Shown here: piece by piece, positions 1 through 43,299 of the stretch
Layout: each line of letters begins with the position of its first letter
Numbering within the stretch: position 1 is the first letter of the stretch
Virus record (IMG/VR): IMGVR_UViG_2703718838_000011
Source of the DNA: a virus
Taxonomy: Duplodnaviria > Heunggongvirae > Uroviricota > Caudoviricetes
Length of the DNA stretch: 43,299 nucleotides
Reading direction: 5' to 3' (one strand)
Made by a program: the position numbers and the translations under genes
The notes under the pieces: model-generated
The model's input: only the letters and a program-made list of their open reading frames with translations
Told to the model about the DNA's origin: nothing
Database searches by the model: none

Positions 1-9365: not shown

Positions 9366-10868
9366 TTAAGCTCCTGTTGATTCAGCCCGAGTGCGGAACT
9401 GATTGAGCAGCGCGAAAATGCGCAACTGGTTCATGAGGGTTCCCGGCCACAGCACATCGACGCGGTTCGGATTTTTGGCGTTCTGCTCGACGATGATATT
9501 TTTTGCGAATGCCTCCGCATCCTGCGCATAACCGTTCCATACCAGAGTCTGGTACTCGGCAATCTGATCGGCCTTGATAATGTTTGGCGTGACGATCGCC
9601 GCGCCAGGTGCAAATCGGGTTCCATCCGCAGCAAGCTTCATACGGCCAAACTTGCTGGTCACCGCTGTGCGCAGGTAGCGGGTCACAAACATCAGGCTGA
9701 ACAGCGTCTCCACTTCCAGATAACTGTCATCTGCATCGCCATAGCTGTTTTTCTGGTAGGTGGTGATCAGGTTTTCAATGCGCACCGTGCCATCGTCATC
9801 GACCGTAAATGTCGAAATGCCGCTGTACAGCAGATTGTTACGCTCGGTCAGCTCAAAGCGATCCTGCAGTTCTGGCGCAAGTACCCCCTGAACGGCGAGC
9901 GACTGTAGCGGGCGGCCCGGATCATTACGCAGACTCACCGCCGCTGCGCCGGTGTAAGCTGCAGACCATGCCCAGGAAGGGGACGGCGATTTATTTACGC
10001 CCAGCAGGGTCTCATGCTGGTTATTGCGCAGCTCACCTTTGGTACCGAGCTGGGCGTAAGTCCCGGTTGTGGTACCAAAGGAATGGCCATAAAGCTGCTT
10101 GTCCCATGCCCAGCGACCGCCAGTGTCTGACAGGAACGCCTTCATCACATTCAACGAGGTTGTATCGTCGTAAGGGTTGATGATGAAATCGAATGTCCGA
10201 TCCTGCAGGTTAGCCAGCGCGCCGGTAATATCCGGAGCCCCGGCTCCGTTAGACATAGCAGTAATCGTCAGTTCCAGGCCTGCAGGTGTCGACTCGCCTC
10301 CCGGTAAGCCGAGGAAGTTCAGGCGAATGTCGATTCCGTTACCCGTAGCACCAAGGTTCTTCGCGGTCAGGGTTACGGTATCCGTAGCCGCGCTGGCGGT
10401 TACAGGTAGCGTGGTTTTTGCGTTAATCGCCGCGGCCAGAGAGGTGGCGATCGCTGCCACCGTATCTGTTGCCACAACGGTCAACTGAATGCGTTCACCA
10501 GCAATATAAAGGGAGATCACTCCGGTTGCCGTCGGTGCGCTGCTCACTTTAATGGTGCCGGTTGCAGCCACCATGGAATCGGAGTCTTCCTCCAGCGGCA
10601 GGATCCAGACTTCGGCTGCGGTATCATTTTTCTGATACGCCGCCATCATAGCCTGCAGAATTCCCCCTTTTCCTGTCAGCTCACCGACGGTATCCGAAGA
10701 GGAAACTCGCTGCGGAATACCTGGGGGGGTTGAGCCGGTACTGAGCATCCCACCGATAAGCAGGGTGCGCTGCGTGGCAGTGGCGTTATTCGCCATTGAG
10801 TTATCAAACTCAACGAAGAAAAGCCCTACCCGCAGGTTATCGGGAACACGAGCGAAAGGTACGGTCAT
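9366..10868 (-). CDS. contractile tail sheath protein
   Basis: 500-aa ORF, ATG at 10868; size and position typical of Mu/P2-type sheath. Confidence 0.85.
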   Translation of the reverse strand: MTVPFARVPDNLRVGLFFVEFDNSMANNATATQRTLLIGGMLSTGSTPPGIPQRVSSSDTVGELTGKGGILQAMMAAYQKNDTAAEVWILPLEEDSDSMVAATGTIKVSSAPTATGVISLYIAGERIQLTVVATDTVAAIATSLAAAINAKTTLPVTASAATDTVTLTAKNLGATGNGIDIRLNFLGLPGGESTPAGLELTITAMSNGAGAPDITGALANLQDRTFDFIINPYDDTTSLNVMKAFLSDTGGRWAWDKQLYGHSFGTTTGTYAQLGTKGELRNNQHETLLGVNKSPSPSWAWSAAYTGAAAVSLRNDPGRPLQSLAVQGVLAPELQDRFELTERNNLLYSGISTFTVDDDGTVRIENLITTYQKNSYGDADDSYLEVETLFSLMFVTRYLRTAVTSKFGRMKLAADGTRFAPGAAIVTPNIIKADQIAEYQTLVWNGYAQDAEAFAKNIIVEQNAKNPNRVDVLWPGTLMNQLRIFALLNQFRTRAESTGA

Positions 10869-11062
10869 TCATTTTCTCCCGCTTTTTTAGGTAAGGATTG
10901 TTTCTCTGGCGCGCCCTCATCCTTTTTAGAGAGGATCACGTCCCCATCGCTCAGACGGCGACGCCAGAAAATATTGTCAGGTACTTCAGCACCCTCTTTA
11001 GGCAATGGGATGCCCTTGACGGGGCAGCGAACGCTGAGCCCGTTGTTCGGCTTAACAAACAT
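10865..11062 (-). CDS. small tail-module protein (DUF2635-like)
   Basis: 65-aa ORF overlapping sheath start; conserved position upstream of sheath in Mu-like tails. Confidence 0.45.
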   Translation of the reverse strand: MFVKPNNGLSVRCPVKGIPLPKEGAEVPDNIFWRRRLSDGDVILSKKDEGAPEKQSLPKKAGENE

Positions 11063-11065
11063 GGA

Positions 11066-11611
11066 TTACTCCTGAAGATTGAGGCTGATACCCGGTTTAA
11101 CTGTGCCGTCTGGCATGTCGACCGCAATATCCATGCCCTCAAGGGGAACCGACTGGACAGGATAAAAATCTTCCGGCCCCTGGTAATGCTCTATGTCGAT
11201 CTCGAAAAGAAGCTGCCCCATATGGGCCTCTCCTTCTGAATCAACATTGATGGTTGAACGAACTTCCGCGTATTTCTGAATATTCCGCGTCAGTTCGTAG
11301 CTGTTGATCACCGCGCGCTCCACCTGCTCGCGAAGGCTTTCAAGCGCCAGCTCTGCCCGCATGGCTCCATCATCCACTGTATCGCCGTCATACTCCTGAA
11401 CGCGCCCGGTGATCCTGACAGTGGTGAGGGTGGTAAAAGCAGGGGTATTACGCCCCTGTGATTTTTTCTGTTCAAAAGGCGTCTGAACCAACAACACAGG
11501 ATACATATCTGGTGAAGTTGACCAGTCGCGTGGAGAGAATACGCGGTCGCCCGCGCTGGTTGTCCCGGTTAGTGCAGTGACAACCATTTGCCGAATCGCT
11601 GCTGAATTCAT
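11066..11611 (-). CDS. tail completion/terminator-like protein (Mu gp37-like)
   Basis: 181-aa ORF, ATG at 11611; position between head and tail modules. Confidence 0.45.
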   Translation of the reverse strand: MNSAAIRQMVVTALTGTTSAGDRVFSPRDWSTSPDMYPVLLVQTPFEQKKSQGRNTPAFTTLTTVRITGRVQEYDGDTVDDGAMRAELALESLREQVERAVINSYELTRNIQKYAEVRSTINVDSEGEAHMGQLLFEIDIEHYQGPEDFYPVQSVPLEGMDIAVDMPDGTVKPGISLNLQE

Positions 11612-11967
11612 CGCGGTTTTACCACATTGAGGACAAGACGAGATCCGCCATGACTGTCGGGTTCGACGTTTGACACAACAAATAACTGATTGATGATGTG
11701 ACCACCGACCGTCTTTATAAATACCCGGTCAGATACAGCAGGTTGCGATTTACCCAGCTTGCGAAATTCAGCATCGCGCACACCCAACATCGGGCTGGAG
11801 GTGTTAATTTCTGAATCGCCATCAAGGTTTTCAGCAACCTGCGCATAACCACGGTCAAAAATCCCGTTAATTGTAAAAGGAGTACCGTTACGTGGACGGT
11901 ACTCGTGCTCATCGCCAAAGACATCATGCAGCGGACTCAGAAGATGAGAATCCCAGTCCACGCCCAT
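11608..11967 (-). CDS. head-tail joining / virion morphogenesis protein (Mu gp36-like)
   Basis: ATG at 11967 (track start 12072 is an upstream extension); 119 aa. Confidence 0.4.
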   Translation of the reverse strand: MGVDWDSHLLSPLHDVFGDEHEYRPRNGTPFTINGIFDRGYAQVAENLDGDSEINTSSPMLGVRDAEFRKLGKSQPAVSDRVFIKTVGGHIINQLFVVSNVEPDSHGGSRLVLNVVKPR

Positions 11968-11971
11968 GTCA

Positions 11972-12352
11972 TTACCCTGTCGTAACTGAAACTGATGGCT
12001 GAGAAGCAAGAACTCGCTTACGAAGCACATCAACATCAGCAATAACGCCGGACTGCAGAAGACGCTCAGCATCTTTGCCGGTTACAGGGATGCGCATATT
12101 TTCGCGGTACATCTCCCCGTCATGACGAATGCAATTCCCTTTCAACACCACATACTCCTGCGATTCAGTGTCTCCGGATTTTTCGTCACCACCATCGTCA
12201 TCAACAGACAATTCGGCATCATCTGTTTTGCTCAAAGGCTGTTTTTCCTGGGTGTTATCGCCAGCATTCAGGTCGTCAACGCTCAGGCCGTCTTTGGCAG
12301 ATCCTTCTGCATTCAGATCATCAGCCAGCCCGGTATTAGGTTGTTTTGCCAT
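11972..12352 (-). CDS. hypothetical acidic protein, head-completion position
   Basis: ATG at 12352 two nt after capsid stop, SD GGTGG; 126 aa with an Asp/Glu-rich N-terminal half. Confidence 0.4.
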   Translation of the reverse strand: MAKQPNTGLADDLNAEGSAKDGLSVDDLNAGDNTQEKQPLSKTDDAELSVDDDGGDEKSGDTESQEYVVLKGNCIRHDGEMYRENMRIPVTGKDAERLLQSGVIADVDVLRKRVLASQPSVSVTTG

Positions 12353-12353
12353 A

Positions 12354-13403
12354 TCAGACCACCGTTGCGCAGAGGGATGCATTTACCCGGCTCGGAATAA
12401 CCAGCGGGGAGGATTGCATCAGGATAAGACGCTGGGCTGGATCTTCTTTCACCCAGGATTTTGGCGCATAAGCCAGCGGACCGTAGTTGAAAGCCGGGTC
12501 CAGGATAACGCCAAAGGCGCGGGTACCCATCAGATCGGCACCACTCATAATGACAGCGCCATCGGGGATCATAGGCTTCTCGACGTTGTCCAGCGGGTCA
12601 ATAAACCAGTCGTTATATAACCAGAGGTCAAAGTTACCCCAGCGCCCTTTATAAATTGCGCCCTTCATTACCTGTGGGCCGGCGTTAATCTGGTTACCAA
12701 ACGGGCTCAGCGCCGGGAATGTAATGGCGTTATCCTTGATGGTGGTATCCAGTCGGAATGCACGCCATGACTTATTCGTAAAGACCAGATCCGTGGCGAC
12801 AGAGCCGGACTCTTTCAGGAAAGTAGTCTGCCAGATTTCAATGTCATCTGATGGCTGGGTATTGGTAGCGCCAGCTGCAACGGTCAGAGGCCATTTATCC
12901 GAGCCGCTAAGAGTGATGGTCAGATCCGAAGCACGACCGAAATCCACCACCTTAGTTTCATAGCCCTCCCCGGCGACGGTTACGGTCCCGGACACCAGCG
13001 CACTGGCCGCCATCCATTCCAGACGACGGTTGATCATGTCAATCTGGTCAGCCATTTCAAACTGAAGGTTCAGCATTTCGCGCTCGGCAGCGGTATATTC
13101 CCCGCCAATACGCTCACCAATCTGGCGACGGATAGGTTTGCGCAGGTCCGGCGCGCGCTTATCTTTGATGTATGCCGGTTTAAAGGTATTGGTCTGGTAT
13201 TTACGGGATTCGACCAGCTTACCTTCCACCAGCGGGGAGACGAACGGCGCCATACGACGCAGGCCGACATCAACATCAATCGCCACTTCTTCAGTCTCGT
13301 AAGTCACGATATTCGGGAAGAAGCGATCGAGCAGCCAGTTCTGACTGGTTTTCAGGTTAGGAACAACCTGCGCCAGCACGCTGGTATCAAAAATATTTTC
13401 CAT
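12354..13403 (-). CDS. major capsid protein (lambda gpE family)
   Basis: 349 aa from ATG 13403; C-terminal region ...GPLAYAPKSWVKEDPAQRLILMQSSPL resembles lambda gpE C-terminus (YPKNWV..DPA..MIQSAPL). Confidence 0.85.
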   Translation of the reverse strand: MENIFDTSVLAQVVPNLKTSQNWLLDRFFPNIVTYETEEVAIDVDVGLRRMAPFVSPLVEGKLVESRKYQTNTFKPAYIKDKRAPDLRKPIRRQIGERIGGEYTAAEREMLNLQFEMADQIDMINRRLEWMAASALVSGTVTVAGEGYETKVVDFGRASDLTITLSGSDKWPLTVAAGATNTQPSDDIEIWQTTFLKESGSVATDLVFTNKSWRAFRLDTTIKDNAITFPALSPFGNQINAGPQVMKGAIYKGRWGNFDLWLYNDWFIDPLDNVEKPMIPDGAVIMSGADLMGTRAFGVILDPAFNYGPLAYAPKSWVKEDPAQRLILMQSSPLVIPSRVNASLCATVV

Positions 13404-13500
13404 ATTCAGTCTCTTGATAGTGCCAGCCGCAGCTGGCAAAAAATTTAAACGAGCCAGCCCCTGCCGGTTAAAGCATTCGTCAGGAGAGCCGTGGGGGAAA

Positions 13501-13905
13501 TCAGGAGGTGGTTACAGGTGCCTGGTCACTGTCTTTCAGGAAGATAGCCAGCGGTCGGAGCGCTTTTTTCAGGTCAGCGGTCGTCCAGGAGTTATCAAAA
13601 ATAATTCGGTGCTGGTTGAATTCCCCCATCAGATACAGGCCGCCGTTCTGATCGGAAGACGATGCATCAACATCATCAACCAGAATAGCAACGGGTAACT
13701 GACTGCCATCTTCAGCCGTTTTCACACATTGCGTGTATTTCCCGCTGGCAGCCACCAGGCCCAGGACAGTACCACGCTTAAAGGCACCGCCCGTAATGAT
13801 CCCGGTGTCAGTCACCAGCTGGAGCGTGCCAGCGACAAGCTGATCCGGAACAAACAGCGCGCTCTTCATGCCAGGCGCAAACGCATTCTGACCAAACTGA
13901 TCCAT
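13501..13905 (-). CDS. head decoration protein (gpD-like)
   Basis: 134-aa ORF between scaffold and capsid genes, SD AGGAGA. Confidence 0.65.
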   Translation of the reverse strand: MDQFGQNAFAPGMKSALFVPDQLVAGTLQLVTDTGIITGGAFKRGTVLGLVAASGKYTQCVKTAEDGSQLPVAILVDDVDASSSDQNGGLYLMGEFNQHRIIFDNSWTTADLKKALRPLAIFLKDSDQAPVTTS

Positions 13906-14495
13906 TATTTCTCTCCTCTTGTGGAGTTGTAGAGGCCGGTCATTTTACTTACCAGCGCAGACTTTCCGGTCTCTTTCTGTCCGCTATCCGGATTAAGCCG
14001 GACCTGGTGGCTTTCCTGCATACGCTGATCGAGAGAGCGTTTACGGGATGGCTGAGATGCGGCTGCGGCCGGAGCCGAAGAGGCCAGGACATTAATTGCT
14101 GCCGCAGAACTCATCCCGGTATTGAAAGCCAGTGACGCGGCCAGTGAAGGATTCGCAGCTGCATGCTTACTGCCGAAAATACGGGCGCAGCGTTTACGCT
14201 CAGCAGCGCGTGCATTTTTTACCGCCTTACTCTCTTTGCGATCGTCGTCGCCGTCGTCTTCAGAATCATCATCTTCTGACGCATCCGGATCATCTCCGTC
14301 ATCTTCAGCATCATCGTCGCGTTCGTCTTCTTCCGCGTCGTCGTCGCGCTCATCATCATCGGCATCATCTTCGCGCTCGTCCTCTTCCGCGCGACGGGCT
14401 TTCGCTTTTTTGGCTTTTTTATCCTCTTCTTCCTCAGAAGCGGAAGGGCCAAGACCAATGAGGTGAGCAAAACTAAACGTCTTTTTCTTTGCCAT
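13905..14495 (-). CDS. scaffold protein (Nu3-like) with acidic low-complexity repeats
   Basis: ATG at 14495 with SD AGGAG directly after protease stop; long Asp/Glu-rich region. Confidence 0.55.
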   Translation of the reverse strand: MAKKKTFSFAHLIGLGPSASEEEEDKKAKKAKARRAEEDEREDDADDDERDDDAEEDERDDDAEDDGDDPDASEDDDSEDDGDDDRKESKAVKNARAAERKRCARIFGSKHAAANPSLAASLAFNTGMSSAAAINVLASSAPAAAASQPSRKRSLDQRMQESHQVRLNPDSGQKETGKSALVSKMTGLYNSTRGEK

Positions 14496-14496
14496 T

Positions 14497-15363
14497 TCAG
14501 GCTCCTGTTTTTTCAAGTAAGTTTTTGAACGCAGCGTCAGGAGGACACACCTCATCAGCCAGTCCAATTTCAACGCCATCAGCAGCCATAAAACAGGCGG
14601 CCTGGGTACTTTTTATAACCTTTGCGCTAATCCCCCGGTTTCTGGCAACAGTGTTCACAAACAATTCGCCCATGGTGTTAATGTCCTGCTGGATGGCGGC
14701 CAGCGCTTCATCTGACAACTCTCTCAGCGGCGAACCTTCAGCCTTGCGGGATCCATAGGTGATGATCGTAACTTTAAGACCGTCATCTTTAATCCGCTGC
14801 GTCCAGTCAAGGTGCATGGTGATCACACCCACAGAACCCACTCCGCCGGTGCGCGGAACAGAAATCCGGTCCGCTGCACTGGCAATGGCATACGCAGCGG
14901 AATAAGCGCTTTCCGTCAGAATGGCATGGATAGGCTTTTTCCCCCGGGAGCCGTAAATGACATCAACCAGATCGAAGCATCCAGCGACCTCGCCGCCAGG
15001 TGAGTCGATATCCAGGCAAATGCCCGAAATGTCGGGATCCTCCATCGCAGTAAGAAACGCCTGACGAATGCCGTCATACCCTGTCATTCCACTGTACGGA
15101 CGCAGACTGCCCAGTTTTTGCACCAGCGTTCCGCATATCGGGATGACGGCGACACCCAGCACATTGTCATAACCCGGATCACTACGGGATTCACGTCCCC
15201 GGTTATCGTCATATCCGTACCAGTCATCCTCCATGGCAAGAGAAGATTCGATTTTACTGATACCAAATCGGTCCATTACGGATGCCATGATGACTTCGGC
15301 TTTACTCGGGTGCAGCGCCAGCGGGGTGTTAAATAATCGCTGGGCCAGATGGGGTAGATTCAC
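14497..15363 (-). CDS. head maturation protease, S49 peptidase family (gpC-like)
   Basis: 288-aa ORF downstream of portal; ClpP/SppA-like sequence features. Confidence 0.8.
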   Translation of the reverse strand: MNLPHLAQRLFNTPLALHPSKAEVIMASVMDRFGISKIESSLAMEDDWYGYDDNRGRESRSDPGYDNVLGVAVIPICGTLVQKLGSLRPYSGMTGYDGIRQAFLTAMEDPDISGICLDIDSPGGEVAGCFDLVDVIYGSRGKKPIHAILTESAYSAAYAIASAADRISVPRTGGVGSVGVITMHLDWTQRIKDDGLKVTIITYGSRKAEGSPLRELSDEALAAIQQDINTMGELFVNTVARNRGISAKVIKSTQAACFMAADGVEIGLADEVCPPDAAFKNLLEKTGA

Positions 15364-16997
15364 TTTTCCTCCGGATCGGTAATGGTCTGGCTCGCAAACT
15401 GGTCAGCCTGTGCCCAGCTCGGAAGCGGTAATCCGCGTTTAAGACATGACTCAATTTCTCTCTGGCGCTGATCAAGCACTTCTTCCCAGTCTTCACCGAC
15501 GTTTTCACCCACCTCAATCTCGAGGGTGGAAAGTCCGGCATCCAGACCAAGAATGGCGCCTTTTTTCTCTGCAACCGGATCCACCCAGCCGCGCCCTGGC
15601 CCCATCCAGCGCGCGCGAGAATACGCGGCTCTGGCGTCAACAAAATCAGGTGCGCCTGCGGGCAGGGGTAAATCCTCATTGTCGTGAACTTCTTCAACAA
15701 AGGCGGTGAGAATGGGCTGAGCGAAGCCGGTAGAAAAATCGTCCCGGCGGCGAGTCAGTGTTTTCCATGCCTCCAGCAACGAGGAGCGTGCAGAACTGTA
15801 ATTAACGTCAGACCAGTCCTGGGTGACCTGCTGTGGGGACAACCCTGTTCCTGAAGAAAAATTACGGAGAACAGCAGATTCGAAGACTTCAAAATTGCTG
15901 TAGGGCCGCGCCGCGTTAACCGTCGTGATTTTCTCACCAGGATAAAGAATGGGCATTCGGGCACCATTCTGAAGTGTCAGACGCCGATCGTTATGGAACT
16001 CAACACGCCCGTCCTGATAAGTGCCTAACTCCGACTCGTCATAGGTCTCGCCCAGGGCAGACTGAACCATCGCAGGGTCATAGGGTGACTCAATGTAAGC
16101 GGCGAATATGGCATTAAGAATTGCTGCCTCAAGCTCACTCTGGTCATACTTCACCAGCATTTTCAGACGCTGAATAACCGGAGTCAGGATGCCGTTACCG
16201 CGGTGCTGCGCGCCACGCTCATGATCAAAATCGTGAACCACATGCGGGCGGCCCCAGTCAGTTTCACGCGGGATACGCTGCCACGTCATGGTTTTAGCCC
16301 CGCTCCACCAGTCACCGATATGGGCCTCCCTGATGTGGTAAGCAACCGGCGCACCGTCCGCATCAATTTCAACGCCACCACGGACATTTGGCATATCGAA
16401 ATTCTGCTGAGGATTACTGAGGCGGTCAGGATCGACAATCTGTACCGTGGTGGCGTAACGCCCTCTTCCGGGACCAAGCCTGTCAGTTCTGTACTGGAGA
16501 ATGGCCAGAGCATCCCCGTCAATAAGCTTGTGACGAAATCCCAGGCGTAACATCTGCGACACGGTGAGTTTTCGTTCAACATCACAATACCGGCCAGGAT
16601 CGTTACTCCAGGTCCGCCAGTGCCCGTCCAGTGCTTTTCCGTACTCTTCCGCCCAGGACGCATCAAACGCCTTGTTTCCGGTGATCATTCTGAGAACACG
16701 GTAATCGGGTTTCATGATGGGGCGGAAGTTGGCACCAACCGCATTATCCAGCAGACGTGTGACCGCACCGTTTGCCCAGCCGTCATTACGGACCAGATCG
16801 CGTGCGCGGGACACGATGCGATCCCGGTAAATGTTAATTTCATTGTCCGGGGACCACAGCGCGGGTTGCCAGTTCGCCAGTTGATCGCTGAAAGAGTCAG
16901 CTGCGTCATAAGGTACGCGGCTCCCCCCCACCAGCATAGAGGGACGCTGCTGTCGCAACGGCTGCCCATCAGAGCCCAGTATCTGTACTTTATTCAT
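15360..16997 (-). CDS. portal protein (lambda gpB family)
   Basis: 545-aa ORF following gpW, ATG at 16997 overlapping gpW stop. Confidence 0.85.
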   Translation of the reverse strand: MNKVQILGSDGQPLRQQRPSMLVGGSRVPYDAADSFSDQLANWQPALWSPDNEINIYRDRIVSRARDLVRNDGWANGAVTRLLDNAVGANFRPIMKPDYRVLRMITGNKAFDASWAEEYGKALDGHWRTWSNDPGRYCDVERKLTVSQMLRLGFRHKLIDGDALAILQYRTDRLGPGRGRYATTVQIVDPDRLSNPQQNFDMPNVRGGVEIDADGAPVAYHIREAHIGDWWSGAKTMTWQRIPRETDWGRPHVVHDFDHERGAQHRGNGILTPVIQRLKMLVKYDQSELEAAILNAIFAAYIESPYDPAMVQSALGETYDESELGTYQDGRVEFHNDRRLTLQNGARMPILYPGEKITTVNAARPYSNFEVFESAVLRNFSSGTGLSPQQVTQDWSDVNYSSARSSLLEAWKTLTRRRDDFSTGFAQPILTAFVEEVHDNEDLPLPAGAPDFVDARAAYSRARWMGPGRGWVDPVAEKKGAILGLDAGLSTLEIEVGENVGEDWEEVLDQRQREIESCLKRGLPLPSWAQADQFASQTITDPEEK

Positions 16998-17260
16998 CAG
17001 AATCTAAACCTCGCTGGTTTCCGGGGACGAGAGATAATCCCCAGTTGCGCCTGCAGAAGTTGAATCAGGGCCAGCAGATCAGCCAGGGTGCTTTGCTGAT
17101 AGGACACTGATCGCGTCCCGTCTCCCTGCGTATAGGAAAACGAAACACCGTGGCTCCCGGTTGCTAAATCAATGTACGCCTGCTGAGCTTTCGCAAGCGC
17201 ATCCCTGAGCTGATCGTCAGTCATTGCGCCGGCAAGCAGGCTGGTGTTCCGGTTGAACAT
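16997..17260 (-). CDS. head-tail joining protein gpW
   Basis: 87-aa ORF between terminase large subunit and portal, as in lambda. Confidence 0.7.
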   Translation of the reverse strand: MFNRNTSLLAGAMTDDQLRDALAKAQQAYIDLATGSHGVSFSYTQGDGTRSVSYQQSTLADLLALIQLLQAQLGIISRPRKPARFRF

Positions 17261-17268
17261 GATTTTCC

Positions 17269-19392
17269 TTATTTCGGCAGGAGTTGCGATATTCGCTTAC
17301 GTTTGACCGGCGCTGGTTCTTCAATAACCGCACCCGGCAGCTCGTAATTGATTTTTTCTTCCTGTCCAACTGGCGCTGGCAGGAACTTATCCGGATCGGC
17401 TTCGAGGTTGGCGGCCCGGACGTTGAGTTTTAACCCCATATGTTTGAGACCGCACAGCGCGGCATAGCTGTAAACGAGGCAGTCAAGCGCTTCGTTAGCT
17501 CGTCCTGGTATTGCTTCCCAGATACTGTACCGCTGCCCGGAAATGACTTTGTAAACCAGTCGCTCCGCCAGCAGCTGATTGAAGTACCCGAGATCGCGAT
17601 CGTCAGGAAAATGCATATAACCCGCAGCGGCGGCGCCAGGTTTGGGTGGCTCAAGATGCAGGCGACCGCGTATCACGTCTTTCGCTGAGTTAACCCCCAG
17701 AATGACAGGGCGGAAACTGGCTTTGCTTTTCGATGATGGTCGTTTGGTCGGCCAGACAGGATTGCGTTTACCTCCCTGTGCAGACTCCCCCTTAATTGCC
17801 CAGACACGACGGCCAAGACGCTCTTTGGCGAATTCGTATACCTTCTGCGTATGGTGGCCACCGGAGTCCATGCACGTTGCCATGATATTCAGGCCGCGCC
17901 CGTCACCACGTCGCCAGATCTGTTTCAGGTATGCATCCAGTCGCTTCCAGGGTTCTTCCGTCTCAAGGTCACCATAAATAACGTCATGCGCGACCGACCA
18001 CGATTCTTCATCTCTCCCCCAGCCGGTGATCGTAATTTCGAAGCGATCGTCCTGGGTATCAACTCCAGCTGTTAACAATGCCACCCCGTCCGGAACGACG
18101 GCCGGAAATATTTCCCGGCGCGCCAGCAGAACATCAACAGGGAGCTGTTTCCCATGATTAGGTCGGTGCGGAAGCCCCATCTGGGTATTCCACCACGCCT
18201 GTTCCTTATCCGGATCGCCCTTCGCATCGATATATTTTTTCGCAATATCCGACGGCTTATCTTTTTGCCAGGGGCTGAAAAGCTTGGATGCCTGGTACCC
18301 CGCGTGGTGGTTATCGACTGCCTCCTTTCCACAGGAGGGGCAGATTGCGCGATAGACCGCATGCCGTTCCGACTCTGACCATTGCCAGACCTTTTCAACG
18401 CTGCCCTCGTCTGCCGCCCGCCAGGCAAGGTCATAATCCATCAGCGGTGAGTGCCGCTCCCCGCAGCACTCAAATGGGCGCGTCTGATGCCATCGAATAG
18501 TGTGCAGAGCTCTGAGGCGCTGTCCTTCGGACCAGCCACTACCACAGCATTCGCAATAGAGCATCGCCGATTTAGTCAGGTGTTTATCTCCCTCTTTCGG
18601 CCACTGAACGTGTTTGAAAAAGTCGGGGAACTGGCGGTGGCCACAGTGCGGGCAAACCACAGATGCCCGGCGCTGATCGGAGTCGGCGTAGCTGTCAGCA
18701 ATGCGGCTCTCATCCTCCACCGTCGGCGAACAGGCGCGTACAGACAGCCAGGTCAGGCCAAATGTCGCTGTACGCTCTTCGGCCAGCGCAATTGGATCGC
18801 CTTCGCGGGTTATCGGGTACTTGTCCACTTCATCCGCCAGCAGGACACGAATCGGACGACGCGCAAGGTTATCAGGGCTACCAGCACCCGCCAGCGCCAG
18901 AAATCCGCCAGTGAATGCCTTGTAAAGAATGGTTTCTTTCGAGCTTTTCTGTTTCGAATCACCGATGATTTTACGCAGTACCGGCGTCACCCTTACCAGC
19001 GGGCTAATACGCTCTTTCGAAAACTGTTCAGCGGCTTCTTCTTTCGGCTGCAGCAGCAGTATCGGACAAGGATCGAGGTGGGCAAAATAGCCAAAAAGGT
19101 TTTCCAGCAGTGCTGTCTTCATCAACTGGGTACAGCACATTACAGTGATGATATGAACCCCGGACTCCGTCGCGGCAAGCATCGGTCCGCGGGCAATTTC
19201 TACCGTCGATGTTTCCCAGTTTCCCGAAGTGCTCCCAGCCTCTTTTGCCAGCTTACGATAGTCATCTGCCCACTGCGGCACACTGATACGCGGCGGGGGT
19301 GTCCAGCCTTTGCGGACGCTTAATTCAAGACGCTCAATCTTCTGCCGGGTTAAACTCTGGCTCTCCGAGGACTGAGATGTGTTTGTGGACAT
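17269..19392 (-). CDS. terminase large subunit (lambda gpA family)
   Basis: 707 aa from ATG 19392 (track start 19398 is TTG); C-terminal NEALDC motif region as in lambda gpA. Confidence 0.9.
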   Translation of the reverse strand: MSTNTSQSSESQSLTRQKIERLELSVRKGWTPPPRISVPQWADDYRKLAKEAGSTSGNWETSTVEIARGPMLAATESGVHIITVMCCTQLMKTALLENLFGYFAHLDPCPILLLQPKEEAAEQFSKERISPLVRVTPVLRKIIGDSKQKSSKETILYKAFTGGFLALAGAGSPDNLARRPIRVLLADEVDKYPITREGDPIALAEERTATFGLTWLSVRACSPTVEDESRIADSYADSDQRRASVVCPHCGHRQFPDFFKHVQWPKEGDKHLTKSAMLYCECCGSGWSEGQRLRALHTIRWHQTRPFECCGERHSPLMDYDLAWRAADEGSVEKVWQWSESERHAVYRAICPSCGKEAVDNHHAGYQASKLFSPWQKDKPSDIAKKYIDAKGDPDKEQAWWNTQMGLPHRPNHGKQLPVDVLLARREIFPAVVPDGVALLTAGVDTQDDRFEITITGWGRDEESWSVAHDVIYGDLETEEPWKRLDAYLKQIWRRGDGRGLNIMATCMDSGGHHTQKVYEFAKERLGRRVWAIKGESAQGGKRNPVWPTKRPSSKSKASFRPVILGVNSAKDVIRGRLHLEPPKPGAAAAGYMHFPDDRDLGYFNQLLAERLVYKVISGQRYSIWEAIPGRANEALDCLVYSYAALCGLKHMGLKLNVRAANLEADPDKFLPAPVGQEEKINYELPGAVIEEPAPVKRKRISQLLPK

Positions 19393-19903
19393 GTTCAATC
19401 AGCACCTCTGTCATCCTGTCCGCCGGTACATCCAGATCAGCAGCCATTAGCGGCGCCACCCTGGACGGCCAGTTAAGCCAGGCATCACGCTGTTGGCGAA
19501 AGGCGTTGAATAAAACCTCCTCGGCTGCTGTCAGCTCAATAAGCTGGCCGCTGTCTTTTTCATACTGCAGCTTTGCCTGCAGGGCCATGTAATTCTCGCG
19601 GATACGTCCCGCTTCCTCTCTCGAAAGATCTGCCCCTTCAGTGAGCATTATCTGGCGGACAGTTTTATTGATTTCATCACCGTCATCATCGTTATCGCTA
19701 ACGACGGGAGTTTTCTTTTTCTTCGCGTTCGAGGCGCGCGGGTCTTTGCCATCGCGGTTTTTCTTCAATGCCGCATCGCTGGCCTCTACGTCAATCAGGT
19801 CTCCGTCCATCACAATGAAGCGCCCGGCTTTAATCCACCGACTAATTGTTTTGCGATCCACACCTGAATGTTGTGCGTACTGACTCTGGTTCATCGTGGT
19901 CAT
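19334..19903 (-). CDS. terminase small subunit (Nu1-like)
   Basis: 189-aa ORF immediately upstream of terminase large subunit and downstream of the cos-like repeat array. Confidence 0.6.
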   Translation of the reverse strand: MTTMNQSQYAQHSGVDRKTISRWIKAGRFIVMDGDLIDVEASDAALKKNRDGKDPRASNAKKKKTPVVSDNDDDGDEINKTVRQIMLTEGADLSREEAGRIRENYMALQAKLQYEKDSGQLIELTAAEEVLFNAFRQQRDAWLNWPSRVAPLMAADLDVPADRMTEVLIEHVHKHISVLGEPEFNPAED

Positions 19904-20051
19904 GGGACATCACCTGGGACATTTTCTGGGGTGGGACATTCGCCTGGGACATTTTTGCCATGTCCCACCAGAATGTCCCACTGGAATAAACTGGAATAGC
20001 CAGAGCTGGCGAGGTGTCCGTAATGATCGCCAGAGGTGGGACATGGGACAC
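19903..20051. repeat. cos-region repeat array: six direct and two inverted copies of TGGGACA(T/C)
   Basis: Direct copies at 19903-19910, 19915-19922, 19932-19939, 19945-19952, 20037-20044, 20044-20051; inverted ATGTCCCA at 19960-19967 and 19973-19980; first copy abuts the Nu1 start codon. Confidence 0.5.
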
Positions 20052-20193
20052 AAATCTGAAAGTTGTAGCTAGGAAAACACCGCGGCGCGCAATGCCCGTA
20101 CCTTACAAAAGTCTCAGGAAGGACCCATTTTTTTATTGGCTTCGACCATTCGCTCCGACTATGATTATTCCTATTCAATACAAGGAGAATGTA

Positions 20194-20697
20194 ATGGGTA
20201 ACAATATAATCAAAATAACTTTCGTAGCCGCAGTGCTGGCATCACCAATTGCTCATGCCCAGTGGGTAACTAATACTGAAGATGACCTTTTCTCTGGTGG
20301 TAAGAAAGCAATGATGCTTGGCGAGGTTTCATCCGACAATGGCGCCATTGTGTTTGACTGCACTAAAGAAAAGCTATCGGCGGCATACGTTGAAATGGAT
20401 AAAAGCACCGAATCACTATCAGAGGTACCAATGGACCTGATAATGAAGGTCGACGGGAATACCGCAGTGAAGCTCGATGCTACCCTTTCAAGACGTAATG
20501 TTCAGAGCCTCCAGATTCAATCGGATGACGCGGACCAACTAAAAACAGTGCTTAAGCAGCTTCAGGGGGCGAAATCCAAAGTGTTAGTTGGTGTGCAAAC
20601 AAAGGATGGCGGAAACCAGCATTCCATGTCAGCCAATGTTTCTGGATCGACAACTGCAGTAAACAGCTTCATAAAAGCTTGCGAAATTAACTTATAA
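20194..20697 (+). CDS. secreted/periplasmic protein of unknown function (moron)
   Basis: ATG 20194 with SD AAGGAG at 20182-20187; N-terminal signal peptide MGNNIIKITFVAAVLASPIAHA; candidate promoter TTGGCT-N18-TATGAT at 20136-20165; opposite strand to flanking phage genes. Confidence 0.55.
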   Translation: MGNNIIKITFVAAVLASPIAHAQWVTNTEDDLFSGGKKAMMLGEVSSDNGAIVFDCTKEKLSAAYVEMDKSTESLSEVPMDLIMKVDGNTAVKLDATLSRRNVQSLQIQSDDADQLKTVLKQLQGAKSKVLVGVQTKDGGNQHSMSANVSGSTTAVNSFIKACEINL

Positions 20698-20707
20698 GTT
20701 ACTGCTT

Positions 20708-21346
20708 TTATTTTGCCGTCCTGATGGCTTCTGCTATCGCCTGATTTAAAGCAGACGGTAGCAGTGCGTTCGCCATGGTACGGGCCCTATCCATATACCC
20801 CAGCACTGGAGTCACAGGTAGCGCATCACCAAACCGGATCAAAAGCTTTGGAGAACGCTGTTTGCGTTTCGGTCTTCGCGTCCCGTTAGCGGAACGTTTG
20901 GCCCGTCGCTTCTTAGCTTTCATCGGCTTCTTACGCTGCCAGACAGCGTTAACGCCATCAACCTCACCTACGAATACATTTTCCTTTGCTTTAAGCTGTG
21001 AGAGCTTATTACGCGGCATGTTGCCGTATTTGTTTAGCTTGACGTTCTTGGGGTTCAATAGCGCTTGGCTATTGAGCTTATGCTCTCCACCTAACTCGAA
21101 TGGTTCCAGATAACCAGCCGCGGTATCGCGGACAAAAACCTTTGCAGTCAGGTTGTTCTTCCTTGCCGCCACCGAACCAACTGATTTAACGGTAAACGGT
21201 GTCGGGCTCTCCAGATGTCGTTCGAACGCTGTTTTCTGTGCCGTTTCTATTTGACGAACAACTTTTGTCATAGCTAGTGCTGTAGCATATGGCACCTGCT
21301 TTTGTACCTTCTTTAATTGCTGAGAAAGGTCTTTGAGTGTTGCCAT
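20708..21346 (-). CDS. hypothetical protein with Lys/Arg-rich segment
   Basis: ATG 21346 with SD GGAG; 212 aa; basic stretch KKPMKAKKRRAKRSANGTRRPKRKQRSPK. Confidence 0.45.
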   Translation of the reverse strand: MATLKDLSQQLKKVQKQVPYATALAMTKVVRQIETAQKTAFERHLESPTPFTVKSVGSVAARKNNLTAKVFVRDTAAGYLEPFELGGEHKLNSQALLNPKNVKLNKYGNMPRNKLSQLKAKENVFVGEVDGVNAVWQRKKPMKAKKRRAKRSANGTRRPKRKQRSPKLLIRFGDALPVTPVLGYMDRARTMANALLPSALNQAIAEAIRTAK

Positions 21347-21367
21347 AAACGCTCCAGTGTACTGACA

Positions 21368-21390
21368 TAAAAAAACCGCCCGGAGGCGGT
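21368..21390 (-). terminator. rho-independent terminator (minus strand)
   Basis: Stem ACCGCC/GGCGGT (21375-21380/21385-21390) followed on the minus strand by a 7-nt U-run. Confidence 0.6.
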
Positions 21391-21407
21391 GCATTATGCT
21401 TATCGTT

Positions 21408-21650
21408 CTATTCTTGCTCCGAATCCGGGTCATCAAAAACATTAATAGATAAGTAAACACACTCACCTATTTCCCATCCTTTCTTGCTAAGAATATCTTC
21501 AGGGGTAGTATCGGGAACATAGAAATAGTACTCATATACCATATCGCCTGAATGCCCTGTATTCTCCTCAAGGTCTTCAGGTGATAGAGGTATGGAATCC
21601 AACTCATCGTCAGTGAGTTCTAATTCAGTAGCAAGCGCTGATTGTGACAT
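21408..21650 (-). CDS. hypothetical acidic small protein
   Basis: ATG 21650 with SD AGGAGG; 80 aa; followed by terminator. Confidence 0.45.
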   Translation of the reverse strand: MSQSALATELELTDDELDSIPLSPEDLEENTGHSGDMVYEYYFYVPDTTPEDILSKKGWEIGECVYLSINVFDDPDSEQE

Positions 21651-21858
21651 ATGACCTCCTGTGTGAACTAACCTCAAGCTAACCCACGCAACAATTTAAT
21701 TCAACATCATGTTTTGTAAAGGATTTCTGACGAGTCCGTCAATTTGCATTATCGCAGGCACTCAGTGAATGCTTTCTGTAATGCAGTTAGTCGAGTAGCA
21801 ATACAGCATGCCTCTCAACCACGGGATTGGATATAACCCAGTGAATGTATTATCGATG

Positions 21859-21886
21859 AAAAAAGGCCGCCTAAGCGACCTTTTGC
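21859..21886 (-). terminator. rho-independent terminator (minus strand)
   Basis: Stem GGTCGC/GCGGCC with one G-U pair, followed on the minus strand by UUUUUU, just downstream of the 83-aa gene stop. Confidence 0.4.
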
Positions 21887-21888
21887 TT

Positions 21889-22140
21889 TTATCTTGACCT
21901 GATGATTTTTTCTATAGCTAAATGGACACGTTGATAATCATCAGTCCCAACGGGATATGAAGGGCTTCTTCTTCCGGCCACTTCGCCGTTGTAAACCATC
22001 TGAACTTTGATTACCTCAACATTTTCACCATCCCAGATTTCAGTTCCACGAGAAACTTTGTAATGCGTGTTACTTGGGTGTGGTTTAGATGCTGTCACTA
22101 ACTCTACAGAGTCTTCGATGGGGAAATATGTTTTTGCCAT
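21889..22140 (-). CDS. hypothetical protein
   Basis: 83-aa ORF with ATG at 22140; own terminator downstream. Confidence 0.45.
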   Translation of the reverse strand: MAKTYFPIEDSVELVTASKPHPSNTHYKVSRGTEIWDGENVEVIKVQMVYNGEVAGRRSPSYPVGTDDYQRVHLAIEKIIRSR

Positions 22141-22202
22141 AATGTTACCTTTGGTTTCCTATGGTATTCCTTTGGAATCCTATAGAAAGGATAACGGGTA
22201 CT

Positions 22203-22454
22203 TCATGGCTTGTCCACAAATTTTAGAGTGCTCGTCTTTACCTTTTTGGGATTACAGTTCACCTTCCATGCTTTGTTATGCACTAGGATGTCGCGCTTCG
22301 TCTGCTTATCCATAACGGCAATATCGTGGTCAGTAAGATAGATGGGCTTTACCCAATCACAGGCGGTATCAACGACTACCGGGGCGGGTCCAGTTGTTGC
22401 GCAGCTCACGATCAACATCGTCGCCAAGCATATGGTTAACACTCTGCTGTACAT
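22203..22454 (-). CDS. o-spanin (Rz1-like outer membrane lipoprotein)
   Basis: Signal peptide ending in lipobox IVSC; start lies inside the 3' part of the i-spanin gene in another frame. Confidence 0.5.
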   Translation of the reverse strand: MYSRVLTICLATMLIVSCATTGPAPVVVDTACDWVKPIYLTDHDIAVMDKQTKRDILVHNKAWKVNCNPKKVKTSTLKFVDKP

Positions 22455-22644
22455 TGCTGGCCTCTTTCGTTGTTTCTACCCGGCGTTCAGCAACAGCTTC
22501 AGTAGCTGTTGCACGTTCTTCAGTGCGTTGCTGGTCCGCTTTTGTCTCAGCGATGTTAGTACCGCGCGATTTACCCAGACCAAAAGCACCTGCAATTGCA
22601 GCCAGCACAGCAACAGCCAGGCCGATAATCATTTCAAGTCCCAT
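22369..22644 (-). CDS. i-spanin (Rz-like)
   Basis: ATG 22644 with SD GAGG, 7 nt after endolysin stop; N-terminal TM helix MGLEMIIGLAVAVLAAIAGAFGL followed by charged helical region. Confidence 0.5.
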   Translation of the reverse strand: MGLEMIIGLAVAVLAAIAGAFGLGKSRGTNIAETKADQQRTEERATATEAVAERRVETTKEASNVQQSVNHMLGDDVDRELRNNWTRPGSR

Positions 22645-22651
22645 AGCGACC

Positions 22652-23269
22652 TCATACCAGTGCGGCTTTTGCTTTGGCGTAGCGTGCACGACGGTCGTTA
22701 ATGCCGTTCTGTCCACCATTGATGATCTGGGTGATGCGAACCAGATCGCCGGAATAGCTCAGGCATCCGCTGGTGGCGTAGAACCATGCAGCTGAACGTG
22801 CCGCGTTGATATCCTTTTCCAGCAACTCAGGATTACTGACTAAATCCAGTTTTAATCCCGTTCCGCAGCGGCGGTAATTATCAAGACCGGTAATCTGAAT
22901 CAGCCCACGGCCACGATATTTCCACCCATCGCCTGATGCTTTGTTACCGAGGCGATTGCTGTACACCAGATTTGCAATGGCTGGCTGATTGGCTACGTGC
23001 CCTTTTTCTTTGTCACGCCCAAGCATATATGCCTGATAGTTCGTAATGCGGCGTCCAAATGTGGTCAGCAGAGCGGCTGGGGTGTAGTTGAAGCTCTCCA
23101 CCAGCGCAGAGAATCCCGCTGATTCATGTCCTGACTGAGCAATAAACATTGCCTGGTCTTCAGGCTTAACAATGCCGAACTCTTTCATTGCCGCGTCAAT
23201 GTGCGGAAACCAGCGCGTAGCTAACCCGGCGCTTACACCAGCCGCCTGTTGAAATTGTGATTGGTTCAT
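22652..23269 (-). CDS. endolysin, glycoside hydrolase family 19 (chitinase-like lysozyme)
   Basis: 205-aa ORF downstream of holin genes; GH19-type sequence features. Confidence 0.8.
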   Translation of the reverse strand: MNQSQFQQAAGVSAGLATRWFPHIDAAMKEFGIVKPEDQAMFIAQSGHESAGFSALVESFNYTPAALLTTFGRRITNYQAYMLGRDKEKGHVANQPAIANLVYSNRLGNKASGDGWKYRGRGLIQITGLDNYRRCGTGLKLDLVSNPELLEKDINAARSAAWFYATSGCLSYSGDLVRITQIINGGQNGINDRRARYAKAKAALV

Positions 23270-23550
23270 TAATGCCTCAGCGTATCAACGAGACGCGCCA
23301 CATTCCCACGAGCCCATAACACGGCAGCGCAAATAAGAAGGTTTACGATGACCACCATCCAGTGTGACTCCTGGTAGAGGCCGAACAGATATCGGAATGG
23401 AACGCTGGCATAAACCAGCACAACGAAGTACGCCAGCAATGATATAGCGGGGCGATGTCTTGCCCCTTCACGCTGGTAGAACATCAGGACAAGGACGATG
23501 ACCGCACAAATACCTGCATTCACCATCGCTGACGGATCACTTGTTACCAT
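23269..23550 (-). CDS. holin-like membrane protein (second holin/antiholin candidate)
   Basis: ATG 23550 with SD GGAGG; 93 aa with about three hydrophobic helices. Confidence 0.5.
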   Translation of the reverse strand: MVTSDPSAMVNAGICAVIVLVLMFYQREGARHRPAISLLAYFVVLVYASVPFRYLFGLYQESHWMVVIVNLLICAAVLWARGNVARLVDTLRH

Positions 23551-23932
23551 TGCTGGCCCCTCCTCCACGGAATCGCGAAAGAATACTGAACAGGCTTCCC
23601 AAATCCTGACTGTTGAAAAATGTGAGCACTTTGATTGTCATCGCCGCCACTACAACAGCACCAAGTGCGTCTAATGGTCTGTCACTATACCCGGTAGCCT
23701 GTGACAGCTTTGAACCCACCAGTCCAGCGGCAAGAACGCCAACAATGAATGACGTCATGAAGTAAGCAATCAATCGTACTCGTGTGATATTTGCCGCTGT
23801 CGCTACATAAAATACTGCACCAGCGAATGCGCCAAATACCACGCCATAATCAATACCGGTTGCAAGACCAAATACGCTGGCTCCCATCAGGCCACCAGCC
23901 GCGACCGTAGTGCCAGAAACAGGATCGGACAT
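23537..23932 (-). CDS. holin
   Basis: 131 aa, several TM helices, first gene of lysis cassette, SD GAGGGGG. Confidence 0.6.
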   Translation of the reverse strand: MSDPVSGTTVAAGGLMGASVFGLATGIDYGVVFGAFAGAVFYVATAANITRVRLIAYFMTSFIVGVLAAGLVGSKLSQATGYSDRPLDALGAVVVAAMTIKVLTFFNSQDLGSLFSILSRFRGGGASNGNK

Positions 23933-23976
23933 TAAGCCCCCTCTTATTGCTGTGAGTCCTCTCAGGAATGAGGGGA

Positions 23977-24002
23977 ATAAAAAAGGCCACCCGAAGGTGG
24001 CC
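23977..24002 (-). terminator. rho-independent terminator (minus strand) between protease cassette and lysis genes
   Basis: Stem GGCCACC/GGTGGCC (23985-23991/23996-24002), loop CGAA, followed on the minus strand by UUUUUUAUU. Confidence 0.7.
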
Positions 24003-24026
24003 TTATGTGATTCGAGGATATATCGT

Positions 24027-24926
24027 TTAGCGAATATTCCACATCATCGTGCTGCCATTATGATTTTCAATAATTTTCGCAGCAGGACTCGTACCAAATG
24101 AATGCATGTAGCAATGATGTATAGTCAGCACAAGATCCTGCAGAGTTTGGTCGCTCTCCAGCTCCATAATGTTCAAACCAATGCTTTGCGCTTTATCCAG
24201 ATGAATATGTCTAGCATGCGCATAGGTTGTATGATGATTGTTTAGCTCATCACAAATTCGCTTAGCCTTATCTTGAGCGTTAGCATGACCTGCAAACATA
24301 CCAGTACACAGCCATTTTTGTACTATTTCATTAGCCCAAACAATAGCCTTTTCACATTCACCAATGAGAGTCGGGTTTAGCTTTTGAAGAGTAAATTGCC
24401 ACCATTGGATCGCTGCAGCATTTTCAGAAATCTCTTTCTTAGCTCGCTCATACTCTTCTATGATCGCATGAGATGATAAACCACCAAGCTGCGGATCAAT
24501 TGGCCCCAAATTTGACTGTTTGCCCAATACAATCTGTTCGGCACAGCAAGCCAACATGGTCCCACAACTCATTGAGATCATAGGAACAATTGCCCGGATA
24601 TTGGTCCCAAATTTTGAACGAAGATAATGACCAATAGATTCCAATGCTGCAATATCTCCCCCTGGGGTATGAAGCAAGATATCCAGCCCTAATGACGTGT
24701 CTAAGCCGTTAATGGCTGACATAAGACCATTTTTATCGTCATCTGACATTTGTATTAAATGCTGCAACCCAGGCCCCCCCTTCTGGAGGAAGCCTGAGTA
24801 ATATGAAATTACGTTTCGGCCTGTATGCTTCGACAACTCTCGTAAGTACTTGTGGCGAACCTCATCCGCTGGTGTACGTTGAGCAATAGTACCCATCTCG
24901 CCCAACACGTCTATCCAATTTGGCAT
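24027..24926 (-). CDS. SDH-family Clp-fold serine protease (ClpP/SppA-like)
   Basis: 299-aa ORF; segment LLHTPGGDIAALESIGHYLRSKFG...PMISMSCGTMLACCAEQ resembles the serine dehydrogenase proteinase family; family assignment from memory. Confidence 0.55.
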   Translation of the reverse strand: MPNWIDVLGEMGTIAQRTPADEVRHKYLRELSKHTGRNVISYYSGFLQKGGPGLQHLIQMSDDDKNGLMSAINGLDTSLGLDILLHTPGGDIAALESIGHYLRSKFGTNIRAIVPMISMSCGTMLACCAEQIVLGKQSNLGPIDPQLGGLSSHAIIEEYERAKKEISENAAAIQWWQFTLQKLNPTLIGECEKAIVWANEIVQKWLCTGMFAGHANAQDKAKRICDELNNHHTTYAHARHIHLDKAQSIGLNIMELESDQTLQDLVLTIHHCYMHSFGTSPAAKIIENHNGSTMMWNIR

Positions 24927-24938
24927 GTTCTTCTTTTA

Positions 24939-25139
24939 TCAATATGAGTACAGTTGATGAGATTGTTGCTCTACAGCTTCAACTGAACTTACAGTGCTGT
25001 AGGAGTATAGAACACCACTACGTATAGCCTGGTCGTCTTGCTGAGCAAGAACGCGCATAGCATAGTGTTGTACAGATTCACCTTTATGGAGTTCCTCTGA
25101 TTTAATACCTACTTTTTCGTAAAATTCTGCAGCGCCCAT
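24939..25139 (-). CDS. hypothetical small protein, first gene of late-operon cargo cassette
   Basis: 66-aa ORF, ATG 25139 with SD GAGGGA; stop 12 nt before protease start. Confidence 0.45.
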   Translation of the reverse strand: MGAAEFYEKVGIKSEELHKGESVQHYAMRVLAQQDDQAIRSGVLYSYSTVSSVEAVEQQSHQLYSY

Positions 25140-25227
25140 GATTTTGTCCCTCGTTATAGCTACATCTAGCTCAAAAACAAAACAACAAACACAAGATGTA
25201 GTGATTTACGGTCTTTAAATACACGAA

Positions 25228-25246
25228 AAGCCTCAAAACGAGGCTT
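25228..25246 (-). terminator. candidate tR'-like terminator downstream of late promoter
   Basis: Stem AAGCCTC/GAGGCTT with 5-nt loop; minus-strand downstream sequence UUCGUGUAUUU is only moderately U-rich. Confidence 0.35.
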
Positions 25247-25278
25247 TAAAAGAGTCTTTTTGATAAAGAACTAAACAG

Positions 25279-25308
25279 ACTATAGCGAGTCAATTACAGA
25301 TTTGACAA
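25279..25308 (-). promoter_or_regulatory. candidate Q-dependent late promoter (PR'-like)
   Basis: Minus-strand TTGTCA (25308-25303), 18-nt spacer, TATAGT (25284-25279), between Q and the first late gene. Confidence 0.35.
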
Positions 25309-25412
25309 GTAAAAAAGGGATTAAAAGCTCATAAAAACGGCTTTTTTGGATTATTCATCATCTTTTTTGATGCACGTAACAATCCAAATATAAAAACAAA
25401 GTTTCGACAAAA

Positions 25413-25432
25413 AACCCGCTCGATGGCGGGTT
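25413..25432 (-). terminator. hairpin terminator immediately downstream of Q
   Basis: Stem AACCCGC/GCGGGTT with 6-nt loop, flanked by A-run on plus and U-run on minus transcript. Confidence 0.4.
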
Positions 25433-25497
25433 CTTAATTCTTTGTCGACCTACGAAGCTATGGCGACGATATCAGATTTACATGAAATATATGCGTT

Positions 25498-26187
25498 TCA
25501 ATCCAGTTTTGCAAGACTTGAGTCTAAATTTGTCGCCTTTTGTTGTGAACGTGATCGCGTAACCTGCAATAAAGCCCCGCTATCCAGTCGCAGGAAGATG
25601 CTGCGCATCTCAACCCAGCGGTCAGTAAAGGTCTCTGACCAGTTTTTTGGCGTTACGCCAACCAGCGACGCCAGCGCCTGATATTCGTACATCTCACGCC
25701 CTGCCAGCTCTGCTTTCACGTCCTGAGCCGCGAGCCAGACAAGCTTCTTCAGGCGCTCCATCGTTTTGCCGGCCACCTTCTTCGCGCCGAGCTGCTCCCG
25801 GAACTCTGCCCACGCCCATTGAGTGATTTCCACCTGATAGCACCAGCGCACGTTCTCGCTATAGTTCCATAGCAGCCACGCTTTCTGGTGTTCTTCGAGT
25901 GACATCAGTGCGCGGCGCCACGATGCGCTGGAGTATTCAACCGGCTGCACCAGGGGAATATGCGAACCCTTGGCATGCGACTGCTTGCCCGGTATTGGCG
26001 GGTTATCCAGCGTAATCATTTCCCCGGTCACTTCATCCAGCACTCGAGGCTTTTTACGTTTAAACGTTCCCGTATCGAACTGCGCGTTTTCAAGCCACGC
26101 CATCAACTGCCCTTTCGTCGCACCACTTAAATCGGCGGTGGCCACCATCAACTGCTGGCGCACGTATTCGAGAAATTGAGTATTCAT
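25498..26187 (-). CDS. late-gene antiterminator Q
   Basis: 229-aa ORF between nin genes and the late/lysis region; start overlaps ylcG-like stop (ATGA). Confidence 0.65.
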   Translation of the reverse strand: MNTQFLEYVRQQLMVATADLSGATKGQLMAWLENAQFDTGTFKRKKPRVLDEVTGEMITLDNPPIPGKQSHAKGSHIPLVQPVEYSSASWRRALMSLEEHQKAWLLWNYSENVRWCYQVEITQWAWAEFREQLGAKKVAGKTMERLKKLVWLAAQDVKAELAGREMYEYQALASLVGVTPKNWSETFTDRWVEMRSIFLRLDSGALLQVTRSRSQQKATNLDSSLAKLD

Positions 26188-26321
26188 ACTGCACCGCCTA
26201 TGGTTTTGATGTAGTTCTTCAGTATCCGGTAGTCCGTTAGCACAGAGCCGGGAAAGTGGTATAAGCGAAGCCGCTGCCAGCGAACGCGGAGGTGATCGGA
26301 AAAACAGGATTCAAATGTCAT
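26184..26321 (-). CDS. YlcG-like small protein
   Basis: 45-codon ORF ([45 protein letters not shown]), ATGA overlaps with rusA stop and Q start; below ORF-track size cutoff. Confidence 0.45.
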
Positions 26322-26680
26322 ACGGCCTCCAGCCCGGTGATTGTCAGTTCCAGCTTTCCACCTTTGGTAACGGGCATCTTCACAACGCGATAATCAACGA
26401 CCTGAGCATCGTCCAGCCAGAAACCTGCTTTGGTGAGTGCGTCAAAAGCGGCCTTTTGCAGATTATCCAGGTCACGGCGACGGCGATCCGGCATGTGGCA
26501 CTCAATGCGGATTTTCACAGGCATAGCCAGACCGATATCCAGCATTGCGTTTTTAATGATTCGGGCGACGTTATCGCGGTATGCCTGCCCTTCTGCGCTG
26601 ATGTGCGTGCGCCCGCGATTATGGCGGTAGTAGCGGTTATTGCTCGGCGGCCAGGGCAATGTGATGTTGTAAGTATTCAC
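26318..26680 (-). CDS. rusA: Holliday junction resolvase RusA
   Basis: GTG start at 26680 with SD GGGGG; [40 protein letters not shown]... close to E. coli RusA as recalled. Confidence 0.9.
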
Positions 26681-26967
26681 GCCTTGATTACCCCCTCTTT
26701 CAGCCAGATAACCTGCGTTCTCGCCATACCTTCCAGCGCGCATTCTTTAGCATACTCAGCATCGACAAAATGTGTACGGCGGTCGATCTCGTCGTGACAG
26801 GCAGAGCATGCAATGGTGGCAATCAGATCAGGCGGTTTGATTCCGGTGCCACATAACCCGGCCAGGCGAATGTGCGCCAGTACAGACGTTTCCGGGTTAC
26901 CGTTGCAGACGCCGGGAATTCGAACCTGACAATCACGACCACGAGCCTCTTTGCGTAAATTTGCCAT
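26677..26967 (-). CDS. YbcO-like protein (DUF1364, putative nuclease)
   Basis: ATG 26967; [32 protein letters not shown]...[11 protein letters not shown]; GTGA overlap with rusA. Confidence 0.75.
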
Positions 26968-26969
26968 GC

Positions 26970-27176
26970 TCACCCCCACGCCTTGCTTTGCCATACCCGG
27001 CTCGGGCGAGGCGCGTTATCGCCTTCCGGCAATTGCGCGCTGACGGTCCAGGTGATGTTGTCGCGATTCAGGCTGCGCTCTGTCTTTACACCGCGCGCCC
27101 GGTATTTCTCCACCAGCTCGTCGGCCTGATCGGTTGTGCATTCGTGATGGTGGAACCAGGAATATTTCATCGCCAT
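26970..27176 (-). CDS. hypothetical protein (NinE-slot)
   Basis: 68-aa ORF MAMKYSWFHHHEC..., start overlaps ybcN-like stop (TGATG). Confidence 0.4.
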   Translation of the reverse strand: MAMKYSWFHHHECTTDQADELVEKYRARGVKTERSLNRDNITWTVSAQLPEGDNAPRPSRVWQSKAWG

Positions 27177-27778
27177 CACCCCGCAAAGCTCATGAGCTGC
27201 GATGCGGCGTTTTCCGCTTCTCGCTGAGTCTTGAATGCCCGGGACAATACCCAGCGCCACAGAACATCGAGCGCGGCTTTGTACAGTTGCTGGAACTCGG
27301 TTTCGTCCATGTTAGCGAAGGCAATACTGCGGGGATGTTTGCGAAGTGTTCCGTCAGGAAGCTGAATAGCGTCATAGTGACCAGACTCGACAATTACCCA
27401 GGCACGGTACGCGTCAAAGGATTTACACAGGCTGATCCCATTGGTAATTCGGCGACTGGCTACCTGCTCCAGATACCGCTCGGCAGCATCCAGAAGTGCA
27501 CCTTCGTTTCCACCAAATGCCGCGAGGAATTTAGCGTACCCGGTCACCAATTTTCGTTCGTTGGAAGAGATCGCCCCTCCAGTGGGTTCCCAATATTCAA
27601 ACCCGAGATTCAGGAGCGCAAAGAAACGGCGATGGAATGCGGGATTCCTCACCTGCCGGAACTCGGCCACCAGCACGGCGCCGAGTTTGATTTTTGATTG
27701 CAGAATATCGCTGGTCTCCGGCGTCGCGGGGATCAGGATTCCTGAGGACTGCTTGATGAGTTGTAGTTCGTGCGCCAT
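27176..27778 (-). CDS. YbcN-like protein (DUF1367)
   Basis: ATG 27778; MAHELQLIKQSSGILIPATPETSDILQSKIK... resembles E. coli DLP12 YbcN as recalled. Confidence 0.7.
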   Translation of the reverse strand: MAHELQLIKQSSGILIPATPETSDILQSKIKLGAVLVAEFRQVRNPAFHRRFFALLNLGFEYWEPTGGAISSNERKLVTGYAKFLAAFGGNEGALLDAAERYLEQVASRRITNGISLCKSFDAYRAWVIVESGHYDAIQLPDGTLRKHPRSIAFANMDETEFQQLYKAALDVLWRWVLSRAFKTQREAENAASQLMSFAG

Positions 27779-27878
27779 GGTTCCCCCGTGGCGCATCAAG
27801 TTGTCAGTTGTTCAGGCTGACACTGACATTATGTACAGCTGATAATGGAAAATCAAATGTTGCTTTTAGCTGAACTGA

Positions 27879-28130
27879 TTAATATTTGTAGCGGTTTTCA
27901 GGAAGAAATGCGTATTCGTAAGTGAAGTTGAACGCCTCACTTTCAGTGTTAAATCGGCGCTCGGTGATATCACTCCAGTGTCCCCTGAAATACTTCTGAG
28001 CCCCCCACTTTCCCTCGAATGGGAATACAGCATACGCACCGACATACCGGTTATCAGCATGCGGATCTGGATATGACTCGCGTTCTGCCAGAACGTAAAA
28101 CTTGATGCCGCTTACAATGAGGCAGCCCAT
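27879..28130 (-). CDS. hypothetical aromatic-rich protein (P3)
   Basis: 83-aa ORF, ATG 28130 overlapping the stop of the upstream gene (ATGA). Confidence 0.4.
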   Translation of the reverse strand: MGCLIVSGIKFYVLAERESYPDPHADNRYVGAYAVFPFEGKWGAQKYFRGHWSDITERRFNTESEAFNFTYEYAFLPENRYKY

Positions 28131-28387
28131 CACTTCTTCTCGTTCTGCGCGGCCATATCCAGGTATCGCGGGTCGGATGATTTCGGTAGAGTCAGGCTTT
28201 GCTCTCGGTAGTAACGAACTCGCTCCATGAAGTATTCACGCAGATGATCTGGCTGCTCACGAGCTACCTGCTCAGCGATAACCGGCATGTTCAGGCGCTC
28301 TTTGTACGCTACGCCACTGGCAGCCAGGTCCACGTTAGCCTTGTCCTGCTCTTCTTTCGATTTTGCTGCGATATTAAAATGTGACAT
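28130..28387 (-). CDS. hypothetical charged protein (P2)
   Basis: 85-aa ORF, ATG 28387; translationally coupled to P3. Confidence 0.4.
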
Positions 28388-28569
28388 TAATCTGCTGTTC
28401 TCCCTCTTTTTTTCCTCGTTTCGTAAGGAGACCTGTAACCATCTACAGGGGCCACATCATCAGCCTCAAAGCGCTTAGCGTTTGCTATATCGGATTGAAG
28501 CCAGTGTTTTTTATATCGCTTCCTCGCCGCTTTGTATTTTTCGGCAGGTGTCATTTCTTCGTTTGACAT
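28387..28569 (-). CDS. hypothetical basic small protein (P1)
   Basis: ATG 28569 (track start 28632 is an upstream extension); 60 aa; its SD lies in the 3' arm of a hairpin at 28574-28599. Confidence 0.4.
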
Positions 28570-28724
28570 AAAAAATCCCCTTGAGTTATGGAGGGGATTA
28601 TAGGTCAGGCCGCGATTTGTTTCGACTGGCATAGTTCCGGCAGGTTAGCCCTCACCAGTGCTACAGCGAACGGGGGCACAGCCAAAAATAAAAACCGCCT
28701 AACCTGGTTGAAATTCGTTCAATT

Positions 28725-29066
28725 TTATTTGCAGGTAAATTGCACTACATCACCCTGAGACATTTGAAAGAATCGGTAATCACCATCTCCACGTCTTTGT
28801 ATAATATTGCCCTCTTTAGTCGCACCAGATGGGTATGTCTTTCCTTCCGGTTTTTCTGGCCTAATCTTGCTTGTGGTGTAAGAAATGGTCCCAAAGTTAA
28901 CTGTTATTGAATTTCCGATGTCAGTTATATTTGCCTTTACTTCGCCGGATTTTACTTCATTTGAGGTCATACTCCTTGCTATTCCAGAGCATACATATTC
29001 CTTTGCTTCAACGGCATGGGGCATAAGAAAGCCAATTCCTAACAACGTGATCGCCAAATATTTCAC
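28725..29066 (-). CDS. secreted protein of unknown function (moron)
   Basis: GTG 29066 with SD AAGGAG; signal peptide VKYLAITLLGIGFLMPHAVEA; extended -10 promoter TGTATAAT on minus strand at 29110-29117; Cys near both ends of mature part. Confidence 0.5.
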   Translation of the reverse strand: MKYLAITLLGIGFLMPHAVEAKEYVCSGIARSMTSNEVKSGEVKANITDIGNSITVNFGTISYTTSKIRPEKPEGKTYPSGATKEGNIIQRRGDGDYRFFQMSQGDVVQFTCK

Positions 29067-29228
29067 TTTATCTTCTCCTTGATGAGTCCCCCTCGATACT
29101 TTGGGAGGGATTATACAAAAGAAAAGTGTGGTCATGGCTATTTTTGGTAATGTTATTCGATGATAATTCACTTTATTTTTTAAATCATAATGCTATATTT
29201 CTTTCACCCCTTGCTTGCAAGGTACAAC

Positions 29229-29320
29229 GGAGGGTTGGCCGAGTGGTTGATGGCACCTCACTGATAATGAGGCGTACGGGCTATAAACCCGTACCGCGGG
29301 TTCGAACCCCGCACCCTATT
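29229..29320 (+). tRNA. tRNA-like gene with class II (long variable arm) fold; anticodon loop CUGAUAA gives anticodon GAU if folded canonically; acceptor stem imperfect
   Basis: Hand fold: acceptor GGAGGGT/ACCCTAT (one mismatch, one G-U), D-arm GCC-GAGTGGTTGAT-GGC, anticodon stem CCTCA/TGAGG, variable arm with 7-bp stem GTACGGG/CCCGTAC, T-arm GCGGG-TTCGAAC-CCCGC; no encoded CCA. Confidence 0.45.
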
Positions 29321-29321
29321 T

Positions 29322-29359
29322 AAGGGGTCGACAAATGTCGGCCCCTTCTTCGTTTTATA
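29322..29359 (+). terminator. rho-independent terminator following the tRNA-like gene
   Basis: 9-bp stem GGGGTCGAC/GTCGGCCCC (one G-U) with 4-nt loop, followed by TTCTTCGTTTT. Confidence 0.65.
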
Positions 29360-29408
29360 CATCAAATTTGGCTCTACCCGCACCGCATTCCTACCTGCTA
29401 AAACTTCA

Positions 29409-29540
29409 TCAATCACCTGCCATTGCGTAGCCGAGATTACCGCCGTCGCTTTGTGCTGCTGCTTTTATGAGTATTTCCTGTATCTCGTGCAGACGATCGA
29501 GTGATACAGGACCGTTCACCGGGTGGTTGTTAATTGTCAT
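29409..29540 (-). CDS. possible small ORF (43 aa)
   Basis: ATG 29540 with SD AAGGA 5 nt upstream; MTINNHPVNGPVSLDRLHEIQEILIKAAAQSDGGNLGYAMAGD; below track cutoff. Confidence 0.3.
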   Translation of the reverse strand: MTINNHPVNGPVSLDRLHEIQEILIKAAAQSDGGNLGYAMAGD

Positions 29541-29542
29541 GG

Positions 29543-30020
29543 TTAGTCCTTCACAAAGATAATCCAATGGGTTTTGTCGTTCTTCCCAGTACGCTGACCA
29601 ATTGCAGGTTTCACGTCAGTAAGAGCTAAAATCTGGCTAACCGGGATCTGCGTTTCGTTCCATTTGAAAATAAGCACGCCGCGCGGCCACAGCACCCGAA
29701 ACGCTTCTTTGAAACCGGCGCGTAAGTCAGAGCGCCACGTTTTTTTTGTTCAGTCGCCCGTATTTTTTACCCATCCAGGCAGACTGGCCCACGCGCTCGA
29801 GGTGCGGCGGGTCAAACACCACAACCGGAAAAGAAGAATCAGCGAACGGCAGTGAACGAAAGTCTGAAATCAGGTCTGGACTGATAACCAGGCGGCGACC
29901 GTCGCACAGTTCGTGCTCTTCGGCGCGAATATCAGTGAACACGGCGCGGGTGTCCTGCTTGTTGAACCAGAACATGCGGGAGCCGCAGCACATATCAAGA
30001 ATCGTCGTGTTGTCGGTCAT
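29543..30020 (-). pseudogene. small DNA methyltransferase-like gene split by a frameshift in a homopolymer (A8 on coding strand, T8 at 29740-29747)
   Basis: N-part from ATG 30020 has MTase-like motifs (ILDMCCGS, VVVFDPPH) and stops at 29727; the +1 frame continues through ...FKEAFRVLWPRGVLIFKWNE... to TAA at 29543. Confidence 0.5.
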
Positions 30021-30328
30021 ACTGATGCTCTCCCGTAAAACGCCAGTACACGCTGCATAGCCGGACTTGTGCGGCATACGGATGTGACCATGTTTTTTCT
30101 CACTTTCGATTTGAGTTGCTTGATATTCTGCTCGCCACCGGGCTGAAGCGAATAGACCGGGCGATGCGGCTCGCCAGTGCGGATTACTACCGTTTTGCGT
30201 ACTAGGTGAAGCAGCAGGTTGTGTGCCTTCTTGCAGTCGCATCCCAGCAGGCTCTGAACCTGACGAGGGGTTATGGTCTGGTTAACCCGAAGGAAATCGA
30301 CGATTGCCCACAGTGATTTGCTTGCCAT
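30017..30328 (-). CDS. hypothetical protein, possible winged-helix DNA-binding protein
   Basis: 103-aa ORF, ATG 30328; stop overlaps methyltransferase start (ATGA). Confidence 0.4.
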   Translation of the reverse strand: MASKSLWAIVDFLRVNQTITPRQVQSLLGCDCKKAHNLLLHLVRKTVVIRTGEPHRPVYSLQPGGEQNIKQLKSKVRKNMVTSVCRTSPAMQRVLAFYGRASV

Positions 30329-30346
30329 AGTGATTTGCCCTCGAAG

Positions 30347-31096
30347 TTATTTAACGATCCGGAGATGGCTAACGTTCTTGCGATAGCTGCCCCAGTCAAA
30401 GTTCACCCACATTCCGCCATCCATCTGGAGACGGTCGATAACCCGCGCACCCAACGCCACGAGAAGCTCGTCGTGGTTCAGGTTTGTCAGGATCCCCACC
30501 GGACGCATCGACGACAGGCGACGGTCGATAACCTGATTCAGAATGACTTTCTCGCCGTTACTTCCACGCTGAATACCGACTTCATCCAGCACCAGCAGAT
30601 CGACTTTGCAGAGGTCATCCAGCAATGCGGCCTCTGACTGACCACCGTCGTAGCACTCGCGAACGCGTAGCATCAGGTCAGGGATAGTGACGACCAGCAC
30701 GCTATGCCCGCCAGAAAGCAAATGATTTCCGATTGCTGCAGCGAGATGGTTTTTCCCGGTACCAGGGCCACCGCTAAACACGAAGCTCGCGAACCCAGCA
30801 CCGAAATTCTGTGCGTAGCTCTTTGCCATCGTGAAGGCTTTGCGCTGCCCTTCCCCGGATACATGGTAATTCTCGAAAGTGCAGCTGCGGTGCAGGCTTT
30901 GAATTCCTGAGCGACCGAAAATTTTCTCTGTCCGGGCTTTCTGATTCAGCCTGTCCAGTTCTTCACACCGCTTCAGGCCTTCTTCCCTCTGCCATGCCAG
31001 CAGCTCTTCCGCGCTGGTGAACTTCGGCTGAACTCCTGGCGGAATGAGTTTCTTCAGGCGCTCAAGAGCGCTGCCAGAATTAACAATGTTTTTCAC
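30347..31096 (-). CDS. replicative helicase loader DnaC-like (IstB-type AAA+ ATPase)
   Basis: Walker A GGPGTGKNHLAAAIG, Walker B LLVLDEVG; GTG start 31096 with SD GGGGG; directly downstream of replisome organizer gene. Confidence 0.85.
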   Translation of the reverse strand: MKNIVNSGSALERLKKLIPPGVQPKFTSAEELLAWQREEGLKRCEELDRLNQKARTEKIFGRSGIQSLHRSCTFENYHVSGEGQRKAFTMAKSYAQNFGAGFASFVFSGGPGTGKNHLAAAIGNHLLSGGHSVLVVTIPDLMLRVRECYDGGQSEAALLDDLCKVDLLVLDEVGIQRGSNGEKVILNQVIDRRLSSMRPVGILTNLNHDELLVALGARVIDRLQMDGGMWVNFDWGSYRKNVSHLRIVK

Positions 31097-31098
31097 CG

Positions 31099-32046
31099 TT
31101 ACCCCCTGAACCCGGTCGGGATGGTTTTATCTGGCTCAGAAATTCGGTTGGGATCTCGCTGTCCAACATGGACGGTCCTTTGGCCGTGACCACGCGATTG
31201 CAACAGACTGTTGGCAAAGGTCTGCTCCCAAGCCAACTGGTGTTTAACCTTGCCGTCAGGTATCCAGTAATCACGGAATTGCTGAAGTTCTTCAGCGGTG
31301 TAACCCGGCTCAGTGCCGACGTTCTTACCCCAGAGCGCAGCCTGACGCACGAAGTCTGGAGACGGGGTCCATGAGTCAGTGATCGGAAATTTACCCAATG
31401 GGCCAAAATCCAGACCGGGCCCAAAATCCTCGTTCTGAGGTTTGGGAGGGATAGCTGGCAGAGGTGGGTGATTTCCAGAAATATCATCCCCAGAATGACT
31501 TCCGCCCGCGCGTTCTCTCTCTGGGTTTAGATCTTCTCTTCTCTTCTCTTCTCTGTGGTTACGCGTTACGTTATTAGTAACGTAACGAGTAACGTTACTT
31601 TCCTGGAGTTTTTTCCGCTCACGAAACTCCTTCTGGCGCTGCGCATTTGTCTTGGCCGTAGCTGAGCGCATATCACCTGACGTATTGTATTCATTGAAGT
31701 TTGGAAGAATGACGCAGTTATTCTCCGCATCATAAATGGCCCAGCCTACGGTTGATAATGCAGCCCCAAAACCGGGTACTCCGACAATATCATCAATATC
31801 AGACAGGTCTGCATTTTCAAATACACCGTTACGCGAGTGTTCATTTGCCGCAGACCAAAACGTTACTAGTAACGACACCGTAACGTTACGGGTTACGTTA
31901 CGCGTTACAACGTCTGATAACGTGGTGTTATGCGAAAGTGTGAACATTTTTCCCACCTCCGGTGAACGCTCCAGTATTCGCGCAATTCCGTTCACCTTCG
32001 GGCTGGTGACCAGTGATGTACGCATCTTTATCCAGTCCCCGGCCAT
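31099..32046 (-). CDS. replication initiation protein / replisome organizer (lambda O-like role)
   Basis: ATG 32046 with SD AGGAGG (track start 32100 is a GTG extension); N-terminus MAGDWIKMRTSLVTSPKV typical of replisome organizer N-domains as recalled; contains iteron clusters. Confidence 0.7.
   Translation of the reverse strand: MAGDWIKMRTSLVTSPKVNGIARILERSPEVGKMFTLSHNTTLSDVVTRNVTRNVTVSLLVTFWSAANEHSRNGVFENADLSDIDDIVGVPGFGAALSTVGWAIYDAENNCVILPNFNEYNTSGDMRSATAKTNAQRQKEFRERKKLQESNVTRYVTNNVTRNHREEKRREDLNPERERAGGSHSGDDISGNHPPLPAIPPKPQNEDFGPGLDFGPLGKFPITDSWTPSPDFVRQAALWGKNVGTEPGYTAEELQQFRDYWIPDGKVKHQLAWEQTFANSLLQSRGHGQRTVHVGQRDPNRISEPDKTIPTGFRG
31558..31598. repeat. iteron cluster 1 (GTTACG/CGTAAC repeats), candidate origin element
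   Basis: Direct and inverted copies of GTTACG/GTAACG arranged around TTATTA; preceded by (TCTCT)n at 31533-31555. Confidence 0.5.
31861..31908. repeat. iteron cluster 2 (GTTACG/CGTAAC repeats), candidate origin element
   Basis: CGTTAC-TAG-GTAACG...GTAACGTTACGGGTTACGTTACGCGTTAC; encodes VTRNVTRNVT in the replisome organizer. Confidence 0.5.
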
Positions 32047-32213
32047 TAAGTCCTCCTGAAGAATAATTAAGGGAAGATTTATCCAGTCGCGGTCCGACAC
32101 GCTGGCAAAACAATTTGTGGTTAGGCATACTTACCCCGCAATGATTTCGCAATGAATTGCACCAGAAAGCCGTTGGTGTTCGCGCACCGCGGCTTTCGCC
32201 ATTTTTGAACCGG

Positions 32214-32753
32214 TCATATAGCCCCCAGCATCATCTGCACCATCTCCATCAGTGGACCGGTTAACCCAGGGTCAACGCGATACATCTCCACGATCCCCTC
32301 GCTCAACTCTTTCAGCTTTTGATGGCGTGGCGCATCCATTGCGACGGCAATCTTCGCTTCGCTGGTTTCTTTCTCCAGCCGAGCCAGGCGGGCCATAACG
32401 TTGTCTTCTGGTAGCAGACGGTTGCGGTATTCAATCGGCAGGACCGCCAGGATTGCCGGAGTCAGCTGGCGAACGTTCTCACGGTACCGTTCGCTGTTGA
32501 AATGGTTATCCAGGAAGCGGAAAAGCTTCTGCCGCTTTCGGCAGAGATCGTCAGGGAAAGTGATGTCATAACCACCCTGCGCCCGGTACTCTTCGACGAT
32601 CAGAGCAGAAACGACATCCTGACCATCTACACCCGCCCATGAACGAACGGCATTTCGAATATCTTCGTGACACGGCCCCTTATAGGTTTGAGCGCGATTT
32701 ATCACCGCTTGTTGCGGTACTCCTGTATCCTGGTAAAACGTAAGTAATTGCAT
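32214..32753 (-). CDS. YdaT-like protein (CII-position regulator/toxin YdaT family)
   Basis: 179-aa ORF directly downstream of cro-like gene, ATG 32753 with SD AAGGGA; same arrangement as Rac ydaS-ydaT. Confidence 0.5.
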   Translation of the reverse strand: MQLLTFYQDTGVPQQAVINRAQTYKGPCHEDIRNAVRSWAGVDGQDVVSALIVEEYRAQGGYDITFPDDLCRKRQKLFRFLDNHFNSERYRENVRQLTPAILAVLPIEYRNRLLPEDNVMARLARLEKETSEAKIAVAMDAPRHQKLKELSEGIVEMYRVDPGLTGPLMEMVQMMLGAI

Positions 32754-32784
32754 AGTGCTTTCCCTTGATGGTTAGCGCCGCCGG

Positions 32785-33015
32785 TCAGGCGGCTGAATGT
32801 GGATGCGGAAACAATTCAGGAAGGTCGGGACGGAATTCATGAGCTTGAATCTGTCCTTCGCTTGCCTTTACCAAAACAGGAACATGGATCGGGGAGATTT
32901 GTTTTTTCCCATTTAACCAGTCACAGACCGTGGATTGGGCCTTACCACATCGCTTCGCTAGCTCTTTCTGACTACCGGCGATTGCAATCGCTTTTTCTAC
33001 AGCAGGGTTTTTCAT
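32785..33015 (-). CDS. Cro-like HTH repressor (YdaS-like)
   Basis: ATG 33015 with SD AGGAG; 76 aa; divergent from cI across the operator region. Confidence 0.7.
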   Translation of the reverse strand: MKNPAVEKAIAIAGSQKELAKRCGKAQSTVCDWLNGKKQISPIHVPVLVKASEGQIQAHEFRPDLPELFPHPHSAA

Positions 33016-33042
33016 AATCGCTCCTTCTATCAATTTAGGTTG

Positions 33043-33071
33043 ATTATGTTTATCGCTTTAACGAATGTCAA
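33043..33071 (-). promoter_or_regulatory. candidate PR (cro promoter)
   Basis: Minus-strand TTGACA (33071-33066), 17-nt spacer, CATAAT (33048-33043); overlapped by operator sites. Confidence 0.5.
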
Positions 33072-33112
33072 TCGCCTATGCGATTTTTTGCTTATTAATC
33101 GCTGTGGCGATA
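33051..33112. promoter_or_regulatory. OR operator cluster: AATCGC-N4-GCGATT palindromes
   Basis: AATCGCCTATGCGATT at 33070-33085 (perfect arms), AATCGCTGTGGCGATA at 33097-33112, degenerate TATCGCTTTAACGAAT at 33051-33066. Confidence 0.55.
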
Positions 33113-33116
33113 ATAT
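33088..33116 (+). promoter_or_regulatory. candidate PRM (cI promoter)
   Basis: TTGCTT (33088-33093), 17-nt spacer, TAATAT (33111-33116), overlapping the third operator; weak -35 as expected for an activated promoter. Confidence 0.35.
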
Positions 33117-33144
33117 TTATGAAGGTTATTAGGGGGTATCTTTA

Positions 33145-33828
33145 ATGAGTTTTTCTGAGCGATTAGATCGCGCAATGAATGAGGCGGGTTATACACAGGG
33201 CAAGCTAGCTAAGGCAGTTGGCATGGCACAGTCAAGTGTTAACAAGCTGCTAAATGGTGCATCAAGCTCAAGAAAAACGGTCGAGATAGCTTCTGTTCTC
33301 AATGTTCGCCCTGAATGGCTTTCCACGGGATCCGGACCGATGCGTAACGATGGCCAGCTACCGCCTCCCATTACCGCGACAAAAAAAGACTCAAACATAT
33401 TCAGAGTTGACGTACTTGACCTGACATTTAGCGCGGGGCCAGGTTCTTTCATGATTTCTGAGTTTGTTGAGGTTCTACACGCCATTGAGTTCACAACCGA
33501 ACACGCTCGTTCACTCTTCGGAAATCGTTCTCAGGAAGACGTAAAAGTAATGACGGTCGATGGCGACAGCATGTGTCCAACTATACAGTCTGGTGACAGA
33601 TTGTTTTTCGATATTTCTGTAAGAAACTTCAAGGTCGACGGTGTTTATGCGTTCGTTTTCGGACAACATTTCCATGTGAAGCGCTTGCAGATGCAGGGCG
33701 ATAGGTTGGCAGTTTTGTCTGATAACTCAGCTTATGAGAAGTGGTACATTAACGAAGGTAATCAGGATCAACTCTACGTAATGGGTAAGGCATTGATTCA
33801 TGAATCAATAAAGTATAACCGATTGTAA
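33145..33828 (+). CDS. cI: CI-like prophage repressor (HTH domain plus S24 LexA-like autopeptidase domain)
   Basis: N-terminal HTH (QGKLAKAVGMAQSSVNKLLNG), C-terminal peptidase motifs (DGDSM serine, downstream VKRL lysine); SD AGGGGG. Confidence 0.85.
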   Translation: MSFSERLDRAMNEAGYTQGKLAKAVGMAQSSVNKLLNGASSSRKTVEIASVLNVRPEWLSTGSGPMRNDGQLPPPITATKKDSNIFRVDVLDLTFSAGPGSFMISEFVEVLHAIEFTTEHARSLFGNRSQEDVKVMTVDGDSMCPTIQSGDRLFFDISVRNFKVDGVYAFVFGQHFHVKRLQMQGDRLAVLSDNSAYEKWYINEGNQDQLYVMGKALIHESIKYNRL

Positions 33829-33872
33829 AACTGTACTTTTTATCTACTTTGGCCCAGAAAAGGATCATAATT

Positions 33873-34235
33873 ATGAAATCGGAATTATTTCATAGTGAAG
33901 CAAACTCCGAGATTATCACAGCGGATGAGTTCATTGATTTCATAAATTCATTCAAAAAACCAATAACTTGCCAAATCTGCGGGAACCAGTCATGGTCTGT
34001 AGTTGGTGCCTTTGATCTTGATGTAGAAGAAAATCAGCCAAAACATCATGTGATCGAAACACTTAGTTATGCACAATACAAACCTGATACTGATAGTGCT
34101 GTGACATATCCTGGCGGTATGCCACTATTTCGAATCACGTGTGATCACTGCGCACATGTACTGCTTTTTTCTTATAAAAAAGCCAGGACACTGATTAATA
34201 AAAGAAAAGAAGATCAAGGAGAGGATGGGAAGTGA
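33873..34235 (+). CDS. zinc-ribbon-like protein of unknown function (cassette gene A)
   Basis: ATG 33873 with SD AAGGA; 120 aa; two C-x2-C pairs (CQIC and CDHC); 45 nt after cI stop. Confidence 0.5.
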   Translation: MKSELFHSEANSEIITADEFIDFINSFKKPITCQICGNQSWSVVGAFDLDVEENQPKHHVIETLSYAQYKPDTDSAVTYPGGMPLFRITCDHCAHVLLFSYKKARTLINKRKEDQGEDGK

Positions 34236-34864
34236 TGGGCCCATTTCTCAAAGCTGTCCCAGACTGCGGTTCTGGCATTGATAAAGATGACCTGTACCCC
34301 AATGTTCAAAACAGACTACGCGTCGATAAAGAAGAAATGTATACTAACTTTATCAAATCAACAGATGAAGCTAATGAAACTGATGGGGGAAATGAAATGT
34401 CATCAGTTAGCCGTGAAGAAATGCAAGCACTTCTAGCTGCCAATAAGGCGGAGATGGAGTCCATTGCATCTTCGATTAGAGCTGAAATGGCTTTGTCACG
34501 CGAGAATATGAACGTTCAGCTGGCATCGCTCAATTCATCTATTAGCTCTATTTCTTCTAAAATTGAAGGGAAAATGGATAGCGTTGATGGGGATGTAAAA
34601 GCCATCAATGGCAAATTCGAAGGTATACAAGGGCAAATTACAGGAATAAACACTGCGATTGGCGGTATTCAATCAGGTATTTCCACTAGGCTTGCTATTT
34701 TTGGCGTTATCATTGCGGTTGTCGTTGCATTACCTAGTCTTGTTTCTGCCTTGAAGAGTGATCCGCCCGTAGTTCAACCAGTAGCGCAGCAACCTGTTAT
34801 CATCCAATTACCTCAAGAACCAACTACTCCACGAGTACTTCACCAACAGGAAAAATCAAAGTAA
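34235..34864 (+). CDS. coiled-coil membrane protein of unknown function (cassette gene B)
   Basis: ATG 34235 overlaps stop of gene A (TGATG), SD GGAGAGGA; 209 aa; one TM helix LAIFGVIIAVVVALPSLVSAL; Pro/Gln-rich C-terminal tail. Confidence 0.5.
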   Translation: MGPFLKAVPDCGSGIDKDDLYPNVQNRLRVDKEEMYTNFIKSTDEANETDGGNEMSSVSREEMQALLAANKAEMESIASSIRAEMALSRENMNVQLASLNSSISSISSKIEGKMDSVDGDVKAINGKFEGIQGQITGINTAIGGIQSGISTRLAIFGVIIAVVVALPSLVSALKSDPPVVQPVAQQPVIIQLPQEPTTPRVLHQQEKSK

Positions 34865-34890
34865 ACCGGCATTATGCCGGTTTTCATATT
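34864..34890 (+). terminator. rho-independent terminator ending the cI operon
   Basis: Stem AACCGGC/GCCGGTT (34864-34870/34876-34882) followed by TTTCATATTCCTTTT. Confidence 0.7.
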
Positions 34891-35207
34891 CCTTTTCTCA
34901 CCATAGCAGTGACATCCCACAACACTCCTTTGTGAATCACATTTCCAACCGCGCGACGCTTAGTCTCCAAGCTATCTACTATCGCATCTCGACTTATCAC
35001 CACACCGTTGATTATCTACTCGACAACTGCACCGCCAATCTCGCCAGCCATGAAAGCAGCGCGATCTTCCAGCAGCTCATCACGTGACATATCCATTCCT
35101 AAACCCATATCAATATCCCCGCCTGGTGTTTTTTTGAGCATATCACGCATCTCATACAAAAATAAATCACTTTATAAATCAAATAATAATCGGCAAAATC
35201 ACAATAT

Positions 35208-35250
35208 TATCGTTTAAGCGATTGATAAAATAAATCGCCTTAGCTATCAT
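35208..35250 (+). promoter_or_regulatory. candidate OL/PL: promoter TTGATA-N17-TATCAT with AATCGC-type operator half-sites
   Basis: -35 TTGATA 35222-35227, -10 TATCAT 35245-35250; TATCGTTTAAGCGATT at 35208-35223 and AATCGC at 35233-35238. Confidence 0.4.
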
Positions 35251-35329
35251 CACCCCATCGAGAAACACTAAGCGCATCAAGTTCAAACGTTCCGCTGGCC
35301 TGGCGACAAGGGCAAACGAGGGGATTGAG

Positions 35330-35599
35330 ATGAAAGGTAATACGAAGAAAACAGGCATGATCGGCTTTGGAGCATGCTGGGCACGTAAATTCTATTCACG
35401 CCAAAAGCCAATGCAACTCCCAAGTTCTCGATCGAATGGCGGGAAAGGTTCAAACAGCCCTGAAGCAAAACACCATCGCCGCGCCCAGCAGAGATTCAAC
35501 AAAACAGGCGGCATTCCTCGCGGCAAAGCCTACGTGAAAATGTACCGCCTGGGATATCGCAGCGAGAGCCGAAAAGACCTTATGCGAGCGACTCAATAG
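35330..35599 (+). CDS. small basic protein, possible N-like antiterminator (first gene after PL)
   Basis: ATG 35330 with SD GAGGGGA; 89 aa, Lys/Arg/Gly-rich, low complexity; assignment by position only. Confidence 0.3.
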   Translation: MKGNTKKTGMIGFGACWARKFYSRQKPMQLPSSRSNGGKGSNSPEAKHHRRAQQRFNKTGGIPRGKAYVKMYRLGYRSESRKDLMRATQ

Positions 35600-35873
35600 G
35601 TTTCAGGGCTAACGGCTGATCCTGTTCCGGCACATATCGCTCTTTGACAATAACAGCCAGTTTTTGCTTAGCCGCAGGGTCGTCATTAGATGTGACGAGT
35701 CTGTTTATCTGTTCTGAAAGTGAAAACCATCCGTGAGTATCGCAAACGTAAACCACTGATGGAACTTCACGAATAGTTGGTGGTTTTACTTTGATGTTAA
35801 CCAACTGATTTGTCTGGTTAAAAGACAAAGAATCTTCACCACAAATAGGACATGGCTTAGTTACTGATTTCAT
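35580..35873 (-). CDS. zinc-ribbon protein of unknown function, antisense to the early-left operon
   Basis: ATG 35873 with SD AAGGA; CPICG...C.THG motif; 97 aa. Confidence 0.4.
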   Translation of the reverse strand: MKSVTKPCPICGEDSLSFNQTNQLVNIKVKPPTIREVPSVVYVCDTHGWFSLSEQINRLVTSNDDPAAKQKLAVIVKERYVPEQDQPLALKPIESLA

Positions 35874-35893
35874 AGTTATTCCTTGCTGGCTGT

Positions 35894-36259
35894 GTGAGAA
35901 CTACCAGCATACCACCGAGCCTGAAGTGGATAAAAGACAGGCACATAAGAGTGGGTTTCGCGGTGGTGAACTGCAGAGTTAAAACGCTCAACTGTGAAGA
36001 TCAGCACCACGGCACCACCAGCGAAGTTCACTCAGCAATAGTGGAGAACATCATGGTTCATCAGCACTACGGTACACAGACAGTAAACCGCGGCGCAGTT
36101 CAGCCTGGAATGCTCGTCAAACACAAGGATTCAACCTGGACGGCATCAGCTAATGCTCGTGGTCGTTTGTATCTGCATCGCGGCGTTGAGATGACTTACA
36201 CCAGGGATTTGCTGGTTGAAGTTTACCTGAACGGTCTGGGGCATGGACTCAGCCACTAG
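35894..36259 (+). CDS. hypothetical protein (start uncertain: GTG 35894 or ATG 36053 with SD GGAGAA)
   Basis: 121-aa ORF in track; internal ATG at 36053 has a better RBS. Confidence 0.35.
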   Translation: MRTTSIPPSLKWIKDRHIRVGFAVVNCRVKTLNCEDQHHGTTSEVHSAIVENIMVHQHYGTQTVNRGAVQPGMLVKHKDSTWTASANARGRLYLHRGVEMTYTRDLLVEVYLNGLGHGLSH

Positions 36260-36270
36260 CGGAGGATGTC

Positions 36271-36432
36271 ATGTTAGACAAGAAATGCGGATATTGCGGC
36301 AAGCCGGTTAAACCGGAAGAAGTAATCAAAAGCACCCTTCTCTATCGCAACGGCTCACAGCTGGCGCGTAAAGAGAAAGAGTATTGCTCCAGACGTTGCG
36401 CTTCGCACGACCAGATGGCTCACGAAGGCTAA
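36271..36432 (+). CDS. small zinc-binding protein (53 aa, YdaE-like position)
   Basis: ATG 36271 with SD GGAGGA; MLDKKCGYCGKPVKPEE...CSRRCASHDQMAHEG; below track cutoff. Confidence 0.4.
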   Translation: MLDKKCGYCGKPVKPEEVIKSTLLYRNGSQLARKEKEYCSRRCASHDQMAHEG

Positions 36433-36571
36433 CGTAAAACCCGCGCAAGGCGGGATCTACGTCCGGTGCCACCGACCAAAGTTACACCGGAAACAACATT
36501 AAAACCAAAGTTAACCCAATGGGCGCTATCAATGGTCCGGGAATTCTAGCACCCAAAAAAGAGGATCTCAC

Positions 36572-39500
36572 ATGGAATTTCCATATGTAGTTAAAGCCAC
36601 GCAAAAGTCGGGAAAGCCTGATGCTTTTGTCTGGTTCACTGCAAAAACAGAGGCTCGCGCCAACCTGATGCTGGATGTTGCGCTGGAAGATGCTGGCATC
36701 GAAACGGGCCGTGGCAAGGACTACGCCAAACCGATTCGCACTGATTTCCCGGTTGTTGACGACCTGCCAGAAGAAGGTGAGATTGATTTCACCTGGTGTG
36801 ATCGCTACGAACTTCAGGACGATGGGCGCACCTGGCTGCCAAAAGCCGCTGGTGAGTCTACTGGCACCGTTGACGCCTCCTCCACACCTACTCCGACCGT
36901 AATCGTTGAAGACGCGACTGCGTCCGAAATTGTCCCGGTTGAAAACCGTACTCCAGCAGTCCGCTATGCCGTCCATCTGATGATTGATAAATACCAGACT
37001 CATATCACTAAAGAGCAGCAACTGGCTGCCAGCGAAATGTCAATGGATGAAGGAAATACATATCTCCAGAGCATGCTTGTGGCAAGGAACGATGTGCCCG
37101 CGACCGCCAAACTCAGCCTGAATGCTGAGTGGAAAATGATTCGGGCGGTTAAGGACATTTTCACACCAGACGAAGAGCACGAACCAAGATTGATCGCTGC
37201 ATTCATGTCTGACTGGGTGAACACCGATGCCGGTGACCGCAATCAACTGGTAGAAGACTGGCGCAGTGGTAAGTTGCAGTTGCTCAAAACTGAAACCAGC
37301 AACGCTGCTGACGTTACAACGGGTCAAGATCTCACTGTTGAGGACGGTATCCAGGCCGACGAGCACGGCCGGGCAGAAGGTGGCGTCGTTGATAGTGAAG
37401 TCGATACCGAAGAGCAATCCCAGCAGATACAGCAACCGAACCTGATCGTTGTTGCCACCCTGCCTTTCCGCCAGCGCGTACTGGCTCAGTTCATCGGTGA
37501 TGGTGAATATCTCTATCACGTCGATGCCGGGCAGAAAAACGATATTGTCCGTCTTGAGATGGACACTGATGACGCGTACGTCCAGAACCTCCTGCTGGCT
37601 GCTGAGAATGTAGAAGCATTCAAAAAAGCTATTGATCTCGACATCCATAGAGTCGTGAAAGCCGTTAAGCAAGTATTCTCTGTCGACGGGAAAAAACCTG
37701 ATCTGGCAACAGTTATCCAGTTCCTGACGGTGTGGTTCAAAACTGATTACATTGACCGCGGCATCCTGGCACGCGAATGGGCCGCCGGTAACCGCATCAG
37801 TAATGTTCAGCGCACCGATTCTGGTACCAACGCTGATGGCGGATATGTCACTGACCGTGGACCTGACGCACACCACACCCTGGACACTCTCGATTTAGAG
37901 ATTGCCTGTGCCCTTCTGCCTATGGACTTCAACCACTTCGAGATCCCAGGCAGCATTCTTCGTCGCGCCAAAGAAATCGTGACCAAAAAAGAAGAACCGT
38001 GGAAATCATGGAGCAGCATTCTGCGCAATCAGCCTGGCGCTCTTGGCGTTAACCGCACGGCTATTTTTAACCTGGTACGTATCGCGCCGGAAAATATTCA
38101 TCTAACCCCTGTCGCTCACCTGGAATTTGTTAACCAGACCATGACTGCTGAATTCAACTCTGCGGTTGAGTTATTGCCGTTGCATGAAGCTGAAGTAGCA
38201 ACTCAGGAAATTCACCAACCTGAAAGTAAGGAGTCTCCGCGCAAATCCTTCTGCACTCACGAAGAGAACCTGCAACGCGTGCGTGAAGAAGGAGCACGCC
38301 GCCGCGCAGAGGAAGCTGCGGCACAACCGCAGAAAGTCGAACAAGAACTGGTTAAAAATGTCGGCAACGGAATATTCGACGTTACGGCTTTGCTGCAGAA
38401 CTCAGCTACTCATGGCACGAAAAAGGCTACGGAGACCACCAGCAATGTGCAGGTTCAAGAAACTGTCAGTGATGAAAAACAGGCTGGTACTGAAGTGCAG
38501 TCAGGCAAAAGCAGTATGGAAACTGGTGAAGAATCAGATACCAGCCAGCAAGCCGATGTAAACCAGAATACGGATTCTGTCGCCCAAAATAGCGATTCTG
38601 TAAACCAGACTGAACCAGTTTTGGCACAAACCGAGCCAGATGCCCAATCTGACGAACCAGCTGTTGTTTACCCCGCTTACTTCGAGCCAGGTCGCTATGA
38701 AGGTCTGCCGAACGAGGTTTATCACGCAGCGAACGGGATCAGCAGCACGCAGGTAAAAGATGCCCGCGTTAGCCTGATGTACTTCAACGCGCGCCACGTT
38801 GCCAAAACGATCACCAAAGAGCGTTCTCCGGTGCTGGACATGGGTAACCTGGTTCATGCACTGGCGTTGCAGCCAGAGCAGCTCGATGAGGAATTCAGCG
38901 TTGAACCGGTAATTCCGGAAGGCGCATTCACCACGACGGCAACGATCCGCGCGTTTATCGATGATTACAACGCAGGTCTGCAAGCGCTGCTGAGTGCAGA
39001 TGAGATCAAAGCCTTGCTCGAAGAATACAACGCCACTCTGCCAGCACAGGTGCCGCTGGGTGGTTCAGTCGAGGAAACTGGTCAGAGCTATATGTCGCTT
39101 CCTGAAGAGTATCAGCGTATCGAAGCGGACCAGAAGCAGACCGCAGCGGCGATGAAAGCCTGCATCAAGGAATACAACGCCACTCTGCCAGCACAGGTGA
39201 AAACCAGCGGTAGCCGTGATGCGTTACTCGAGCAGCTGGCAATCATCAATCCTGACCTGGTGGCCCAGGAAGCGCAGAAGCCGCAACCGCTGAAAGTGTC
39301 CGGTACCAAATCAGACCTGATACAGGCCGTGAAGTCTGTTAATCCGGACGCCGTCTTCGCCGACGAATTGCTGGATGCCTGGCGTGAGAATCCGCAAGGA
39401 AAAGTTCTGGTCACCCGCCAGCAACTGTGCACCGCACTGGCCATTCAGAAAGCCCTGCTCCAGCACCCAACCGCCGGGATGCTACTCCAGCACCCGAGCC

Positions 39501-39961
39501 GCGCCGTGGAGGTCAGCTACTTTGGTTTTGACGACGAAACTGGGCTTGAAGTCCGCGTTCGTCCAGACCTTGAGATCGATCTGGACGGAGTGCGCATCGG
39601 TGCCGACCTGAAAACCATCAGCATGTGGAACATTAAGCAGGAAGGCCTGCGCGCCAAACTGCACCGCGAAATCATCGACCGTGACTACCACCTGAGCGCG
39701 GCTATGTATTGCGAGACCGCAGCACTGGATCAGTTCTTCTGGATTTTCGTCAACAAAGACGAGAACTACCACTGGATCGCCATCATTGAGGCATCAACCG
39801 AACTGCTGGAACTGGGCATGCTCGAGTACCGCAAGGCGATGCGCGCTATCGCTACCGGTTTTGACACTGGCGAGTGGCCAGCGCCGATCACCGCAGACTA
39901 CACCGACGAACTGAACGACTTCGACCTGCGCCGCCTTGAAGCGCTGCGTACTCAGGCATAA
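36572..39961 (+). CDS. recE: RecE-like exonuclease VIII (large N-terminal extension plus C-terminal PD-(D/E)XK nuclease domain)
   Basis: 1129 aa; C-terminal region ...VRPDLEIDLDG..IGADLKTISM... with nuclease-type motifs; immediately followed by SSAP gene as in Rac recE-recT. Confidence 0.75.
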   Translation: MEFPYVVKATQKSGKPDAFVWFTAKTEARANLMLDVALEDAGIETGRGKDYAKPIRTDFPVVDDLPEEGEIDFTWCDRYELQDDGRTWLPKAAGESTGTVDASSTPTPTVIVEDATASEIVPVENRTPAVRYAVHLMIDKYQTHITKEQQLAASEMSMDEGNTYLQSMLVARNDVPATAKLSLNAEWKMIRAVKDIFTPDEEHEPRLIAAFMSDWVNTDAGDRNQLVEDWRSGKLQLLKTETSNAADVTTGQDLTVEDGIQADEHGRAEGGVVDSEVDTEEQSQQIQQPNLIVVATLPFRQRVLAQFIGDGEYLYHVDAGQKNDIVRLEMDTDDAYVQNLLLAAENVEAFKKAIDLDIHRVVKAVKQVFSVDGKKPDLATVIQFLTVWFKTDYIDRGILAREWAAGNRISNVQRTDSGTNADGGYVTDRGPDAHHTLDTLDLEIACALLPMDFNHFEIPGSILRRAKEIVTKKEEPWKSWSSILRNQPGALGVNRTAIFNLVRIAPENIHLTPVAHLEFVNQTMTAEFNSAVELLPLHEAEVATQEIHQPESKESPRKSFCTHEENLQRVREEGARRRAEEAAAQPQKVEQELVKNVGNGIFDVTALLQNSATHGTKKATETTSNVQVQETVSDEKQAGTEVQSGKSSMETGEESDTSQQADVNQNTDSVAQNSDSVNQTEPVLAQTEPDAQSDEPAVVYPAYFEPGRYEGLPNEVYHAANGISSTQVKDARVSLMYFNARHVAKTITKERSPVLDMGNLVHALALQPEQLDEEFSVEPVIPEGAFTTTATIRAFIDDYNAGLQALLSADEIKALLEEYNATLPAQVPLGGSVEETGQSYMSLPEEYQRIEADQKQTAAAMKACIKEYNATLPAQVKTSGSRDALLEQLAIINPDLVAQEAQKPQPLKVSGTKSDLIQAVKSVNPDAVFADELLDAWRENPQGKVLVTRQQLCTALAIQKALLQHPTAGMLLQHPSRAVEVSYFGFDDETGLEVRVRPDLEIDLDGVRIGADLKTISMWNIKQEGLRAKLHREIIDRDYHLSAAMYCETAALDQFFWIFVNKDENYHWIAIIEASTELLELGMLEYRKAMRAIATGFDTGEWPAPITADYTDELNDFDLRRLEALRTQA

Positions 39962-39973
39962 GGGGAAAAGAAC

Positions 39974-41065
39974 ATGTCTACTGCAATTACTACCAACGAA
40001 AACAAGACGCAAATGATCGATAACATCTCAATTTTGACTAATGGGGAACTTTTCGACCGCCTACGCACCTTGTCGACAGTGATGGCAAATAGTGGCGCTT
40101 TTGTACCTGACCACTTCCGCGGAAAACCAGATGCCTGCATGGCTGTGGTCATGCAGGCCGCACGATGGGGTATGGACCCCTTTGCCGTAGCTCAGAAGAC
40201 CCACATCGTCGGTAATAGCGGAGTGTTGGGTTACGAAGCTCAACTGGTTAATGCGGTTGTTACCAACATGTCGCCTACAAAAGATCGCCTTCATTACGAT
40301 TGGTTTGGCCCATGGGAAAACATCATTGGTCGATTTGTAGAGAGAACCAGTTCTAAAGGCAATAAGTACATCGCGCCCGGTTGGGATTTAAAGGATGAGG
40401 CCGGTGTAGGAATTCGTGTGTGGGCAACGATGAAAGGCGAGGATGAGCCACGCGAACTGGTACTCATGCTTTCTCAGGCTCAGGTTCGTAATTCGACACT
40501 ATGGGCAAGTGATCCGCGTCAGCAGCTCGCTTATCTCGCGGTAAAGCGCTGGGCTCGCTTGTACTGCCCTGATGTGATTCTTGGTGTTTACAGTGCCGAT
40601 GAAGTCGAAGAACGAGAAGAAAAAGTTATTAACCCTGGCTCAGCCCAACGAATGAGCGTTGCTGAAATCGCAGGTGACACCGTCACAACTACGCAAAGCG
40701 CACACGAATCGTCGGTAAATATCGACGCTCTTGCCGATGATTTCCGCGAGCGCATCGAGGCAGCACAGGATGTTGATAGCGCCAAAGCACTGCGTGCTGA
40801 TATCGAAAGCGCGAAGGCCACGCTCGGATCTGCCCTGTTCACCGAGCTGAAGAATAAGGCAGTGAAGCGCTACTACCTGGTTGATTCACGTAACAAGGTT
40901 GAAGCCGCGATAAACTCCCTGCCGTCTCCGGATGATCCGGATGCAGCTGAACGGTTTGGGGAAGTTGAGCGAGTTCTTGCAACGGCGAAACGTCATCTGG
41001 GCGACGAACTGCACGATCAGTTCAGCATCACCTTGGCGGATATGAAACCGGAATACGTGGCCTAA
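39974..41065 (+). CDS. recT: single-strand annealing protein, RecT/Redbeta-like recombinase
   Basis: 363-aa ORF directly downstream of recE-like gene; family by position and loose motif similarity. Confidence 0.6.
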   Translation: MSTAITTNENKTQMIDNISILTNGELFDRLRTLSTVMANSGAFVPDHFRGKPDACMAVVMQAARWGMDPFAVAQKTHIVGNSGVLGYEAQLVNAVVTNMSPTKDRLHYDWFGPWENIIGRFVERTSSKGNKYIAPGWDLKDEAGVGIRVWATMKGEDEPRELVLMLSQAQVRNSTLWASDPRQQLAYLAVKRWARLYCPDVILGVYSADEVEEREEKVINPGSAQRMSVAEIAGDTVTTTQSAHESSVNIDALADDFRERIEAAQDVDSAKALRADIESAKATLGSALFTELKNKAVKRYYLVDSRNKVEAAINSLPSPDDPDAAERFGEVERVLATAKRHLGDELHDQFSITLADMKPEYVA

Positions 41066-41099
41066 GGGAGGCGGGAGGGCGAACCCTCCCGGTAACGAG

Positions 41100-41444
41100 A
41101 TGAGTAAATCTTTAAACGCACGCTGCATCCGCCGCTGGGAAATTGAGTTCAAAGGACGTTGCGATTCGAAAGTAAGTCCTTGGTGGCGCAAACACCACCT
41201 TCGCGGTTACATCCGGGAATGCGCCCTGACAACTGCCGACTGCATGGTTGAGCGTATGGCTGAGGACAACGCTCTGGTTGATTTTCAAGGTAATGGTCGC
41301 GGCTGGTCACCGGAGTTCTCTGCTTGGTACCACGAACGCCGAGAACAGTATCTCAAAGAGGCGCGCGACTATCTAAACGAAGACGCCACCAATGACGAGA
41401 TCGACGAGGAAATTCAGAACGAGCTGGAGGCCTGGAATGACTGA
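41100..41444 (+). CDS. hypothetical protein
   Basis: 114-aa ORF; stop overlaps next start. Confidence 0.4.
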   Translation: MSKSLNARCIRRWEIEFKGRCDSKVSPWWRKHHLRGYIRECALTTADCMVERMAEDNALVDFQGNGRGWSPEFSAWYHERREQYLKEARDYLNEDATNDEIDEEIQNELEAWND

Positions 41445-41631
41445 GCTGAATTATAACCCGGCAGACCCCGACAAAATGAAACTCCCGAAGGGTAAGACTT
41501 GCGGCGACTGCGCCCATATCCGCCGCTGTAAGACAATTTTCGGGCATACCGAAACTGATACATATTGCGATTGGTCGCCGTCTCGAGCAATTTTCCGTCA
41601 ATCATCCAACCCAGATGGCGGTGAAGCATGA
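41437..41631 (+). CDS. small zinc-ribbon-like protein
   Basis: ATG 41437 with SD GGAGG; MTELNYNPADPDKMKLPKGKTCGDCAHIRRC...YCDW; 64 aa. Confidence 0.4.
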   Translation: MTELNYNPADPDKMKLPKGKTCGDCAHIRRCKTIFGHTETDTYCDWSPSRAIFRQSSNPDGGEA

Positions 41632-41870
41632 AACTGATTAACCGCGGCAATCAGCAATCCCCGATAGCGCGTCAGGCATGCGACATCGCGCTGGCCACTC
41701 ATCACGAACGCTACGGCGACTACGGACGCAGCAAGATGAAGGAAACGTACACGGTGAGAGTTGAAGGTGTGAAGGTCTGGGTGGAGGTAGTGAACCGCAA
41801 GGCGAGCTACGTGGCCACGGCGATGACAGGCATGCGCCGTCTCCGCTCCCTGCCCGGGCAGGTTGGTTGA
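41628..41870 (+). CDS. hypothetical protein
   Basis: 80-aa ORF, ATGA overlap with upstream gene. Confidence 0.4.
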   Translation: MKLINRGNQQSPIARQACDIALATHHERYGDYGRSKMKETYTVRVEGVKVWVEVVNRKASYVATAMTGMRRLRSLPGQVG

Positions 41871-41911
41871 AAAAGATTTTGAATGGCCCGAACGGGCAAC
41901 TGGAGAGAGCT

Positions 41912-42109
41912 ATGGATGATATTTTGGTAACGTCAGACCTGACCAGTCGCTACAAAATTTCACGCAAAACCCTTTGGTCATGGCAAAGTGCAGACACAAT
42001 GCCTCGGGGCTTCGTATGCCCGTTCCCACCCCCTGACTGGCCCGGCAACCCTAACCGCTGGCGCTCTGAGTCAATCAAAGAGTGGGAGGATAAAAAGAAG
42101 ATAAATTAA
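41912..42109 (+). CDS. xis: excisionase / AlpA-family DNA-binding protein
   Basis: ATG 41912 with SD GGAGAGAG; 65 aa; ...[14 protein letters not shown] resembles AlpA/Xis C-terminus; 3' end overlaps integrase 3' end. Confidence 0.6.
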
Positions 42110-43299
42110 CTGAAGGGCTCTCCGATGATCTCTTCAAGATGGCTCTGCCAAACGCGGAGCCAGTGTTTCTGATCATCGATATAGTCATGAAGGTTGTAAT
42201 GCGCCATAACCCCCACCATCTGATGCCCGAGCAGCTTTTCAATTACGTGCGGCGGGCAACCTAACTCAGAGAGATTTGTGGCTATCGTCCGCCTCATATC
42301 ATGAAGCGACCACTCTGCCATACCTGTTCCATTCCAAATAGAACGGGCGTAATTGGATGCCACAGGTGAATGAACGGGCGAATCTTTGATCCCGCCATCA
42401 ATTTTACGTTGTGAAGTCACCAGGTGATTGGTGTTTATTTTCTTGAGGTGATTTCTGACCAGGTTAACGGCGGCGTCTGAGAGTCCCCTTCTAATATGTA
42501 CCCGAGTTTTATAACTGCCCGCAGGCACGACCCACTCATTATCATCCAATCGAAACCATGATCTCTCACTAAGTCGAATCTCAGCCGTACGGCATCCGGT
42601 AAGCATAATAAATTTCACCAGGAAAACGGACTCTATCGACATATGGCTTTTCAACCACTGATAGATTTTGCGCAGATCGTCATCGTCCATCCTGCGAGTT
42701 CTCTTTTTAGGCTTTTGCCCGACATCAGATGGCAGTAATCCCTCGAGTGGGTTTGAGGCGATCACACTTCTGTTAACGCAGAACCTAAACGCCCGTTTGC
42801 ACAGCGAAAGCATGTAATGAGCCATCACCCTGCTTTCTATAGAATCGAAGACGTTGATCCAGTGCATTTTCGCTGTGTTATCGACTTTGACATTCTTCAT
42901 CGGTTCGGCGATATGTTTCTCAAACACCTGGCGATAGTAATCGACTTTAACTAGCCCGTTAGCGATACAGTGCCTTTCAATCCAGTAATTGAACGCTTCG
43001 GCAACGGACATCGCTTCCTGTCGGGTCTGCTTATCCAGCTTCACCTGCTCTCGCGGATCCAGTCCCTCAGTTAACCAGTTTCTGAATTGTTGGCGACGCT
43101 CTCTTGCCTGGGTGATACTCATTGCAGGATAATCACCAACATTGAGTTTTACCGCTTTACCGGCCCAGCGATACCGATAGAAAAATGATATTTTTCCGGC
43201 CTGGCTGATTCTGGCGTTGAGCCCGTGCGAATCAGAAATAATCTCGATATCATCTCTTTTCTTGCCGAGCGCCTTCCTGAGCTTTGTGTCGGTGATCAT
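42106..43299 (-). CDS. int: tyrosine recombinase / phage integrase (P4-type)
   Basis: 397 aa, ATG is the last three bases of the window; C-terminal catalytic region HDMRRT...LGH...HY consistent with R-H-R-Y integrase motifs. Confidence 0.9.

Follow-up and report, generated by a model that had tools for sequence, protein, structure and literature searches.

What is the role of a dense cluster of short repeats lying immediately ahead of the terminase genes of an Escherichia coli prophage? The stretch of DNA analysed here (43,299 bp, referred to below as the window) is such a prophage, present in approximately 60 of 5,426 complete genomes (approx. 1%). It holds eight exact matches to the octamer TGGGACAY, every one of them within positions 19903-20051 (table 1), in agreement with an earlier sequence-only reading, which had counted six direct and two inverted copies in about 150 bp overlapping the start of the small-terminase gene. 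Shuffled sequences predict 2.8 matches per whole window and approximately 0.0097 per 149 bp, and the Poisson probability of at least eight octamers in 149 bp is 1.9e-21 (approx. 8e-17 once corrected for all possible start positions). The bare heptamer occurs elsewhere in the window only twice, at 10100 and 34255. A position matrix of the repeat unit, built from 253 copies in related loci, gives a conserved unit of 8 bp, RTGTCCCA, whose first position is A in 82% and G in 17% of copies and whose flanks carry little information. Variants of this unit with one mismatch number 34 outside the array in the whole window, versus approximately 58 predicted by shuffles; this deficit may correspond to an avoidance of stray sites for the small terminase (TerS), or to an effect of codon usage.

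Table 1. Features of the terminase and cos region, in window coordinates. Positions preceded by a plus sign are counted from the predicted cut, +1 being window position 20095.
Feature	Position	Strand	Remarks
Large terminase TerL, gpA type	17269..19392	-	GpA_ATPase 2.8e-64, GpA_nuclease 2.2e-78
Small terminase TerS, 189 aa	19334..19903	-	phrog_57 'terminase small subunit', E 1e-36
Probable cosB-equivalent array, eight RTGTCCCA putative small-terminase sites	19903..20051	-	
TGGGACAY, six copies	19903, 19915, 19932, 19945, 20037, 20044	+	last copy is TGGGACAC
TGGGACAY, two copies	19960-19967, 19973-19980	-	
Four distal direct copies (8-mers 19945-19952, 19932-19939, 19915-19922, 19903-19910)	19903..19952	-	+145, +158, +175, +187
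Two opposite-orientation copies	19960..19980	+	+116 and +129
Proximal tandem pair GTGTCCCATGTCCCA, copies 1-2	20037..20051	-	7-bp spacing; +45..+59
Conserved linker GCGGTGTTTTCCTAGCTACAACTTTCAGATTT between cosN and repeats	20052..20083	-	analogous to lambda I2
Predicted cosN cohesive end GCATTGCGCGCC, 12 nt, 5' overhang	20084..20095	-	identical to mapped BZS1 end
cosQ-like heptamer GGGTCCT	20120..20126	-	identical to lambda heptamer; 19-nt distance to TACGGG in both

Since the terminase genes are carried by the minus strand, the array lies upstream of the TerS open reading frame. Base 19903 is common to the last octamer (in the terminase direction) and to the terS ATG (19903-19901), and an AGGTGA Shine-Dalgarno sits between the last two distal copies. 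Within repeat pairs, the start-to-start spacings are 7, 13, 13 and 12 bp. A 56-nt spacer separates the proximal pair from the inverted copies, and the latter form, together with copies 5 and 6, a 22-nt imperfect palindrome (19931-19952 / 19960-19981). Adjoining the inverted copies, positions 19980-19998 contain a direct repeat, ACTGGAATA-A-ACTGGAATA (TATTCCAGTTTATTCCAG in the terminase direction), which is nearly invariant in E. coli-type loci carrying the same class of array (class A, described below) and missing in divergent class-A loci; it could be a site for a host factor.

On the minus strand, terS is followed by terL, gpW and the genes of a lambda-family portal, an S49 protease, a decoration protein and the major capsid protein, and a Mu-like contractile tail module is also found among the neighbouring genes. 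Positions 19300-20700 have no close relative detectable by megablast among 50,697 phage records; Citrobacter phage phiNP and Serratia phage vB_SspM_BZS1 (hereafter BZS1) were the only ones recovered, by blastn with the cos core or by tblastn with TerS, and the TerL of the window is 49% identical to that of BZS1. Exactly at the edge of cos, on its upstream side, sits an insertion of approximately 580 bp (20128-20707). Present in approximately 22 of the 63 E. coli genomes with this cos and absent from the rest, this insertion is therefore a moron; its plus-strand ORF (20194-20697, 167 aa, phrog_19473, function not assigned) has a signal-peptide-like N-terminus and a promoter-like site of its own at 20136-20165. 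Beyond it, a minus-strand gene (20708-21346) encodes a protein homologous to BZS1 p72 (phrog_1924, annotated 'minor tail protein'), which in all long-form relatives is located directly upstream of cos and far from the tail genes, an odd placement also remarked on by the BZS1 authors.

Comparison of positions 19850-20200 with E. coli genomes by blastn gave three types of match. In the first, the whole region is kept (84-100% identity); the second consists of prophages sharing only window 20052-20127 (92-93% identity), and the third of elements with partial similarity. In every case, homology among relatives stops at approximately 20127. Inspection of the loci showed that window 20052-20127, a segment of 77 bp, constitutes a conserved module to which different repeat arrays are attached. 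In the phage collection, the module is found only in phiNP and BZS1, and in the latter the match extends into the end of the linear record, where a 12-nt left cohesive end is annotated. According to the BZS1 paper (PMC7556043), 5' cohesive ends GCATTGCGCGCC were obtained from virion reads by PhageTerm, and were verified against the prophage junction using sequenced phage ends. The same 12-mer is embedded in the window between a conserved TACGG and a conserved GCGG; in the terminase direction, the sequence runs through GGGTCCTTCCTGAGACTTTTGTAAGGTACGG, GCATTGCGCGCC and GCGGTGTTTTCCTAGCTACAACTTTCAGATTT and then into GTGTCCCATGTCCCA. The cut position is thus placed by homology to one phage, and the lambda alignment leaves a 1-nt ambiguity of register.

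The joined ends of lambda, when aligned with the window, share with it the GGGTCCT heptamer, the 19-nt gap to TACGGG, the left cohesive-end bases and the right flank CGCGG(T)GTTTTC(C/G)CTA, so that the window possesses a genuine lambda-type cosQ-cosN core. In lambda, GGGTCCT is cosQ (bp 48473-48479). The sequence-only reading had taken the octamers as the likely terminase recognition site and packaging origin. Comparative evidence supports such a role for the region, but cosN itself lies approximately 33-44 nt beyond position 20051, outside the span to which that reading was confined.

Related loci were retrieved by scanning IMG/VR with the 14-mer ACGGGCATTGCGCG. This yielded 120 loci, of which the 57 with the full flanking signature were kept (the other 63 being set aside as presumed chance matches); together with the E. 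coli, phiNP and BZS1 loci, they form a family of about 60 loci with 53 distinct cos-to-ATG regions. The GGGTCCT heptamer is kept in the 57 IMG/VR loci. The common layout comprises the cosQ-like element, the cosN 12-mer, a linker of approximately 33 nt (TAGCTA...TTTGAAATTT) and two tandem repeats, followed by a non-conserved spacer of 55-80 nt, two inverted copies and between three and five direct copies. Throughout the family, the first repeat pair lies at a constant +46/+47 from the cut and the last repeat abuts the terS ATG. In the long form, there are 6-9 copies and the terS ATG lies at about +190 to +230, whereas the short form (BZS1, phiNP and their relatives) displays 3 copies, no inverted copies and an ATG at +74. 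A comparison with related cos regions, which had been proposed as a check of the initial interpretation, thereby turned out in its favour: the layout is conserved in about 60 loci and the 12-mer is identical to the mapped BZS1 end.

Although the layout is shared, the motif is not, as three repeat classes emerged: class A (RTGTCCCA, the class of the window), class B (RGGTAACA) and class C (TTCACACTT), with TGTCCCA, GGTAACA and TTCACAC as their respective core motifs. The inverted arrangement is also encountered in long-form loci of classes B and C. Invariance across 22 distinct sequences of class A is seen in 49 of the 56 columns covering repeats but in 46 of the 92 covering spacers (Fisher p = 3e-6), a test that counts columns rather than independent events because the sequences are related.

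The class of the repeats is mirrored by the N-terminus of TerS. All 27 distinct class-A loci encode a TerS with GV(D/N)RKT(I/V)xRW(I/V/M), all 14 scored class-B loci one with GVSRKTxTxWKxRGW (a fifteenth, L059, has a miscalled GTG start and belongs to TerS class b by eye), and both class-C loci one with GMSRRxFYNWESK. Thus, repeat class and the first approximately 45 residues of TerS agree with no exception in 43 distinct loci, these counts including related sequences and representing loci, not independent evolutionary events. The approximately 50 N-terminal residues of TerS track the repeat class, whereas its C-terminal half tracks TerL. Repeat class does not depend on the C-terminus of TerS, on TerL, on cosN or on the upstream gene; classes A and B are each found with either of two unrelated TerS C-terminal halves, and this free assortment with C-terminal types implies several recombination events.

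One relative (L006) illustrates where the exchange takes place. Relative to the window, its cosQ-cosN-linker is 91% identical, its TerL protein 92%, its upstream p72-like protein 78% and the 3' half of its terS 81%; terS codons 1-49 are 58% identical and the repeat array 50% (i.e. unalignable). The exchanged unit is exactly the repeats plus the TerS N-terminal domain. The same pattern defines the cosB/Nu1 specificities of lambda and 21 (PMC4669245). More generally, in the specificity variants lambda, 21, N15 and Monarch, cosQ and cosN are likewise conserved and cosB changes together with the recognition helix of TerS, although the specificities of lambda, 21 and N15 come from helper-packaging genetics and those described here from covariation of sequences alone. 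The coexistence of long and short arrays in the present family also recalls the 'complex' (lambda/Monarch) and 'simple' (N15) forms of cosB described by Feiss et al. (PMC4669245). As a separate observation, the p72-like upstream protein (phrog_1924) was considered as a candidate binder of the repeats and ruled out, as it does not covary with the motif class.

The ORF following the array had been called 'Nu1-like' in the sequence-only reading, a designation that holds for fold and function but not for family membership by profile. Indeed, TerS has no match in Pfam at E <= 0.01, Phage_Nu1 included, and a sequence search of the PDB returned only spurious RecA-concatemer matches. Its approximately 230 homologues, nearly all named 'hypothetical protein', originate from Enterobacter, Klebsiella/Raoultella, Citrobacter, Serratia, Yersinia, Photorhabdus, Pantoea, Salmonella and others. 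By BLASTP, residues 4-34 align with residues 3-33 of lambda Nu1 at 29% identity (weak E-value, 0.023), and owing to this pairwise alignment the positions discriminating the TerS classes fall in the stretch matching the lambda recognition helix. In lambda, residues 20 and 24 of this helix set the lambda/21 specificity (PMC4669245).

An AlphaFold2 model of TerS built with 42 homologues (mean pLDDT 69, and 76-80 in residues 1-40) displays an N-terminal domain of beta-alpha-alpha-beta-beta-alpha type (beta, H6-13, H17-25, beta, beta, H39-50), a disordered basic linker and long C-terminal helices. The best Foldseek matches in the PDB were the Pukovnik Xis (4j2n), BldC-DNA complexes (6ama, 6amk) and the DNA-binding domain of lambda gpNu1 (1j9i; 55 columns, rmsd 3.0, TM 0.50 on the target), with further matches to the terminase DNA-binding domains 7lwr and 7lw0 and to 6hn7. 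Their probabilities range from 0.75 to 0.99; with so small a domain and a model of only moderate confidence, the E-values remain weak (0.2-1). The N-terminus of TerS thus models as a winged helix-turn-helix of the MerR/excisionase type. Its best structural matches, the MerR-like winged helices of Xis and BldC (4j2n, 6ama), belong to proteins acting in excision or transcription and not in packaging. Xis/BldC-type proteins bind closely spaced direct repeats cooperatively. By analogy, TerS could multimerize head-to-tail on the array.

The cos module is also carried by two satellite-like islands that do not possess a large terminase gene, and one of them is devoid of terS as well. The latter (L134; NZ_CP027550.1, approx. 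1656.3-1672 kb) lies beside thiM, and its cos (L005 2856-3094) consists of cosQ-cosN and seven repeats of the TGGGACA class, followed downstream only by short ORFs, with no terS and no ORF of >=100 aa. The array is therefore not merely an expression signal for terS. The cohesive-end 12-mer of this island is the variant GCATTGCGCGAG, and its genes include an HTH regulator, Icd-like, DUF4222, primase, SSB, ProQ/FinO and PerC, the integrase side being outside the stretch read. From its sequence, L134 looks like a satellite copying the class-A packaging signal of window-type phages.

The second island (L133; NZ_CP128594.1, 3813.6-3830.5 kb, between hpt and gcd) encodes an integrase, AntA/B, Icd-like, DUF4222, a toprim primase and SSB. 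It associates the shared cosQ-cosN core with class-C repeats (GTGTGAA/TTCACAC) and has a TerS-like gene of its own (L007 2201-2785), of which the N-terminal domain alone matches phrog_57; L101 in IMG/VR is of the same type. Given this gene content, L133 may redirect the TerL of a helper through its private TerS. Both islands resemble the cos-carrying PICIs of E. coli (EcCICFT073 type) in gene set and in bearing a cos, here that of the family, at one end. However, described PICIs use a lambda/phi80-type cos and the Rpp adaptor (PMC6739421, PMC9026076), whereas L134 copies class-A repeats without terS and L133 brings its own TerS-like gene together with class-C repeats.

Taken with the architecture of the locus, its conservation, its homology to a mapped cos and the fold class of TerS, all of which are shown by the present analysis, the covariation makes it very probable that the array is a cosB equivalent, i.e. 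the putative TerS recognition site of a lambda-type cos. The order of elements is that of lambda (cosQ-like GGGTCCT, cosN and linker, TerS sites, terS start), with a gpA-type TerL and a TerS with a winged-HTH N-terminus in both. The Nu1 ATG of lambda is at 191 from the cut and the terS of the window at +193, and in both arrays one subset of sites is in the opposite orientation. The earlier proposal that the repeats occupy the position of the lambda R-sites with a different motif is likewise sustained: the first TerS site of the window lies where R3 is found in lambda (about +46 to +59), and RTGTCCCA is unlike the R sequences. Indeed, no similarity to these sequences was found in RTGTCCCA or in classes B and C, and the array region is unalignable with lambda cosB. 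Where lambda has three R sequences of approximately 16 bp, the window has eight copies of an 8-bp unit; unlike in lambda, the last of them overlaps the terS start codon, and the cohesive end differs after its first bases.

BZS1 and phiNP are closer in some respects, as they possess the same cosQ-like element, 12-nt end and linker and a homologous head module, but differ by having only three repeats, of class B (GGTAACA), and a TerS whose N-terminus is of class b and whose C-terminus is unrelated. In the accessible part of the BZS1 paper (PMC7556043), no repeat array is described, and literature searches with the 12-mer GCATTGCGCGCC, and with the octamer together with 'terminase', retrieved no account of it either. 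Accordingly, the cosB class gains an array whose motif and layout were not found described, even if the kind of element is an ordinary one.

A further difference from lambda concerns DNA bending. None of the spacers of 39 distinct loci, which separate the proximal repeats from the distal ones, contains the exact IHF I1 consensus WATCAANNNNTTR, and with <=1 mismatch 5 of the 39 match versus 2.7 expected; the spacer of the window is likewise devoid of the consensus. The hairpin mechanism of lambda (R3-I1-R2) is therefore not simply transferable. In the cosN-proximal linker, by contrast, a site similar to the IHF consensus is present at +31..+43 with <=1 mismatch in 12 of 39 distinct loci versus 1 expected; the corresponding site of the window (20054-20066) has 2 mismatches. 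Possible means of bringing proximal and distal sites together are another bending protein, intrinsic A-tract curvature or multimerization of TerS in the manner of Xis and BldC.

From these elements, we infer that TerS binds, exactly where the nicks fall, in what stoichiometry and geometry the complex assembles and what the spacer does, as follows. Several winged-helix domains of TerS would bind the 8-bp RTGTCCCA sites and would anchor the gpA-type TerL on the conserved cosN approximately 45 bp away, the 56-nt spacer looping or bending so as to unite the proximal pair with the distal cluster. TerL would then make staggered nicks generating the 12-nt 5' end GCATTGCGCGCC (window 20095-20084), and the terminase would remain on the repeat-bearing end and dock on the portal. 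Packaging would run towards terS and terL, to lower window coordinates, and end at the next cos, where the terminating cut would be directed by GGGTCCT (cosQ-like) and cosN. The repeat motif and the TerS N-domain would together constitute an exchangeable specificity module, with at least three versions (TGTCCCA, GGTAACA and TTCACAC).

A bolder extension of this scheme, which we regard as conceivable though rather doubtful, is that these phages use a different mode of cos recognition altogether, with TerS winged helices polymerizing head-to-tail on the 8-bp repeats as Xis and BldC do, and wrapping or looping the DNA without an IHF hairpin. The repeats and the N-domain would in that case be a plug-in cassette, in at least three alleles, swapped among temperate phages of many Enterobacterales genera and used by satellites that either copy the repeats of the helper (L134) or bring their own TerS and private repeats onto the shared cosN (L133, L101).

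Several explanations other than packaging can be considered. The repeats might be operators, serving transcription of the terminase or late operon, or its autoregulation by TerS or another regulator, instead of packaging. The last copies do flank the Shine-Dalgarno and overlap the start codon, and the nearest structural relatives of the TerS N-domain include BldC and promoter-regulating excisionases. However, no sigma-70-like promoter was found on the terS strand within 19700-20800 (the sole promoter-like site there faces the plus-strand moron), the array is always at a fixed distance from cosN, island L134 retains array and cos with neither terS nor another ORF of >=100 aa downstream, and no covariation links the upstream gene to the class of the motif. 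Operators instead of packaging signals are thus improbable, although the array may have a secondary autoregulatory role beside packaging.

Still less credible is a structural explanation, according to which the inverted copies would fold the terS leader RNA into a hairpin, or the DNA into a cruciform, and the structure rather than recognition of the octamer would be functional. Minus-strand RNA 19895-20060 is indeed predicted to fold at -57.4 kcal/mol (z = -3.0), copies 3-6 building a long hairpin, and the inverted arrangement recurs in the long-form loci of classes B and C. Yet the arms of this hairpin are the repeats themselves, and the spacers within them (TTCTGG versus GGCGAA) pair at 3 of 6 positions in the window and at 2 of 6 in L002 (by eye). 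Moreover, single-arm mutations (TGGGAAA in L020) are uncompensated, four of the eight copies are outside any hairpin, the short-form BZS1 and phiNP possess no inverted copies, and the region matches no Rfam family, a sub-threshold miRNA hairpin being the only hit. Finally, iterons or centromere-like repeats for replication or partition, which the short direct repeats with helical-turn spacing do resemble, or a chance low-complexity cluster, are the least probable of all, since the O/P-like replication genes belong to the early region, at a distance of >10 kb, the motif tracks TerS and no replication protein, and chance is excluded at approximately 1e-16.

The interpretation of the array as a cosB equivalent leaves the understanding of cos packaging unchanged, the mechanism being a textbook one. 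It does allow one to assign where packaging starts, in which direction it runs and where the genome is likely to end, for a prophage family carried by approximately 1% of complete genomes of E. coli and also by many other Enterobacterales. Three interchangeable classes of repeats and TerS domains on a constant cosN represent a natural experiment like that of lambda, 21 and N15, and the 8-bp sites should be easily mutated. The repeat classes also predict which phages mobilize which cos-bearing satellites, and this bears on the transduction of genes carried by islands. What appears most worth following is the three-allele specificity cassette, together with its use by satellite-like islands.

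What the first reader, a model, noticed from the sequence alone, without database searches (positions are those of the whole stretch)
20136..20697. Plus-strand secreted-protein moron beside cos
A 167-aa protein with a signal peptide, strong RBS and candidate promoter is encoded on the strand opposite to all flanking structural and lysis genes, in the position where lambda carries bor and lom. It is likely a lysogen-expressed periplasmic or surface factor.
Basis: partly seen in the sequence, partly recalled or inferred. Interest (0 to 1): 0.45.

Follow-up and report, generated by a model that had tools for sequence, protein, structure and literature searches.

The report
Secreted-protein moron beside phage cos
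A roughly 580-base accessory cassette at the very end of an E. coli prophage genome encodes a small exported protein of an uncharacterised family that temperate phages repeatedly carry as optional cargo; it is a real and tidy example of a known kind of element, and its function is still unknown.

Summary
Window 20194-20697 (+) encodes a 167-aa protein with an AAGGAG ribosome-binding site and a cleavable signal peptide. It lies antisense to every neighbouring gene of an E. coli prophage with a lambda-like head and a Mu-like tail.

I mapped cos by comparison with lambda: cosQ at 20120-20126 and the cohesive end at 20085-20096. The gene therefore starts about 100 nt from the virion DNA end.

It is a moron in the strict sense. 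Fourteen E. coli genomes carry the same terminase and cos but run from cosQ straight into the stop codon of the next late gene, so about 580 bp (20128-20707) are simply missing. The -10, -35 and ribosome-binding site are conserved across diverged alleles, and the gene is under purifying selection.

Homologues occupy other accessory slots:
- after mom in Mu-like prophages;
- beside tape-measure genes;
- next to cI, near HicAB or restriction-modification cargo;
- a few plain chromosomal sites.

The mature protein is soluble and periplasmic, with an invariant cysteine pair. Its fold weakly resembles IalB, and it matches no Pfam, NCBIfam or PADLOC family.

Function and lysogen expression are untested. 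My best guess is an envelope-acting accessory protein, perhaps for superinfection exclusion. The comparison with bor is apt; the one with lom is not.

The parts
20128..20707 (+). The moron cassette as a whole (promoter, ribosome-binding site, ORF and 10 nt of 3' spacer). It is the segment missing from otherwise near-identical prophages.
   Evidence: Identity of 99.7-99.8% with 12 E. coli genomes stops at window 20127. In L086 cosQ is followed after 14 nt by the stop codon of the p212 homologue. The uninterrupted empty junction is found in 14 genomes, while in carriers the match breaks exactly at the junction.
20194..20697 (+). Coding sequence of the 167-aa exported protein (phrog_19473; WP_001472855.1)
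   Evidence: Purifying selection. AlphaFold2 model with pLDDT 86 and pTM 0.79.
20194..20259 (+). Signal peptide (22 codons) with predicted signal peptidase I cleavage AHA|QW
   Evidence: Rule-based statistics over 105 family members. Residues 1-20 have pLDDT below 50. The invariant Trp24 lies two residues after the predicted cleavage site.
20182..20187 (+). Shine-Dalgarno sequence AAGGAG, 6 nt before the ATG
   Evidence: Sequence. CAAGGrG is invariant in the alignment of 12 loci.
20136..20165 (+). Sigma-70-type promoter candidate: -35 TTGGCT, 18-nt spacer, -10 TATGAT
   Evidence: Scan. The key -10 and -35 positions are invariant while the spacer and flanks vary.
20120..20126 (-). cosQ (GGGTCCT on the - strand), only 10 nt from the -35 hexamer
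   Evidence: Same heptamer and same 23-nt distance to the cut site as in lambda. Invariant block.
20085..20096 (-). Predicted 12-nt cohesive end within cosN (GGCATTGCGCGC on the - strand). The cut is predicted between 20097 and 20096, by analogy with lambda.
   Evidence: Window '...tacg|GGCATTGCGCGC|cgcggtgttttcc' against lambda '...tacg|GGGCGGCGACCT|cgcgggttttcgc'. Invariant block. The cut itself is inferred, not shown.
19905..20050 (.). cosB-like array of ATGTCCCA / TGGGACAT repeats between cosN and the terS start. This is context, not part of the cassette.
   Evidence: Read directly from the sequence.
19334..19903 (-). Terminase small subunit gene (flank)
   Evidence: phrog_57, E 1.1e-36.
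20708..21346 (-). 212-aa late gene (phrog_1924, 'minor tail protein'), convergent with the ORF, with stop codons 10 nt apart (flank)
   Evidence: Its homologue directly abuts cosQ where the cassette is absent.

Best explanation
Window 20128-20707 is a moron, an optional self-contained transcription unit. It was inserted between cosQ and the stop codon of the last late gene upstream of cos, in a temperate E. coli phage with a lambda-like head and a Mu-like contractile tail.

**Shown**
- The cassette is present or absent at a precise site.
- The promoter hexamers and ribosome-binding site are conserved.
- The gene is under purifying selection.
- The encoded preprotein has a classical signal peptidase I signal peptide.
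- The mature protein is 145 aa, acidic and has no membrane anchor.
- One cysteine pair is invariant across the whole family.
- A confident beta-rich model is closest to the periplasmic protein IalB.

**Inferred**
- Host sigma-70 RNA polymerase transcribes the gene from its own promoter, away from cos and antisense to the late operon. It would therefore be made in the repressed prophage, and also early after infection, and then be damped by Q-antiterminated late transcription running the other way.
- The protein is exported by Sec, oxidised to a disulfide in the periplasm, and acts there as a soluble binding protein.

**Favoured role**
I favour protection of the lysogen at the envelope, namely superinfection exclusion at the periplasmic stage of DNA entry (about 0.3). 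The reasons are that the family repeatedly sits in slots where exclusion or defence cargo is found (beside tape-measure genes, and next to cI with HicAB or restriction-modification genes) and that it evolves faster than its flanks.

I hold the moron and periplasmic-protein parts at about 0.85-0.9, and the specific role much lower.
For: **Presence/absence**
- Twelve E. coli genomes are 99.7-99.8% identical up to window 20127 and no further.
- L086 and E. coli HS go from cosQ straight to the p212 homologue.
- The empty junction is intact in 14 genomes and broken exactly at the junction in carriers.
- In a second, unrelated backbone (HNH and HK97-type terminase) only 2 of 73 related loci carry the gene. 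A non-carrier has other cargo in the slot.

**Autonomy**
- The promoter hexamers and ribosome-binding site are invariant among alleles that are 60-100% identical.
- By my own reading of the upstream sequences, homologues in other contexts have promoter-like sites of their own. The scans of three such loci did not report one immediately upstream of the gene.
- GC content is 44.6%, against 52-55% for the adjacent terminase genes.

**A real gene**
- pN is far below pS in all pairs. An allele swap is visible in L048, where terL has dS 0.15 but the ORF has pS 0.78.

**Export**
- Signal-peptide statistics.
- Invariant W24, C56 and C163 in 105 sequences, with one Cys pair per repeat in multi-copy relatives.

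**Fold**

**Cargo-slot pattern**
- After mom at the right end of Mu-like prophages, with different chromosomal flanks.
- Between tape measure and DNA-circularization genes.
- Upstream of the tape-measure gene, next to a Fic/DOC gene. This is the slot type of the HK97 gp15 exclusion moron (PMC3594210).
- A 43%-identical paralogue in at least 1000 E. coli contigs, just downstream of cI beside HicAB or Eco57I/BsuBI genes.
Against: - No transcript or protein data exist. The promoter match alone is not above chance.
- No intrinsic terminator follows the gene; the convergent stop codon is 10 nt away. One classical moron feature is therefore missing.
- No similarity to any known exclusion or defence protein was found: PADLOC none, Pfam and NCBIfam none.
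- The IalB resemblance is modest. Foldseek against the PDB found nothing significant. No profile-to-sequence link was found. IalB's own molecular function is unknown.
- Some family members lie in ordinary chromosomal contexts: between recA and alaS, and in Leminorella, Ewingella and Amorphus. The fold therefore has a cellular role that need not concern phages.
- In the tape-measure slots the gene is co-oriented with the tail operon and only 33-35 nt behind the tape-measure gene. That would also fit late lytic expression.
Confidence: 0.6

Rival explanations
1. It is a lysogenic-conversion fitness or virulence factor for the host rather than an anti-phage function. The periplasmic protein would modify envelope properties such as serum or stress resistance, adhesion or invasion, in the manner claimed for Bor or IalB.
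For: - It occupies the same genomic position and orientation as lambda bor.
- Its best structural neighbour is IalB, which is linked to erythrocyte invasion in Bartonella.
- An IalB-domain protein, RgsG, is a periplasmic growth-pole factor in Sinorhizobium.
- Family members sit in plain chromosomal contexts, which suggests a cellular envelope role.
- Carriers come from human, animal and environmental isolates.
Against: - It is not a lipoprotein and is not homologous to Bor, Lom or Ail.
- Its neighbours in other phages are defence or toxin cargo and tape-measure genes, not virulence genes.
- No enrichment in pathogens is evident from the strain list.
Confidence: 0.2
2. It is an orphan periplasmic immunity or inhibitor protein. 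It would neutralise an incoming periplasm-acting toxin or enzyme, such as a type VI peptidoglycan-targeting effector, a colicin- or pesticin-like muramidase, or a phage tail lysozyme, as Tsi/Tai proteins, Ivy/PliC or T4 Spackle do.
For: - The protein is small, acidic, soluble and disulfide-bonded in the periplasm.
- It is sporadic and horizontally mobile.
- It diverges faster than its flanks, with dN about 0.3 against 0.05 for terL.
- Some relatives have tandem multi-copy forms.
- That immunity and inhibitor proteins of this sort are typically small periplasmic proteins is from my own knowledge.
Against: - No cognate effector gene was seen nearby in any context.
Confidence: 0.1
3. It serves the lytic cycle of the phage. 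The periplasmic protein would be made during infection to tune lysis, or to stop progeny adsorbing or injecting into lysing cells, and would not be a prophage-expressed function.
For: - In four phages the homologue lies inside the tail operon, co-oriented. In two of them it is 33-35 nt after the tape-measure gene, where late transcription would include it.
- In the window it lies next to the lysis cassette.
Against: - In the window, and in the majority of phage loci, it is antisense to the late operon. Late transcription would oppose it.
- It is dispensable, since near-identical prophages lack it.
- The paralogue beside cI is in the immunity region.
Confidence: 0.08
4. It is a virion or assembly component, or a chance ORF.
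For: Its neighbour belongs to phrog_1924, which is labelled 'minor tail protein', and some homologues sit among tail genes.
Against: - A Sec signal peptide and a periplasmic disulfide pair do not fit cytoplasmic virion assembly.
- No structural family or fold was hit.
- Near-identical prophages lack it at this site, so it is not part of the conserved gene set.
- Strong purifying selection and 269 related clusters exclude a chance ORF.
Confidence: 0.02

Closest known systems
Lambda bor (Bor/Iss lipoprotein moron)
   Same: An accessory gene in the Rz-to-cos interval, on the strand opposite to the late operon, encoding an exported envelope protein. Bor is cited as a prophage-encoded gene that increases serum resistance (PMC3594210).
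   Different: - Bor is an outer-membrane lipoprotein. This protein has no lipobox and no sequence relationship to Bor.
- bor lies 32 nt after Rz and 1.75 kb from cos. This gene starts about 100 nt from the predicted cos cut, directly against cosQ.
HK97 gp15 moron (superinfection exclusion)
   Same: It is the prototype moron: optional, expressed from the prophage, and protective against DNA injection. It lies between the tail assembly chaperone and tape-measure genes (PMC3594210). Homologues of the present gene occupy that same slot or the slot just after the tape-measure gene.
   Different: No sequence similarity was found. From my own knowledge gp15 is a membrane protein, whereas this one is predicted to be soluble and periplasmic. 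An exclusion function has not been shown here.
IalB (invasion-associated locus B, PF06776; PDB 3dtd)
   Different: - Only 13% identity.
- None of 105 family members listed an IalB match even at E 0.1.
- There is no profile-to-sequence match to 3dtd, and Foldseek did not find it.
- IalB's molecular function is itself unknown.
Periplasmic exclusion proteins P1 Sim and T4 Spackle (recalled from my own knowledge)
   Same: Phage-encoded proteins that bear a signal peptide and act in the periplasm to block a superinfecting phage after adsorption. This is the mode of action proposed here.
   Different: No sequence or fold relationship was detected. The resemblance is functional conjecture only.

Membership tests
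Moron (Juhala/Hendrix sense; PMC3594210) | Extra DNA that is present in some phage genomes and absent from otherwise closely related ones at the same site | tested here: met
   Flanks 99.7-99.8% identical stop at window 20127. The empty junction is intact in 14 E. coli genomes and broken at that point in carriers. Only 2 of 73 loci of a second backbone carry the gene.
Moron (Juhala/Hendrix sense; PMC3594210) | Own promoter | tested here: met
   TTGGCT-18-TATGAT, with the critical positions invariant across 12 diverged loci. This is sequence-level evidence only; promoter activity was not measured.
Moron (Juhala/Hendrix sense; PMC3594210) | Own terminator | tested here: not met
   No terminator-like site in 19850-20850. 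The convergent stop codon is 10 nt away.
Moron (Juhala/Hendrix sense; PMC3594210) | Base composition different from the surrounding genes | tested here: inconclusive
   GC 44.6% against 50.9% for the window and 52-55% for the terminase genes, but only the 12.7th percentile of 504-nt windows.
Moron (Juhala/Hendrix sense; PMC3594210) | Expressed from the repressed prophage | not testable with these tools
   Needs a lysogen transcriptome or a reporter fusion.
Bor/Iss lipoprotein family | Lipobox with Cys at +1, and sequence homology to lambda Bor | tested here: not met
   The +1 residue is never Cys in 105 members. No Pfam hit.
Ail/Lom outer-membrane protein family | Sequence homology to the Ail/Lom outer-membrane protein family | tested here: not met
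IalB (PF06776) | Match to the family profile at the gathering threshold | tested here: not met
   No IalB match for any of 105 members even at E 0.1. One other relative scores 18.7 bits against a cut-off of 22.1.
IalB (PF06776) | Same three-dimensional fold as 3dtd | tested here: inconclusive
Known anti-phage defence or exclusion proteins (PADLOC, PHROG annotations) | Profile match to a described defence or exclusion family | tested here: not met
   PADLOC gave only a spurious hit at E 0.007. phrog_19473 is labelled 'unknown function'.
Sec/signal peptidase I-exported soluble periplasmic protein | Positive n-region, hydrophobic core, A-x-A cleavage motif and no further membrane segment | tested here: met
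   One search gives the family-wide statistics. The maximum 19-residue hydropathy of the mature part is 0.65. SignalP itself was not run.

The most novel reading that the evidence does not exclude
The family (phrog_19473 and its roughly 270 cluster representatives) would be a previously unrecognised class of soluble periplasmic superinfection-exclusion proteins. Temperate phages with contractile, Mu-type tails would plant it in several accessory slots, often next to the tape-measure gene whose product crosses the periplasm.

The cassette could also move between unrelated phages as the physical right end of a cos-cut virion DNA. In phages with an HK97-type terminase, only the carriers of the gene also carry the lambda-like cosQ-cosN element, and homology stops at the 12-nt cohesive end.
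Probability: 0.25. Interest if true: 0.6.

Novelty: new member of a known kind. Interest (0 to 1): 0.4.

Why it matters
Morons are how temperate phages pay their hosts, and most of their products have no known function.

This one is unusually easy to study:
- Its boundaries are exact.
- Natural isogenic prophages with and without it exist.
- Its product is small and soluble, and its predicted structure is confident.

The family is also widespread. It occupies at least five distinct accessory slots, it has a paralogue beside cI in at least 1000 E. coli contigs, and it appears in no curated family database.

If it proves to be an exclusion or envelope-protection factor, it would annotate hundreds of hypothetical proteins in enterobacterial prophages. 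It would also give the IalB-like fold its first hint of a function. If it does nothing measurable, it remains an ordinary hypothetical cargo gene.

Tried and rejected
**Searches that found nothing useful**
- INPHARED phage records, by DNA and by tblastn: no match.
- Pfam on the protein, on 10 longer relatives and on 105 members: nothing consistent.
- NCBIfam and PADLOC: nothing.
- PDB sequence searches with two profiles and one distant member: only noise.
- Foldseek against the PDB: no significant hit. The top TEAD, MD-1 and GM2-activator rows have TM-scores of about 0.25.
- BFVD viral structures: only uncharacterised proteins of T4-like phages, with TM about 0.5. The KP15 paper says nothing about them.
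- The AlphaFold database library was not available.
- Rfam on the region: nothing.
- The word-indexed profile search added almost no distant members.
- The diverse alignment was too loose for a genome scan.

**Ideas tested and dropped**
- I asked whether the 205-aa gene upstream in L011 is a homologue of the window's 212-aa neighbour, which would have made a conserved gene pair. It is not.
- I asked whether the window's 169-aa ORF in the slot between the tape-measure and DNA-circularization genes is a second copy. It is an IS200-type transposase.
- I looked for operators shared between the cro-cI region and the region downstream of the cI-adjacent paralogue, to place that paralogue strictly in a rex-like slot. 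The result was inconclusive.
- I first thought the conserved block upstream of the gene might be a regulatory element of the cassette. Comparison with lambda showed it to be cosQ and cosN.

Full report
**1. What is at the coordinates**

The window is a prophage. Around the finding, every gene is on the minus strand:
- terminase large subunit, 17269-19398;
- terminase small subunit, 19334-19903;
- a 212-aa late gene, 20708-21346 (phrog_1924);
- spanins, endolysin (22652-23269) and holin (23269-23568).

The head genes are lambda-like (gpW, portal, S49 protease, decoration protein, capsid E). The tail is Mu-like and contractile.

On the plus strand an ORF runs from the ATG at 20194 to the TAA at 20697 and encodes 167 aa. 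AAGGAG lies at 20182-20187, 6 nt upstream of the ATG. RefSeq calls the same protein WP_001472855.1, 'hypothetical protein'.

**2. Where cos is**

I compared the minus strand of 19880-20200 with the two ends of lambda and found the same geometry:

| | sequence around the cut |
|---|---|
| lambda | GGGTCCT, 23 nt, ...tacg\|GGGCGGCGACCT\|cgcgggttttcgc |
| window | GGGTCCT, 23 nt, ...tacg\|GGCATTGCGCGC\|cgcggtgttttcc |

This gives the following map:
- cosQ is at 20120-20126.
- By analogy, the 12-nt cohesive end is at 20085-20096.
- The many ATGTCCCA / TGGGACAT repeats at 19905-20050 are the cosB-like array in front of terS.

The gene therefore begins about 100 nt from the predicted cut, and its -35 hexamer is 10 nt from cosQ. 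It is the terminal gene of the right end of the virion chromosome. It reads inward, convergent with the late operon, and its stop codon is 10 nt from that of the 212-aa gene. The cut site itself is inferred, not demonstrated.

**3. It is a gene**

- The protein matches phrog_19473 ('unknown function') over its whole length, with E 1.6e-99.
- It has 33 homologue clusters in Enterobacterales at 46-99% identity.
- An exhaustive profile search finds 269 representative clusters, mostly of about 165 aa. A few proteins contain two or three tandem copies.
- Nei-Gojobori comparisons give pN far below pS for every pair.
- Identical or 99%-identical copies occur in E. coli, Enterobacter, Kluyvera and Citrobacter. 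That fits recent spread by a phage.

**4. It is a moron in the strict sense**

In complete E. coli genomes, a 2.5-kb query across the region matches fully in 22 genomes. In 12 others it is 99.7-99.8% identical only up to window 20127, one base past cosQ.

In one of these genomes (AREA_C483, locus L086), cosQ is followed after 14 nt by the stop codon of the homologue of the 212-aa gene (79% identity). Nothing lies in between. E. coli HS is similar.

I then used that empty junction as a query. It is uninterrupted in 14 genomes, and in the carriers the match breaks exactly at the junction. The cassette is therefore about 580 bp, at 20128-20707.

An alignment of the upstream region from 12 loci whose proteins are 60-100% identical shows:
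- invariant cosN and cosQ blocks;
- an invariant T, A, T and final T of the -10;
- an invariant T..GC of the -35;
- an invariant CAAGGrG ribosome-binding site;
- variable sequence between these elements.

This comparative footprint supports a promoter that a single-sequence scan could not (1 hit against 1.4 expected by chance).

GC content is 44.6%, against 52-55% for the adjacent terminase genes. That is a modest deviation, at the 12.7th percentile.

No intrinsic terminator follows the gene. I infer that its transcript runs antisense into the late gene, and that Q-modified late transcription must cross it in the opposite sense to reach the terminase genes. Lambda bor sits in the same antisense position between Rz and cos.

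Alleles are exchanged independently of the flanks. In L048, terL has dS 0.15, while the gene's synonymous sites are saturated (pS 0.78). Its dN is about 0.3 where terL has 0.05 and the 212-aa gene has 0.14-0.17.

**5. The same gene is cargo in many other slots**

I classified the fetched loci with my own ORF and BLAST script and with precomputed Pfam neighbours.

| Class | Context | Strand relative to neighbours |
|---|---|---|
| A | terL, terS, cos, [gene], 212-aa gene, lysis cassette. This is the majority of the phage loci, including Salmonella. | antisense |
| B | Phages with HNH endonuclease, Terminase_4 small subunit, HK97-type large terminase and portal. The gene lies between the lysis cassette and HNH. 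Only 2 of 73 related loci carry it; a non-carrier (L094) has other small cargo genes there. | antisense |
| C | Last gene after com and mom at the right end of Mu-like transposable prophages. Chromosomal flanks differ in five genomes, and this 63%-identical protein is seen on 131 contigs. | same |
| D | Between the tape-measure and DNA-circularization genes of Mu-type tail modules in four phages, 33-35 nt after the tape-measure gene in two. In Morganella it carries an added C-terminal domain. | same |
| E | Just upstream of the tape-measure gene, once beside a Fic/DOC gene and once beside another secreted protein. This is the slot type of the HK97 gp15 moron (PMC3594210). | same |
| F | A 43%-identical, 183-aa paralogue seen on at least 1000 E. 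coli contigs. It lies downstream of cI, next to HicAB or an Eco57I/BsuBI restriction-modification pair, and before antA-kilR-gam-recT. | same as cI |
| G | Ordinary chromosomal sites: between recA and alaS in one genome, and in Leminorella, Ewingella, Serratia and the alphaproteobacterium Amorphus. | not applicable |

The family is thus a cellular periplasmic domain that temperate phages have repeatedly taken up as optional cargo. Every phage context whose tail genes I could see has a contractile tail. The tail of the class F prophage was not seen.

**6. The protein**

The N-terminus is MGNNIIKITFVAAVLASPIAHA|QW. I aligned 105 diverse members and assumed cleavage two residues before the invariant Trp. 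On that assumption:
- Ala is at -1 in 88 members, and a small residue is at -3 in 89;
- the median signal-peptide length is 21 aa;
- the n-region is positive in 92%;
- Cys is never at +1, so the protein is not a lipoprotein.

The mature protein is 145 aa, 15.5 kDa, with pI 4.95 and no hydrophobic segment.

W24, C56 and C163 are invariant, and D31, F33, N102 and G133 are nearly so. Multi-copy relatives have one Cys pair per repeat. An intramolecular disulfide formed in the periplasm is the natural reading, but it is inferred.

AlphaFold2 with the family alignment gives pLDDT 86 and pTM 0.79, with nine strands and two helices; only the signal peptide is disordered.

Foldseek finds nothing significant in the PDB. 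In BFVD it finds only uncharacterised proteins of T4-like phages.

One distant relative gives a sub-threshold Pfam IalB hit (E 0.002). None of the 105 members matches any Pfam family consistently. NCBIfam and PADLOC are blank.

IalB-domain proteins are periplasmic or inner-membrane envelope proteins whose molecular function is unknown.

**7. How it most likely works**

- **Shown:** a precisely bounded optional cassette; conserved promoter and ribosome-binding-site signals; a conserved, selected gene; a signal peptidase I-type signal peptide; a confident beta-rich model.
- **Inferred:** transcription by host RNA polymerase from the prophage, antisense to the silent late operon; Sec export; disulfide formation; action as a soluble periplasmic binding protein.
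- **Favoured role (about 0.3):** superinfection exclusion at the periplasmic stage of DNA entry. The grounds are the company the gene keeps (tape-measure genes, the gp15-type slot, and the cI-adjacent slot with toxin-antitoxin and restriction-modification cargo) and its faster divergence than the flanks.

The rivals are:
- a Bor- or IalB-like host fitness or virulence factor (about 0.2);
- an orphan immunity or inhibitor protein against periplasm-acting toxins or lysozymes (about 0.1);
- a lytic-cycle periplasmic function, suggested by its co-orientation inside tail operons (about 0.08);
- a virion component or a chance ORF (about 0.02, and contradicted by the evidence here).

Nothing I could compute discriminates firmly among the first three.

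**8. Comparison with what is known, and verdict**

In position and orientation the gene is the counterpart of lambda bor, but it is unrelated to Bor and is not a lipoprotein. It meets the defining moron criteria of presence/absence and own promoter. It does not meet the own-terminator criterion, and the composition criterion is only weakly met. It is not a member of Pfam IalB by sequence, and the fold resemblance is moderate.

I rate it a new member of a known kind: a well-delimited moron carrying an uncharacterised periplasmic protein family. Interest is moderate (0.4). The element type is ordinary. What is worth following up is the family's breadth, its recurrence in accessory and defence slots, and the availability of natural prophages with and without it.

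Noticed in passing
window 5604-6921 (ORF 5708-6217, - strand): An IS200/IS605-type transposase gene lies in a 1.3-kb insertion between the DNA-circularization and tape-measure genes, and is absent from the otherwise 97-99% identical prophage L001. The same slot holds homologues of the studied gene in four other phages (L011, L068, L079, L090).
   Followed up: partly
L053-L057, L069, L092, L093 compared with window 20084-20135: Phages with an unrelated packaging module (HNH, Terminase_4, HK97-type TerL and portal) carry the lambda-like cosQ, 23-nt spacer and cosN element only when they carry the gene. Homology to the window's phage type stops at the 12-nt cohesive end, give or take 1 nt. It looks as if the cassette was captured as the physical right end of a cos-cut virion DNA. 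Whether that cos copy functions there is unknown.
   Followed up: partly
window 19905-20135: The cos region has lambda-like geometry: cosQ GGGTCCT, the same 23-nt spacing, a conserved flank CGCGGtGTTTTC, a different 12-nt end (GGCATTGCGCGC), and a dense array of ATGTCCCA/TGGGACAT repeats as a presumed cosB.
   Followed up: yes
window 20708-21346 (- strand); breakpoint at 21347: A 212-aa gene with a very basic stretch (phrog_1924 'minor tail protein', no Pfam hit) sits alone between the lysis genes and cos, away from the other structural genes. Similarity to related prophages (L001, L013) ends exactly at its start codon, so it travels with the packaging and head module rather than the lysis module.
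   Followed up: partly
L081-L085, gene at 8001-8552: A 183-aa paralogue (43% identical), found on at least 1000 E. coli contigs, lies between the cI repressor gene (with either HicAB or an Eco57I/BsuBI restriction-modification pair) and antA-kilR-gam-recT in lambdoid prophages. A strong promoter-like site (TTGACA-18-TATATT) follows it at 8575-8604.
   Followed up: partly
L071 5441-5923 and L015 2080-3222: Fic/DOC-family genes adjoin homologues of the gene in two unrelated contexts: a phage tail-operon cargo island and a Serratia chromosomal site. This may be coincidence.
   Followed up: no
L077 8001-8516: A distant family member (28% identical, with a signal peptide) occupies the interval between recA and alaS in one genome. 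From my own knowledge, many Gammaproteobacteria have recX there.
   Followed up: no
L094 1829-2740: In a phage of the HK97-type backbone that lacks the gene, the same slot between the lysis cassette and HNH holds a 151-aa gene and a 94-aa gene. The latter has its own TTGACA/TATAAT promoter and a hairpin-plus-T-run terminator. The slot is therefore a general cargo hot spot.
   Followed up: no

Follow-up and report, generated by a model that had tools for sequence, protein, structure and literature searches.

What kinds of genes lie between the spanin genes and the cos site of a lambdoid prophage, and are they transcribed on their own or as part of the late operon? The window analyzed here, a stretch of 43,299 nucleotides, comes from a lambdoid E. 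coli prophage that combines a lambda-type head with a Mu/SfV-type contractile tail. An earlier note on this DNA placed three leftward accessory genes in the gap, and described them as independent transcription units preceded, in one case, by direct repeats that might bind a regulator. The three reading frames lie where that note put them, in agreement with the RefSeq CDSs; all are on the minus strand, and each begins with an ATG preceded by a Shine-Dalgarno sequence. The DNA of the region is 100% identical in six E. coli genomes, in which RefSeq lists the same three CDSs, all as hypothetical proteins, and a megablast search of the phage collection with the region returned no match. The spanin-to-cos gap also contains a plus-strand ORF of 167 aa with a signal peptide (20194-20697), which the note had omitted. 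In the order of leftward transcription, the features of the region are the following.

22188-22216, minus strand: promoter-like site TGGACA-17-TATCCT, 9/12 matches in a consensus scan
22148-22185, minus strand: operator-like array of four 7-nt C[CT]A[AT]AGG motifs (CTATAGG, CCAAAGG, CCATAGG, CCAAAGG)
21889-22140, minus strand: 83-aa cargo gene, whose product is the proposed binder of the upstream motif array
21855-21884, minus strand: intrinsic terminator after the 83-aa gene, AAAAGGUCGC-UUAG-GCGGCCUUUU then UU
21747-21783, minus strand: conserved two-part hairpin, CAUUA / CA / variable 9-10-bp stem / GA / UAAUG
21693-21720, minus strand: promoter-like site before the 80-aa gene, TTTACA-16-TAAATT, 9/12 matches in a consensus scan
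21408-21650, minus strand: highly acidic 80-aa cargo gene (phrog_31861), from its ORF, composition and PHROG assignment
21368-21390, minus strand: intrinsic terminator after the 80-aa gene, ACCGCC-UCCG-GGCGGU then U7
20708-21346, minus strand: gene of a predicted 212-aa tail completion protein (gpZ / HK97 gp10 / SPP1 gp16.1 / 80alpha gp51 family), from profile, fold and PHROG assignment

We propose that the region is a cargo slot that closes the lysis cassette, with a core structural gene coming next. In this reading, to which as a whole we assign a probability of about 0.7, the slot holds two morons, one of them (the 83-aa gene) autoregulated; Q-dependent read-through carries transcription across both, and the 212-aa product is a tail completion protein.

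The 80-aa and 83-aa genes are true variable cargo, or morons. Among 80 related viral loci the former is present in 5 and the latter in 4, and the sister E. coli prophages (L018-L020) carry other genes in their place; the neighboring slot in these sisters holds cargo typical of prophages, for example cspG, gnsAB and ynfU. Both small genes are inserted between genes that are adjacent in relatives, each is closed by its own terminator, and their GC contents (0.407 and 0.413) lie below those of the 212-aa gene (0.490) and of the window (0.509). The description of three accessory genes is thus sustained for these two; it fails for the 212-aa gene, a core tail gene as judged by the evidence given below.

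At both terminator sites a GC-rich hairpin is followed immediately by a U-run on the transcribed strand, the signature of intrinsic (Rho-independent) termination. The site after the 80-aa gene folds at -16.5 kcal/mol (z -4.2) and that after the 83-aa gene at -14.5 kcal/mol (z -3.5), with none of 200 shuffles equally stable in the latter case; a simple terminator scan overlooked this second site because A/U pairs lengthen its stem. Both terminators had been predicted, the second at 21859-21886. The terminator after the 80-aa gene is found in all three contexts in which the 80-aa cassette occurs, with a different sequence in Ewingella, and in the window 22 nt separate it from the start codon of the 212-aa gene. 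Because it lies so close behind a terminator and has no promoter-like site of its own, the 212-aa gene would need read-through from upstream. The two small genes each have a promoter-like site, although matches of 9/12 to the consensus are no commoner in this region than in shuffled sequence. The site before the 83-aa gene falls within the 3'-terminal part of Rz1 and immediately precedes the motif array, and a promoter overlapping or preceding the array was judged by eye to be present in four homologue loci (L026, L354, L008 and L012). At the place that matches the site before the 80-aa gene, loci L014 and L016 have other promoter-like hexamers, the sequence itself not being conserved.

The setting of these genes is a late operon with several further terminators, and a Q gene is present. 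An Rfam match to isrJ lies directly downstream of Q, at a position where one would expect a short leader transcript from pR'. In the lytic cycle, Q-antiterminated RNA polymerase would start at pR' (~25.5 kb), move leftward through the lysis genes, pass both terminators into the 212-aa gene, cross cos and go on to transcribe terS, terL, and the genes of head and tail. As long as the prophage is repressed, the same terminators would shield the cargo units from each other and from the structural genes. The notion of independent transcription units is therefore overstated: a terminator does follow each small gene, but these genes lie inside a multi-terminator late operon that is probably antiterminated by Q.

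An unlikely but serious alternative is that the small genes serve lysogenic conversion: as morons active in the repressed prophage, they would benefit the host, for example by phage exclusion or altered physiology. The anatomy of the two units (low GC, own promoter-like site, own terminator) is what such genes would have, and the cspG, gnsAB and ynfU genes of the sister prophages occupy the neighboring slot. Additionally, in three loci (L023-L025) a homologue of the 83-aa gene lies on the opposite strand inside a head gene cluster, and must for that reason be transcribed on its own. Expression from the repressed prophage would also be compatible with autoregulation of the 83-aa gene. Against it, neither protein matches a PADLOC defense model, and both lack the signal peptide or membrane segment that is common in exclusion proteins.

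The 80-aa protein is as acidic as had been described, with a pI of 4.05 and 22 D/E residues (27%) against 2 K/R, and the very basic segment ascribed to the 212-aa protein is likewise present. Searches with the 80-aa protein gave no Pfam, NCBIfam or PADLOC match, phrog_31861 carries no function annotation, tblastn against phages returned no match, and comparison of the protein or its family profile with PDB sequences gave spurious low-complexity hits and no meaningful match. Its gene forms a cassette that lies between the Rz and terminase genes in three unrelated phage types, and the core domain of the protein also occurs on plasmids. These observations suggest that the 80-aa gene is a second moron, consisting of promoter-like site, ORF and terminator, that would move as a cassette between unrelated phages.

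Its composition raises the further reading that all three genes are accessory and that the small ones, above all the acidic 80-aa gene, encode DNA mimics or anti-defense proteins that counteract restriction or another form of host immunity. The strong net negative charge of the 80-aa protein, reminiscent of Ocr, ArdA and Ugi, is a property that is necessary for a DNA mimic and far from sufficient, and composition alone cannot identify one. As variable cargo, both small genes occur on phages, on ICE-like elements and on plasmids; the core domain of the 80-aa protein is the only cargo gene of a 5-kb mobilizable plasmid; and the 83-aa family is spread widely, as are also proteins that target universal components. 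We nevertheless regard this reading as quite unlikely. Neither small protein matches any solved protein by sequence in the PDB, which is assumed to include the known anti-defense proteins, and the model of the 83-aa protein has no fold match. Expression from the late operon would come too late for anti-restriction, unless the genes' own promoters fire on entry. Finally, the 212-aa gene appears to be a structural core gene, and not an accessory one.

Several lines of evidence identify the 212-aa gene product. In PHROG it matches phrog_1924, 'minor tail protein', with an E of 2.6e-60, and the source names of its 913 homologue clusters include 'minor tail protein Z' and 'HK97 gp10 family'. The protein from the window itself had no match in Pfam, even with the E cutoff relaxed to 10, or in NCBIfam or PADLOC, and searches of PDB sequences with this single protein gave spurious low-complexity matches only. 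Its relatives bridge the distance: PF06763 (Minor_tail_Z) is matched by 7/107 diverse relatives (best E 2.4e-7), and the R4C homologue reaches an E of 0.013 in the Pfam comparison. In hhalign comparisons, a deep alignment of the family (A5) aligned collinearly over its full length with a single lambda gpZ sequence (E 6e-4, probability 28%); with a shallow alignment (A3) the comparison was not significant, and the deep alignment matched a true Pfam gpZ from Ewingella over the N-terminus alone.

The predicted structure points in the same direction. An AlphaFold2 model (pLDDT 93.7) begins with an N-terminal helix of 41 residues (4-44) and ends with a C-terminal helix of 28 residues (184-211); a beta domain and a basic loop that is flexible lie between them. 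A long bent N-terminal helix, a loop/beta insertion and a C-terminal helix make up the published architecture of tail completion proteins (bioRxiv 10.1101/2024.12.10.627806), and the model fits it. In Foldseek searches it retrieved viral predicted-structure (BFVD) models at an E of 3e-10, with entries named 'HK97 gp10 family', 'Neck Ne1' and 'tail component' at probabilities of 0.87-0.99. The PDB match was weak and non-significant: 9mu2_P, a 109-residue chain of the SaPI1 neck structure, superposed with a TM of 0.62 (normalized to the target) and an rmsd of 2.1 A.

The gene is also conserved where the cargo is not. It is followed by terS in 75/80 related viral loci, E. coli variants with different cargo retain it, and homologues of 28-75% identity occupy the same position in phiNP, BZS1, RcCronus, R4C and phiAP1. 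Here and in all relatives examined it sits between the lysis cassette and cos/terS, outside the usual tail completion slot, which extends from the head-closure to the tail-terminator or major tail genes. No other gene resembling a tail completion gene was found in the tail cluster of the prophage, where the position behind the FII-like gene is occupied by an unrelated protein of 181 aa. Its fold, the profile bridge and the PHROG assignment place the 212-aa protein in the tail completion family; it is probably the tail completion protein of this phage, and would as such be present in the virion neck and serve in head-tail joining or DNA ejection. For SPP1 gp16.1 and lambda gpZ, loss of the protein is reported to leave particles that look normal but are 100- to 500-fold less infective. 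The earlier note had itself named homology to head or tail accessory proteins as grounds for abandoning its accessory reading; on that ground the gene is reclassified as a core gene of the gpZ/HK97-gp10 type. In this lineage, the tail completion gene would have been placed beside cos/terS and not inside the tail cluster.

A role in DNA packaging or in the handling of cos ends together with terminase, in a protein with a gpZ-like fold that is not a tail component, seems to us improbable. The gene always lies immediately before cos/terS and a gpA-type terL, and does so alike in phages with contractile tails (this prophage and BZS1) and with non-contractile tails (RcCronus and R4C). Moreover, the protein is very basic (pI 10.9), with an inserted loop that holds 16 K/R in residues 137-166, and lambda gpZ has been proposed to bind one DNA end (a proposal cited in bioRxiv 10.1101/2024.12.10.627806). 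However, the lysine/arginine-rich loop of 30 residues is absent from the homologues in alphaproteobacterial phages. A gene before cos still lies on the late transcript, so that its position alone is no sign of packaging; similarity in fold and profile extends over the whole length of tail completion proteins; and the tail cluster offers no other candidate for that function.

The 83-aa gene, which we read as the autoregulated moron of the slot, belongs to a family whose members are 50-87% identical across Proteobacteria and Firmicutes and are found on phages, ICE-like elements and other mobile elements. One homologue lies directly upstream of a methyltransferase gene with a convergent SmaI-type nuclease gene. 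The protein gave no Pfam, PHROG, NCBIfam or PADLOC match, a cluster look-up returned the name 'hypothetical protein' only, and comparison of the protein and its family profile with PDB sequences yielded spurious low-complexity matches only. Its AlphaFold2 model (pLDDT 92.4) has four beta strands and a C-terminal helix, and its GRRSPSYP loop is invariant. With a pI of 6.8 the protein is not basic, and the model contains neither a ribbon-helix-helix nor a helix-turn-helix, that is, no recognized DNA-binding fold. A Foldseek search of the PDB with this model gave no significant match, the best being Crl (TM 0.52, probability 0.54).

Upstream of this gene, two 17-bp direct repeats (22148-22164 and 22169-22185) match at 14/17 positions with a period of 21 nt. 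They had been noticed before and placed one nucleotide too far to the left; on closer resolution they are four 7-bp motifs (CYAWAGG) spaced by 10, 11 and 10 nt, one helical turn apart, the last of which is the Shine-Dalgarno sequence of the gene. The expected number of repeats of this quality and proximity is 0.7 in the 43-kb window as a whole and about 0.001 per 62-nt spacer, and the cluster is the only one of its kind in the window. Rfam has no family for the array.

The suggestion that the repeats are regulator sites gains support from their conservation, the lack of which was to have counted against it. Similar arrays lie upstream of distant homologues in 24/26 distinct contexts, in phages and other mobile elements of several phyla, and are missing upstream of two, L353 and L356 (jumbo phage Goe21). 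The strict 7-mer occurs 1.97 times per 100 nt upstream of the homologues and 0.066 times over the same whole loci, and the relaxed motif, counted in the 26 contexts, 3.1 versus 0.22 times; by the relaxed motif, the upstream window is the richest of all windows of its own locus in 20/26. The spacings cluster at 10-11 nt and multiples thereof, and the motifs, which overlap promoter hexamers, are found in either orientation. No conserved neighbor gene that travels with the array was found in the homologue loci. Short repeats that lie at a gene's own promoter and travel with that gene are the pattern of an autoregulated repressor. Since similar arrays accompany nearly all contexts of the family, the 83-aa protein is most likely a self-regulating, sequence-specific DNA-binding protein that represses its own synthesis. 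Its gene would be a self-contained moron made up of promoter, four phased 7-bp operator motifs, ORF and terminator, the product of which binds the array and shuts down its own synthesis.

A role of the array in RNA, such as that of a GGA/AGG translational operator of the CsrA type, is very improbable, and so is its origin as a local duplication of the ribosome-binding site that has no function: the array does lie directly before the ATG in the window and in Buttiauxella, with a Shine-Dalgarno sequence as its last motif, three GGA motifs occur in the minus-strand RNA and the 21-nt period could stem from tandem duplication, but the motifs run in both orientations in L023, L349, L351, L354 and L386, the arrays of L023, L026, L349 and L351 lie 32-120 nt before the ATG and overlap or precede promoter hexamers, the spacer RNA is predicted to fold no better than shuffled sequence does (z -1.1), and conservation in nearly all contexts across phyla excludes a chance duplication. 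CsrA-type regulation was dropped because the motifs face both ways and lie upstream of promoters.

Between the two cargo genes lies a further conserved element, a hairpin that belongs to a covarying family (covariation counted by script), of which the copy in the window is slightly decayed. Members lie between cistrons and on the sense strand only; in each, a small internal loop separates a lower from an upper stem, and the paired parts add up to about 17 bp. All members come from the cargo slot of prophages of Enterobacterales; scans of public collections with 14- and 17-base patterns gave mostly chance matches, which were filtered by pairing. No Rfam family matches the hairpin. We rejected the element as a sigma-70 promoter because its spacer measures 21-22 nt, and as a terminator because it has no U-run, although variants with a U-run exist in relatives. 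Possibly the CAUUACA...GAUAAUG hairpin is a cis-acting RNA element of a new kind, with which the late operons of Enterobacterales prophages mark the boundaries of their cargo.

A bolder proposal, which we put forward tentatively, is that the 83-aa protein founds an undescribed family of small DNA-binding proteins, sequence-specific and of a fold absent from solved structures, in which every gene is under the control of its own helically phased CYAWAGG array; the hairpin would, independently of this, be a new cis-acting RNA. If so, phages, ICEs and plasmids have carried the family through Proteobacteria and Firmicutes, and its members act on a conserved target in the establishment of these elements, as in timing control or counter-defense.

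The analysis bears on annotation in several ways. The basic gene beside cos, listed as hypothetical, can be corrected to a predicted tail completion gene. Its family is large (1116 clusters at 50% identity) and lies beside the terminase genes, not in the tail cluster, wherever examined; such cos-adjacent genes matter for the automatic classification of prophages by neck and tail. The 83-aa protein and its conserved operator array provide a testable hypothesis for a widespread, uncharacterized family of small proteins, and the covarying hairpin is new relative to Rfam. Furthermore, as a hotspot of cargo exchange, the slot is a reasonable place to seek candidates for new phage-host interaction genes.

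Each component of the region resembles a known system and departs from it. The moron concept is reportedly due to Hendrix and colleagues. Like the morons of lambdoid phages (lambda bor and lom; HK97), the small genes are extras between late genes that are adjacent in relatives; their GC is lower, and each has a terminator and a promoter-like site to itself. Unlike those of the bor/lom type, their products are small cytoplasmic proteins and not envelope proteins. T7 Ocr, ArdA and Ugi are DNA-mimic anti-restriction proteins. The 80-aa protein is likewise small, extremely acidic and carried on mobile elements, but resembles no solved protein or known family in sequence, and its gene lies in a late operon.

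The omega protein of pSM19035 is a small repressor that binds 7-bp heptads in both orientations, and ParR with its iterons and the controller (C) proteins of restriction-modification systems are small repressors that bind arrays of short repeats. The 83-aa protein is similarly small, its gene is preceded by short repeats that can lie in either orientation and overlap the putative promoter, and the homologue before the methyltransferase and SmaI-type nuclease genes occupies the position of a C protein. It differs in its predicted beta meander with one helix, and its array in a spacing of 10-11 bp where those of the small repressors are contiguous; binding is in this case a prediction. Known intercistronic hairpins include the RNase III sites of T7 and REP-type stabilizers. 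The hairpin described here resembles them in its place between cistrons and its two stems with an internal loop, and differs in that sequence conservation covers the lower stem and the internal loop but not the variable upper stem, and in its restriction to the cargo slot of Enterobacterales prophages.

Finally, the 212-aa protein shares the predicted helix-beta-helix architecture of gpZ (PF06763), HK97 gp10 (PF04883), SPP1 gp16.1 and 80alpha gp51; with gpZ it shares an apical beta domain and a similar size (about 190-230 aa for the gpZ type), and with the known tail completion proteins in general a profile-level sequence link, a tail annotation in PHROG and, presumably, late transcription. 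It departs from them in falling below every Pfam threshold and in its predicted service here in a contractile tail, from its distant homologues in its K/R-rich loop of 30 residues, and from the known tail completion genes in its location at the end of the lysis region, just upstream of cos/terS.

Six complete E. coli chromosomes match the 2.3 kb around the three small leftward genes at 100% identity; the window is an E. coli prophage. In the RefSeq annotation of one matching chromosome, lambdoid early genes are followed by the Q antiterminator, holins, a GH19 endolysin and Rz/Rz1, then by genes for proteins of 83, 80 and 212 aa and a plus-strand ORF, and finally by terS, a gpA-type terL, gpW, portal, protease, decoration, capsid and a Mu/SfV-type contractile tail. 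The late genes all lie on the minus strand. The earlier note had read the 83-, 80- and 212-aa genes as three accessory genes, the acidic product being a possible DNA mimic or anti-defence protein. The ORFs lie exactly where it had placed them, each with an ATG start and a Shine-Dalgarno sequence, and both terminators that it reported are real on the minus strand. The note's interpretation holds in part: rather than three anti-defence genes, the region holds two morons in a cargo slot and, behind them, a core structural gene away from its usual place. The features are as follows:

25410-25482, minus: isrJ, Rfam match above the gathering threshold, just downstream of Q
25227-25247: terminator-like site in the late operon
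24027-24926, minus: gene for an SDH-type ClpP-fold serine protease, flanked by Q/pR' and the holins
23983-24004, minus: strong terminator of the protease gene, AAGGCCACC-UUCG-GGUGGCCUU plus a U-run
21889-22140, minus: 83-aa gene
21855-21884, minus: terminator after the 83-aa gene
21747-21783, minus: hairpin CAUUACAG...CGAUAAUG, between the terminator of the 83-aa gene and the 80-aa gene
21408-21650, minus: 80-aa gene
21368-21390, minus: terminator after the 80-aa gene
20708-21346, minus: 212-aa gene
20194-20697, plus: 167-aa ORF with a signal peptide (...PIAHA/QW), phrog_19473, of unknown function
20136-20165: promoter-like site near the 167-aa ORF
6176-6299, minus: STnc490 (Hfq-binding sRNA), Rfam match above the gathering threshold, between tape-measure and DNA-circularisation genes

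The isrJ match probably represents the short pR' leader transcript expected at such a place. Gene order, the isrJ site and the additional terminator-like sites together place the three genes within a Q-dependent late operon that contains several terminators. The serine protease gene with its own terminator looks like another moron inside this operon. Just upstream of terS, dense GGGACAT-type direct and inverted repeats (window 19898-20050) probably make up the sites in cos to which the small terminase binds.

The 212-aa gene is the one member of the trio that does not stand as an accessory gene; its sequence relatives and predicted fold point to a tail completion protein, not cargo. The protein matches phrog_1924, 'minor tail protein' (E 2.6e-60), and its homologues (913 clusters) are in some cases called 'minor tail protein Z' or 'HK97 gp10 family'; the family comprises 1116 representative clusters at 50% identity. 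The protein itself reached no Pfam model, and 7 of 107 diverse relatives matched PF06763 Minor_tail_Z (best E 2.4e-7). Lambda gpZ aligns end to end with the family profile at E 6e-4, but with a probability of only 28%. The confident AlphaFold2 model (pLDDT 93.7) has helices at 4-44 and 184-211, with a beta domain and then a low-confidence basic loop between them. Kizziah et al. (bioRxiv 10.1101/2024.12.10.627806) describe this architecture for 80alpha gp51 as well as for gpZ, gp10 and gp16.1 models, gpZ having an additional apical beta domain. Against viral models, Foldseek returned unnamed entries at E 3e-10 and 'HK97 gp10 family', 'Neck Ne1' and 'tail component' entries with probabilities of 0.87-0.99; the sole topical match in the PDB was the weak 9mu2_P, a 109-residue SaPI1 neck chain. 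The whole protein has a pI of 10.9; the very basic segment is present as described (16 K/R within residues 137-166) and is an insertion, absent from Rhodobacter and Dinoroseobacter phage homologues.

This gene holds the same unusual position throughout. In Citrobacter phiNP, Serratia BZS1 and Acetobacter phiAP1 it immediately precedes terS and a gpA-type terL, the linear genomes of the siphoviruses RcCronus and R4C end with a gene of this type, and terS comes next in 75 of 80 related viral loci (L029-L108). Every E. coli variant examined keeps it, regardless of cargo. The tail cluster contains an FII-like head-closure gene; a search of the cluster for a tail completion gene recognised none, the 181-aa protein in that slot being unrelated. 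The gene starts 22 nt behind a terminator and no promoter-like site was found preceding it, so its expression should depend on Q read-through, to judge from what is established for lambda.

The 80-aa and 83-aa genes, by comparison, are variable cargo, in line with the accessory status that the earlier note had given them. They occur in 5/80 and 4/80 of the related loci, respectively, and have a GC content of 0.41 versus 0.51 for the window. Among sister E. coli prophages, L018 carries a 114-aa gene in place of the 83-aa gene, both small genes are replaced by a 99-aa gene in L019 and by DUF1883, ynfU, gnsAB, ymcF and cspG in L020, and L021 is missing the 167-aa ORF. Its absence there and its presence in 34 of the 80 loci make this ORF a third moron, in a position similar to that of lambda bor. 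Among L029-L108, a recurrent terminator, (A/G)CCGCCU(C/A/U)CGGGCGGU plus a U-run, lies 20-60 nt upstream of the putative tail completion gene and closes many different cargo genes; its sequence may serve as a common right-hand boundary for cargo exchange.

The 80-aa protein is as acidic as had been noted (pI 4.05; 22 D/E versus 2 K/R). Its cassette, in which the ORF is preceded by a hairpin and followed by a terminator, also occupies the Rz-to-terminase position in a podovirus-like metagenomic phage and in an Ewingella prophage of lambda/Gifsy-like type. All three contexts retain the terminator, which differs in sequence in Ewingella. The family is small (8 clusters, Enterobacterales). Its core (residues 26-65) also turns up on conjugative plasmids of Vibrio and Photobacterium, within proteins of 127-129 aa, and in the sole cargo gene of a 5-kb mobilisable Enterobacter plasmid.

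The hairpin, which the earlier note did not mention, has a two-part pattern (CAUUA, CA, variable stem, GA, UAAUG) that is also present at L014 and L016. In relatives a lower stem of 5-7 bp and an upper stem of 9-10 bp are separated by a 2x2 internal loop (CA/GA), with fold energies of -20 to -26 kcal/mol (z about -5). The copy in the window, with two mismatches, reaches -13.9 to -14.6 kcal/mol according to how much flanking sequence is folded with it. Across 29 distinct unfiltered copies, 96.9% of upper-stem positions are paired, against 69% with shuffled partners and 35-49% in a slid register, and compensatory double changes occur at 9/9 upper-stem pairs. Fifty-one of the 80 loci hold 53 copies, every one on the sense strand between the lysis genes and the putative tail completion gene, 23 of them 12-21 nt ahead of its ATG. 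Scanning one genome per species gave a bimodal pairing score, and well-paired copies with a listed source record were all from Enterobacterales save two 8/9 matches, one in Acinetobacter and one in a Chitinophagales MAG, whose folds are weak and which look fortuitous. A search of Rfam yielded no matching family. Some relatives have a terminator-like U-run variant at the site. The hairpin may be an RNase III site, an mRNA stabiliser or a boundary at which cargo is exchanged by recombination.

The best lead in the region is the repeat array upstream of the 83-aa gene. The two 17-bp direct repeats exist (14/17 match, 21-nt period), 1 nt further right than had been reported; 0.7 pairs of this quality are expected by chance in the whole window, and the observed pair is far beyond chance. 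The pair is made up of four 7-nt motifs, C[CT]A[AT]AGG, spaced 10/11/10 nt, which begin 3 nt past a promoter-like -10 hexamer and form the only motif cluster within the window. The suggestion that they are regulator sites gains support from similar arrays conserved before distant homologues: upstream of these genes the strict motif reaches a density of 1.97 per 100 nt, versus 0.066 across whole loci. The relaxed motif averages 3.1 copies per 100 nt upstream versus 0.22 per background window in 26 distinct contexts, in 20 of which the upstream window exceeds all others of its locus. Spacings cluster at 10-11 nt and multiples, and at several loci motifs in both orientations overlap the -35 hexamer, spacer or -10 hexamer.

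The 83-aa family (38 clusters, 50-87% identity; invariant core KVQMVY...GRRSPSYP.GTDD) occurs in phages and prophages of Enterobacterales, Bacillus and Ruminococcus-type hosts, within a head gene cluster on the opposite strand, in ICE-like elements with TraG, on Bacillaceae and Shinella plasmids, adjoining a methyltransferase with a SmaI-type nuclease and, twice, adjoining gyrB. No neighbour gene is common to the contexts compared; across phyla the 83-aa gene is the one thing that accompanies the array. The simplest candidate for the binder is therefore the protein that the gene itself encodes, which would make the 83-aa protein an autoregulated DNA-binding protein. It is not basic (pI 6.8), and its confident AlphaFold2 model (pLDDT 92.4; four strands and a C-terminal helix) gave no significant match to solved structures. 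The conserved RRSPSY loop contains a turn of the SPXX type, a kind of motif known for contacts with A/T-rich minor grooves; this is only a lead.

At two of these loci the homologue adjoins gyrB: it is convergent with a bacterial gyrB in L349/L350 (3001-3276), and in the jumbo Bacillus phage Goe21 (L356, 1501-1983) it makes up the N-terminal half of a protein of 160 aa whose gene immediately precedes gyrB. This double adjacency may be a coincidence or a hint of a topoisomerase link. At L354 (2397-2654), an 85-aa homologue, preceded by CTATAG-type repeats, is followed after 20 nt by an N6/N4 methyltransferase, to which a SmaI-family nuclease is convergent; the homologue thus occupies the position of a controller (C) protein.

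Follow-up and report, generated by a model that had tools for sequence, protein, structure and literature searches.

A two-gene cassette encoding a ClpP-fold serine protease and a putative small partner protein, placed ahead of the lysis genes of an Escherichia coli prophage

Introduction

What is a serine protease doing between the late-gene switch and the lysis genes of a temperate phage? The question is raised by an E. coli prophage (IMG/VR record IMGVR_UViG_2703718838_000011; the window is the whole stretch analysed, 43,299 nucleotides long), in which a two-gene cassette, encoding a 66-residue protein and a ClpP-fold serine protease, occupies this place. The initial annotation likened the location to the slot that carries stx in Shiga-toxin phages, and proposed for the protease a role as a lysogenic-conversion factor, a defence or anti-defence effector, or an enzyme acting on its small neighbour.

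We explain the region, tentatively and with rather less than even confidence, as a moron: a self-contained cassette of two genes, mobile by horizontal transfer, inserted between a Q-dependent late promoter/terminator and the lysis genes. It would encode a cytoplasmic protease under the control of its partner, and its most likely role is that of a conflict module. The pairing of the two genes recurs across many bacterial phyla, and no published functional study of it was found in the literature searched.

Organisation of the locus

The elements claimed for the locus, two co-oriented ORFs of 66 and 299 amino acids, a terminator and a hairpin, are all present (Table 1). The comparison with the stx slot also stands: the cassette is downstream of Q and the likely PR' and tR' and upstream of the holin gene, on the same strand, with a GH19 endolysin gene following the holin. 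Both ORFs are real genes, given their matches to phrog families and the dN/dS of the small ORF (0.11–0.36, where dS is measurable). Several marks of a moron are seen: the GC content is 0.35–0.46 in the cassette against 0.51–0.60 in its flanks, a terminator closes the cassette, and related phages differ in its presence or absence. P2, a candidate promoter, is a conserved consensus match followed by a terminator.

Table 1. Positions of the cassette, its control elements and relevant genes, numbered from the first letter of the window
Feature	Position	Strand	Basis or remark
Antiterminator Q	25498..26187	(-)	PF06323 1e-101, phrog_304; upstream flank, outside cassette
isrJ-type late promoter-leader-tR' unit, likely the true PR'/tR'	25410..25514	(-)	Rfam and promoter/terminator scan
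Promoter-like site of isrJ-type unit, TTGCAA-17-TATATT	25514-25486	(-)	Promoter scan
isrJ-type short RNA	25482-25410	(-)	Rfam RF01393
T1, intrinsic terminator of isrJ-type unit	25432-25413	(-)	Terminator scan
P2, cassette-borne promoter-like site, TTGTCA-18-TATAGT	25279..25308	(-)	10/12 consensus match
T2, putative leader terminator/attenuator, AAAGCCTC-GTTT-GAGGCTTT and T-rich tail	25227..25247	(-)	Hairpin scan
Hairpin/inverted repeat, CTACATCT-N26-AGATGTAG, between T2 and small-ORF ribosome-binding site	25160..25201	(-)	Conservation
66-aa partner ORF	24939..25139	(-)	phrog_25714, 7e-30
299-aa SDH-type ClpP-fold serine protease ORF	24027..24926	(-)	phrog_11747, 9e-127
T3, cassette-end intrinsic terminator	23983..24004	(-)	9-bp stem, 6 GC, then TTTTATT
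Holin, first lysis gene	23537..23932	(-)	PF16931 2e-39, phrog_198; downstream flank
Head-maturation protease, S49	14497-15363		PF01343; between portal and capsid genes

The protease

The assignment of the larger product to the SDH-family Clp-fold serine proteinases holds: the PF01972 profile (SDH_protease) matches at 76.6 bits against a gathering score of 31.3, with residues 22–253 covering profile positions 35–244 of 286. The protein has the ClpP/crotonase fold of the SDH-type proteinases, its ClpP core being of alpha/beta type and carrying the GG oxyanion motif, and it shares with them the Ser-Asp-His order of catalytic residues. Mapping of these residues, which had been proposed as a check, finds them intact, with Ser120, Asp144 and His237 invariant in 87 of 87 relatives. 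Ser120 aligns to the position of the ClpP nucleophile, Asp144 is found inside an invariant GPxDPQ motif, and His237 is supplied by the C-terminal part. The score against the NF047768 equivalog (Clp_like_SDH) is only 91.3 bits, under the cutoff of 250, so the cassette protease represents a distinct subfamily; no published biochemistry or biology of this subfamily was found in the literature. The protease appears to be cytoplasmic, no signal peptide or membrane segment being evident when its sequence is read by eye.

The slot and the fold suggest two further readings, an Stx-like lysogenic-conversion virulence factor or a redundant head-maturation protease, which are already disfavoured and now scarcely credible. 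The slot is that of stx, and the fold is common to the phage prohead S49/ClpP proteases, which share the GG oxyanion motif and of which weak matches are seen (phrog_53, NF045542). A secreted toxin is unlikely because no signal peptide was seen on reading the cassette proteins and because environmental bacteria from many phyla commonly carry the module, which is also found in an archaeon. As for the head, an S49 protease gene of the prophage already lies between portal and capsid genes; the cargo protease belongs to another Pfam family, has no PF01343 match and is without significant BLASTP similarity to the head enzyme. Its homologues were never seen beside portal or capsid genes or elsewhere in a structural module. 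The two proteases are therefore distinct, as had been claimed, and a redundant head-maturation role is disfavoured by these findings and by the location between Q and holin.

A small protein that accompanies the enzyme

The 66-residue protein carries an N-terminal AAEFYEKVGI (residues 3–12), an internal GVLYSYST and a C-terminal LYSY-COOH. Direct sequence searches with it return only four close clusters. The structure prediction suggested for it was run with AF2 on the partner alone (6 sequences), and the resulting low-confidence model (pLDDT 59.8) is uninformative.

Comparison of loci gives a broader picture. In most of ∼85 loci, spanning many phyla and one methanogen, the protease gene is adjoined by an ORF of 55–80 amino acids that carries the same two motifs at fixed spacing, and a small ORF lies upstream on the same strand at 73 of 84 loci, against 38% for control genes. 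The N-motif, I-x-x-x-[FY]-x-x-h-G-[IL], scores at least 12 bits (leave-one-out) in 62% of the abutting ORFs and in 0 of 1347 decoys. The C-motif, h-x-[YL]-S-x-x-[ST], is beta-strand-like and lies a median of 27 residues past the N-motif; it scores at least 9 bits in 56% of partners versus 1.5% of decoys. Across phyla the two genes keep their pairing, their order and their close spacing, with the small gene first and a gap of −37 to +20 bp, and two apparent natural fusions (P0234 and P0207) are found. A partner profile search recovered 26 loci, all abutting the protease and all on the same strand. No third gene is conserved in the neighbourhood census, in which 148 flanking ORFs hold 177 Pfam families, none occurring more than three times.

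The partner evolves very fast, the enzyme being highly conserved. A profile of 62 partner sequences matched only five proteins in 5.8 billion; small ORFs are mostly uncalled or below the E-value threshold at that database size. In the enteric and Aeromonas partners, the Tyr-Ser motif occurs a second time as the carboxy-terminus, which is invariably [LM]-Y-[ST]-Y. The HMM of the widespread type gave no match to the enteric type with hmmsearch, so the kinship of the two rests on shared motifs, fixed spacing, synteny and a profile-profile comparison (hhalign, probability 70%, E 4e-5). Comparative evidence, in motifs and in abutting ORFs across phyla, thus strongly supports the view of the small protein as a partner belonging to the protease; as far as sequences can tell, it is a family-wide partner and not a local oddity.

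Other readings of the small ORF, as a leader peptide, a head-protease duplicate or a secreted toxin, were rejected on account of a dN/dS under 1 and of conservation in both length and motifs. Peptide maturation, in which the mini-protein would be a precursor cut at the Tyr-Ser motif to give a signal or effector peptide freed at cell lysis, is very improbable. In its favour, a candidate cleavage motif is conserved at a set place close to the C-terminus, and in phages the cassette would be expressed immediately before the lysis genes. Yet no export signal is seen on reading the sequences, the flanks of the motif lack the conservation expected of a mature peptide, the surroundings hold no conserved gene for a receptor or a modification enzyme, and many copies lie outside phages.

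Among related enzymes, NfeD/STOPP 1510-N (Pyrococcus PH1510/PH1511, with stomatin as the operon partner) and SppA are membrane proteins with Ser-Lys dyads. To our knowledge, neither is typical cargo of mobile elements. In SppA the active site is occupied by the enzyme's C-terminus (PDB 4kwb, title). The role of partner falls in these systems to an SPFH/stomatin protein or to the tail of the enzyme itself, whereas the cassette partner is a soluble 60-aa protein; for SDH-type proteinases, a mini-protein partner like that of the cassette protease was not found in the literature searched.

Control elements

The initial annotation had placed a candidate late promoter and a tR'-like hairpin at 25228-25308. 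This is probably not PR'/tR', because it travels with the cassette, being found beside a Q only 31% identical, and because its terminator and the hairpin downstream persist where Q is absent. The phage's PR'/tR' is likely to be the isrJ-type unit that directly adjoins Q, whose short RNA matches RF01393 (isrJ) over model positions 1–75 of 75 (58.7 bits, gathering score 37, E 8.5e-10). This unit is common to phages with other cargo. In CobraSix, whose Q is 65% identical to that of the prophage (31% for the Nissle prophage Q), it is kept just downstream of Q and the sequence then diverges; in Gifsy-1 it is farther downstream, past one intervening ORF, and divergence again follows. IsrJ and IsrK of Gifsy-1 are short terminated transcripts downstream of antQ (PMC4825925), and StxS of Stx phages is a short terminated PR' leader RNA (PMC7547250). 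Such a leader precedes the cargo here as well, in the form of isrJ. With the lambdoid PR'-to-lysis morons (stx; gogA and tRNA-Arg in Gifsy-1), the cassette further shares its slot, foreign GC content, own terminator and expected co-induction with the late genes by Q read-through. It differs from stx in that the cargo is a cytoplasmic protease pair and not a secreted toxin, and in that it also occurs outside phages in many phyla.

Consensus promoter and terminator counts in the 5-kb region equal shuffle expectation, so the individual sites are supported by conservation in homologous cassettes and not by the scan. P2, the region's best match in the promoter scan, is kept in the cassettes of Nissle, of loci L007 and L008 and of Mangrovibacter, and the Yersinia cassette has TTGCAA-18-TATATT at the equivalent position. 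T2 is found in all nine aligned enteric cassettes with altered stem sequences, including Proteus and Klebsiella loci that lack Q. The hairpin that follows is also kept in nine of nine, with one stem position varying between CG, GC, GU and AU, and may be an RNA element or an operator. At the other end of the cassette, a terminator equivalent to T3 lies between protease and holin in the Yersinia prophage. Folded as a single RNA, the leader is no more stable than shuffled sequence (z −0.79), and it is from conservation only that its hairpins draw support. A search of 50,697 phage records for the P2–T2 leader gave no match, even at blastn sensitivity. For prophages of this class the promoter map is corrected: PR'/tR' is likely to be the isrJ-type unit, and a second, putative promoter-terminator-hairpin leader belongs to the cassette itself.

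Distribution and mobility

Homologues of ∼50% identity occur in nearly every bacterial phylum sampled. Within a species the distribution is patchy: only 28 (0.5%) of the 5426 complete E. coli genomes carry the cassette. The probiotic E. coli strain Nissle 1917 has it, and no published work on its prophage cassette was found in the literature. The seven matches in the phage database (50,697 records) fall into three types: a Mu-like transposable phage, Porphyromonas genomes derived from prophages, and a Gordonia phage that carries an integrase. On plasmids the module is almost never found (4 of 72,556 records).

The genomic contexts bear on whether the cassette serves the phage itself. As a late lytic-cycle helper, made when late transcription begins, the protease would break down proteins of the host (defence effectors, proteases or regulators) or tune lysis or assembly, with the mini-protein as timer or adaptor; we consider this unlikely, while leaving it an appreciable share of the probability. 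It fits the repeated use of the slot between late activator and lysis genes in four lambdoid lineages, including the Nissle 1917, Yersinia and Serratia prophages; these lineages have three kinds of Q (two PF06323 types 31% identical, one PF06530) and four holin families. An analogous slot, between Mor and endolysin, holds the cassette in an Aeromonas Mu-like prophage, and in a Shewanella Mu-like phage a protease homologue with no recognisable partner lies between the late regulator C and the lysis genes. Q-modified polymerase would also pass T1 to T3. However, the Q-to-lysis slot is a general cargo hotspot, holding tRNAs and gogA in CobraSix and Gifsy-1, and most of ∼80 genomic loci have no phage genes among the nearest neighbours. 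Other copies form their own transcription unit at prophage ends, next to an integrase or after the tail fibres, and no obviously virulent phage in the 50,697-record collection carries the module. In the Gordonia phage the copy lies between tail genes and integrase.

Another reading is a cellular protease without a part in conflict: a small regulatory or quality-control enzyme with a cognate substrate or adaptor, comparable to the NfeD-stomatin operons and hitch-hiking on mobile elements. This is quite improbable, given the patchiness within species, the repeated carriage by prophages and islands, the foreign GC content, and the very fast evolution of the partner set against the conservation of the enzyme.

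Possible function

A conflict module, either a prophage- or island-borne defence or abortive-infection system or an addiction-like one, is the most likely role of the cassette and our best guess. Like toxin-antitoxin and abortive-infection modules, the cassette has a small upstream gene tightly coupled to a larger one, and is autonomous, patchy and carried on prophages and islands; one copy lies within an integrative island, one beside a YafQ toxin-antitoxin pair and Fic genes, and that of the Porphyromonas phages beside HicAB. Unlike toxin-antitoxin modules, it has no homology to known toxins or antitoxins and is almost plasmid-free, a scarcity that argues against classical addiction, and neither protein matches any model of PADLOC-DB v2, even at E<=1. 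Neighbouring defence genes are few, with restriction-modification at a few loci and BREX at one, and from this scatter the neighbourhood census could not establish enrichment in defence islands. No published link of PF01972 proteins to defence or toxicity was found in the literature. Against a conflict module, the repeated placement of the cassette after late activators is explained no less well by a function in the lytic growth of the phage itself.

A mechanism can be proposed in which the N-terminal helix of the mini-protein binds the protease and its Tyr-Ser motif enters the active-site groove, either as substrate or as an inhibitor that mimics the product, so that the partner would restrain the protease or feed it. 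In the lysogen, expression of the cassette from P2 would be low and attenuated, with T2 setting the limit. Once the prophage is induced, Q-modified polymerase that starts from the isrJ-type PR' would pass T1, T2 and T3, and the read-through would give strong expression of the cassette just ahead of the holin. In a conflict module, the protease, once freed from its partner, would cleave host or invader proteins.

A bolder form of the conflict reading, possible but doubtful, is that the pair is an unrecognised, phylum-spanning two-component immune or abortive-infection system. Its effector, the ClpP-fold protease, would be latent under a fast-evolving decoy or inhibitor peptide that senses the invader, and temperate phages would carry it in the late-operon slot and at prophage ends. 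Were a defence or abortive-infection role true, a protease-based mechanism with a peptide regulator would be added to the bacterial immune repertoire; a lytic-cycle role would instead make this a rare dedicated, late-expressed cytoplasmic protease. Three findings make a defined system of what had been an anonymous annotation: a mobile pair, a two-motif partner signature and a placement at the head of the phage late operon.

Annotation in public genomes

RefSeq names the protease gene after NF047768 despite the score below cutoff. In thousands of genomes the protease is labelled just 'SDH family Clp fold serine proteinase' or 'S49 peptidase', and the neighbour of proteases annotated in this way is usually a 'hypothetical protein' or an uncalled ORF.

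The cassette and its surroundings

The window is an E. coli lambdoid prophage. The region is 100% identical to several RefSeq chromosomes (e.g. NZ_CP104681), and integration there adjoins kch. The cassette of a 66-aa and a 299-aa ORF has a GC content of 0.35-0.46, compared with 0.51-0.60 in both flanks, and the coordinates of the initial annotation all proved correct.

Features of the cassette and its neighbours in the window
Feature	Position	Strand	Remarks
Q	25498-26187	-	PF06323, 1e-101
Q to 66-aa ORF, intergenic region	358 bp	-	
Promoter-like TTGCAA-17-TATATT (P1)	precedes isrJ, overlaps end of Q	-	
isrJ RNA, full-length	25410-25482	-	Rfam RF01393, 58.7 bits (gathering score 37)
isrJ terminator (T1)	25432-25413	-	
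Second hairpin/inverted repeat, CTACATCT-N26-AGATGTAG	25201-25160	-	between leader terminator and RBS of small ORF
66-aa ORF	24939-25139	-	partner protein
299-aa ORF	24027-24926	-	protease; start 12 nt past small ORF
Strong intrinsic-terminator-like hairpin (T3)	24004-23983	-	
Two holins, then GH19 endolysin	downstream of T3	-	

Among the early genes, ARAGORN reports a 92-nt tRNA-Ile (anticodon gat) at 29229-29320 on the plus strand, antisense to its surroundings; both its size and its orientation are atypical, and it may be a false positive.

The protease

The 299-aa protein matches PF01972 with 76.6 bits (gathering score 31.3) and scores 91 against the NCBIfam equivalog, so far below the cutoff of 250 that it represents a distinct subfamily. 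A profile search of the PDB returns only remote matches to ClpP and NfeD, in which Ser120 aligns to the ClpP nucleophile, and the AF2 model, built on a 26-sequence alignment, has a pLDDT of 89.3. Invariant in 87 relatives are S120, D144 (in GPxDPQ), H237, the HTPGG oxyanion motif, H270 and H271. The protease is almost certainly active. The proposal of an active, non-structural enzyme, separate from the S49 head protease (14497-15363), is supported by the PF01972 match, by the intact catalytic residues and by the comparison of the two proteins, which belong to different Pfam families and have no significant similarity.

The family is large yet compact: 7862 of 8000 scored candidates pass E<=1e-5, and there are 326 clusters (50% identity, E<=1e-30). 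At ~50% identity there are at least 556 genomic loci, spread over nearly every sampled bacterial phylum and one methanogen. As a gene family the protease is already annotated.

The partner protein

A direct sequence search with the 66-aa protein finds only four clusters, as for an enterobacterial orphan, and therefore all ORFs around the protease were clustered (97 loci). In 19 diverse loci, same-strand ORFs of ~63 aa abut the protease, mostly upstream, and downstream in several Lachnospiraceae-type and other metagenome-assembled genomes. A profile of these ORFs reaches 26 loci, and every match among 2912 candidate ORFs is abutting and on the same strand. A small same-strand ORF precedes the protease in 73 of 84 loci, compared with 38% for control genes. 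There is no third conserved gene: 148 flanking ORFs match 177 Pfam families, each at most three times.

Motif sampling of the abutting ORFs reveals an N-terminal 10-mer, I-[EQ]-[ED]-x-[FY]-[KE]-x-[FLM]-G-[IL], which at >=12 bits (leave-one-out) is present in 62% of partners and in none of 1347 decoy ORFs. Further along, at a median distance of 27 residues (interquartile range 24.5-28.5) and ~8 residues before the C-terminus, comes the motif h-x-[YLT]-S-[NDS]-x-[TS]; at >=9 bits, 56% of partners and 1.5% of decoys have it. The 66-aa protein of the window carries both motifs (AAEFYEKVGI and GVLYSYST). Its homology with the widespread partner type is likely, though not proven by sequence alone, since a profile-profile comparison gives 70% probability and E 4e-5. 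The recurrence of the abutting ORF and the shared motifs support the earlier suggestion that the small protein is the partner of the protease. AF2 prediction of the partner alone is uninformative.

Purifying selection acts on nine enteric versions and one from Aeromonas (dN/dS 0.11-0.36), whose length stays at 66-69 aa. All of them end in [LM]-Y-[ST]-Y-COOH, echoing the internal Y-S motif. By pure analogy, this aromatic-x-aromatic carboxy-terminus recalls peptides at the C-terminus that dock into other proteases or activate them.

Two metagenomic proteins, P0234 and P0207, have a partner-type N-terminus with both motifs, apparently fused in-frame to the protease. Such natural fusions could be assembly or gene-calling artefacts, because both proteins are truncated at the C-terminus. 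Gordonia phage BeeGee has, immediately upstream of gp31 at 6001, a small ORF without annotation that adjoins the protease homologue and ends in ...SHVRYSTSATR; in many records, annotation seems to have missed the partner gene.

Transcription of the cassette

In the initial annotation, PR' and tR' were placed at TTGTCA-18-TATAGT (P2, 25308-25279) and the hairpin at 25247-25227 (T2). These probably belong to the cassette: the 25227-25308 unit travels with it (~85-90% identity to the Nissle prophage, against 31% for the two Q proteins), and the unit that follows Q is that of isrJ. The isrK model matches the isrJ site weakly (22.7 bits). In Gifsy-1, the region downstream of antQ gives rise to the short terminated transcripts IsrK and IsrJ (PMC4825925), analogous to StxS, the PR' leader sRNA (PMC7547250); in the window prophage, the isrJ-type RNA probably plays this part of a terminated PR' leader. 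Phage CobraSix (Q 65% identical) has the conserved isrJ unit just past its Q, and Gifsy-1 has it further downstream of Q, after an intervening ORF; beyond it both phages diverge to other cargo.

T2 and the second hairpin are kept, with changed stem sequences, in nine of nine aligned enteric cassettes, including Proteus and Klebsiella copies that have no Q. The second hairpin shows compensatory and wobble changes across the nine, and could be either an RNA element or a protein operator. From the isrJ match, the conservation of its unit and the cassette-linked P2-T2 unit, the predicted layout is Q, P1, isrJ leader, T1, [P2, T2, hairpin, partner, protease, T3], holin. Promoter and terminator activity at all these sites is putative, and the cassette would have the makings of its own attenuated transcription unit. 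A Q-modified polymerase would pass T1, T2 and T3 alike, so the cassette is still expected to be co-induced late.

Distribution and possible function

Among Enterobacterales, the module lies directly after Q and before the holin in the window prophage, as proposed, and in Nissle 1917, Yersinia and Serratia prophages; these four lambdoid settings comprise two PF06323 Q types only 31% identical, one PF06530 Q and four holin families. An Aeromonas Mu-like prophage has it between Mor and endolysin; in a Shewanella Mu-like phage, late regulator C and the lysis genes flank a protease homologue for which no partner is recognisable. Other positions are the prophage end adjoining integrase (Pseudomonas), the prophage edge past the tail fibres (Proteus), past the tape-measure gene (Klebsiella), beside HicAB (Porphyromonas phages), between tail genes and integrase (BeeGee), in an integrative island (Methylomonas) and adjoining YafQ and Fic genes. 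Most genomic loci have no phage genes nearby. The module occurs in 7 of 50,697 phage records, none an obviously virulent phage, on 4 of 72,556 plasmid records and in 28 of 5426 complete E. coli genomes. The gene set is mobile, obligately paired and apparently autonomous, joining an intact, apparently cytoplasmic serine protease to a two-motif mini-protein.

The main rival explanation, that the module serves the phage's own late programme, draws on the striking repeated use of the slot from late activator to lysis genes; the many non-phage copies speak against it, and we consider it rather improbable. The favoured, though tentative, reading is that the pair may act in conflict, as a module for defence, abortive infection or addiction. 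This fits better than a housekeeping role because of the patchy distribution, the carriage by temperate phages and islands, the fast-evolving partner beside a highly conserved enzyme and an architecture similar to that of toxin-antitoxin modules. The initial observation is confirmed and its interpretation supported in part: the slot stands, as do an active protease outside the structural genes and the idea of a partner; the promoter assignment is revised, and the analogy to Stx-like toxins is unlikely. PADLOC has no model for partner or protease, a literature search found no published work on the module or the protease, and what appears to be undescribed so far is the conserved gene pair as a module, together with the signature of the partner and a leader of its own. 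The module is a good candidate for experimental screening.

Mechanistically, the N-terminal helix of the partner would anchor it to the protease, and the beta-strand-like Y-S motif would sit in the substrate groove, as substrate or product-like inhibitor. Enteric and Aeromonas partners have the identical Y-[ST]-Y at their carboxy-terminus, which may likewise occupy the groove. Such a mode would parallel NfeD, which cuts its operon partner stomatin, and SppA, whose active site binds the enzyme's own C-terminus.

At 4501-5895 of the Nissle prophage locus (L001), a 63-aa winged-helix-like ORF (weak PF17782 match) and a DNA methyltransferase follow the cassette as extra cargo of this slot, ahead of the holin. 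At 5784-6578 of the Aeromonas hydrophila Mu-like prophage locus (L103), a TIR_2-domain gene near the module, on the opposite strand just upstream of Mor, may be a defence gene of the same variable region. A near-identical cassette lies on a non-mobilisable 42.9-kb 'plasmid' of Enterobacter asburiae (H49, NZ_CP083847.1); its protease is 92% identical in four BLAST pieces, a split that suggests frameshifts, and the replicon may be a phage-plasmid or a circularised prophage.

What the first reader, a model, noticed from the sequence alone, without database searches (positions are those of the whole stretch)
27879..28600. Three tightly coupled small genes in the nin region, with an RBS-sequestering hairpin at the first
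P1 (60 aa, basic), P2 (85 aa, charged) and P3 (83 aa, aromatic-rich) are co-oriented with overlapping or abutting stop/start codons (ATGA at 28130 and 28387). The SD of P1 (AGGGG) lies in the 3' arm of a stable hairpin (28574-28599) whose U-run reaches the start codon, suggesting regulated translation or termination. None of the three resembles the usual nin products I know (NinB, NinE, NinG, Rap). The coupled small acidic/small aromatic pair resembles toxin-antitoxin or small defence modules.
Basis: inference. Interest (0 to 1): 0.5.

Follow-up and report, generated by a model that had tools for sequence, protein, structure and literature searches.

The report
Phage theta-subunit cassette with leader hairpin
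The three small genes are real, but the middle one is a phage copy of the theta subunit of the host DNA polymerase III (like phage P1 Hot), so this is an ordinary accessory cassette with a conserved leader hairpin and not a toxin-antitoxin or defence module.

Summary
Three co-oriented minus-strand genes of 60, 85 and 83 aa overlap by one base (TAATG, TGATG, not ATGA). A hairpin at 28574-28599 carries the P1 Shine-Dalgarno sequence in its 3' arm.

The interpretation does not hold.
- P2 is a DNA polymerase III theta/Hot homolog: Pfam PF06440 at E 3e-34, 77% identical to phage P1 Hot. It is already annotated as such in identical E. coli prophages and in phage HK639.
- No TA, defence or toxin signal was found for any of the three.

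P1 and P3 are real genes of unknown function (dN/dS 0.14 and 0.10) from small families seen only in Enterobacterales.
- P1 is almost always followed directly by a theta gene (43 of 44 loci). In Mixta the pair also sits in a different operon.
- P3 is the commonest of at least 25 alternative genes found downstream of theta.

The hairpin is a conserved leader. Thirty-five of 36 distinct variants keep the stem, with 26 different loops. It stands in front of whichever gene comes first, P1 or theta, and also in front of other small accessory genes. HK639 annotates it as a terminator.

Best reading: a terminator-like hairpin that buries the ribosome-binding site and heads a translationally coupled Hot cassette at the start of the nin region. 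Interest is low to moderate.

The parts
28605..28686 (-). 27-codon remnant (..LAVPPFAVALVRANLPELCQSKQIAA*) of the 3' end of a phage C5 cytosine methyltransferase gene. In relatives this gene is intact and ends just before the hairpin.
   Evidence: Sequence read. Intact genes of about 700 aa end with the same peptide immediately upstream of the element in L059 and L097.
28597..28602 (-). Conserved TATAAT box (-10-like) that overlaps the 5' arm of the hairpin. No conserved -35 accompanies it.
   Evidence: Promoter-like site TCGAAA-17-TATAAT. TATAAT in 33 and TACAAT in 3 of 36 distinct elements. The -35 match is not enriched over shuffles.
28574..28599 (-). Leader hairpin: 5' arm AAUCCCCU, 10-nt loop, 3' arm AGGGGAUU that holds the P1 Shine-Dalgarno sequence, then a U-run reaching the AUG. 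It is terminator-like and occludes the ribosome-binding site.
   Evidence: Folds. Conservation. Annotated as a terminator in HK639. No Rfam family matches it.
28387..28569 (-). P1: 60-aa basic protein (PHROG 16632, unknown function). One long helix (residues 8-36) and a poorly ordered tail whose C-terminal segment [15 protein letters not shown] is invariant or nearly invariant across the family.
   Evidence: A theta gene lies immediately downstream in 43 of 44 loci.
28130..28387 (-). P2: homolog of the DNA polymerase III theta subunit, Hot type.
   Evidence: Pfam PF06440 at E 3e-34. NCBIfam NF008207 at 103.5 bits against a cutoff of 97. PDB 1se7/2ido (HOT) at E 5e-34. 77% identity to phage P1 Hot. 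RefSeq annotation.
27879..28130 (-). P3: 83-aa aromatic-rich protein (PHROG 17759, unknown function). Five strands and a C-terminal helix. It is one of many alternative genes found downstream of theta.

Best explanation
This is the first block of the nin region of a lambdoid E. coli prophage. It is a small accessory cassette transcribed rightward in the early operon (the minus strand of the window) and built as leader hairpin - P1 - theta - P3.

[quoted passage not shown] By analogy with phage P1 Hot it binds the N-terminal exonuclease domain of the host proofreading subunit epsilon (DnaQ) and stabilises it. The phage thereby supplies or replaces theta in the host replicase that copies its DNA.

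**The hairpin (structure and conservation shown, function inferred).** It sits where lambda has tR2. It buries the Shine-Dalgarno sequence, and in many relatives also the start codon, of the first cassette gene. In P1-first versions it is followed by a U-run. Most likely it acts as a weak intrinsic terminator and a brake on translation initiation for read-through early transcripts.

**Expression of theta and P3 (inferred).** They lack good ribosome-binding sites of their own. They are probably translated by coupling across the one-base stop/start overlaps.

**P1 and P3 (genes shown, function inferred).** Both are genuine conserved proteins of unknown function that travel with theta. P1 is an optional insert between the leader and theta. 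P3 is the commonest of many interchangeable genes downstream of theta. No biochemical role could be assigned to either.
For: **P2 is theta/Hot.** Searches give the homology. It is annotated as theta in identical E. coli prophages and in HK639. Theta homologs occur in 36 phage records. Theta and HOT bind and stabilise epsilon, and HOT can substitute for theta (PMC2528190; PMC7556043).

**All three are coding.** dN/dS is 0.07-0.14.

**P1-theta linkage.**
- 43 of 44 evaluable P1 loci have theta directly downstream.
- Distant P1 homologs in Mixta keep the overlap with theta in a different operon, on the ERF/SSB side.

**P3-theta linkage.**
- 34 of 36 close P3 loci have theta ending at the P3 start.
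- Three distant P3-like genes lie just upstream of a theta gene, the reverse order.
- P3 is downstream of theta in 32 of 115 distinct intact-theta loci. About 25 other families fill the same slot.

**Hairpin.**
- It is present in 35 of 38 P1-first and 33 of 71 theta-first cassette 5' ends.
- There are 36 distinct sequences and 26 loops. Two stem versions (9 and 10 bp) and G.U-compatible changes favour the sense strand.
- Consensus copies reach z -3.3 to -5.3.
- HK639 annotates it as a terminator.
- Lambda tR2 occupies the same map position.
Against: - The window copy of the hairpin is weakened. It has 8 bp and a 10-nt loop, folds at -10.1 kcal/mol (z -1.68), and the terminator scan misses it.
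- Many theta-first relatives lack a U-tract after the stem (AUUCAUCAUG). Some have a canonical terminator immediately upstream of the element. Termination therefore cannot be its universal role.
- The perfectly conserved TATAAT is not explained by a terminator or occlusion model.
- About 9 of 44 P1 loci keep an intact P1 next to a truncated theta. Most theta genes have neither P1 nor P3. A functional dependence among the three proteins is therefore not shown.
- No experiment on this cassette exists.
Confidence: 0.7

Rival explanations
1. Toxin-antitoxin or small defence module. P3 would be a toxin or effector held in check by the charged protein P2, with P1 as a regulator.
For: Only general features: small, overlapping, co-oriented genes in a prophage accessory region. 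Neighbouring prophage genes include a YdaT 'toxin' domain protein elsewhere in the operon.
Against: - P2 is a theta/Hot homolog, not an antitoxin.
- P1 and P3 get no PADLOC, Pfam or NCBIfam hit.
- The P3 model matches no toxin fold.
- Theta occurs without P3 in most loci, and P3-like genes occur without theta. That pattern does not fit an obligate pair.
Confidence: 0.04
2. Replisome-modulating module. P1, and possibly P3, would be dedicated partners of the phage theta. They might bind the epsilon-theta complex or help Hot displace host theta, so that leader-P1-theta is a functional unit that retunes host Pol III proofreading.
For: - The P1-theta adjacency is kept in 43 of 44 loci despite unrelated upstream flanks and a hypervariable downstream slot.
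- The pair recurs in a different operon in Mixta phages at about 55% P1 identity.
- One database cluster is a P1-theta fusion (P0083, PF06440).
- P1 is a single long helix plus a poorly ordered tail with an invariant C-terminal segment, as expected of a protein that folds on a partner.
- P3-like and theta are adjacent in two different gene orders.
Against: - Recombination breakpoints fall inside theta rather than at the P1/theta junction. The linkage could be simple proximity within a 440-bp unit.
- About 9 of 44 P1 loci carry a truncated theta with an intact P1.
- Cronobacter and Pantoea P1 homologs lack an intact theta.
- Most theta genes have no P1.
- Phage P1 hot has unrelated neighbours.
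Confidence: 0.15
3. Insulated moron leader. The conserved TATAAT would be a real -10 element, and transcription would start in the hairpin loop. Cassette-own transcripts, for example in the lysogen, would lack the 5' arm and have a free ribosome-binding site. Read-through early transcripts would carry the full hairpin and be terminated or poorly translated.
For: - TATAAT or TACAAT is present in all 36 distinct elements at a fixed distance from the stem.
- The base 8 nt after the box is always a purine.
- The same element precedes various unrelated small accessory genes at ribosome-binding-site distance.
- Some copies sit directly after a canonical terminator.
- Phage P1 hot is reported to be expressed in lysogens as well as in lytic growth (PMC7556043 citing Chikova and Schaaper 2007).
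Against: - There is no conserved -35 or extended -10. The -35 scores match shuffled controls.
- Some copies are full palindromes, TATAATCCCCTC..GAGGGGATTATA. The TATAAT may therefore simply be the outer part of a longer stem.
- No transcription start data exist.
Confidence: 0.15

Closest known systems
[quoted passage not shown]
   Same: P2 is 77% identical to Hot over 75 residues, matches PF06440 and NF008207 above their cutoffs, and has the same length. It is expected to bind and stabilise epsilon as Hot and theta do (PMC2528190).
   Different: It lies in the nin region of a lambdoid prophage, not in the P1 late region. Its neighbours are P1 and P3, not UpfM/N/O and Lxr. Its leader is the TATAAT hairpin, not the P1 late promoter LPhot. 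Binding to epsilon was not tested.
Phage HK639 nin region (HK639_60, theta) with its annotated terminator
   Same: The architecture matches: upstream gene stop, TATAATCCCCTC hairpin, P1-type ORF, theta, a small variable gene, then NinB. The hairpin is annotated as 'terminator'.
   Different: In HK639 the P1 ORF is not annotated, although it is 78% identical. The gene after theta is an unrelated 73-aa protein, not P3.
Lambda tR2, the terminator between ren and ninB
   Same: It has the same map position, at the junction of the replication genes and the nin genes. It is a hairpin plus U-run placed just before the ribosome-binding site of the first nin gene.
   Different: The sequence is unrelated. 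In lambda the ribosome-binding site lies after the terminator. Here it lies inside the 3' arm. The U-tract is not conserved in all relatives.
AP2/ERF-type three-strand-plus-helix DNA-binding domain (for P3)

Membership tests
DNA polymerase III theta / HOT (PF06440, NF008207) | Sequence match above the curated family thresholds | tested here: met
   PF06440 at 117 bits against a cutoff of 34.6. NF008207 at 103.5 bits against 97. PHROG 1105 at E 5e-39.
DNA polymerase III theta / HOT (PF06440, NF008207) | Close similarity to a solved family member, with family-typical length (76-85 aa) | tested here: met
   HOT (1se7/2ido) at E 4.7e-34 and E. coli theta at E 5e-19. 58 of 75 residues identical to P1 Hot. 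P2 is 85 aa.
DNA polymerase III theta / HOT (PF06440, NF008207) | Binds the N-terminal exonuclease domain of epsilon (DnaQ) and stabilises it | not testable with these tools
   Inferred from 77% identity to Hot. It needs a pull-down or a dnaQ49 suppression assay.
Type II toxin-antitoxin module | A protein belonging to a known toxin family or fold | tested here: not met
   [not shown]
Type II toxin-antitoxin module | A cognate antitoxin (DNA-binding or neutralising protein) encoded as an obligate adjacent partner | tested here: not met
   The proposed partner P2 is theta/Hot. Theta lacks P3 in 83 of 115 distinct loci, and P3-like genes occur without theta.
Type II toxin-antitoxin module | Toxicity of one component relieved by the other | not testable with these tools
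   Requires expression experiments.
Known anti-phage defence systems (PADLOC-DB) | Match to any defence-system protein model | tested here: not met
   P1, P2, P3 and the upstream ORF148 give no hit at E <= 0.1.
Intrinsic (Rho-independent) terminator | G+C-rich stem with a short loop | tested here: inconclusive
   The window copy has 8 bp (4 G-C) and a 10-nt loop, and the consensus scan does not call it. Relatives have 9-10 bp (5 G-C) and mostly 7-8-nt loops.
Intrinsic (Rho-independent) terminator | U-tract immediately 3' of the stem | tested here: inconclusive
   Present in the window and in P1-first copies (AUUUUU(U)AUG). Poor in many theta-first copies (AUUCAUCAUG).
Intrinsic (Rho-independent) terminator | Transcripts end at the site | not testable with these tools
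   Only a database annotation in HK639 exists. 3'-end mapping is needed.
Sigma-70 promoter | -10 hexamer | tested here: met
   TATAAT at 28602-28597. It is conserved in all 36 distinct elements, as TACAAT in 3 of them.
Sigma-70 promoter | -35 hexamer at 16-18 bp, or an extended -10 | tested here: not met
   The window has TCGAAA, 4 of 6. Across 49 distinct upstream flanks the best -35 scores match shuffled controls.
AP2/ERF-like DNA-binding domain (P3) | Profile match to the AP2 family | tested here: inconclusive
   [not shown]
Classical nin products (NinB, NinE, NinG, Rap/RusA) | Homology of P1, P2 or P3 to these families | tested here: not met
   Pfam, PHROG and NCBIfam give no such hits. 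A DUF1367 protein in the NinB position and NinG lie downstream of P3.

The most novel reading that the evidence does not exclude
The unit leader hairpin-P1-theta is a mobile, selected module. P1 would be a dedicated partner either of the phage theta-epsilon complex or of its own leader RNA. P1 has an arginine/lysine-rich helix and an invariant RSPYExRKKRGR tail. It could, for example, act as an arginine-rich-motif autoregulator of the hairpin. That would give temperate phages a regulated way to retune the proofreading subunit of the host replicase. P3, with its weak AP2-like core, would be a further nucleic-acid-binding accessory of the same module.
Probability: 0.12. Interest if true: 0.6.

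Novelty: new member of a known kind. Interest (0 to 1): 0.3.

Why it matters
Why temperate phages carry a copy of theta has been an open question since P1 Hot was described. Theta is the smallest and least understood subunit of the E. coli replicase.

This locus adds no new kind of system. The comparison does show three things about lambdoid theta genes:
- They come as a cassette with a conserved leader hairpin that buries the ribosome-binding site.
- The cassette often includes a tightly linked 60-aa basic protein, which is unannotated in HK639.
- The slot downstream of theta is hypervariable.

If P1 or P3 turned out to act on the epsilon-theta complex, they would be handles on phage manipulation of host replication fidelity. 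Otherwise they are two more conserved phage ORFans.

Tried and rejected
- **TA or defence.** PADLOC, Pfam and NCBIfam scans of P1, P2, P3 and ORF148 gave nothing except theta for P2.
- **P3 function.**
  - The AF2 model is good (pLDDT 87).
  - Foldseek against BFVD and PDB gives nothing below E 1e-3. afdb50 was unavailable.
  - A PDB profile search gave nothing.
  - An exhaustive profile search of 1.84 billion representatives found 41 proteins, mostly about 80 aa and stand-alone, with no informative domain fusion. The few long multi-stretch matches looked like repeat artefacts and were not inspected.
  - The AP2 lead was tested by hhalign and stays inconclusive.
- **P1 function.**
  - The AF2 model has low confidence and shows a single helix.
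  - The PDB profile search gave noise only.
  - The profile search of 5.8 billion proteins found only Enterobacterales hypothetical proteins.
  - P1 shows no similarity to the phage P1 neighbours of hot, UpfM/N/O.
- **Promoter idea.** A -35 enrichment test was negative.
- **Rfam.** No family matches the hairpin.
- **P1/theta reassortment.** This was meant as a test of selected linkage. Breakpoints lie inside theta, so the test does not discriminate.
- **Covariation tool.** MAFFT put the 10-bp stem variants out of register. I therefore did not run the formal pair-count tool and used per-sequence folding instead.
- **Literature.** The two Chikova and Schaaper papers on hot were not held. Their content is cited second-hand from PMC7556043 and PMC2528190.

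Full report
**What is there**

Read on the minus strand, the region holds three ORFs:
- P1, 28569..28387, 60 aa.
- P2, 28387..28130, 85 aa.
- P3, 28130..27879, 83 aa.

The junctions are one-base overlaps: gat-TAATG-tca and aag-TGATG-ggc.

P1 is basic (pI 9.7). P2 has 33% charged residues. P3 is 23% F/W/Y.

A 99.9% identical stretch occurs in four complete E. coli genomes out of 5426. RefSeq annotates the same three CDS there as hypothetical protein, DNA polymerase III subunit theta and hypothetical protein.

The surrounding gene order is that of a lambdoid early-right operon:
- Upstream: repressor and Cro-type regulators, a YdaT-domain protein, O/P-type replication genes, a frameshifted methyltransferase, a tRNA-Ile-like gene and a small protein with a signal-peptide-like N-terminus.
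- Then P1-P2-P3.
- Downstream: a DUF1367 protein in the NinB position, NinG, YlcG and the antiterminator Q.

**P2 is a theta/Hot homolog**

- P2 matches Pfam PF06440 (DNA_pol3_theta) at E 3e-34, 117 bits against a cutoff of 34.6.
- It matches NCBIfam NF008207 above its cutoff and PHROG 1105.
- Among solved structures the best match is phage P1 HOT (1se7/2ido) at E 5e-34. E. coli theta follows at E 5e-19.
- Identity to P1 Hot is 58 of 75 residues.

Theta binds the N-terminal exonuclease domain of epsilon and stabilises it. HOT does the same and can substitute for theta. The epsilon186-HOT and epsilon186-theta structures agree (PMC2528190). P1 hot is reported to be expressed in both lysogenic and lytic growth (PMC7556043).

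Theta homologs are annotated in 36 phage GenBank records. These include P1-like phages, HK639, several Klebsiella and Enterobacter lambdoid phages, and Serratia, Pectobacterium, Proteus and Yersinia phages.

The statement that none of the three genes resembles a known product is therefore wrong for P2. The charged partner of the proposed TA pair is a replisome subunit homolog.

**P1 and P3 are real genes of unknown function**

Coding status: third-codon-position variation dominates in all three genes. Median pairwise dN/dS is 0.14 for P1, 0.07 for P2 and 0.10 for P3.

P1:
- It belongs to PHROG 16632, unknown function.
- The family has 21 clusters among 5.8 billion proteins, and 42 with a profile search. 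All members whose source names an organism are from Enterobacterales, and every name a source gives is 'hypothetical protein'.
- The C-terminal segment [15 protein letters not shown] is invariant or nearly invariant across the family.
- The AlphaFold model shows one long helix (residues 8-36) and a poorly ordered tail, at pLDDT 66.

P3:
- It belongs to PHROG 17759, unknown function.
- A profile search of 1.84 billion representatives finds 41 proteins, most of them about 80 aa and stand-alone.
- Its model is confident (pLDDT 87) and shows five strands and a C-terminal helix.
- I followed up the AP2-like motif (GKWxAQ...W...F[DN]TE.EAF). hhalign against five solved AP2 domains, whose sequences I verified, gives 37% probability. 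Pfam AP2 is hit by one of 27 family members at E 0.13. This remains a lead only.

None of the proteins hits PADLOC.

**Linkage to theta**

From P1-family loci in IMG/VR, 43 of 44 evaluable loci have a theta gene starting 0-6 bases after P1.

From close P3-family loci, 34 of 36 have a theta gene ending exactly at the P3 start. None of them has P1.

From theta-sampled loci (80 of 242 hits), the counts are:

| Arrangement | Loci |
|---|---|
| P1-theta | 6 |
| theta-P3 | 30 |
| neither | 44 |
| P1-theta-P3 | 0 |

The trio in the window is therefore a rare recombinant. E. coli relatives match either hairpin + P1 + the 5' part of theta (97.5%) or theta + P3 (89.5%). The junction lies inside theta.

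The slot downstream of theta is hypervariable. Among 115 distinct intact-theta loci, P3 fills it in 32. About 25 other families, or NinB directly, fill the rest.

Two observations go beyond simple co-inheritance:
- Distant P1 homologs (50-55% identity; Mixta, Cronobacter, Pantoea) lie in a different operon, next to ERF/SSB/RecT genes and towards the integrase. In Mixta they are still overlapped by a theta gene. Cronobacter retains a theta remnant or none.
- Three distant P3-like genes (32-34% identity) sit just upstream of a theta gene, the reverse order. Eleven other distant ones have no theta nearby.

Against a strict functional dependence:
- Breakpoints between P1 types and theta types lie inside theta.
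- About 9 of 44 P1 loci have a truncated theta with an intact P1.
- Most theta genes have neither partner.

**The hairpin is a conserved leader**

In the window it is AAUCCCCU / CCAUAACUCA / AGGGGAUU, followed by UUUUAUG. By itself it is unremarkable: -10.1 kcal/mol, z -1.68.

In phage HK639 the same element is annotated as a terminator ending at the ATG of an unannotated P1 ORF.

Across relatives the block TATAAT-CCCCTC-(loop)-GAGGGG-ATTTTT-ATG is conserved, although the DNA further upstream is unrelated.

Pooling all loci gives these counts:
- 35 of 38 P1-first cassettes carry it.
- 33 of 71 theta-first cassettes carry it directly in front of the theta ATG.

It is therefore the leader of the cassette, and P1 is an optional insert between the leader and theta.

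Evidence that the stem itself is under selection:
- There are 36 distinct sequences with 26 different loops. Thirty-five keep a stem of at least 7 bp.
- Two stem versions exist: CCCCTC/GAGGGG (9 bp) and CCCTCTC/GAGGGGG (10 bp with a U.G pair).
- The 12 variants with G.U pairs are more stable on the sense strand. This points to an RNA-level constraint.
- Consensus copies fold at -14.5 to -20.7 kcal/mol, z -3.3 to -5.3.
- In many copies an outer helix also pairs the start codon.
- The window copy has a G-to-A change (AAGGGG) that opens the closing pair.
- The Mixta-type P1-theta pair has a leader of different sequence but the same design, GATATACTCC-ACTCA-GGAGGTAT (-10.5 kcal/mol, z -2.7).

**What the leader does is inferred**

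Points in favour of a terminator:
- It has a G+C-rich stem.
- The window and the other P1-first copies have a U-run.
- It lies a few bases after the stop codon of the upstream gene.
- It has the map position of lambda tR2, whose sequence is unrelated.
- HK639 annotates it as one.

Points against termination as the universal role:
- Many theta-first copies have a poor U-tract.
- Some follow a canonical terminator.

Occlusion of the ribosome-binding site is common to all copies.

The perfectly conserved TATAAT suggests an embedded -10 element, with transcription starting in the loop. Such a transcript would have a free ribosome-binding site. However, no -35 is conserved. Some copies are full palindromes, TATAATCCCCTC..GAGGGGATTATA, so the box may be part of a longer stem.

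The element is not specific to theta. Of 127 matches in IMG/VR:

| What follows the element | Matches |
|---|---|
| theta | 46 |
| P1 | 29 |
| other small accessory genes, at ribosome-binding-site distance | 21 |
| no nearby ATG | 31 |

It therefore behaves as a portable leader or boundary element of nin-region accessory genes. No Rfam family matches it.

**Verdict**

- The TA or defence interpretation is not supported.
- The locus is a Hot-type theta cassette at the head of the nin region. It has a conserved terminator-like leader that buries the ribosome-binding site, and two conserved small proteins of unknown function.
- It is a new member of a known kind. It is already annotated in RefSeq and is similar to HK639.
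- The points of residual interest are the P1-theta gene pair, the portable leader element, and the unresolved reason why temperate phages carry theta.

Noticed in passing
window 28605-28686 (-): The 'intergenic' DNA upstream of the hairpin is a 27-codon remnant (..LAVPPFAVALVRANLPELCQSKQIAA*) of the 3' end of a phage C5 cytosine methyltransferase of about 700 aa. That gene is intact directly upstream of the same hairpin in L059 and L097. In the window the ORF148/tRNA segment has displaced it.
   Followed up: partly
IMG/VR loci from L181 onward (element scan): The element TATAATCCCCTC-loop-GAGGGG is a generic portable leader in enterobacterial temperate phages. Besides theta (46) and P1 (29) it precedes other small accessory genes (21). 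These include an N-terminal transmembrane protein 'MSGWDNGIDAVSAIAA..', a protein beginning 'MSANFSECGKYRYRLDR' that I only guess to be DUF1643-like, a lipoprotein and an AP2-HNH-like protein. Some copies are full 12-bp palindromes with no adjacent ORF (31 matches had no nearby ATG).
   Followed up: partly
L301-L307 (Mixta, Cronobacter, Pantoea prophages): Distant P1 homologs of 74-77 aa, with an extra basic N-terminus, lie in the recombination-gene operon towards the integrase. They are still followed by theta in Mixta, by a theta remnant or none in Cronobacter, and by no detectable theta in Pantoea. Their leader is a hairpin of different sequence that also buries the ribosome-binding site and overlaps a TATACT box.
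   Followed up: partly
L046, L047, L056, L063, L066, L071, L088, L307 (downstream of theta or P1): Two other gene families recur next to theta. One is a protein of about 80-90 aa ('LLxGG...YAVA...P', for example MIKYLLVGGRANGRVVE..). The other is a 160-190-aa protein with an N-terminal transmembrane segment. Neither is present in the window, where P3 occupies that slot.
   Followed up: no
window 29229-29347 (+): A 92-nt tRNA-Ile(GAU)-like gene (ARAGORN; Rfam tRNA at 46 bits; also annotated in RefSeq) lies on the strand opposite to the early operon. It is unusually long for a tRNA-Ile. A strong terminator-like hairpin (29322-29347, 11 bp) follows it immediately.
   Followed up: no
window 28725-29171 (-): ORF148 is annotated in RefSeq as a 113-aa hypothetical protein. 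It has a signal-peptide-like N-terminus (..LLGIGFLMPHAVEA|KE). Homologs lie upstream of theta cassettes in L054 and L163. It is probably a secreted moron product.
   Followed up: no
L105-L108, L142, L147, L170 (upstream of theta-first cassettes); L038, L039, L048: Many theta-first cassettes are preceded by a 10-15-codon remnant 'MPKSPAERKAAQ..*' of a gene of about 115 aa. In distant phages that gene is intact and lies directly upstream of the P3-like gene. This suggests the theta cassette was inserted between that gene and P3.
   Followed up: no
[not shown]
   Followed up: no

Follow-up and report, generated by a model that had tools for sequence, protein, structure and literature searches.

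The stretch of DNA analysed here (43,299 nucleotides, hereafter the window) contains a small minus-strand reading frame that points away from a tRNA gene, and this arrangement raises the question of whether the frame is a genuine gene for a secreted protein and, if so, from where it is expressed and what its product might do. The initial annotation saw in it a protein with a signal peptide that could be expressed independently of the phage operon from an extended -10 promoter of its own in the manner of a lysogenic-conversion moron. The explanation that we favour, and to which we would assign a probability of about 55% as a whole, is that the frame (ORF113) is a mobile cargo gene, that its product is an exported barrel acting as an envelope-protective binder, and that it is transcribed by read-through with a possible contribution from a junction promoter.

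ORF113 as a gene and as prophage cargo

ORF113 occupies 28725..29066 on the minus strand, from a GTG start (29066-29064) to a TAA stop, and encodes a precursor of 113 residues. The start codon is preceded, with a spacer of 8 nt, by the strong Shine-Dalgarno sequence AAGGAG (29075..29080, minus strand), and the same frame is called by NCBI PGAP in identical E. coli prophages (WP_039022277.1, hypothetical protein), in agreement with what had initially been annotated. Two longer in-frame readings, one of 148 residues from a GTG at 29171 given by an ORF finder and one of 136 residues in a public gene call (P0001), were rejected, since the Klebsiella relatives have an in-frame TAA five codons ahead of the start that interrupts the extension, and the 113-residue reading is therefore the conserved one. 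The six nucleotide lineages of ORF113 are identical in length (113 codons), with pS of 0.5-0.67, dS of about 1 and dN of 0.12-0.22, and dN/dS between lineages is 0.09-0.23 at synonymous sites that are near saturation. The nine family members (45-78% identical) furthermore have 25 invariant columns in common, among them both cysteines and the block P-x-x-P-x-G-K-x-x-P-x-G-x-T-x-E-G-N-I-I-Q. ORF113 is thus a genuine gene under purifying selection, and the conservation on which the initial annotation had staked its claim is borne out.

The gene is nonetheless rare. Homologues form six 90%-identity clusters among 5.8 billion proteins, and a profile scan of 1.84 billion representatives added three further distant members of 45-50% identity, the four other hits being long repetitive proteins, which brings the family to about nine clusters in all. 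The identical sequence is found in 11 of 5426 complete E. coli genomes, where it adjoins a 'tRNA-Ile' on the other strand. A tblastn search of 50,697 phage records and 72,556 plasmids found no homologue, none was found in isolated phage genomes, and a scan of the GTDB species representatives returned nothing but a spurious 39-residue match in Butyrivibrio. Some of the distant members adjoin an integrase gene and an AlpA-like HTH gene, and others a PriCT primase gene; it is this distribution across mobile-element contexts, together with the absence from the phages, plasmids and GTDB representatives searched, that marks ORF113 as a rare, portable cargo gene.

The window itself is a lambdoid prophage with its early-right operon on the minus strand, in the order repressor/cro-type region, O, DnaC-like gene, nin-type genes, Q and lysis genes. 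GC content over ORF113 is 0.36-0.41, as against 0.53-0.57 in both flanks, and the gene belongs to a mosaic block (28609-29553) that comprises the end of a small ORF, the divergent tRNA gene, ORF113 and its 3' UTR. This block sits in E. coli prophages with differing replication and downstream genes, being followed by a theta gene in the window and by a terminator and then an SOS-box dinI gene in locus L008 (E. coli TC24). In the latter (4960-5100) a strong intrinsic terminator, CCCGCTACGGCGGG with a T-run, comes after the ORF113 3' UTR, and the dinI-family gene that then follows has a perfect LexA box, TACTGTATAAAAACACAGTA, ahead of it and appears as an SOS-controlled nin-region moron. The early-left arm of the window (36572-41065, plus strand) encodes a Rac-type RecE (1129 aa, with Exonuc_VIII and PDDEXK domains) and RecT, whereas the prophage that harbours the nearly identical ORF113 block of locus L001 has exo/bet/gam of the lambda type, and the mosaicism is illustrated by this difference around one and the same block. 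Elsewhere in the window, a 299-residue ORF between the Q region and the lysis genes (24027-24926, minus strand) matches a ClpP-like SDH-type serine protease family (PF01972, E 2e-21), an unusual passenger at a place where lambdoid phages often carry morons.

In the Klebsiella loci and IMG/VR contigs ORF113 is likewise found in nin regions and co-oriented with the operon, with no tRNA nearby and with a phage theta (holE-like) gene within 60 nt after it. The Klebsiella relatives start 51 nt after the preceding early-operon gene without a terminator in between, and no terminator was found flanking the gene on either side in these loci. In five loci (L002-L006) ORF113 lies between the junction element described below and theta, whereas elsewhere a DUF551-type gene, the element and theta are contiguous; ORF113 is, in other words, additional DNA separating genes that stand side by side in related phages, and its GC content differs from that of the surrounding genes. 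Taken together, the notion that ORF113 is a real gene with an exported product, carried as horizontally mobile, moron-like nin-region cargo of a lambdoid prophage, seems to us very probable. The moron reading of the initial annotation accordingly stands as far as the extra DNA, the low GC content, the mobility and the secreted product are concerned, but the 'extended -10' promoter that was part of it had been placed out of register.

The tRNA gene was correctly recognized as divergent from ORF113; it is found at 29229..29320 on the plus strand (92 nt, long variable arm, anticodon GAU) within the mosaic block, and it travels with ORF113 in E. coli only, being absent from all non-E. coli ORF113 loci. 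It has a class II shape with a 19-nt variable arm (46.4 bits against the Rfam tRNA model), a G2:A71 mismatch, a G1:U72 wobble, U as discriminator and no encoded CCA, and its D-arm resembles that of tRNA-Ser. If a synthetase for class II arms were to charge it, such a long-arm tRNA could use its Ile anticodon to mis-decode AUC/AUU; alternatively, the tRNA may be decaying. The sequence TGcTATATT at 29191..29199 on the plus strand is an extended -10 element in the correct register, and it faces the tRNA gene, not ORF113. Between this promoter and the tRNA 5' end lies a perfect palindrome, CCTTGCTTGCAAGG (29209..29222, plus strand), that could be a protein-binding site or a leader hairpin, and the gene is followed by an intrinsic terminator (29322..29347, plus strand) whose U-run is on the plus strand only, none following on the minus strand.

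The junction element and the transcription of ORF113

The string that had been taken for an extended -10 promoter, TGTATAAT, is indeed present at 29110-29117 on the minus strand, with its TATAAT ending 43 nt before the ORF113 GTG. An extended -10 element has the form TGnTATAAT with the TG at -15/-14, however, and in TTTTGTATAAT the TG abuts the hexamer. The site is not a canonical sigma-70 promoter either, for which we required a -35 hexamer agreeing at 3-4 of 6 positions or more at a distance of 16-18 nt ahead of the -10, since the best match at these spacings is 1/6 (CCATGA at 16 nt). A promoter scan of the window furthermore leaves 29110-29117 unlisted, and the only promoter-like site it reports on the minus strand (28597-28625) belongs to a second element downstream of the gene. 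An A-tract, CCAAAAATA (29139..29147, minus strand), at about -38 to -46 from the expected transcription start, is in our estimation a candidate for something resembling a proximal UP-element subsite. TATAAT is not enriched in the window, where it is found 9 times as against 13.4 expected, and the significance of the hexamer therefore derives from its conservation across lineages only. This conservation is nonetheless striking: the block TGTATAATCCC (29107..29117, minus strand; TATAAT at 29110-29115) is invariant in all diverged lineages, TGTATAATCC is invariant in every one of them despite the near-saturated synonymous sites, and the homology of the window with the Klebsiella loci begins exactly at TGTATAATCC.

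The invariance is explained by the hexamer being the 5' edge of a recurrent junction element. A scan of a viral collection with the 14-mer TGATGTATAATCCC gave mostly chance hits, about 35 of 120 belonging to the element, and an unbiased, protein-anchored sample was therefore used, in which the regions upstream of 80 phage theta genes reduced to 67 distinct sequences. The element is present in about half of these, and 46 distinct copies were collected. The element was noted in enterobacterial lambdoid phages (loci L016-L135 and L136-L215) but is rare in E. coli, where the commonest variant occurs in 14 of the 5426 genomes. In its layout the upstream stop codon is followed by two variable bases and TATAAT, then by the stem halves CC(C/T)(C/T)TC and GAGGGG(G)ATT with a 6-9 nt loop between them, and finally by a T-rich tail that leads to the ATG. 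The stem formed by AAUCCCCUC and GAGGGGAUU (about -14 kcal/mol) takes in the final three bases of the hexamer. Ahead of TATAAT the copies differ (TG, TA, CC, AC), and the -35 matches at 1-3 of 6 positions in nearly all of them, the exception being gTCGAAAcaaat...gcctgaccTATAAT with 4/6 and a 17-nt spacer, a variant represented by the second copy in the window. Some copies directly follow a strong terminator, and in the ORF113 loci compared the homology breakpoints fall at elements. Apart from theta genes, the element precedes unrelated genes such as the next ORF of the window, ORFs beginning MSGWDIGIA... and MSANFSECGKYRY..., and a signal-peptide ORF beginning MYFSLKTFVIITACL.... The last is found in an IMG/VR contig (L075), whose cassette after TGATGTATAATCCC starts with this signal-peptide or lipoprotein-like N-terminus, and since it sits behind the same element, secreted cargo at this position is not unique to ORF113. 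The idea of a promoter private to ORF113 consequently has to be given up, as the same TATAAT is the edge of a generic element ahead of many nin genes. Nothing describing the element turned up when the searchable literature was queried with its sequence.

An alternative cause of the conservation, a mini-ORF ATG TAT AAT CCC (M-Y-N-P) overlapping the preceding stop codon (TGATG), was rejected as the main one: it can be as short as 6 codons or exceed 20, it is not in a consistent frame with the start codon downstream, its ATG is replaced by TTG, ATA, CTA or similar in many copies, and the copy in the window is without an upstream gene. A conserved mini-ORF of 11-13 codons, M(A/P)KS(A/P)AERKAA(Q..), was noted immediately ahead of the element in L007 (about 2270-2312), L010, L011 and many of L141-L215; it often overlaps the preceding stop codon (TGATG) and ends at or just before TATAAT. 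A segment of the ORF113 3' UTR (28603-28640, atgccagtcgaaacaaatcgcggcctga) looks like a diverged relative of it.

The leader of ORF113 corresponds to a junction element with about 12 extra nt. In the window its hairpin, UCCCUC..GAGGGGA (29087..29110, minus strand), is degenerate, with about -9 kcal/mol and no U-run, and what is the element's ATG in L007, L010 and L011 (ATCATGGAG) has here turned into the Shine-Dalgarno sequence (ATCAAGGAG). Among the lineages, L007 and L011 retain an intact hairpin, the window and L010 have a weakened one, and L002 and L003 have none left, yet TATAAT persists throughout. An Rfam search of the leader returned nothing.

On its other side ORF113 is followed by a 3' UTR (28626..28724, minus strand) that is 97-100% identical to that of other E. 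coli prophages, whose homology ends near 28609, and then by a second junction element (28570..28625, minus strand), so that the gene is bracketed by two such elements in the window. The second copy has a -35-like TCGAAA (28620-28625), a 17-nt spacer and TATAAT (28597-28602), and its hairpin, formed by AAUCCCCU and AGGGGAUU (28574-28599), runs into a T-run (28570-28575) that abuts the ATG (28569) of the next ORF, of 60 residues. This terminator-like hairpin and U-run lie about 150 nt downstream of ORF113, and because the hairpin and U6 stand directly before the next start codon, the element can end ORF113 transcripts. As judged from its sequence, it is a likely terminator or attenuator for these and a likely promoter or leader for the next gene. 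The 3' UTR gave nothing in an Rfam search, and the 181-nt 3' region folds at a z of -2.4, which is uncompelling.

As to how ORF113 is transcribed, we propose that it is reached by read-through from the early-right (pR) operon, which is feasible since the terminator of the tRNA gene has its U-run on the plus strand only, and that the conserved -10-only TATAAT of the junction element may add a low level of transcription. Expression in lysogens is a plausible, if putative, outcome. Against this stands the simpler view that ORF113 is just another early-right-operon gene and that the TATAAT element acts at the RNA or DNA level and not as a lysogen promoter, be it as a terminator or attenuator, an SD-sequestering hairpin relieved by translational coupling, a recombination joint, an RNase E site with a protective 5' hairpin or a sigma-70 pause site. 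We consider this a real possibility, although one that falls short of being probable. The 51-nt gap in the Klebsiella loci, with neither terminator nor tRNA, means that there at least ORF113 is also an early-right-operon gene; the element precedes non-cargo genes such as theta, a stem of 9-10 bp (about -14 kcal/mol) has the AAT of the hexamer at its base, and the poor -35 matches and variable bases before TATAAT are likewise what such a view would lead one to expect. However, the TAT half of the hexamer is invariant even though it is without a conserved pairing partner, TATAAT has survived the loss of the hairpin in L002 and L003, one variant has a proper -35 (TCGAAA, 17 nt), and some copies are located right after a strong terminator, where a restart promoter makes sense; in addition, the similarly laid-out PeSLs are proven promoters (PMC2839356). 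The unpaired yet conserved TAT, the hexamer outliving the hairpin, the one real -35 and the post-terminator copies argue that TATAAT is selected as a -10 box, and the lack of a -35 and a TG together with the position ahead of ordinary early genes argue that any promoter activity is weak and may be negligible. The element is probably also a recombination joint by which cassettes like that of ORF113 are moved, and it could explain how nin-region cargo genes are moved and expressed or insulated.

Predicted export and fold, and possible function

The ORF113 N-terminus, MKYLAITLLGIGFLMPHAVEA followed by KEY, reads as a Sec-type (signal peptidase I) signal peptide of residues 1-21 (29004..29066, minus strand), with the predicted cleavage between VEA and KE. 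Measured by rule and hydropathy against a basic n-region, an h-region of 7-15 hydrophobic residues and small or aliphatic residues at -3 and -1, it shows all of these features, dividing into MK, the hydrophobic core YLAITLLGIGFLM (Kyte-Doolittle mean over 11 residues up to 2.5) and PHAVEA before the K, with V-E-A at -3 to -1. Ala-1 is invariant and -3 is V, I or A in 9/9 family members, the signal region otherwise drifting in sequence. The signal peptide proposed at the outset is thus supported by the rule-based features as well as by conservation in nine members, and Sec export of the product to the periplasm is predicted accordingly. A lipobox ([LVI][ASTVI][GAS]C) was not found at the cleavage site, the first cysteine occurring in E-Y-V-C five residues past it, and the protein therefore does not read as a lipoprotein. 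The mature protein would be 92 residues of 10.1 kDa, with a pI of about 9.0, and hydrophilic (GRAVY -0.66). As had been noted, it has a cysteine near either end; Cys26 and Cys112, at mature positions 5 and 91 of 92, are invariant in the family.

AlphaFold2, run on a seven-sequence alignment of ORF113, gave a model with a mean pLDDT of 84, in which the signal peptide alone is low and the mature part is mostly above 90. The predicted fold consists of eight antiparallel β-strands in up-and-down order, three of them of 4 residues each, and with high predicted confidence the mature protein is modelled as a compact soluble eight-stranded antiparallel β-barrel of 92 residues. [quoted passage not shown] The long β4-β5 loop and the next hairpin (PEKPxGKxxPSGxTKEGNIIQ) are the most conserved part of the protein. 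A Foldseek search of the model against the PDB gave nothing below an E of 1e-3, matches in BFVD were weak and confined to phage proteins that are uncharacterised or named 'lipoproteins', and the barrel match is generic, since outer-membrane barrels and de novo designed barrels score alike. Searches of Pfam, PHROGs, NCBIfam and PADLOC with all nine members gave no family match, and a PDB profile search with the family gave none either. The Cap15 β-barrel of CBASS (PDB 7n34) is 9% identical to ORF113 and the PADLOC search did not match; unlike ORF113, Cap15 is anchored in the membrane, responds as an effector to a nucleotide signal in the cytoplasm and is without the signal peptide and disulfide logic.

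We propose that the product would be exported to the periplasm, where DsbA would form the Cys26-Cys112 disulfide, and that the mature protein would then bind something in the cell envelope, the conserved β4-β5 loop and following hairpin being the likely binding surface. Its most probable role would be to protect the carrier cell or the mobile element, conceivably by blocking an envelope-acting enzyme or factor in the way of small PliC/MliC/ACP-type periplasmic barrels or by excluding other phages. Taken by itself this envelope-protective function is putative, and we put it forward as tentative.

The more specific version of this proposal, that ORF113 is a periplasmic inhibitor of peptidoglycan hydrolases, acting against host lysozyme as an analogue of PliC/MliC/ACP or against the tail lysozyme of superinfecting phages in the manner of Spackle, seems unlikely as a claim in its own right. 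The predicted architecture is that of MliC/PliC, namely an eight-stranded antiparallel barrel with cysteines on the first and last strands, and fold, size, compartment and cysteine topology would all be common to the two as far as can be judged from the model. Sequence homology was however rejected, since a profile-profile comparison by hhalign with a profile built from E. coli MliC relatives and two PDB chains gave a probability of 2.2%, and PF09864 (MliC/PliC) had no Pfam match to any of the 9 members even at E up to 10. MliC/PliC proteins are characterized by SxSGAxY in the β4-β5 loop, YxxxTKG on β6 and a disulfide between the first and last strands (PMC5507604). These sequence motifs are absent from the ORF113 family, which has PSGATKEGNIIQRRG, i.e. 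P-[SA]-G-x-T-[KS]-E-G; relative to SxSGAxY only S-G is kept, the tyrosine position is K or S, and strand 6 is without TKG. The lack of a PF09864 match, the profile probability of 2% and the absent motifs together mean that ORF113 is not a member of MliC/PliC. Neisseria ACP and Brucella PhiA, the other proteins with which ORF113 was compared in this respect, illustrate what the fold may entail in such cases: ACP has a PliC-like fold without the family motifs and inhibits lysozyme (PMC5507604), whereas PhiA has the fold without the SGxxY motif and showed neither binding nor inhibition in vitro (PMC8334348), so that possession of the fold is no guarantee of inhibition. T4 Spackle (gp61.3) is, like ORF113, a small phage-encoded periplasmic protein with a signal peptide, and it protects the cell from further infection (PMC7677548, PMC7650644), but it is helical and unrelated to ORF113 in sequence and fold, and is therefore a functional precedent only.

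Similarly doubtful is the reading of ORF113 as a superinfection-exclusion or receptor-masking factor, Cor/Llp-like but soluble, that would bind an outer- or inner-membrane component used by other phages or bacteriocins. Mobile elements of several kinds carry ORF113 as cargo and its product is secreted, in agreement with such a function; among small moron products directed to the envelope, exclusion is the role most often established (PMC3594210, PMC9586334), and another signal-peptide ORF (MYFSLKTFVIITACL...) stands behind the same junction element in L075. On the other hand ORF113 differs from Cor and Llp in lacking both a lipobox and a membrane anchor, and it resembles none of the known exclusion proteins and none of the PADLOC models. 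That ORF113 might instead be an integral eight-stranded outer-membrane barrel of the Lom/Ail/OmpX kind, and as such a lysogenic-conversion virulence factor, is very improbable, given that the mature part is merely 92 residues long and hydrophilic, that three strands have just 4 residues, that two cysteines are conserved and that the protein ends in TCK and hence without a C-terminal aromatic residue. A chance ORF or decaying pseudogene, as one might suspect from the very rare distribution and the lack of any family annotation, has practically no probability left, having already been refuted by the dN/dS analysis, i.e. 0.09-0.23 at a dS of about 1, with the length of 113 codons kept in six lineages and the fold prediction confident as well.

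Comparison with known systems

ORF113 represents a new, tiny and unannotated family of a familiar kind and for the present joins the many secreted prophage ORFans that are uncharacterised; of more general interest is the junction element. Should it protect lysogens against lysozyme, phages or bacteriocins, it would represent a new small periplasmic effector family among the prophage fitness factors of E. coli and Klebsiella. A more far-reaching view, in which ORF113 founds a new mobile-element family of periplasmic barrel inhibitors and the nin junction elements are the temperate-phage counterpart of the PeSLs, is in its entirety improbable. In the inhibitor part of it ORF113 may, like ACP, have converged on the PliC/MliC architecture without the motifs, and the invariant β4-β5 loop may block host lysozyme, phage tail lysozyme or a T6SS or bacteriocin effector; in the other part the elements may, by analogy, be a combined promoter, terminator and recombination joint that shuffles cassettes.

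With regard to the morons, for which HK97 gp15 and lambda bor and lom serve as examples, ORF113 differs in that its upstream element is generic to nin junctions, lacks a -35 and is a candidate promoter only, and in that the Klebsiella versions are without flanking terminators. What it has by way of own signals is the conserved -10-only element upstream and, downstream, the hairpin and U6 in the window or the strong terminator in L008, with none in the Klebsiella loci. As far as morons are described in a later summary of Juhala et al. 2000 (PMC3594210), ORF113 resembles them as extra DNA of atypical GC content with an envelope-targeted product, and, within the same account, also in having a -10 element upstream and, in the E. 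coli version, a hairpin and U-run downstream.

The closest parallel to the junction element is found in the PeSLs (promoter-early stem-loops) of T4-type phages, for which promoter and terminator activity is proven and by which modules are shuffled (PMC2839356). The element differs from these in belonging to the nin region of temperate lambdoid phages and in having an unrelated sequence, and most of its copies are without a recognisable -35 or AT-rich UP region, its promoter and terminator functions being putative. The layout is nevertheless PeSL-like, with a -10 box and an overlapping stem-loop repeated at the borders of variable genes: in both, a stop codon is followed by a sigma-70 -10 box with a stem-loop lying across it and then by a Shine-Dalgarno sequence and a start codon, and both recur at the borders of variable ORFan cassettes, where the homology breakpoints are found (PMC2839356).

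Follow-up and report, generated by a model that had tools for sequence, protein, structure and literature searches.

The prophage analysed here carries a short mobile unit encoding a tRNA-like RNA in which a serine-type body is combined with an isoleucine anticodon loop and a defective acceptor end. At a probability of roughly 40%, we favour the reading that this unit is a self-contained, moron-type element that makes a tRNA mimic and not a working tRNA-Ile. Put more broadly, the RNA is best read as a selected tRNA mimic, or at most as a heavily attenuated missense tRNA, made by the prophage, with a function that we infer. The prophage is a lambdoid one of E. coli (RecE/RecT, CI, Q), and by the window we mean the whole stretch of 43,299 nucleotides that was analysed.

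ARAGORN reported tRNA-Ile(gat) at 29229-29320 on the plus strand as the sole tRNA of the window, and Rfam placed RF00005 at the same coordinates with 46.4 bits, the gathering score being 29, and E=6.8e-07 for the whole window; this score is low, yet it falls inside the 32-70-bit span of phage tRNAs scored likewise, and an Rfam E-value search of 29100-29450 returned RF00005 and no other family. Both programs thus agree on the 92-nt class II tRNA-like gene that a sequence-only reading had proposed, with ARAGORN named as a check, and the other anatomical claims of that reading were likewise borne out. RNAfold recovered its cloverleaf with a 7-bp variable-arm stem, the arm (29274-29294, plus strand) comprising this stem and a 7-nt loop, 21 nt in all, in the fold and in the alignment; the loop CUGAUAA, with U33 and A37, holds the anticodon GAU at 29263-29265 (plus strand) in the sequence and in the ARAGORN call; the T-arm is GCGGG-TTCGAAC-CCCGC; positions 2 and 71 form a G/A mismatch; CCA is not encoded; and a terminator scan found the gene's own intrinsic terminator (29322-29356, plus strand), an 11-pair stem at 29322-29347 followed by CTTCGTTTT. 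The core features of a canonical tRNA are present, namely U8, A14, G18G19, the G15:C48 Levitt pair and the T-loop. At the top of the acceptor, G1 (29229) makes only a G·U wobble with U72 and the discriminator is U73, two features that had been missed before. Together with the mismatch of G2 (29230) and A71, they form a defective 3' end (A71, U72, U73 at 29318-29320, plus strand, from the sequence and the Rfam alignment), and directly after position 73 comes UAAGGGG, with which the terminator begins, its hairpin starting one nucleotide further on. The fold z-score was weak for the tRNA alone (-1.8), and improved to -3.3 when the terminator was included and to -3.7 over the entire predicted transcript.

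The body and the anticodon of this gene point to different amino acids. With the anticodon masked, the body scored 47.5 bits with the tRNA-Ser profile, against 31.5 for Tyr and 5.2 for Leu, and its closest neighbours outside its own family are tRNA-Ser, which places the previously suggested Ser-type architecture on a quantitative footing. An identical D-arm also occurs in many phage tRNA-Tyr genes; the evidence for a Ser-type D-arm, as well as the control tRNAs, came from a pattern with T34 fixed, which matches almost only tRNA-Ser(UGA). Beside the long variable arm and the Ser-type core and D-arm, the gene has G1·U72, G2xA71 and U73 instead of the G1-C72, G2-C71 and G73 of tRNA-Ser, the two pairs being absolutely conserved among E. 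coli tRNA-Ser, and its anticodon is GAU instead of a serine anticodon (NGA or GCU). Compared with tRNA-Ile(GAU), it has the full loop G34 A35 U36 A37 A38, with a 21-nt arm containing a 7-bp stem in place of the short variable loop of class I. In addition, U73, G4-C69, C12-G23 and U29-A41 replace A73, which is a strong Ile determinant and crucial for Leu, and the minor Ile determinants C4-G69, U12:23 and C29-G41 (PMC9976931). With its open acceptor top, the gene has none of the acceptor-end determinants of SerRS, IleRS or LeuRS, and it is probably not an ordinary tRNA-Ile, despite the label 'tRNA-Ile' given to it by PGAP in 11 complete E. coli genomes in RefSeq.

We consider it quite unlikely that the gene is a genuine spare tRNA-Ile, charged by IleRS through the anticodon loop and serving the lysogen as a toxin-proof backup, whose foreign body and altered acceptor would resist tRNases aimed at the host tRNA-Ile(GAU). 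The complete Ile anticodon loop fits such a role, as do the findings that CdiA-CT(EC3006) and CdiA-CT(Kp342), from E. coli and Klebsiella, use uncharged tRNA-Ile(GAU) (PMC9086364) and that another CDI tRNase cleaved class II tRNAs poorly (PMC11724271). CdiA-CT(EC536), which cuts the majority of tRNAs at 32/33 and shows no specificity for Ile, was dropped as a specific lead. Jumbo-phage contigs do provide examples of class II tRNAs with an Asn or Lys anticodon, but in these, unlike in the present gene, the stem is closed and the discriminator matches the anticodon. A spare tRNA-Ile is further contradicted by U73 and the three replaced minor determinants, and by the presence of the same body in a sister copy with a Leu anticodon, given that LeuRS ignores the anticodon and needs A73.

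That sister copy also indicates where the working part of the RNA may lie. In two related prophages (L138 and L188), an otherwise near-identical body carries the loop CUUAGGA (UAG, G37), and three of the seven variable tRNA columns fall at positions 34-37 (P=0.001 for those four columns). U33 is kept, position 37 suits position 36 in the GAU and UAG loops alike, and the acceptor defect is invariant across the family, the UAG variant included. Since an Ile loop here is matched by a Leu loop in sister phages, the working part would be codon- or anticodon-specific.

The match of nucleotide 37 fits a missense tRNA equally well, because a real decoder needs a matching nucleotide 37. A possible, if doubtful, alternative is an attenuated missense tRNA which, after processing by RNase P and RNase BN or an exonuclease and after CCA addition, would be weakly charged by SerRS via the variable arm and would insert Ser at AUC/AUU, with the sister copy acting at CUA/CUG and the broken acceptor keeping mistranslation tolerable. 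The SerRS of E. coli reads chiefly tertiary shape and the variable arm, so that some serylation could persist, and the canonical core as well as the canonical anticodon loops of both variants are supportive of this possibility. In initiator tRNA, however, an open 1:72 pair disfavours EF-Tu, and by analogy the same might hold here. Moreover, even modest decoding activity would already be costly, given that AUC and AUU are very frequent codons and that the unit seems designed to be expressed in the lysogen. A missense tRNA would also have to do without G1-C72, G2-C71 and G73, and without the encoded CCA that every tRNA gene of E. coli has (PMC5824355). The natural precedents point in both directions: the nematode nev-tRNAs decode according to the identity of the body and not the anticodon (PMC3333845), whereas allo-tRNA(UAU) with destabilised stems was inactive in suppression assays (PMC5389517).

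The tRNA-like gene is part of a module of ~165-175 bp, placed at 29182-29356 on the plus strand by the borders of the blastn blocks, which consists of a -10 box, a leader hairpin, the tRNA and the terminator. The putative extended -10 promoter TGcTATATT (29191-29199, plus strand) is proposed only on the basis of sequence and conservation: all four lineages share TATATT unchanged and three of them keep the TG upstream of it, the six nucleotides after the box vary at five positions, and a consensus promoter scan, which requires a -35, did not call it, a good -35 being absent. The 5' leader hairpin CCUUG-CUUG-CAAGG (29209-29222, plus strand) appears in the predicted fold of the full transcript and, together with the preceding ACC, is free of variable columns (0/17), with variation in the neighbouring spacers; in the terminator, the loop varies across the lineages at 4/4 positions and the stem at 1/22. 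An invariant leader hairpin and a terminator that adjoins the tRNA suggest a role for the transcript as a whole. The leader palindrome was also considered as an operator, and was taken as an RNA hairpin given its single occurrence in the window, where other near-matches are at chance level. Two additional pairings were left unsupported, namely a long-range helix AACGGAG/CUUCGUU in the MFE fold, in which a G-to-A change in L138 and L188 is uncompensated, and an antiterminator formed by CCCCUU of the leader and the 5' arm of the terminator, where the pairing region is without variation.

The comparison of genomic contexts demonstrates that the module is horizontally mobile. It is found in five different backgrounds of lambdoid prophages, each time in the nin region, where it sits in an intergenic gap between the replication genes and Q and runs antisense to the neighbouring genes in every context. 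By blastn of the window, it is 90-96% identical to the copies at four other loci (L123, L130, L138 and L188), in blocks that start at 29182, 29189 or 29194 and end at 29354 or 29356, whereas the flanking homologous genes are 66-76% identical and the immediate flanks are unalignable. In E. coli, the module travels together with an ORF on the minus strand (28725-29066) for a 113-aa protein that has a predicted signal peptide and no Pfam family. The exact protein is on record in 492 blocks, and all nine inspected contigs that encode it contain the identical module, but its gene is missing beside the module at the other four loci. No target gene, no conserved protein partner and no toxin-antitoxin or defence gene was found, as the neighbours differ per context and carry no relevant Pfam domain. 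Near-identity searches gave no copies among INPHARED phages or among plasmids, and a distant search of phages matched only a Rhizobium-phage tRNA-Ser at 77%. Two patterns run on viral sequences gave zero matches, and the translated tRNA stretch, used as a query against the protein database to reveal further copies through miscalled ORFs, gave zero candidates. A recent origin from a host tRNA-Ser was rejected because no similar host tRNA was found in 5,426 E. coli genomes, even at E=10.

This distribution bears on two further explanations. It is highly improbable that the gene is an attachment-site tRNA or the remnant of one, for which the sole hint is that the altered positions 71-73 might mark a recombination junction. 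The gene is of full length from position 1, its terminator travels along with it, the integrase (42106-43299) is ~13 kb away, all five contexts place the module in the nin region, and a resembling host tRNA is absent. This upholds the earlier view of a gene inside the prophage, far from the integrase and on the strand opposite to its neighbours, that is unlikely to be the attachment-site tRNA; the att borders and host match that would mark a remnant were not seen. Alternatively, the module could be a cis-antisense or transcription-interference element that dampens early-right read-through into the nin and Q genes, with a short convergent transcript comparable to lambda OOP or paQ RNA and the tRNA shape serving as a stable scaffold. 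The constant orientation opposite to the early operon, the position between replication genes and Q, and the module's own putative -10 box and terminator would be expected of such an element. We nevertheless regard this as very unlikely, as it leaves the precise swap of the anticodon loop and the conservation of all tRNA tertiary-contact nucleotides unexplained, and as the module, lying in an intergenic gap, has no coding target.

Selection on the module was assessed in an alignment of four distinct lineages, the kind of comparison with related prophages that the sequence-only reading had suggested. Variable columns make up 4/101 in the promoter and stems (the -10 box, the leader hairpin and the stems) and 19/62, or 31%, in spacers, loops and tails (Fisher p=3e-6, with structural categories that were set after the alignment had been viewed). 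Only one compensatory pair was seen, the change of the basal G:C of the variable arm to A:U in L138 and L188, and covariation was not significant, with 113 of 500 shuffles equalling this one-pair result; as the sequences are too few for covariation, we relied on the distribution of variable columns. As far as sequence comparison goes, this distribution shows that the module is under purifying selection and is not decaying. The earlier suggestion of a degenerate phage tRNA is disfavoured, the module also being far better conserved than the genes on its flanks, whereas of the two other suggestions made there, a tRNA-derived regulatory RNA and a mis-decoding tRNA, either may hold.

A non-functional relic accordingly has a low probability in our view. 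It would be a drifted phage tRNA-Ser, for example with GCU, which is one mutation from GAU, that has lost its 3' end and hitch-hikes with its neighbours, its conservation reflecting recent horizontal spread only. The anticodon arm does closely resemble that of a phage tRNA-Ser(GCU) (L019), the acceptor defect and absent CCA have the appearance of damage, the copies in E. coli share 100% identity and covariation is minimal. A relic, however, would not be expected to keep sharp module borders in five unrelated flanks, to accumulate substitutions that avoid the -10 box, the leader hairpin and the stems, to have its sole stem change compensated, or to acquire, by three coordinated changes, another valid anticodon loop in which nucleotide 37 is again the right one.

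Open acceptor ends are also found beyond this family. Unpaired 1:72 and 2:71 positions occur in unrelated Ser-type GAU tRNAs (L122/L124, L126 and L129), two of which, L122 and L124, are set apart from one another by compensatory changes in anticodon stem and V arm, whereas such ends are essentially absent among ~170 distinct canonical class II tRNAs. The GAU-specific scans required GAU in their pattern and are hence uninformative on an enrichment of this anticodon. Taken together, the shared chassis with different loops, the recurrent open ends and the signature of selection point to a design principle rather than decay.

Here we propose how a selected tRNA mimic might work, whereby we infer its transcription, its processing state, its lack of charging and its target. 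Transcription from the putative extended -10 promoter in the repressed prophage would run antisense to the early-right operon and yield ~150 nt of RNA, which is predicted to consist of a stable 5' hairpin, an L-shaped class II body of the Ser type and the terminator hairpin. Its anticodon arm would present a faithful Ile loop (GAU, A37), or a Leu loop (UAG, G37) in sister phages, while the acceptor top would be kept open by G1·U72, G2xA71, U73 and the lack of CCA, which should weaken the use of EF-Tu. A tRNA with an unstable acceptor stem is tagged with CCACCA for RNase R (PMC5824355), and the open acceptor would make this RNA a candidate for such tagging. The mimic would then engage readers of the anticodon arm, of the long variable arm or of both, with tRNases or modification enzymes specific for an anticodon, a synthetase, or (in the uncharged form) the ribosomal A site as candidate targets, and its role would be that of a decoy or regulator in the lysogen and not of a normal elongator.

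We also speculate, although we hold it to be unlikely, that the unit is a mobile 'anticodon-cassette' tRNA, in which a Ser chassis with an opened acceptor has its loop exchanged between phages, and which is conditionally activated as a missense or decoy tRNA by CCACCA refolding. Given the G1G2 start and the unstable acceptor top, CCACCA addition by the CCA-adding enzyme is predicted, and on refolding the added nucleotides could restore G1-C and G2-C around a 3-nt bulge, giving an end with an A discriminator and CCA. Such an RNA would reprogramme or sense translation at specific hydrophobic codons and could be used for prophage defence or for protection against tRNase toxins; if this holds true, it would be the first of its kind in a model enterobacterium.

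Each of these possibilities carries its own implications. If the RNA is charged with Ser, it represents a natural mistranslating tRNA in clinical and animal isolates of E. coli, which would be relevant to the conflict between prophage and host as well as to proteome fidelity and stress tolerance. An uncharged mimic would be a new, RNA-only type of moron and could serve as a codon-specific regulator or as a decoy for tRNases with anticodon specificity, for instance the CDI toxins acting on tRNA-Ile(GAU). In addition, the gene is a warning for annotation pipelines that name tRNAs by the anticodon alone.

A literature search found no description of this gene, whose closest analogues are the allo-tRNAs and the nev-tRNAs. 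The allo-tRNAs share with it the long Ser-type variable arm and the use of one body with diverse non-Ser anticodons (here GAU and UAG); their commonest anticodon is likewise one for Ile, UAU on a Ser-type body with stem-destabilising mutations, and allo-tRNA(UAU), encoded close to mobile or toxin-antitoxin loci, showed no activity in translation assays and was sometimes toxic (PMC5389517). In contrast, the Ile anticodon is GAU here, the 12-bp acceptor branch is split 7/5 between acceptor and T-stem and not 8/4 or 9/3, the active allo-tRNAs have G73 where this gene has U73 and open 1:72 and 2:71 positions, and their sources are Acidobacteria and soil metagenomes instead of lambdoid prophages of enterobacteria. 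The weakly expressed nev-tRNAs of nematodes are also class II, with Gly or Ile anticodons and a mismatch between body and anticodon (PMC3333845), but they are eukaryotic and of Leu-type origin, use UAU as Ile anticodon, keep their acceptor determinants intact, and have been demonstrated to accept leucine and to decode in vitro. Another natural bacterial tRNA whose body and anticodon specify different amino acids is tRNA-ProX of Streptomyces and Kitasatospora, which has a class I Pro body and is not phage-borne; the available part of its description does not mention an open acceptor end (PMC11415595). The known tRNAs of lambdoid phages (Asn/Leu in phage L, Asn/Thr in Sf6) are normal class I tRNAs, oriented with the late operon just after Q/PR' and thought to supplement codon usage (PMC8022706); the locus L001 has such a canonical tRNA-Thr downstream of Q, with CCA encoded. 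Unlike these, the present gene occupies the nin region in antisense orientation, with a putative promoter and a terminator of its own and with a hybrid identity. Finally, morons have their own promoter and terminator, are inserted between the genes of an operon and spread horizontally in a mosaic fashion (PMC3594210). For our module, the terminator and the mosaic distribution were observed and the promoter, with its invariant TATATT and upstream TG, is putative; while morons are usually protein-coding, this one would consist of a tRNA-like RNA only.

The 92-nt gene at 29229-29320 (+) is the one tRNA that ARAGORN, the check named in the sequence-only reading, calls in the whole window, as tRNA-Ile(gat). 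The Rfam tRNA model matches the same interval end to end (46.4 bits, gathering score 29, E=6.8e-07), and an E-value search of Rfam found no family other than tRNA in 29100-29450. The score of 46 bits is low, yet within the 32-70 bits of identically scored phage tRNAs; for comparison, 49 and 58 bits were reached by two tRNAs of locus L019 (87 nt, long variable arm) and 61.9 bits by the Ser-type GAU tRNA of L125, whose acceptor is perfectly paired. RNAfold returned four arms and a variable-arm stem of 7 bp, and all three programs together confirm the class II cloverleaf with an Ile-type GAU loop that had been folded by hand. The fold z-score is weak for the gene alone (-1.8), better when the terminator is included (-3.3) and best for the full predicted transcript (-3.7). 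In standard tRNA numbering, the core is canonical (U8, A14, G15, G18G19, A21 and a G15:C48 pair), the anticodon loop is CUGAUAA with GAU at 29263-29265, and the acceptor GGAGGGU/ACCCUAU consists of G1·U72, G2xA71 and five good pairs, followed by discriminator U73; this numbering also bears out the canonical T-arm (GCGGG-UUCGAAC-CCCGC), the G/A mismatch at 2:71 and the lack of an encoded CCA. The gene's own intrinsic terminator, likewise proposed earlier, was recovered by a terminator scan as an 11-pair stem at 29322-29347, then CTTCGTTTT.

The proposed serine-type body also held. With the anticodon masked, the gene scored 47.5 bits with the Ser profile, 31.5 with Tyr and 5.2 with Leu, these profiles being made from phage class II tRNAs gathered in this analysis, with training sets partly chosen by D-arm motif. 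The closest sequences outside the module family are tRNA-Ser, and the anticodon arm is nearest to that of phage tRNA-Ser(GCU), one substitution from GAU, with the caveat that the D-arm is frequent in phage tRNA-Tyr too (60 of 79 pattern matches). Serine identity has the variable arm as its primary element and G73 as a determinant in vivo, isoleucine identity has the discriminator and anticodon as strong determinants and C4-G69, U12:23 and C29-G41 as minor ones, and leucine identity depends on A73, the anticodon being ignored (PMC9976931). At these positions the gene carries G1·U72, G2xA71, U73, G4-C69, C12-G23 and U29-A41; judged from sequence, its acceptor end lacks all relevant Ser, Ile or Leu identity elements, and by membership tests it qualifies neither as tRNA-Ile nor as tRNA-Ser. 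Its current database label is tRNA-Ile, which PGAP gives to the identical sequence in 11 of 5,426 complete E. coli genomes. A true tRNA-Ile, resistant to toxins, is nonetheless improbable, given U73, the missing minor determinants and a sister copy with a Leu anticodon. Somewhat better placed, though still unlikely, is an attenuated missense tRNA that inserts Ser: the decoding loop is canonical, Ser identity is dominated by the variable arm, Leu-anticodon allo-tRNAs insert Ser in E. coli, and nev-tRNAs decode according to body identity. In E. coli, CCA is encoded by every tRNA gene, and a tRNA whose acceptor stem is unstable receives a CCACCA tag and is then degraded by RNase R (PMC5824355). 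The tRNA-like RNA combines the missing CCA with an unstable acceptor top and GG at its 5' start. In work attributed to Wilusz 2011 and Kuhn 2015, CCACCA addition reportedly takes place in the sequence context of such a 5' GG.

The surrounding module, aligned over 163 nt in its four distinct lineages with variable columns counted per structural class, is unevenly conserved. No column varies in the -10 hexamer TATATT (0/6) or in the leader ACC and hairpin CCUUG-CUUG-CAAGG (0/17), and few do in paired tRNA positions (3/56) and terminator stems (1/22); the counts are 5/6 in the spacer after the -10, 2/6 in the linker before the tRNA, 4/36 at unpaired tRNA positions, 1/1 at nucleotide 74, 4/4 in the terminator loop and 3/9 in the tail. 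Pooled, this gives 4/101 versus 19/62 (Fisher p=3e-6, indicative only because the classes were set after viewing the alignment), and the contrast is nonetheless clear. Two of the three variable paired positions compensate each other and the third is G13·U22 versus G13·A22; formal covariation in the family is thin. The low variability of the -10, leader and stems argues against a decaying pseudogene and for a module that evolves as a functional, structured transcription unit, which disfavours the degenerate phage tRNA offered as one option by the sequence-only reading and leaves a relic with little probability. TATATT is unchanged in all four lineages and preceded, one base upstream, by TG in three of them, which fits an extended -10; a consensus promoter scan made no call at TATATT and a good -35 is absent, and the promoter is thus putative. 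Such a leader hairpin is not usual in tRNA genes; as a DNA palindrome it is unique in the window, and its invariance suggests either retention of the leader or control of processing or stability.

Pattern scans of public collections found the module in other prophages, namely its closest GAU relative in IMG/VR (L123), a further GAU copy on a gut-type metagenome contig (L130), two IMG/VR copies with a UAG anticodon (L138 and L188) and identical copies (L001, L131-L133). In every case it occupies a lambdoid nin region, with DnaC/P-type replication genes on one side and NinB/DUF1367/RusA/Q on the other, and runs antisense to its neighbours. Homology begins at 29182-29194 and ends at 29354-29356, the immediate flanks are unalignable, and identity is 90-96% in the module block versus only 66-76% in homologous flanking protein genes; the module is a mobile unit running from putative promoter to terminator. 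No protein gene is consistently adjacent across these contexts, and the neighbours are without an informative Pfam family. A 113-aa gene at 28725-29066 (-), whose product has a predicted signal peptide and belongs to no Pfam family, accompanies the module in the E. coli lineage and is absent beside it in other hosts; the exact protein is recorded in 492 blocks of the assembly collection, and all nine inspected contigs encoding it carry the identical module with differing replication and nin genes. The L123 contig terminates in the SraC/RyeA-SdsR/RyeB sRNA locus (14109-14188), its prophage thus lying beside that enterobacterial locus, and in E. coli Z142-1 (NZ_CP159700; L215 1435-2597) an IS3-family transposase has inserted on the downstream side of the module terminator and left the tRNA module intact.

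The host prophage is lambdoid and Rac-like, with an integrase (42106-43299, -), a CI-type repressor (33145-33828, +), a Q antiterminator (25498-26187, -), RecE/RecT, O/DnaC-type replication genes, terminase and tail genes, and a nin region with DUF1367, DUF1364 and RusA; prophages of complete E. coli genomes match it at 93-99% identity over most of its length. Directly downstream of Q, an Rfam match to the Hfq-binding sRNA isrJ (58.7 bits, 25410-25482, -) is probably a short promoter-proximal late transcript, and a full-length match to STnc490, also Hfq-binding (146 bits), lies at 6176-6299 (-) in the tail/baseplate region. The identical-module prophage of E. coli ECCWS199 (L001) encodes a class I tRNA-Thr(UGU) with CCA (3856-3930, -) at the usual lambdoid place downstream of Q, in the orientation of the late genes; it is absent from the window prophage. 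The tRNA-like gene occupies a 342-bp gap flanked by small minus-strand genes, on the opposite strand to its neighbours as first described, and 13 kb from the integrase. No similar host tRNA exists in the 5,426 complete E. coli genomes; an attachment-site tRNA, doubted from the outset, was rejected on both counts, and an att remnant is hardly credible. The gene is antisense to the entire early-right operon, as a cis-antisense or interference element would be, but such a role leaves the anticodon swap unexplained and is very improbable.

In that swap, the two UAG copies share the body and acceptor end (ACCCUAUU) and carry the loop CUUAGGA (UAG, Leu), not CUGAUAA. Of the seven variable tRNA columns, three are positions 34, 36 and 37, a clustering with P=0.001 for the four columns 34-37 and P ~0.1 if the window of four columns may lie anywhere. 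Positions 36 and 37 change jointly, U36 with A37 and G36 with G37, and these pairs are the respective contexts of the modifications t6A37 and m1G37. From the swap with its matched position 37 we conclude that the functional surface would include the anticodon loop and be codon- or anticodon-specific.

A scan for a Ser-type D-arm with a GAU loop, acceptor free, hit three viral loci and five in MAGs; GAU was fixed by the pattern, which is thus no measure of GAU enrichment. Besides the window family including L123 (G1·U72, G2xA71, U73), positions 1:72 and 2:71 are unpaired in unrelated tRNAs of L122 (1814-1903, +) and L124 (1117-1204, -), both with A1xC72, C2xC71, G73 and CCA, of L126 (2939-3025, -; CxC, CxC) and of L129 (123-210, +; GxA, GxA). 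L122 and L124 differ by compensatory anticodon-stem changes and a wholly different yet paired variable arm, the open end being common to both; the L126 tRNA is directly preceded by an apparent T-arm of another tRNA. Of the roughly 170 different canonical class II tRNAs for Ser, Tyr or Leu that the fetched loci contain, essentially none was open at 1:72 or 2:71, three flagged Ser tRNAs being one-base register artefacts. The Ser-type class II GAU tRNAs of three Planctomycetota/Tepidisphaeraceae MAGs, L125 (3372-3462, -), L127 (2697-2789, -) and L128 (3589-3683, +), have a closed, perfect 7-bp stem and G73, on paper good SerRS substrates that would read Ile codons. The combination of a Ser-type D-arm and a long variable arm also occurs in class II tRNAs with the anticodons Asn GUU (L135, L137, L162, L163, L166, L194, L203, L205), Lys CUU (L135, L206) or Lys UUU (L145, L167), on IMG/VR contigs mostly >140 kb; their acceptor stems are closed by an automated check, the discriminator fits the anticodon in examples read by eye (G73 in the Asn tRNAs of L135 and L162, A73 in the Lys tRNA of L135), and they appear to be class II forms of normally class I tRNAs.

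Our preferred reading, at a probability of roughly 0.4, is that the RNA is a tRNA mimic under selection. It would be transcribed from its own putative promoter in the lysogen, its open acceptor end would bar it from normal charging and EF-Tu delivery, and by way of its anticodon arm, its variable arm or both it would work as a decoy or regulator; such functional statements are all inferred, and the family comprises four distinct sequences. Anticodon-specific tRNases are plausible decoy targets. The CDI toxins of E. coli 3006 and K. pneumoniae 342, whose substrate is uncharged tRNA-Ile(GAU) (PMC9086364), are only a lead, with nothing connecting the module to them. Full-text literature, incompletely covered, gave no description of the gene or of any lambdoid-prophage tRNA that joins a Ser-type body to an Ile or Leu anticodon. 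Dual-identity or non-canonical tRNAs as a concept have precedents in allo-tRNAs, nev-tRNAs and tRNA-ProX, and what we rate as new is the apparent combination, in E. coli prophages, of a 7/5 Ser-type chassis with an open acceptor end and an anticodon loop that can be exchanged, all carried by a putative RNA-only moron. The nearest precedent is the allo-tRNA(UAU) group, with Ser-type bodies, an Ile anticodon and destabilised stems, whose members proved inactive in translation, were sometimes toxic, and lie near mobile or toxin-antitoxin loci (PMC5389517).
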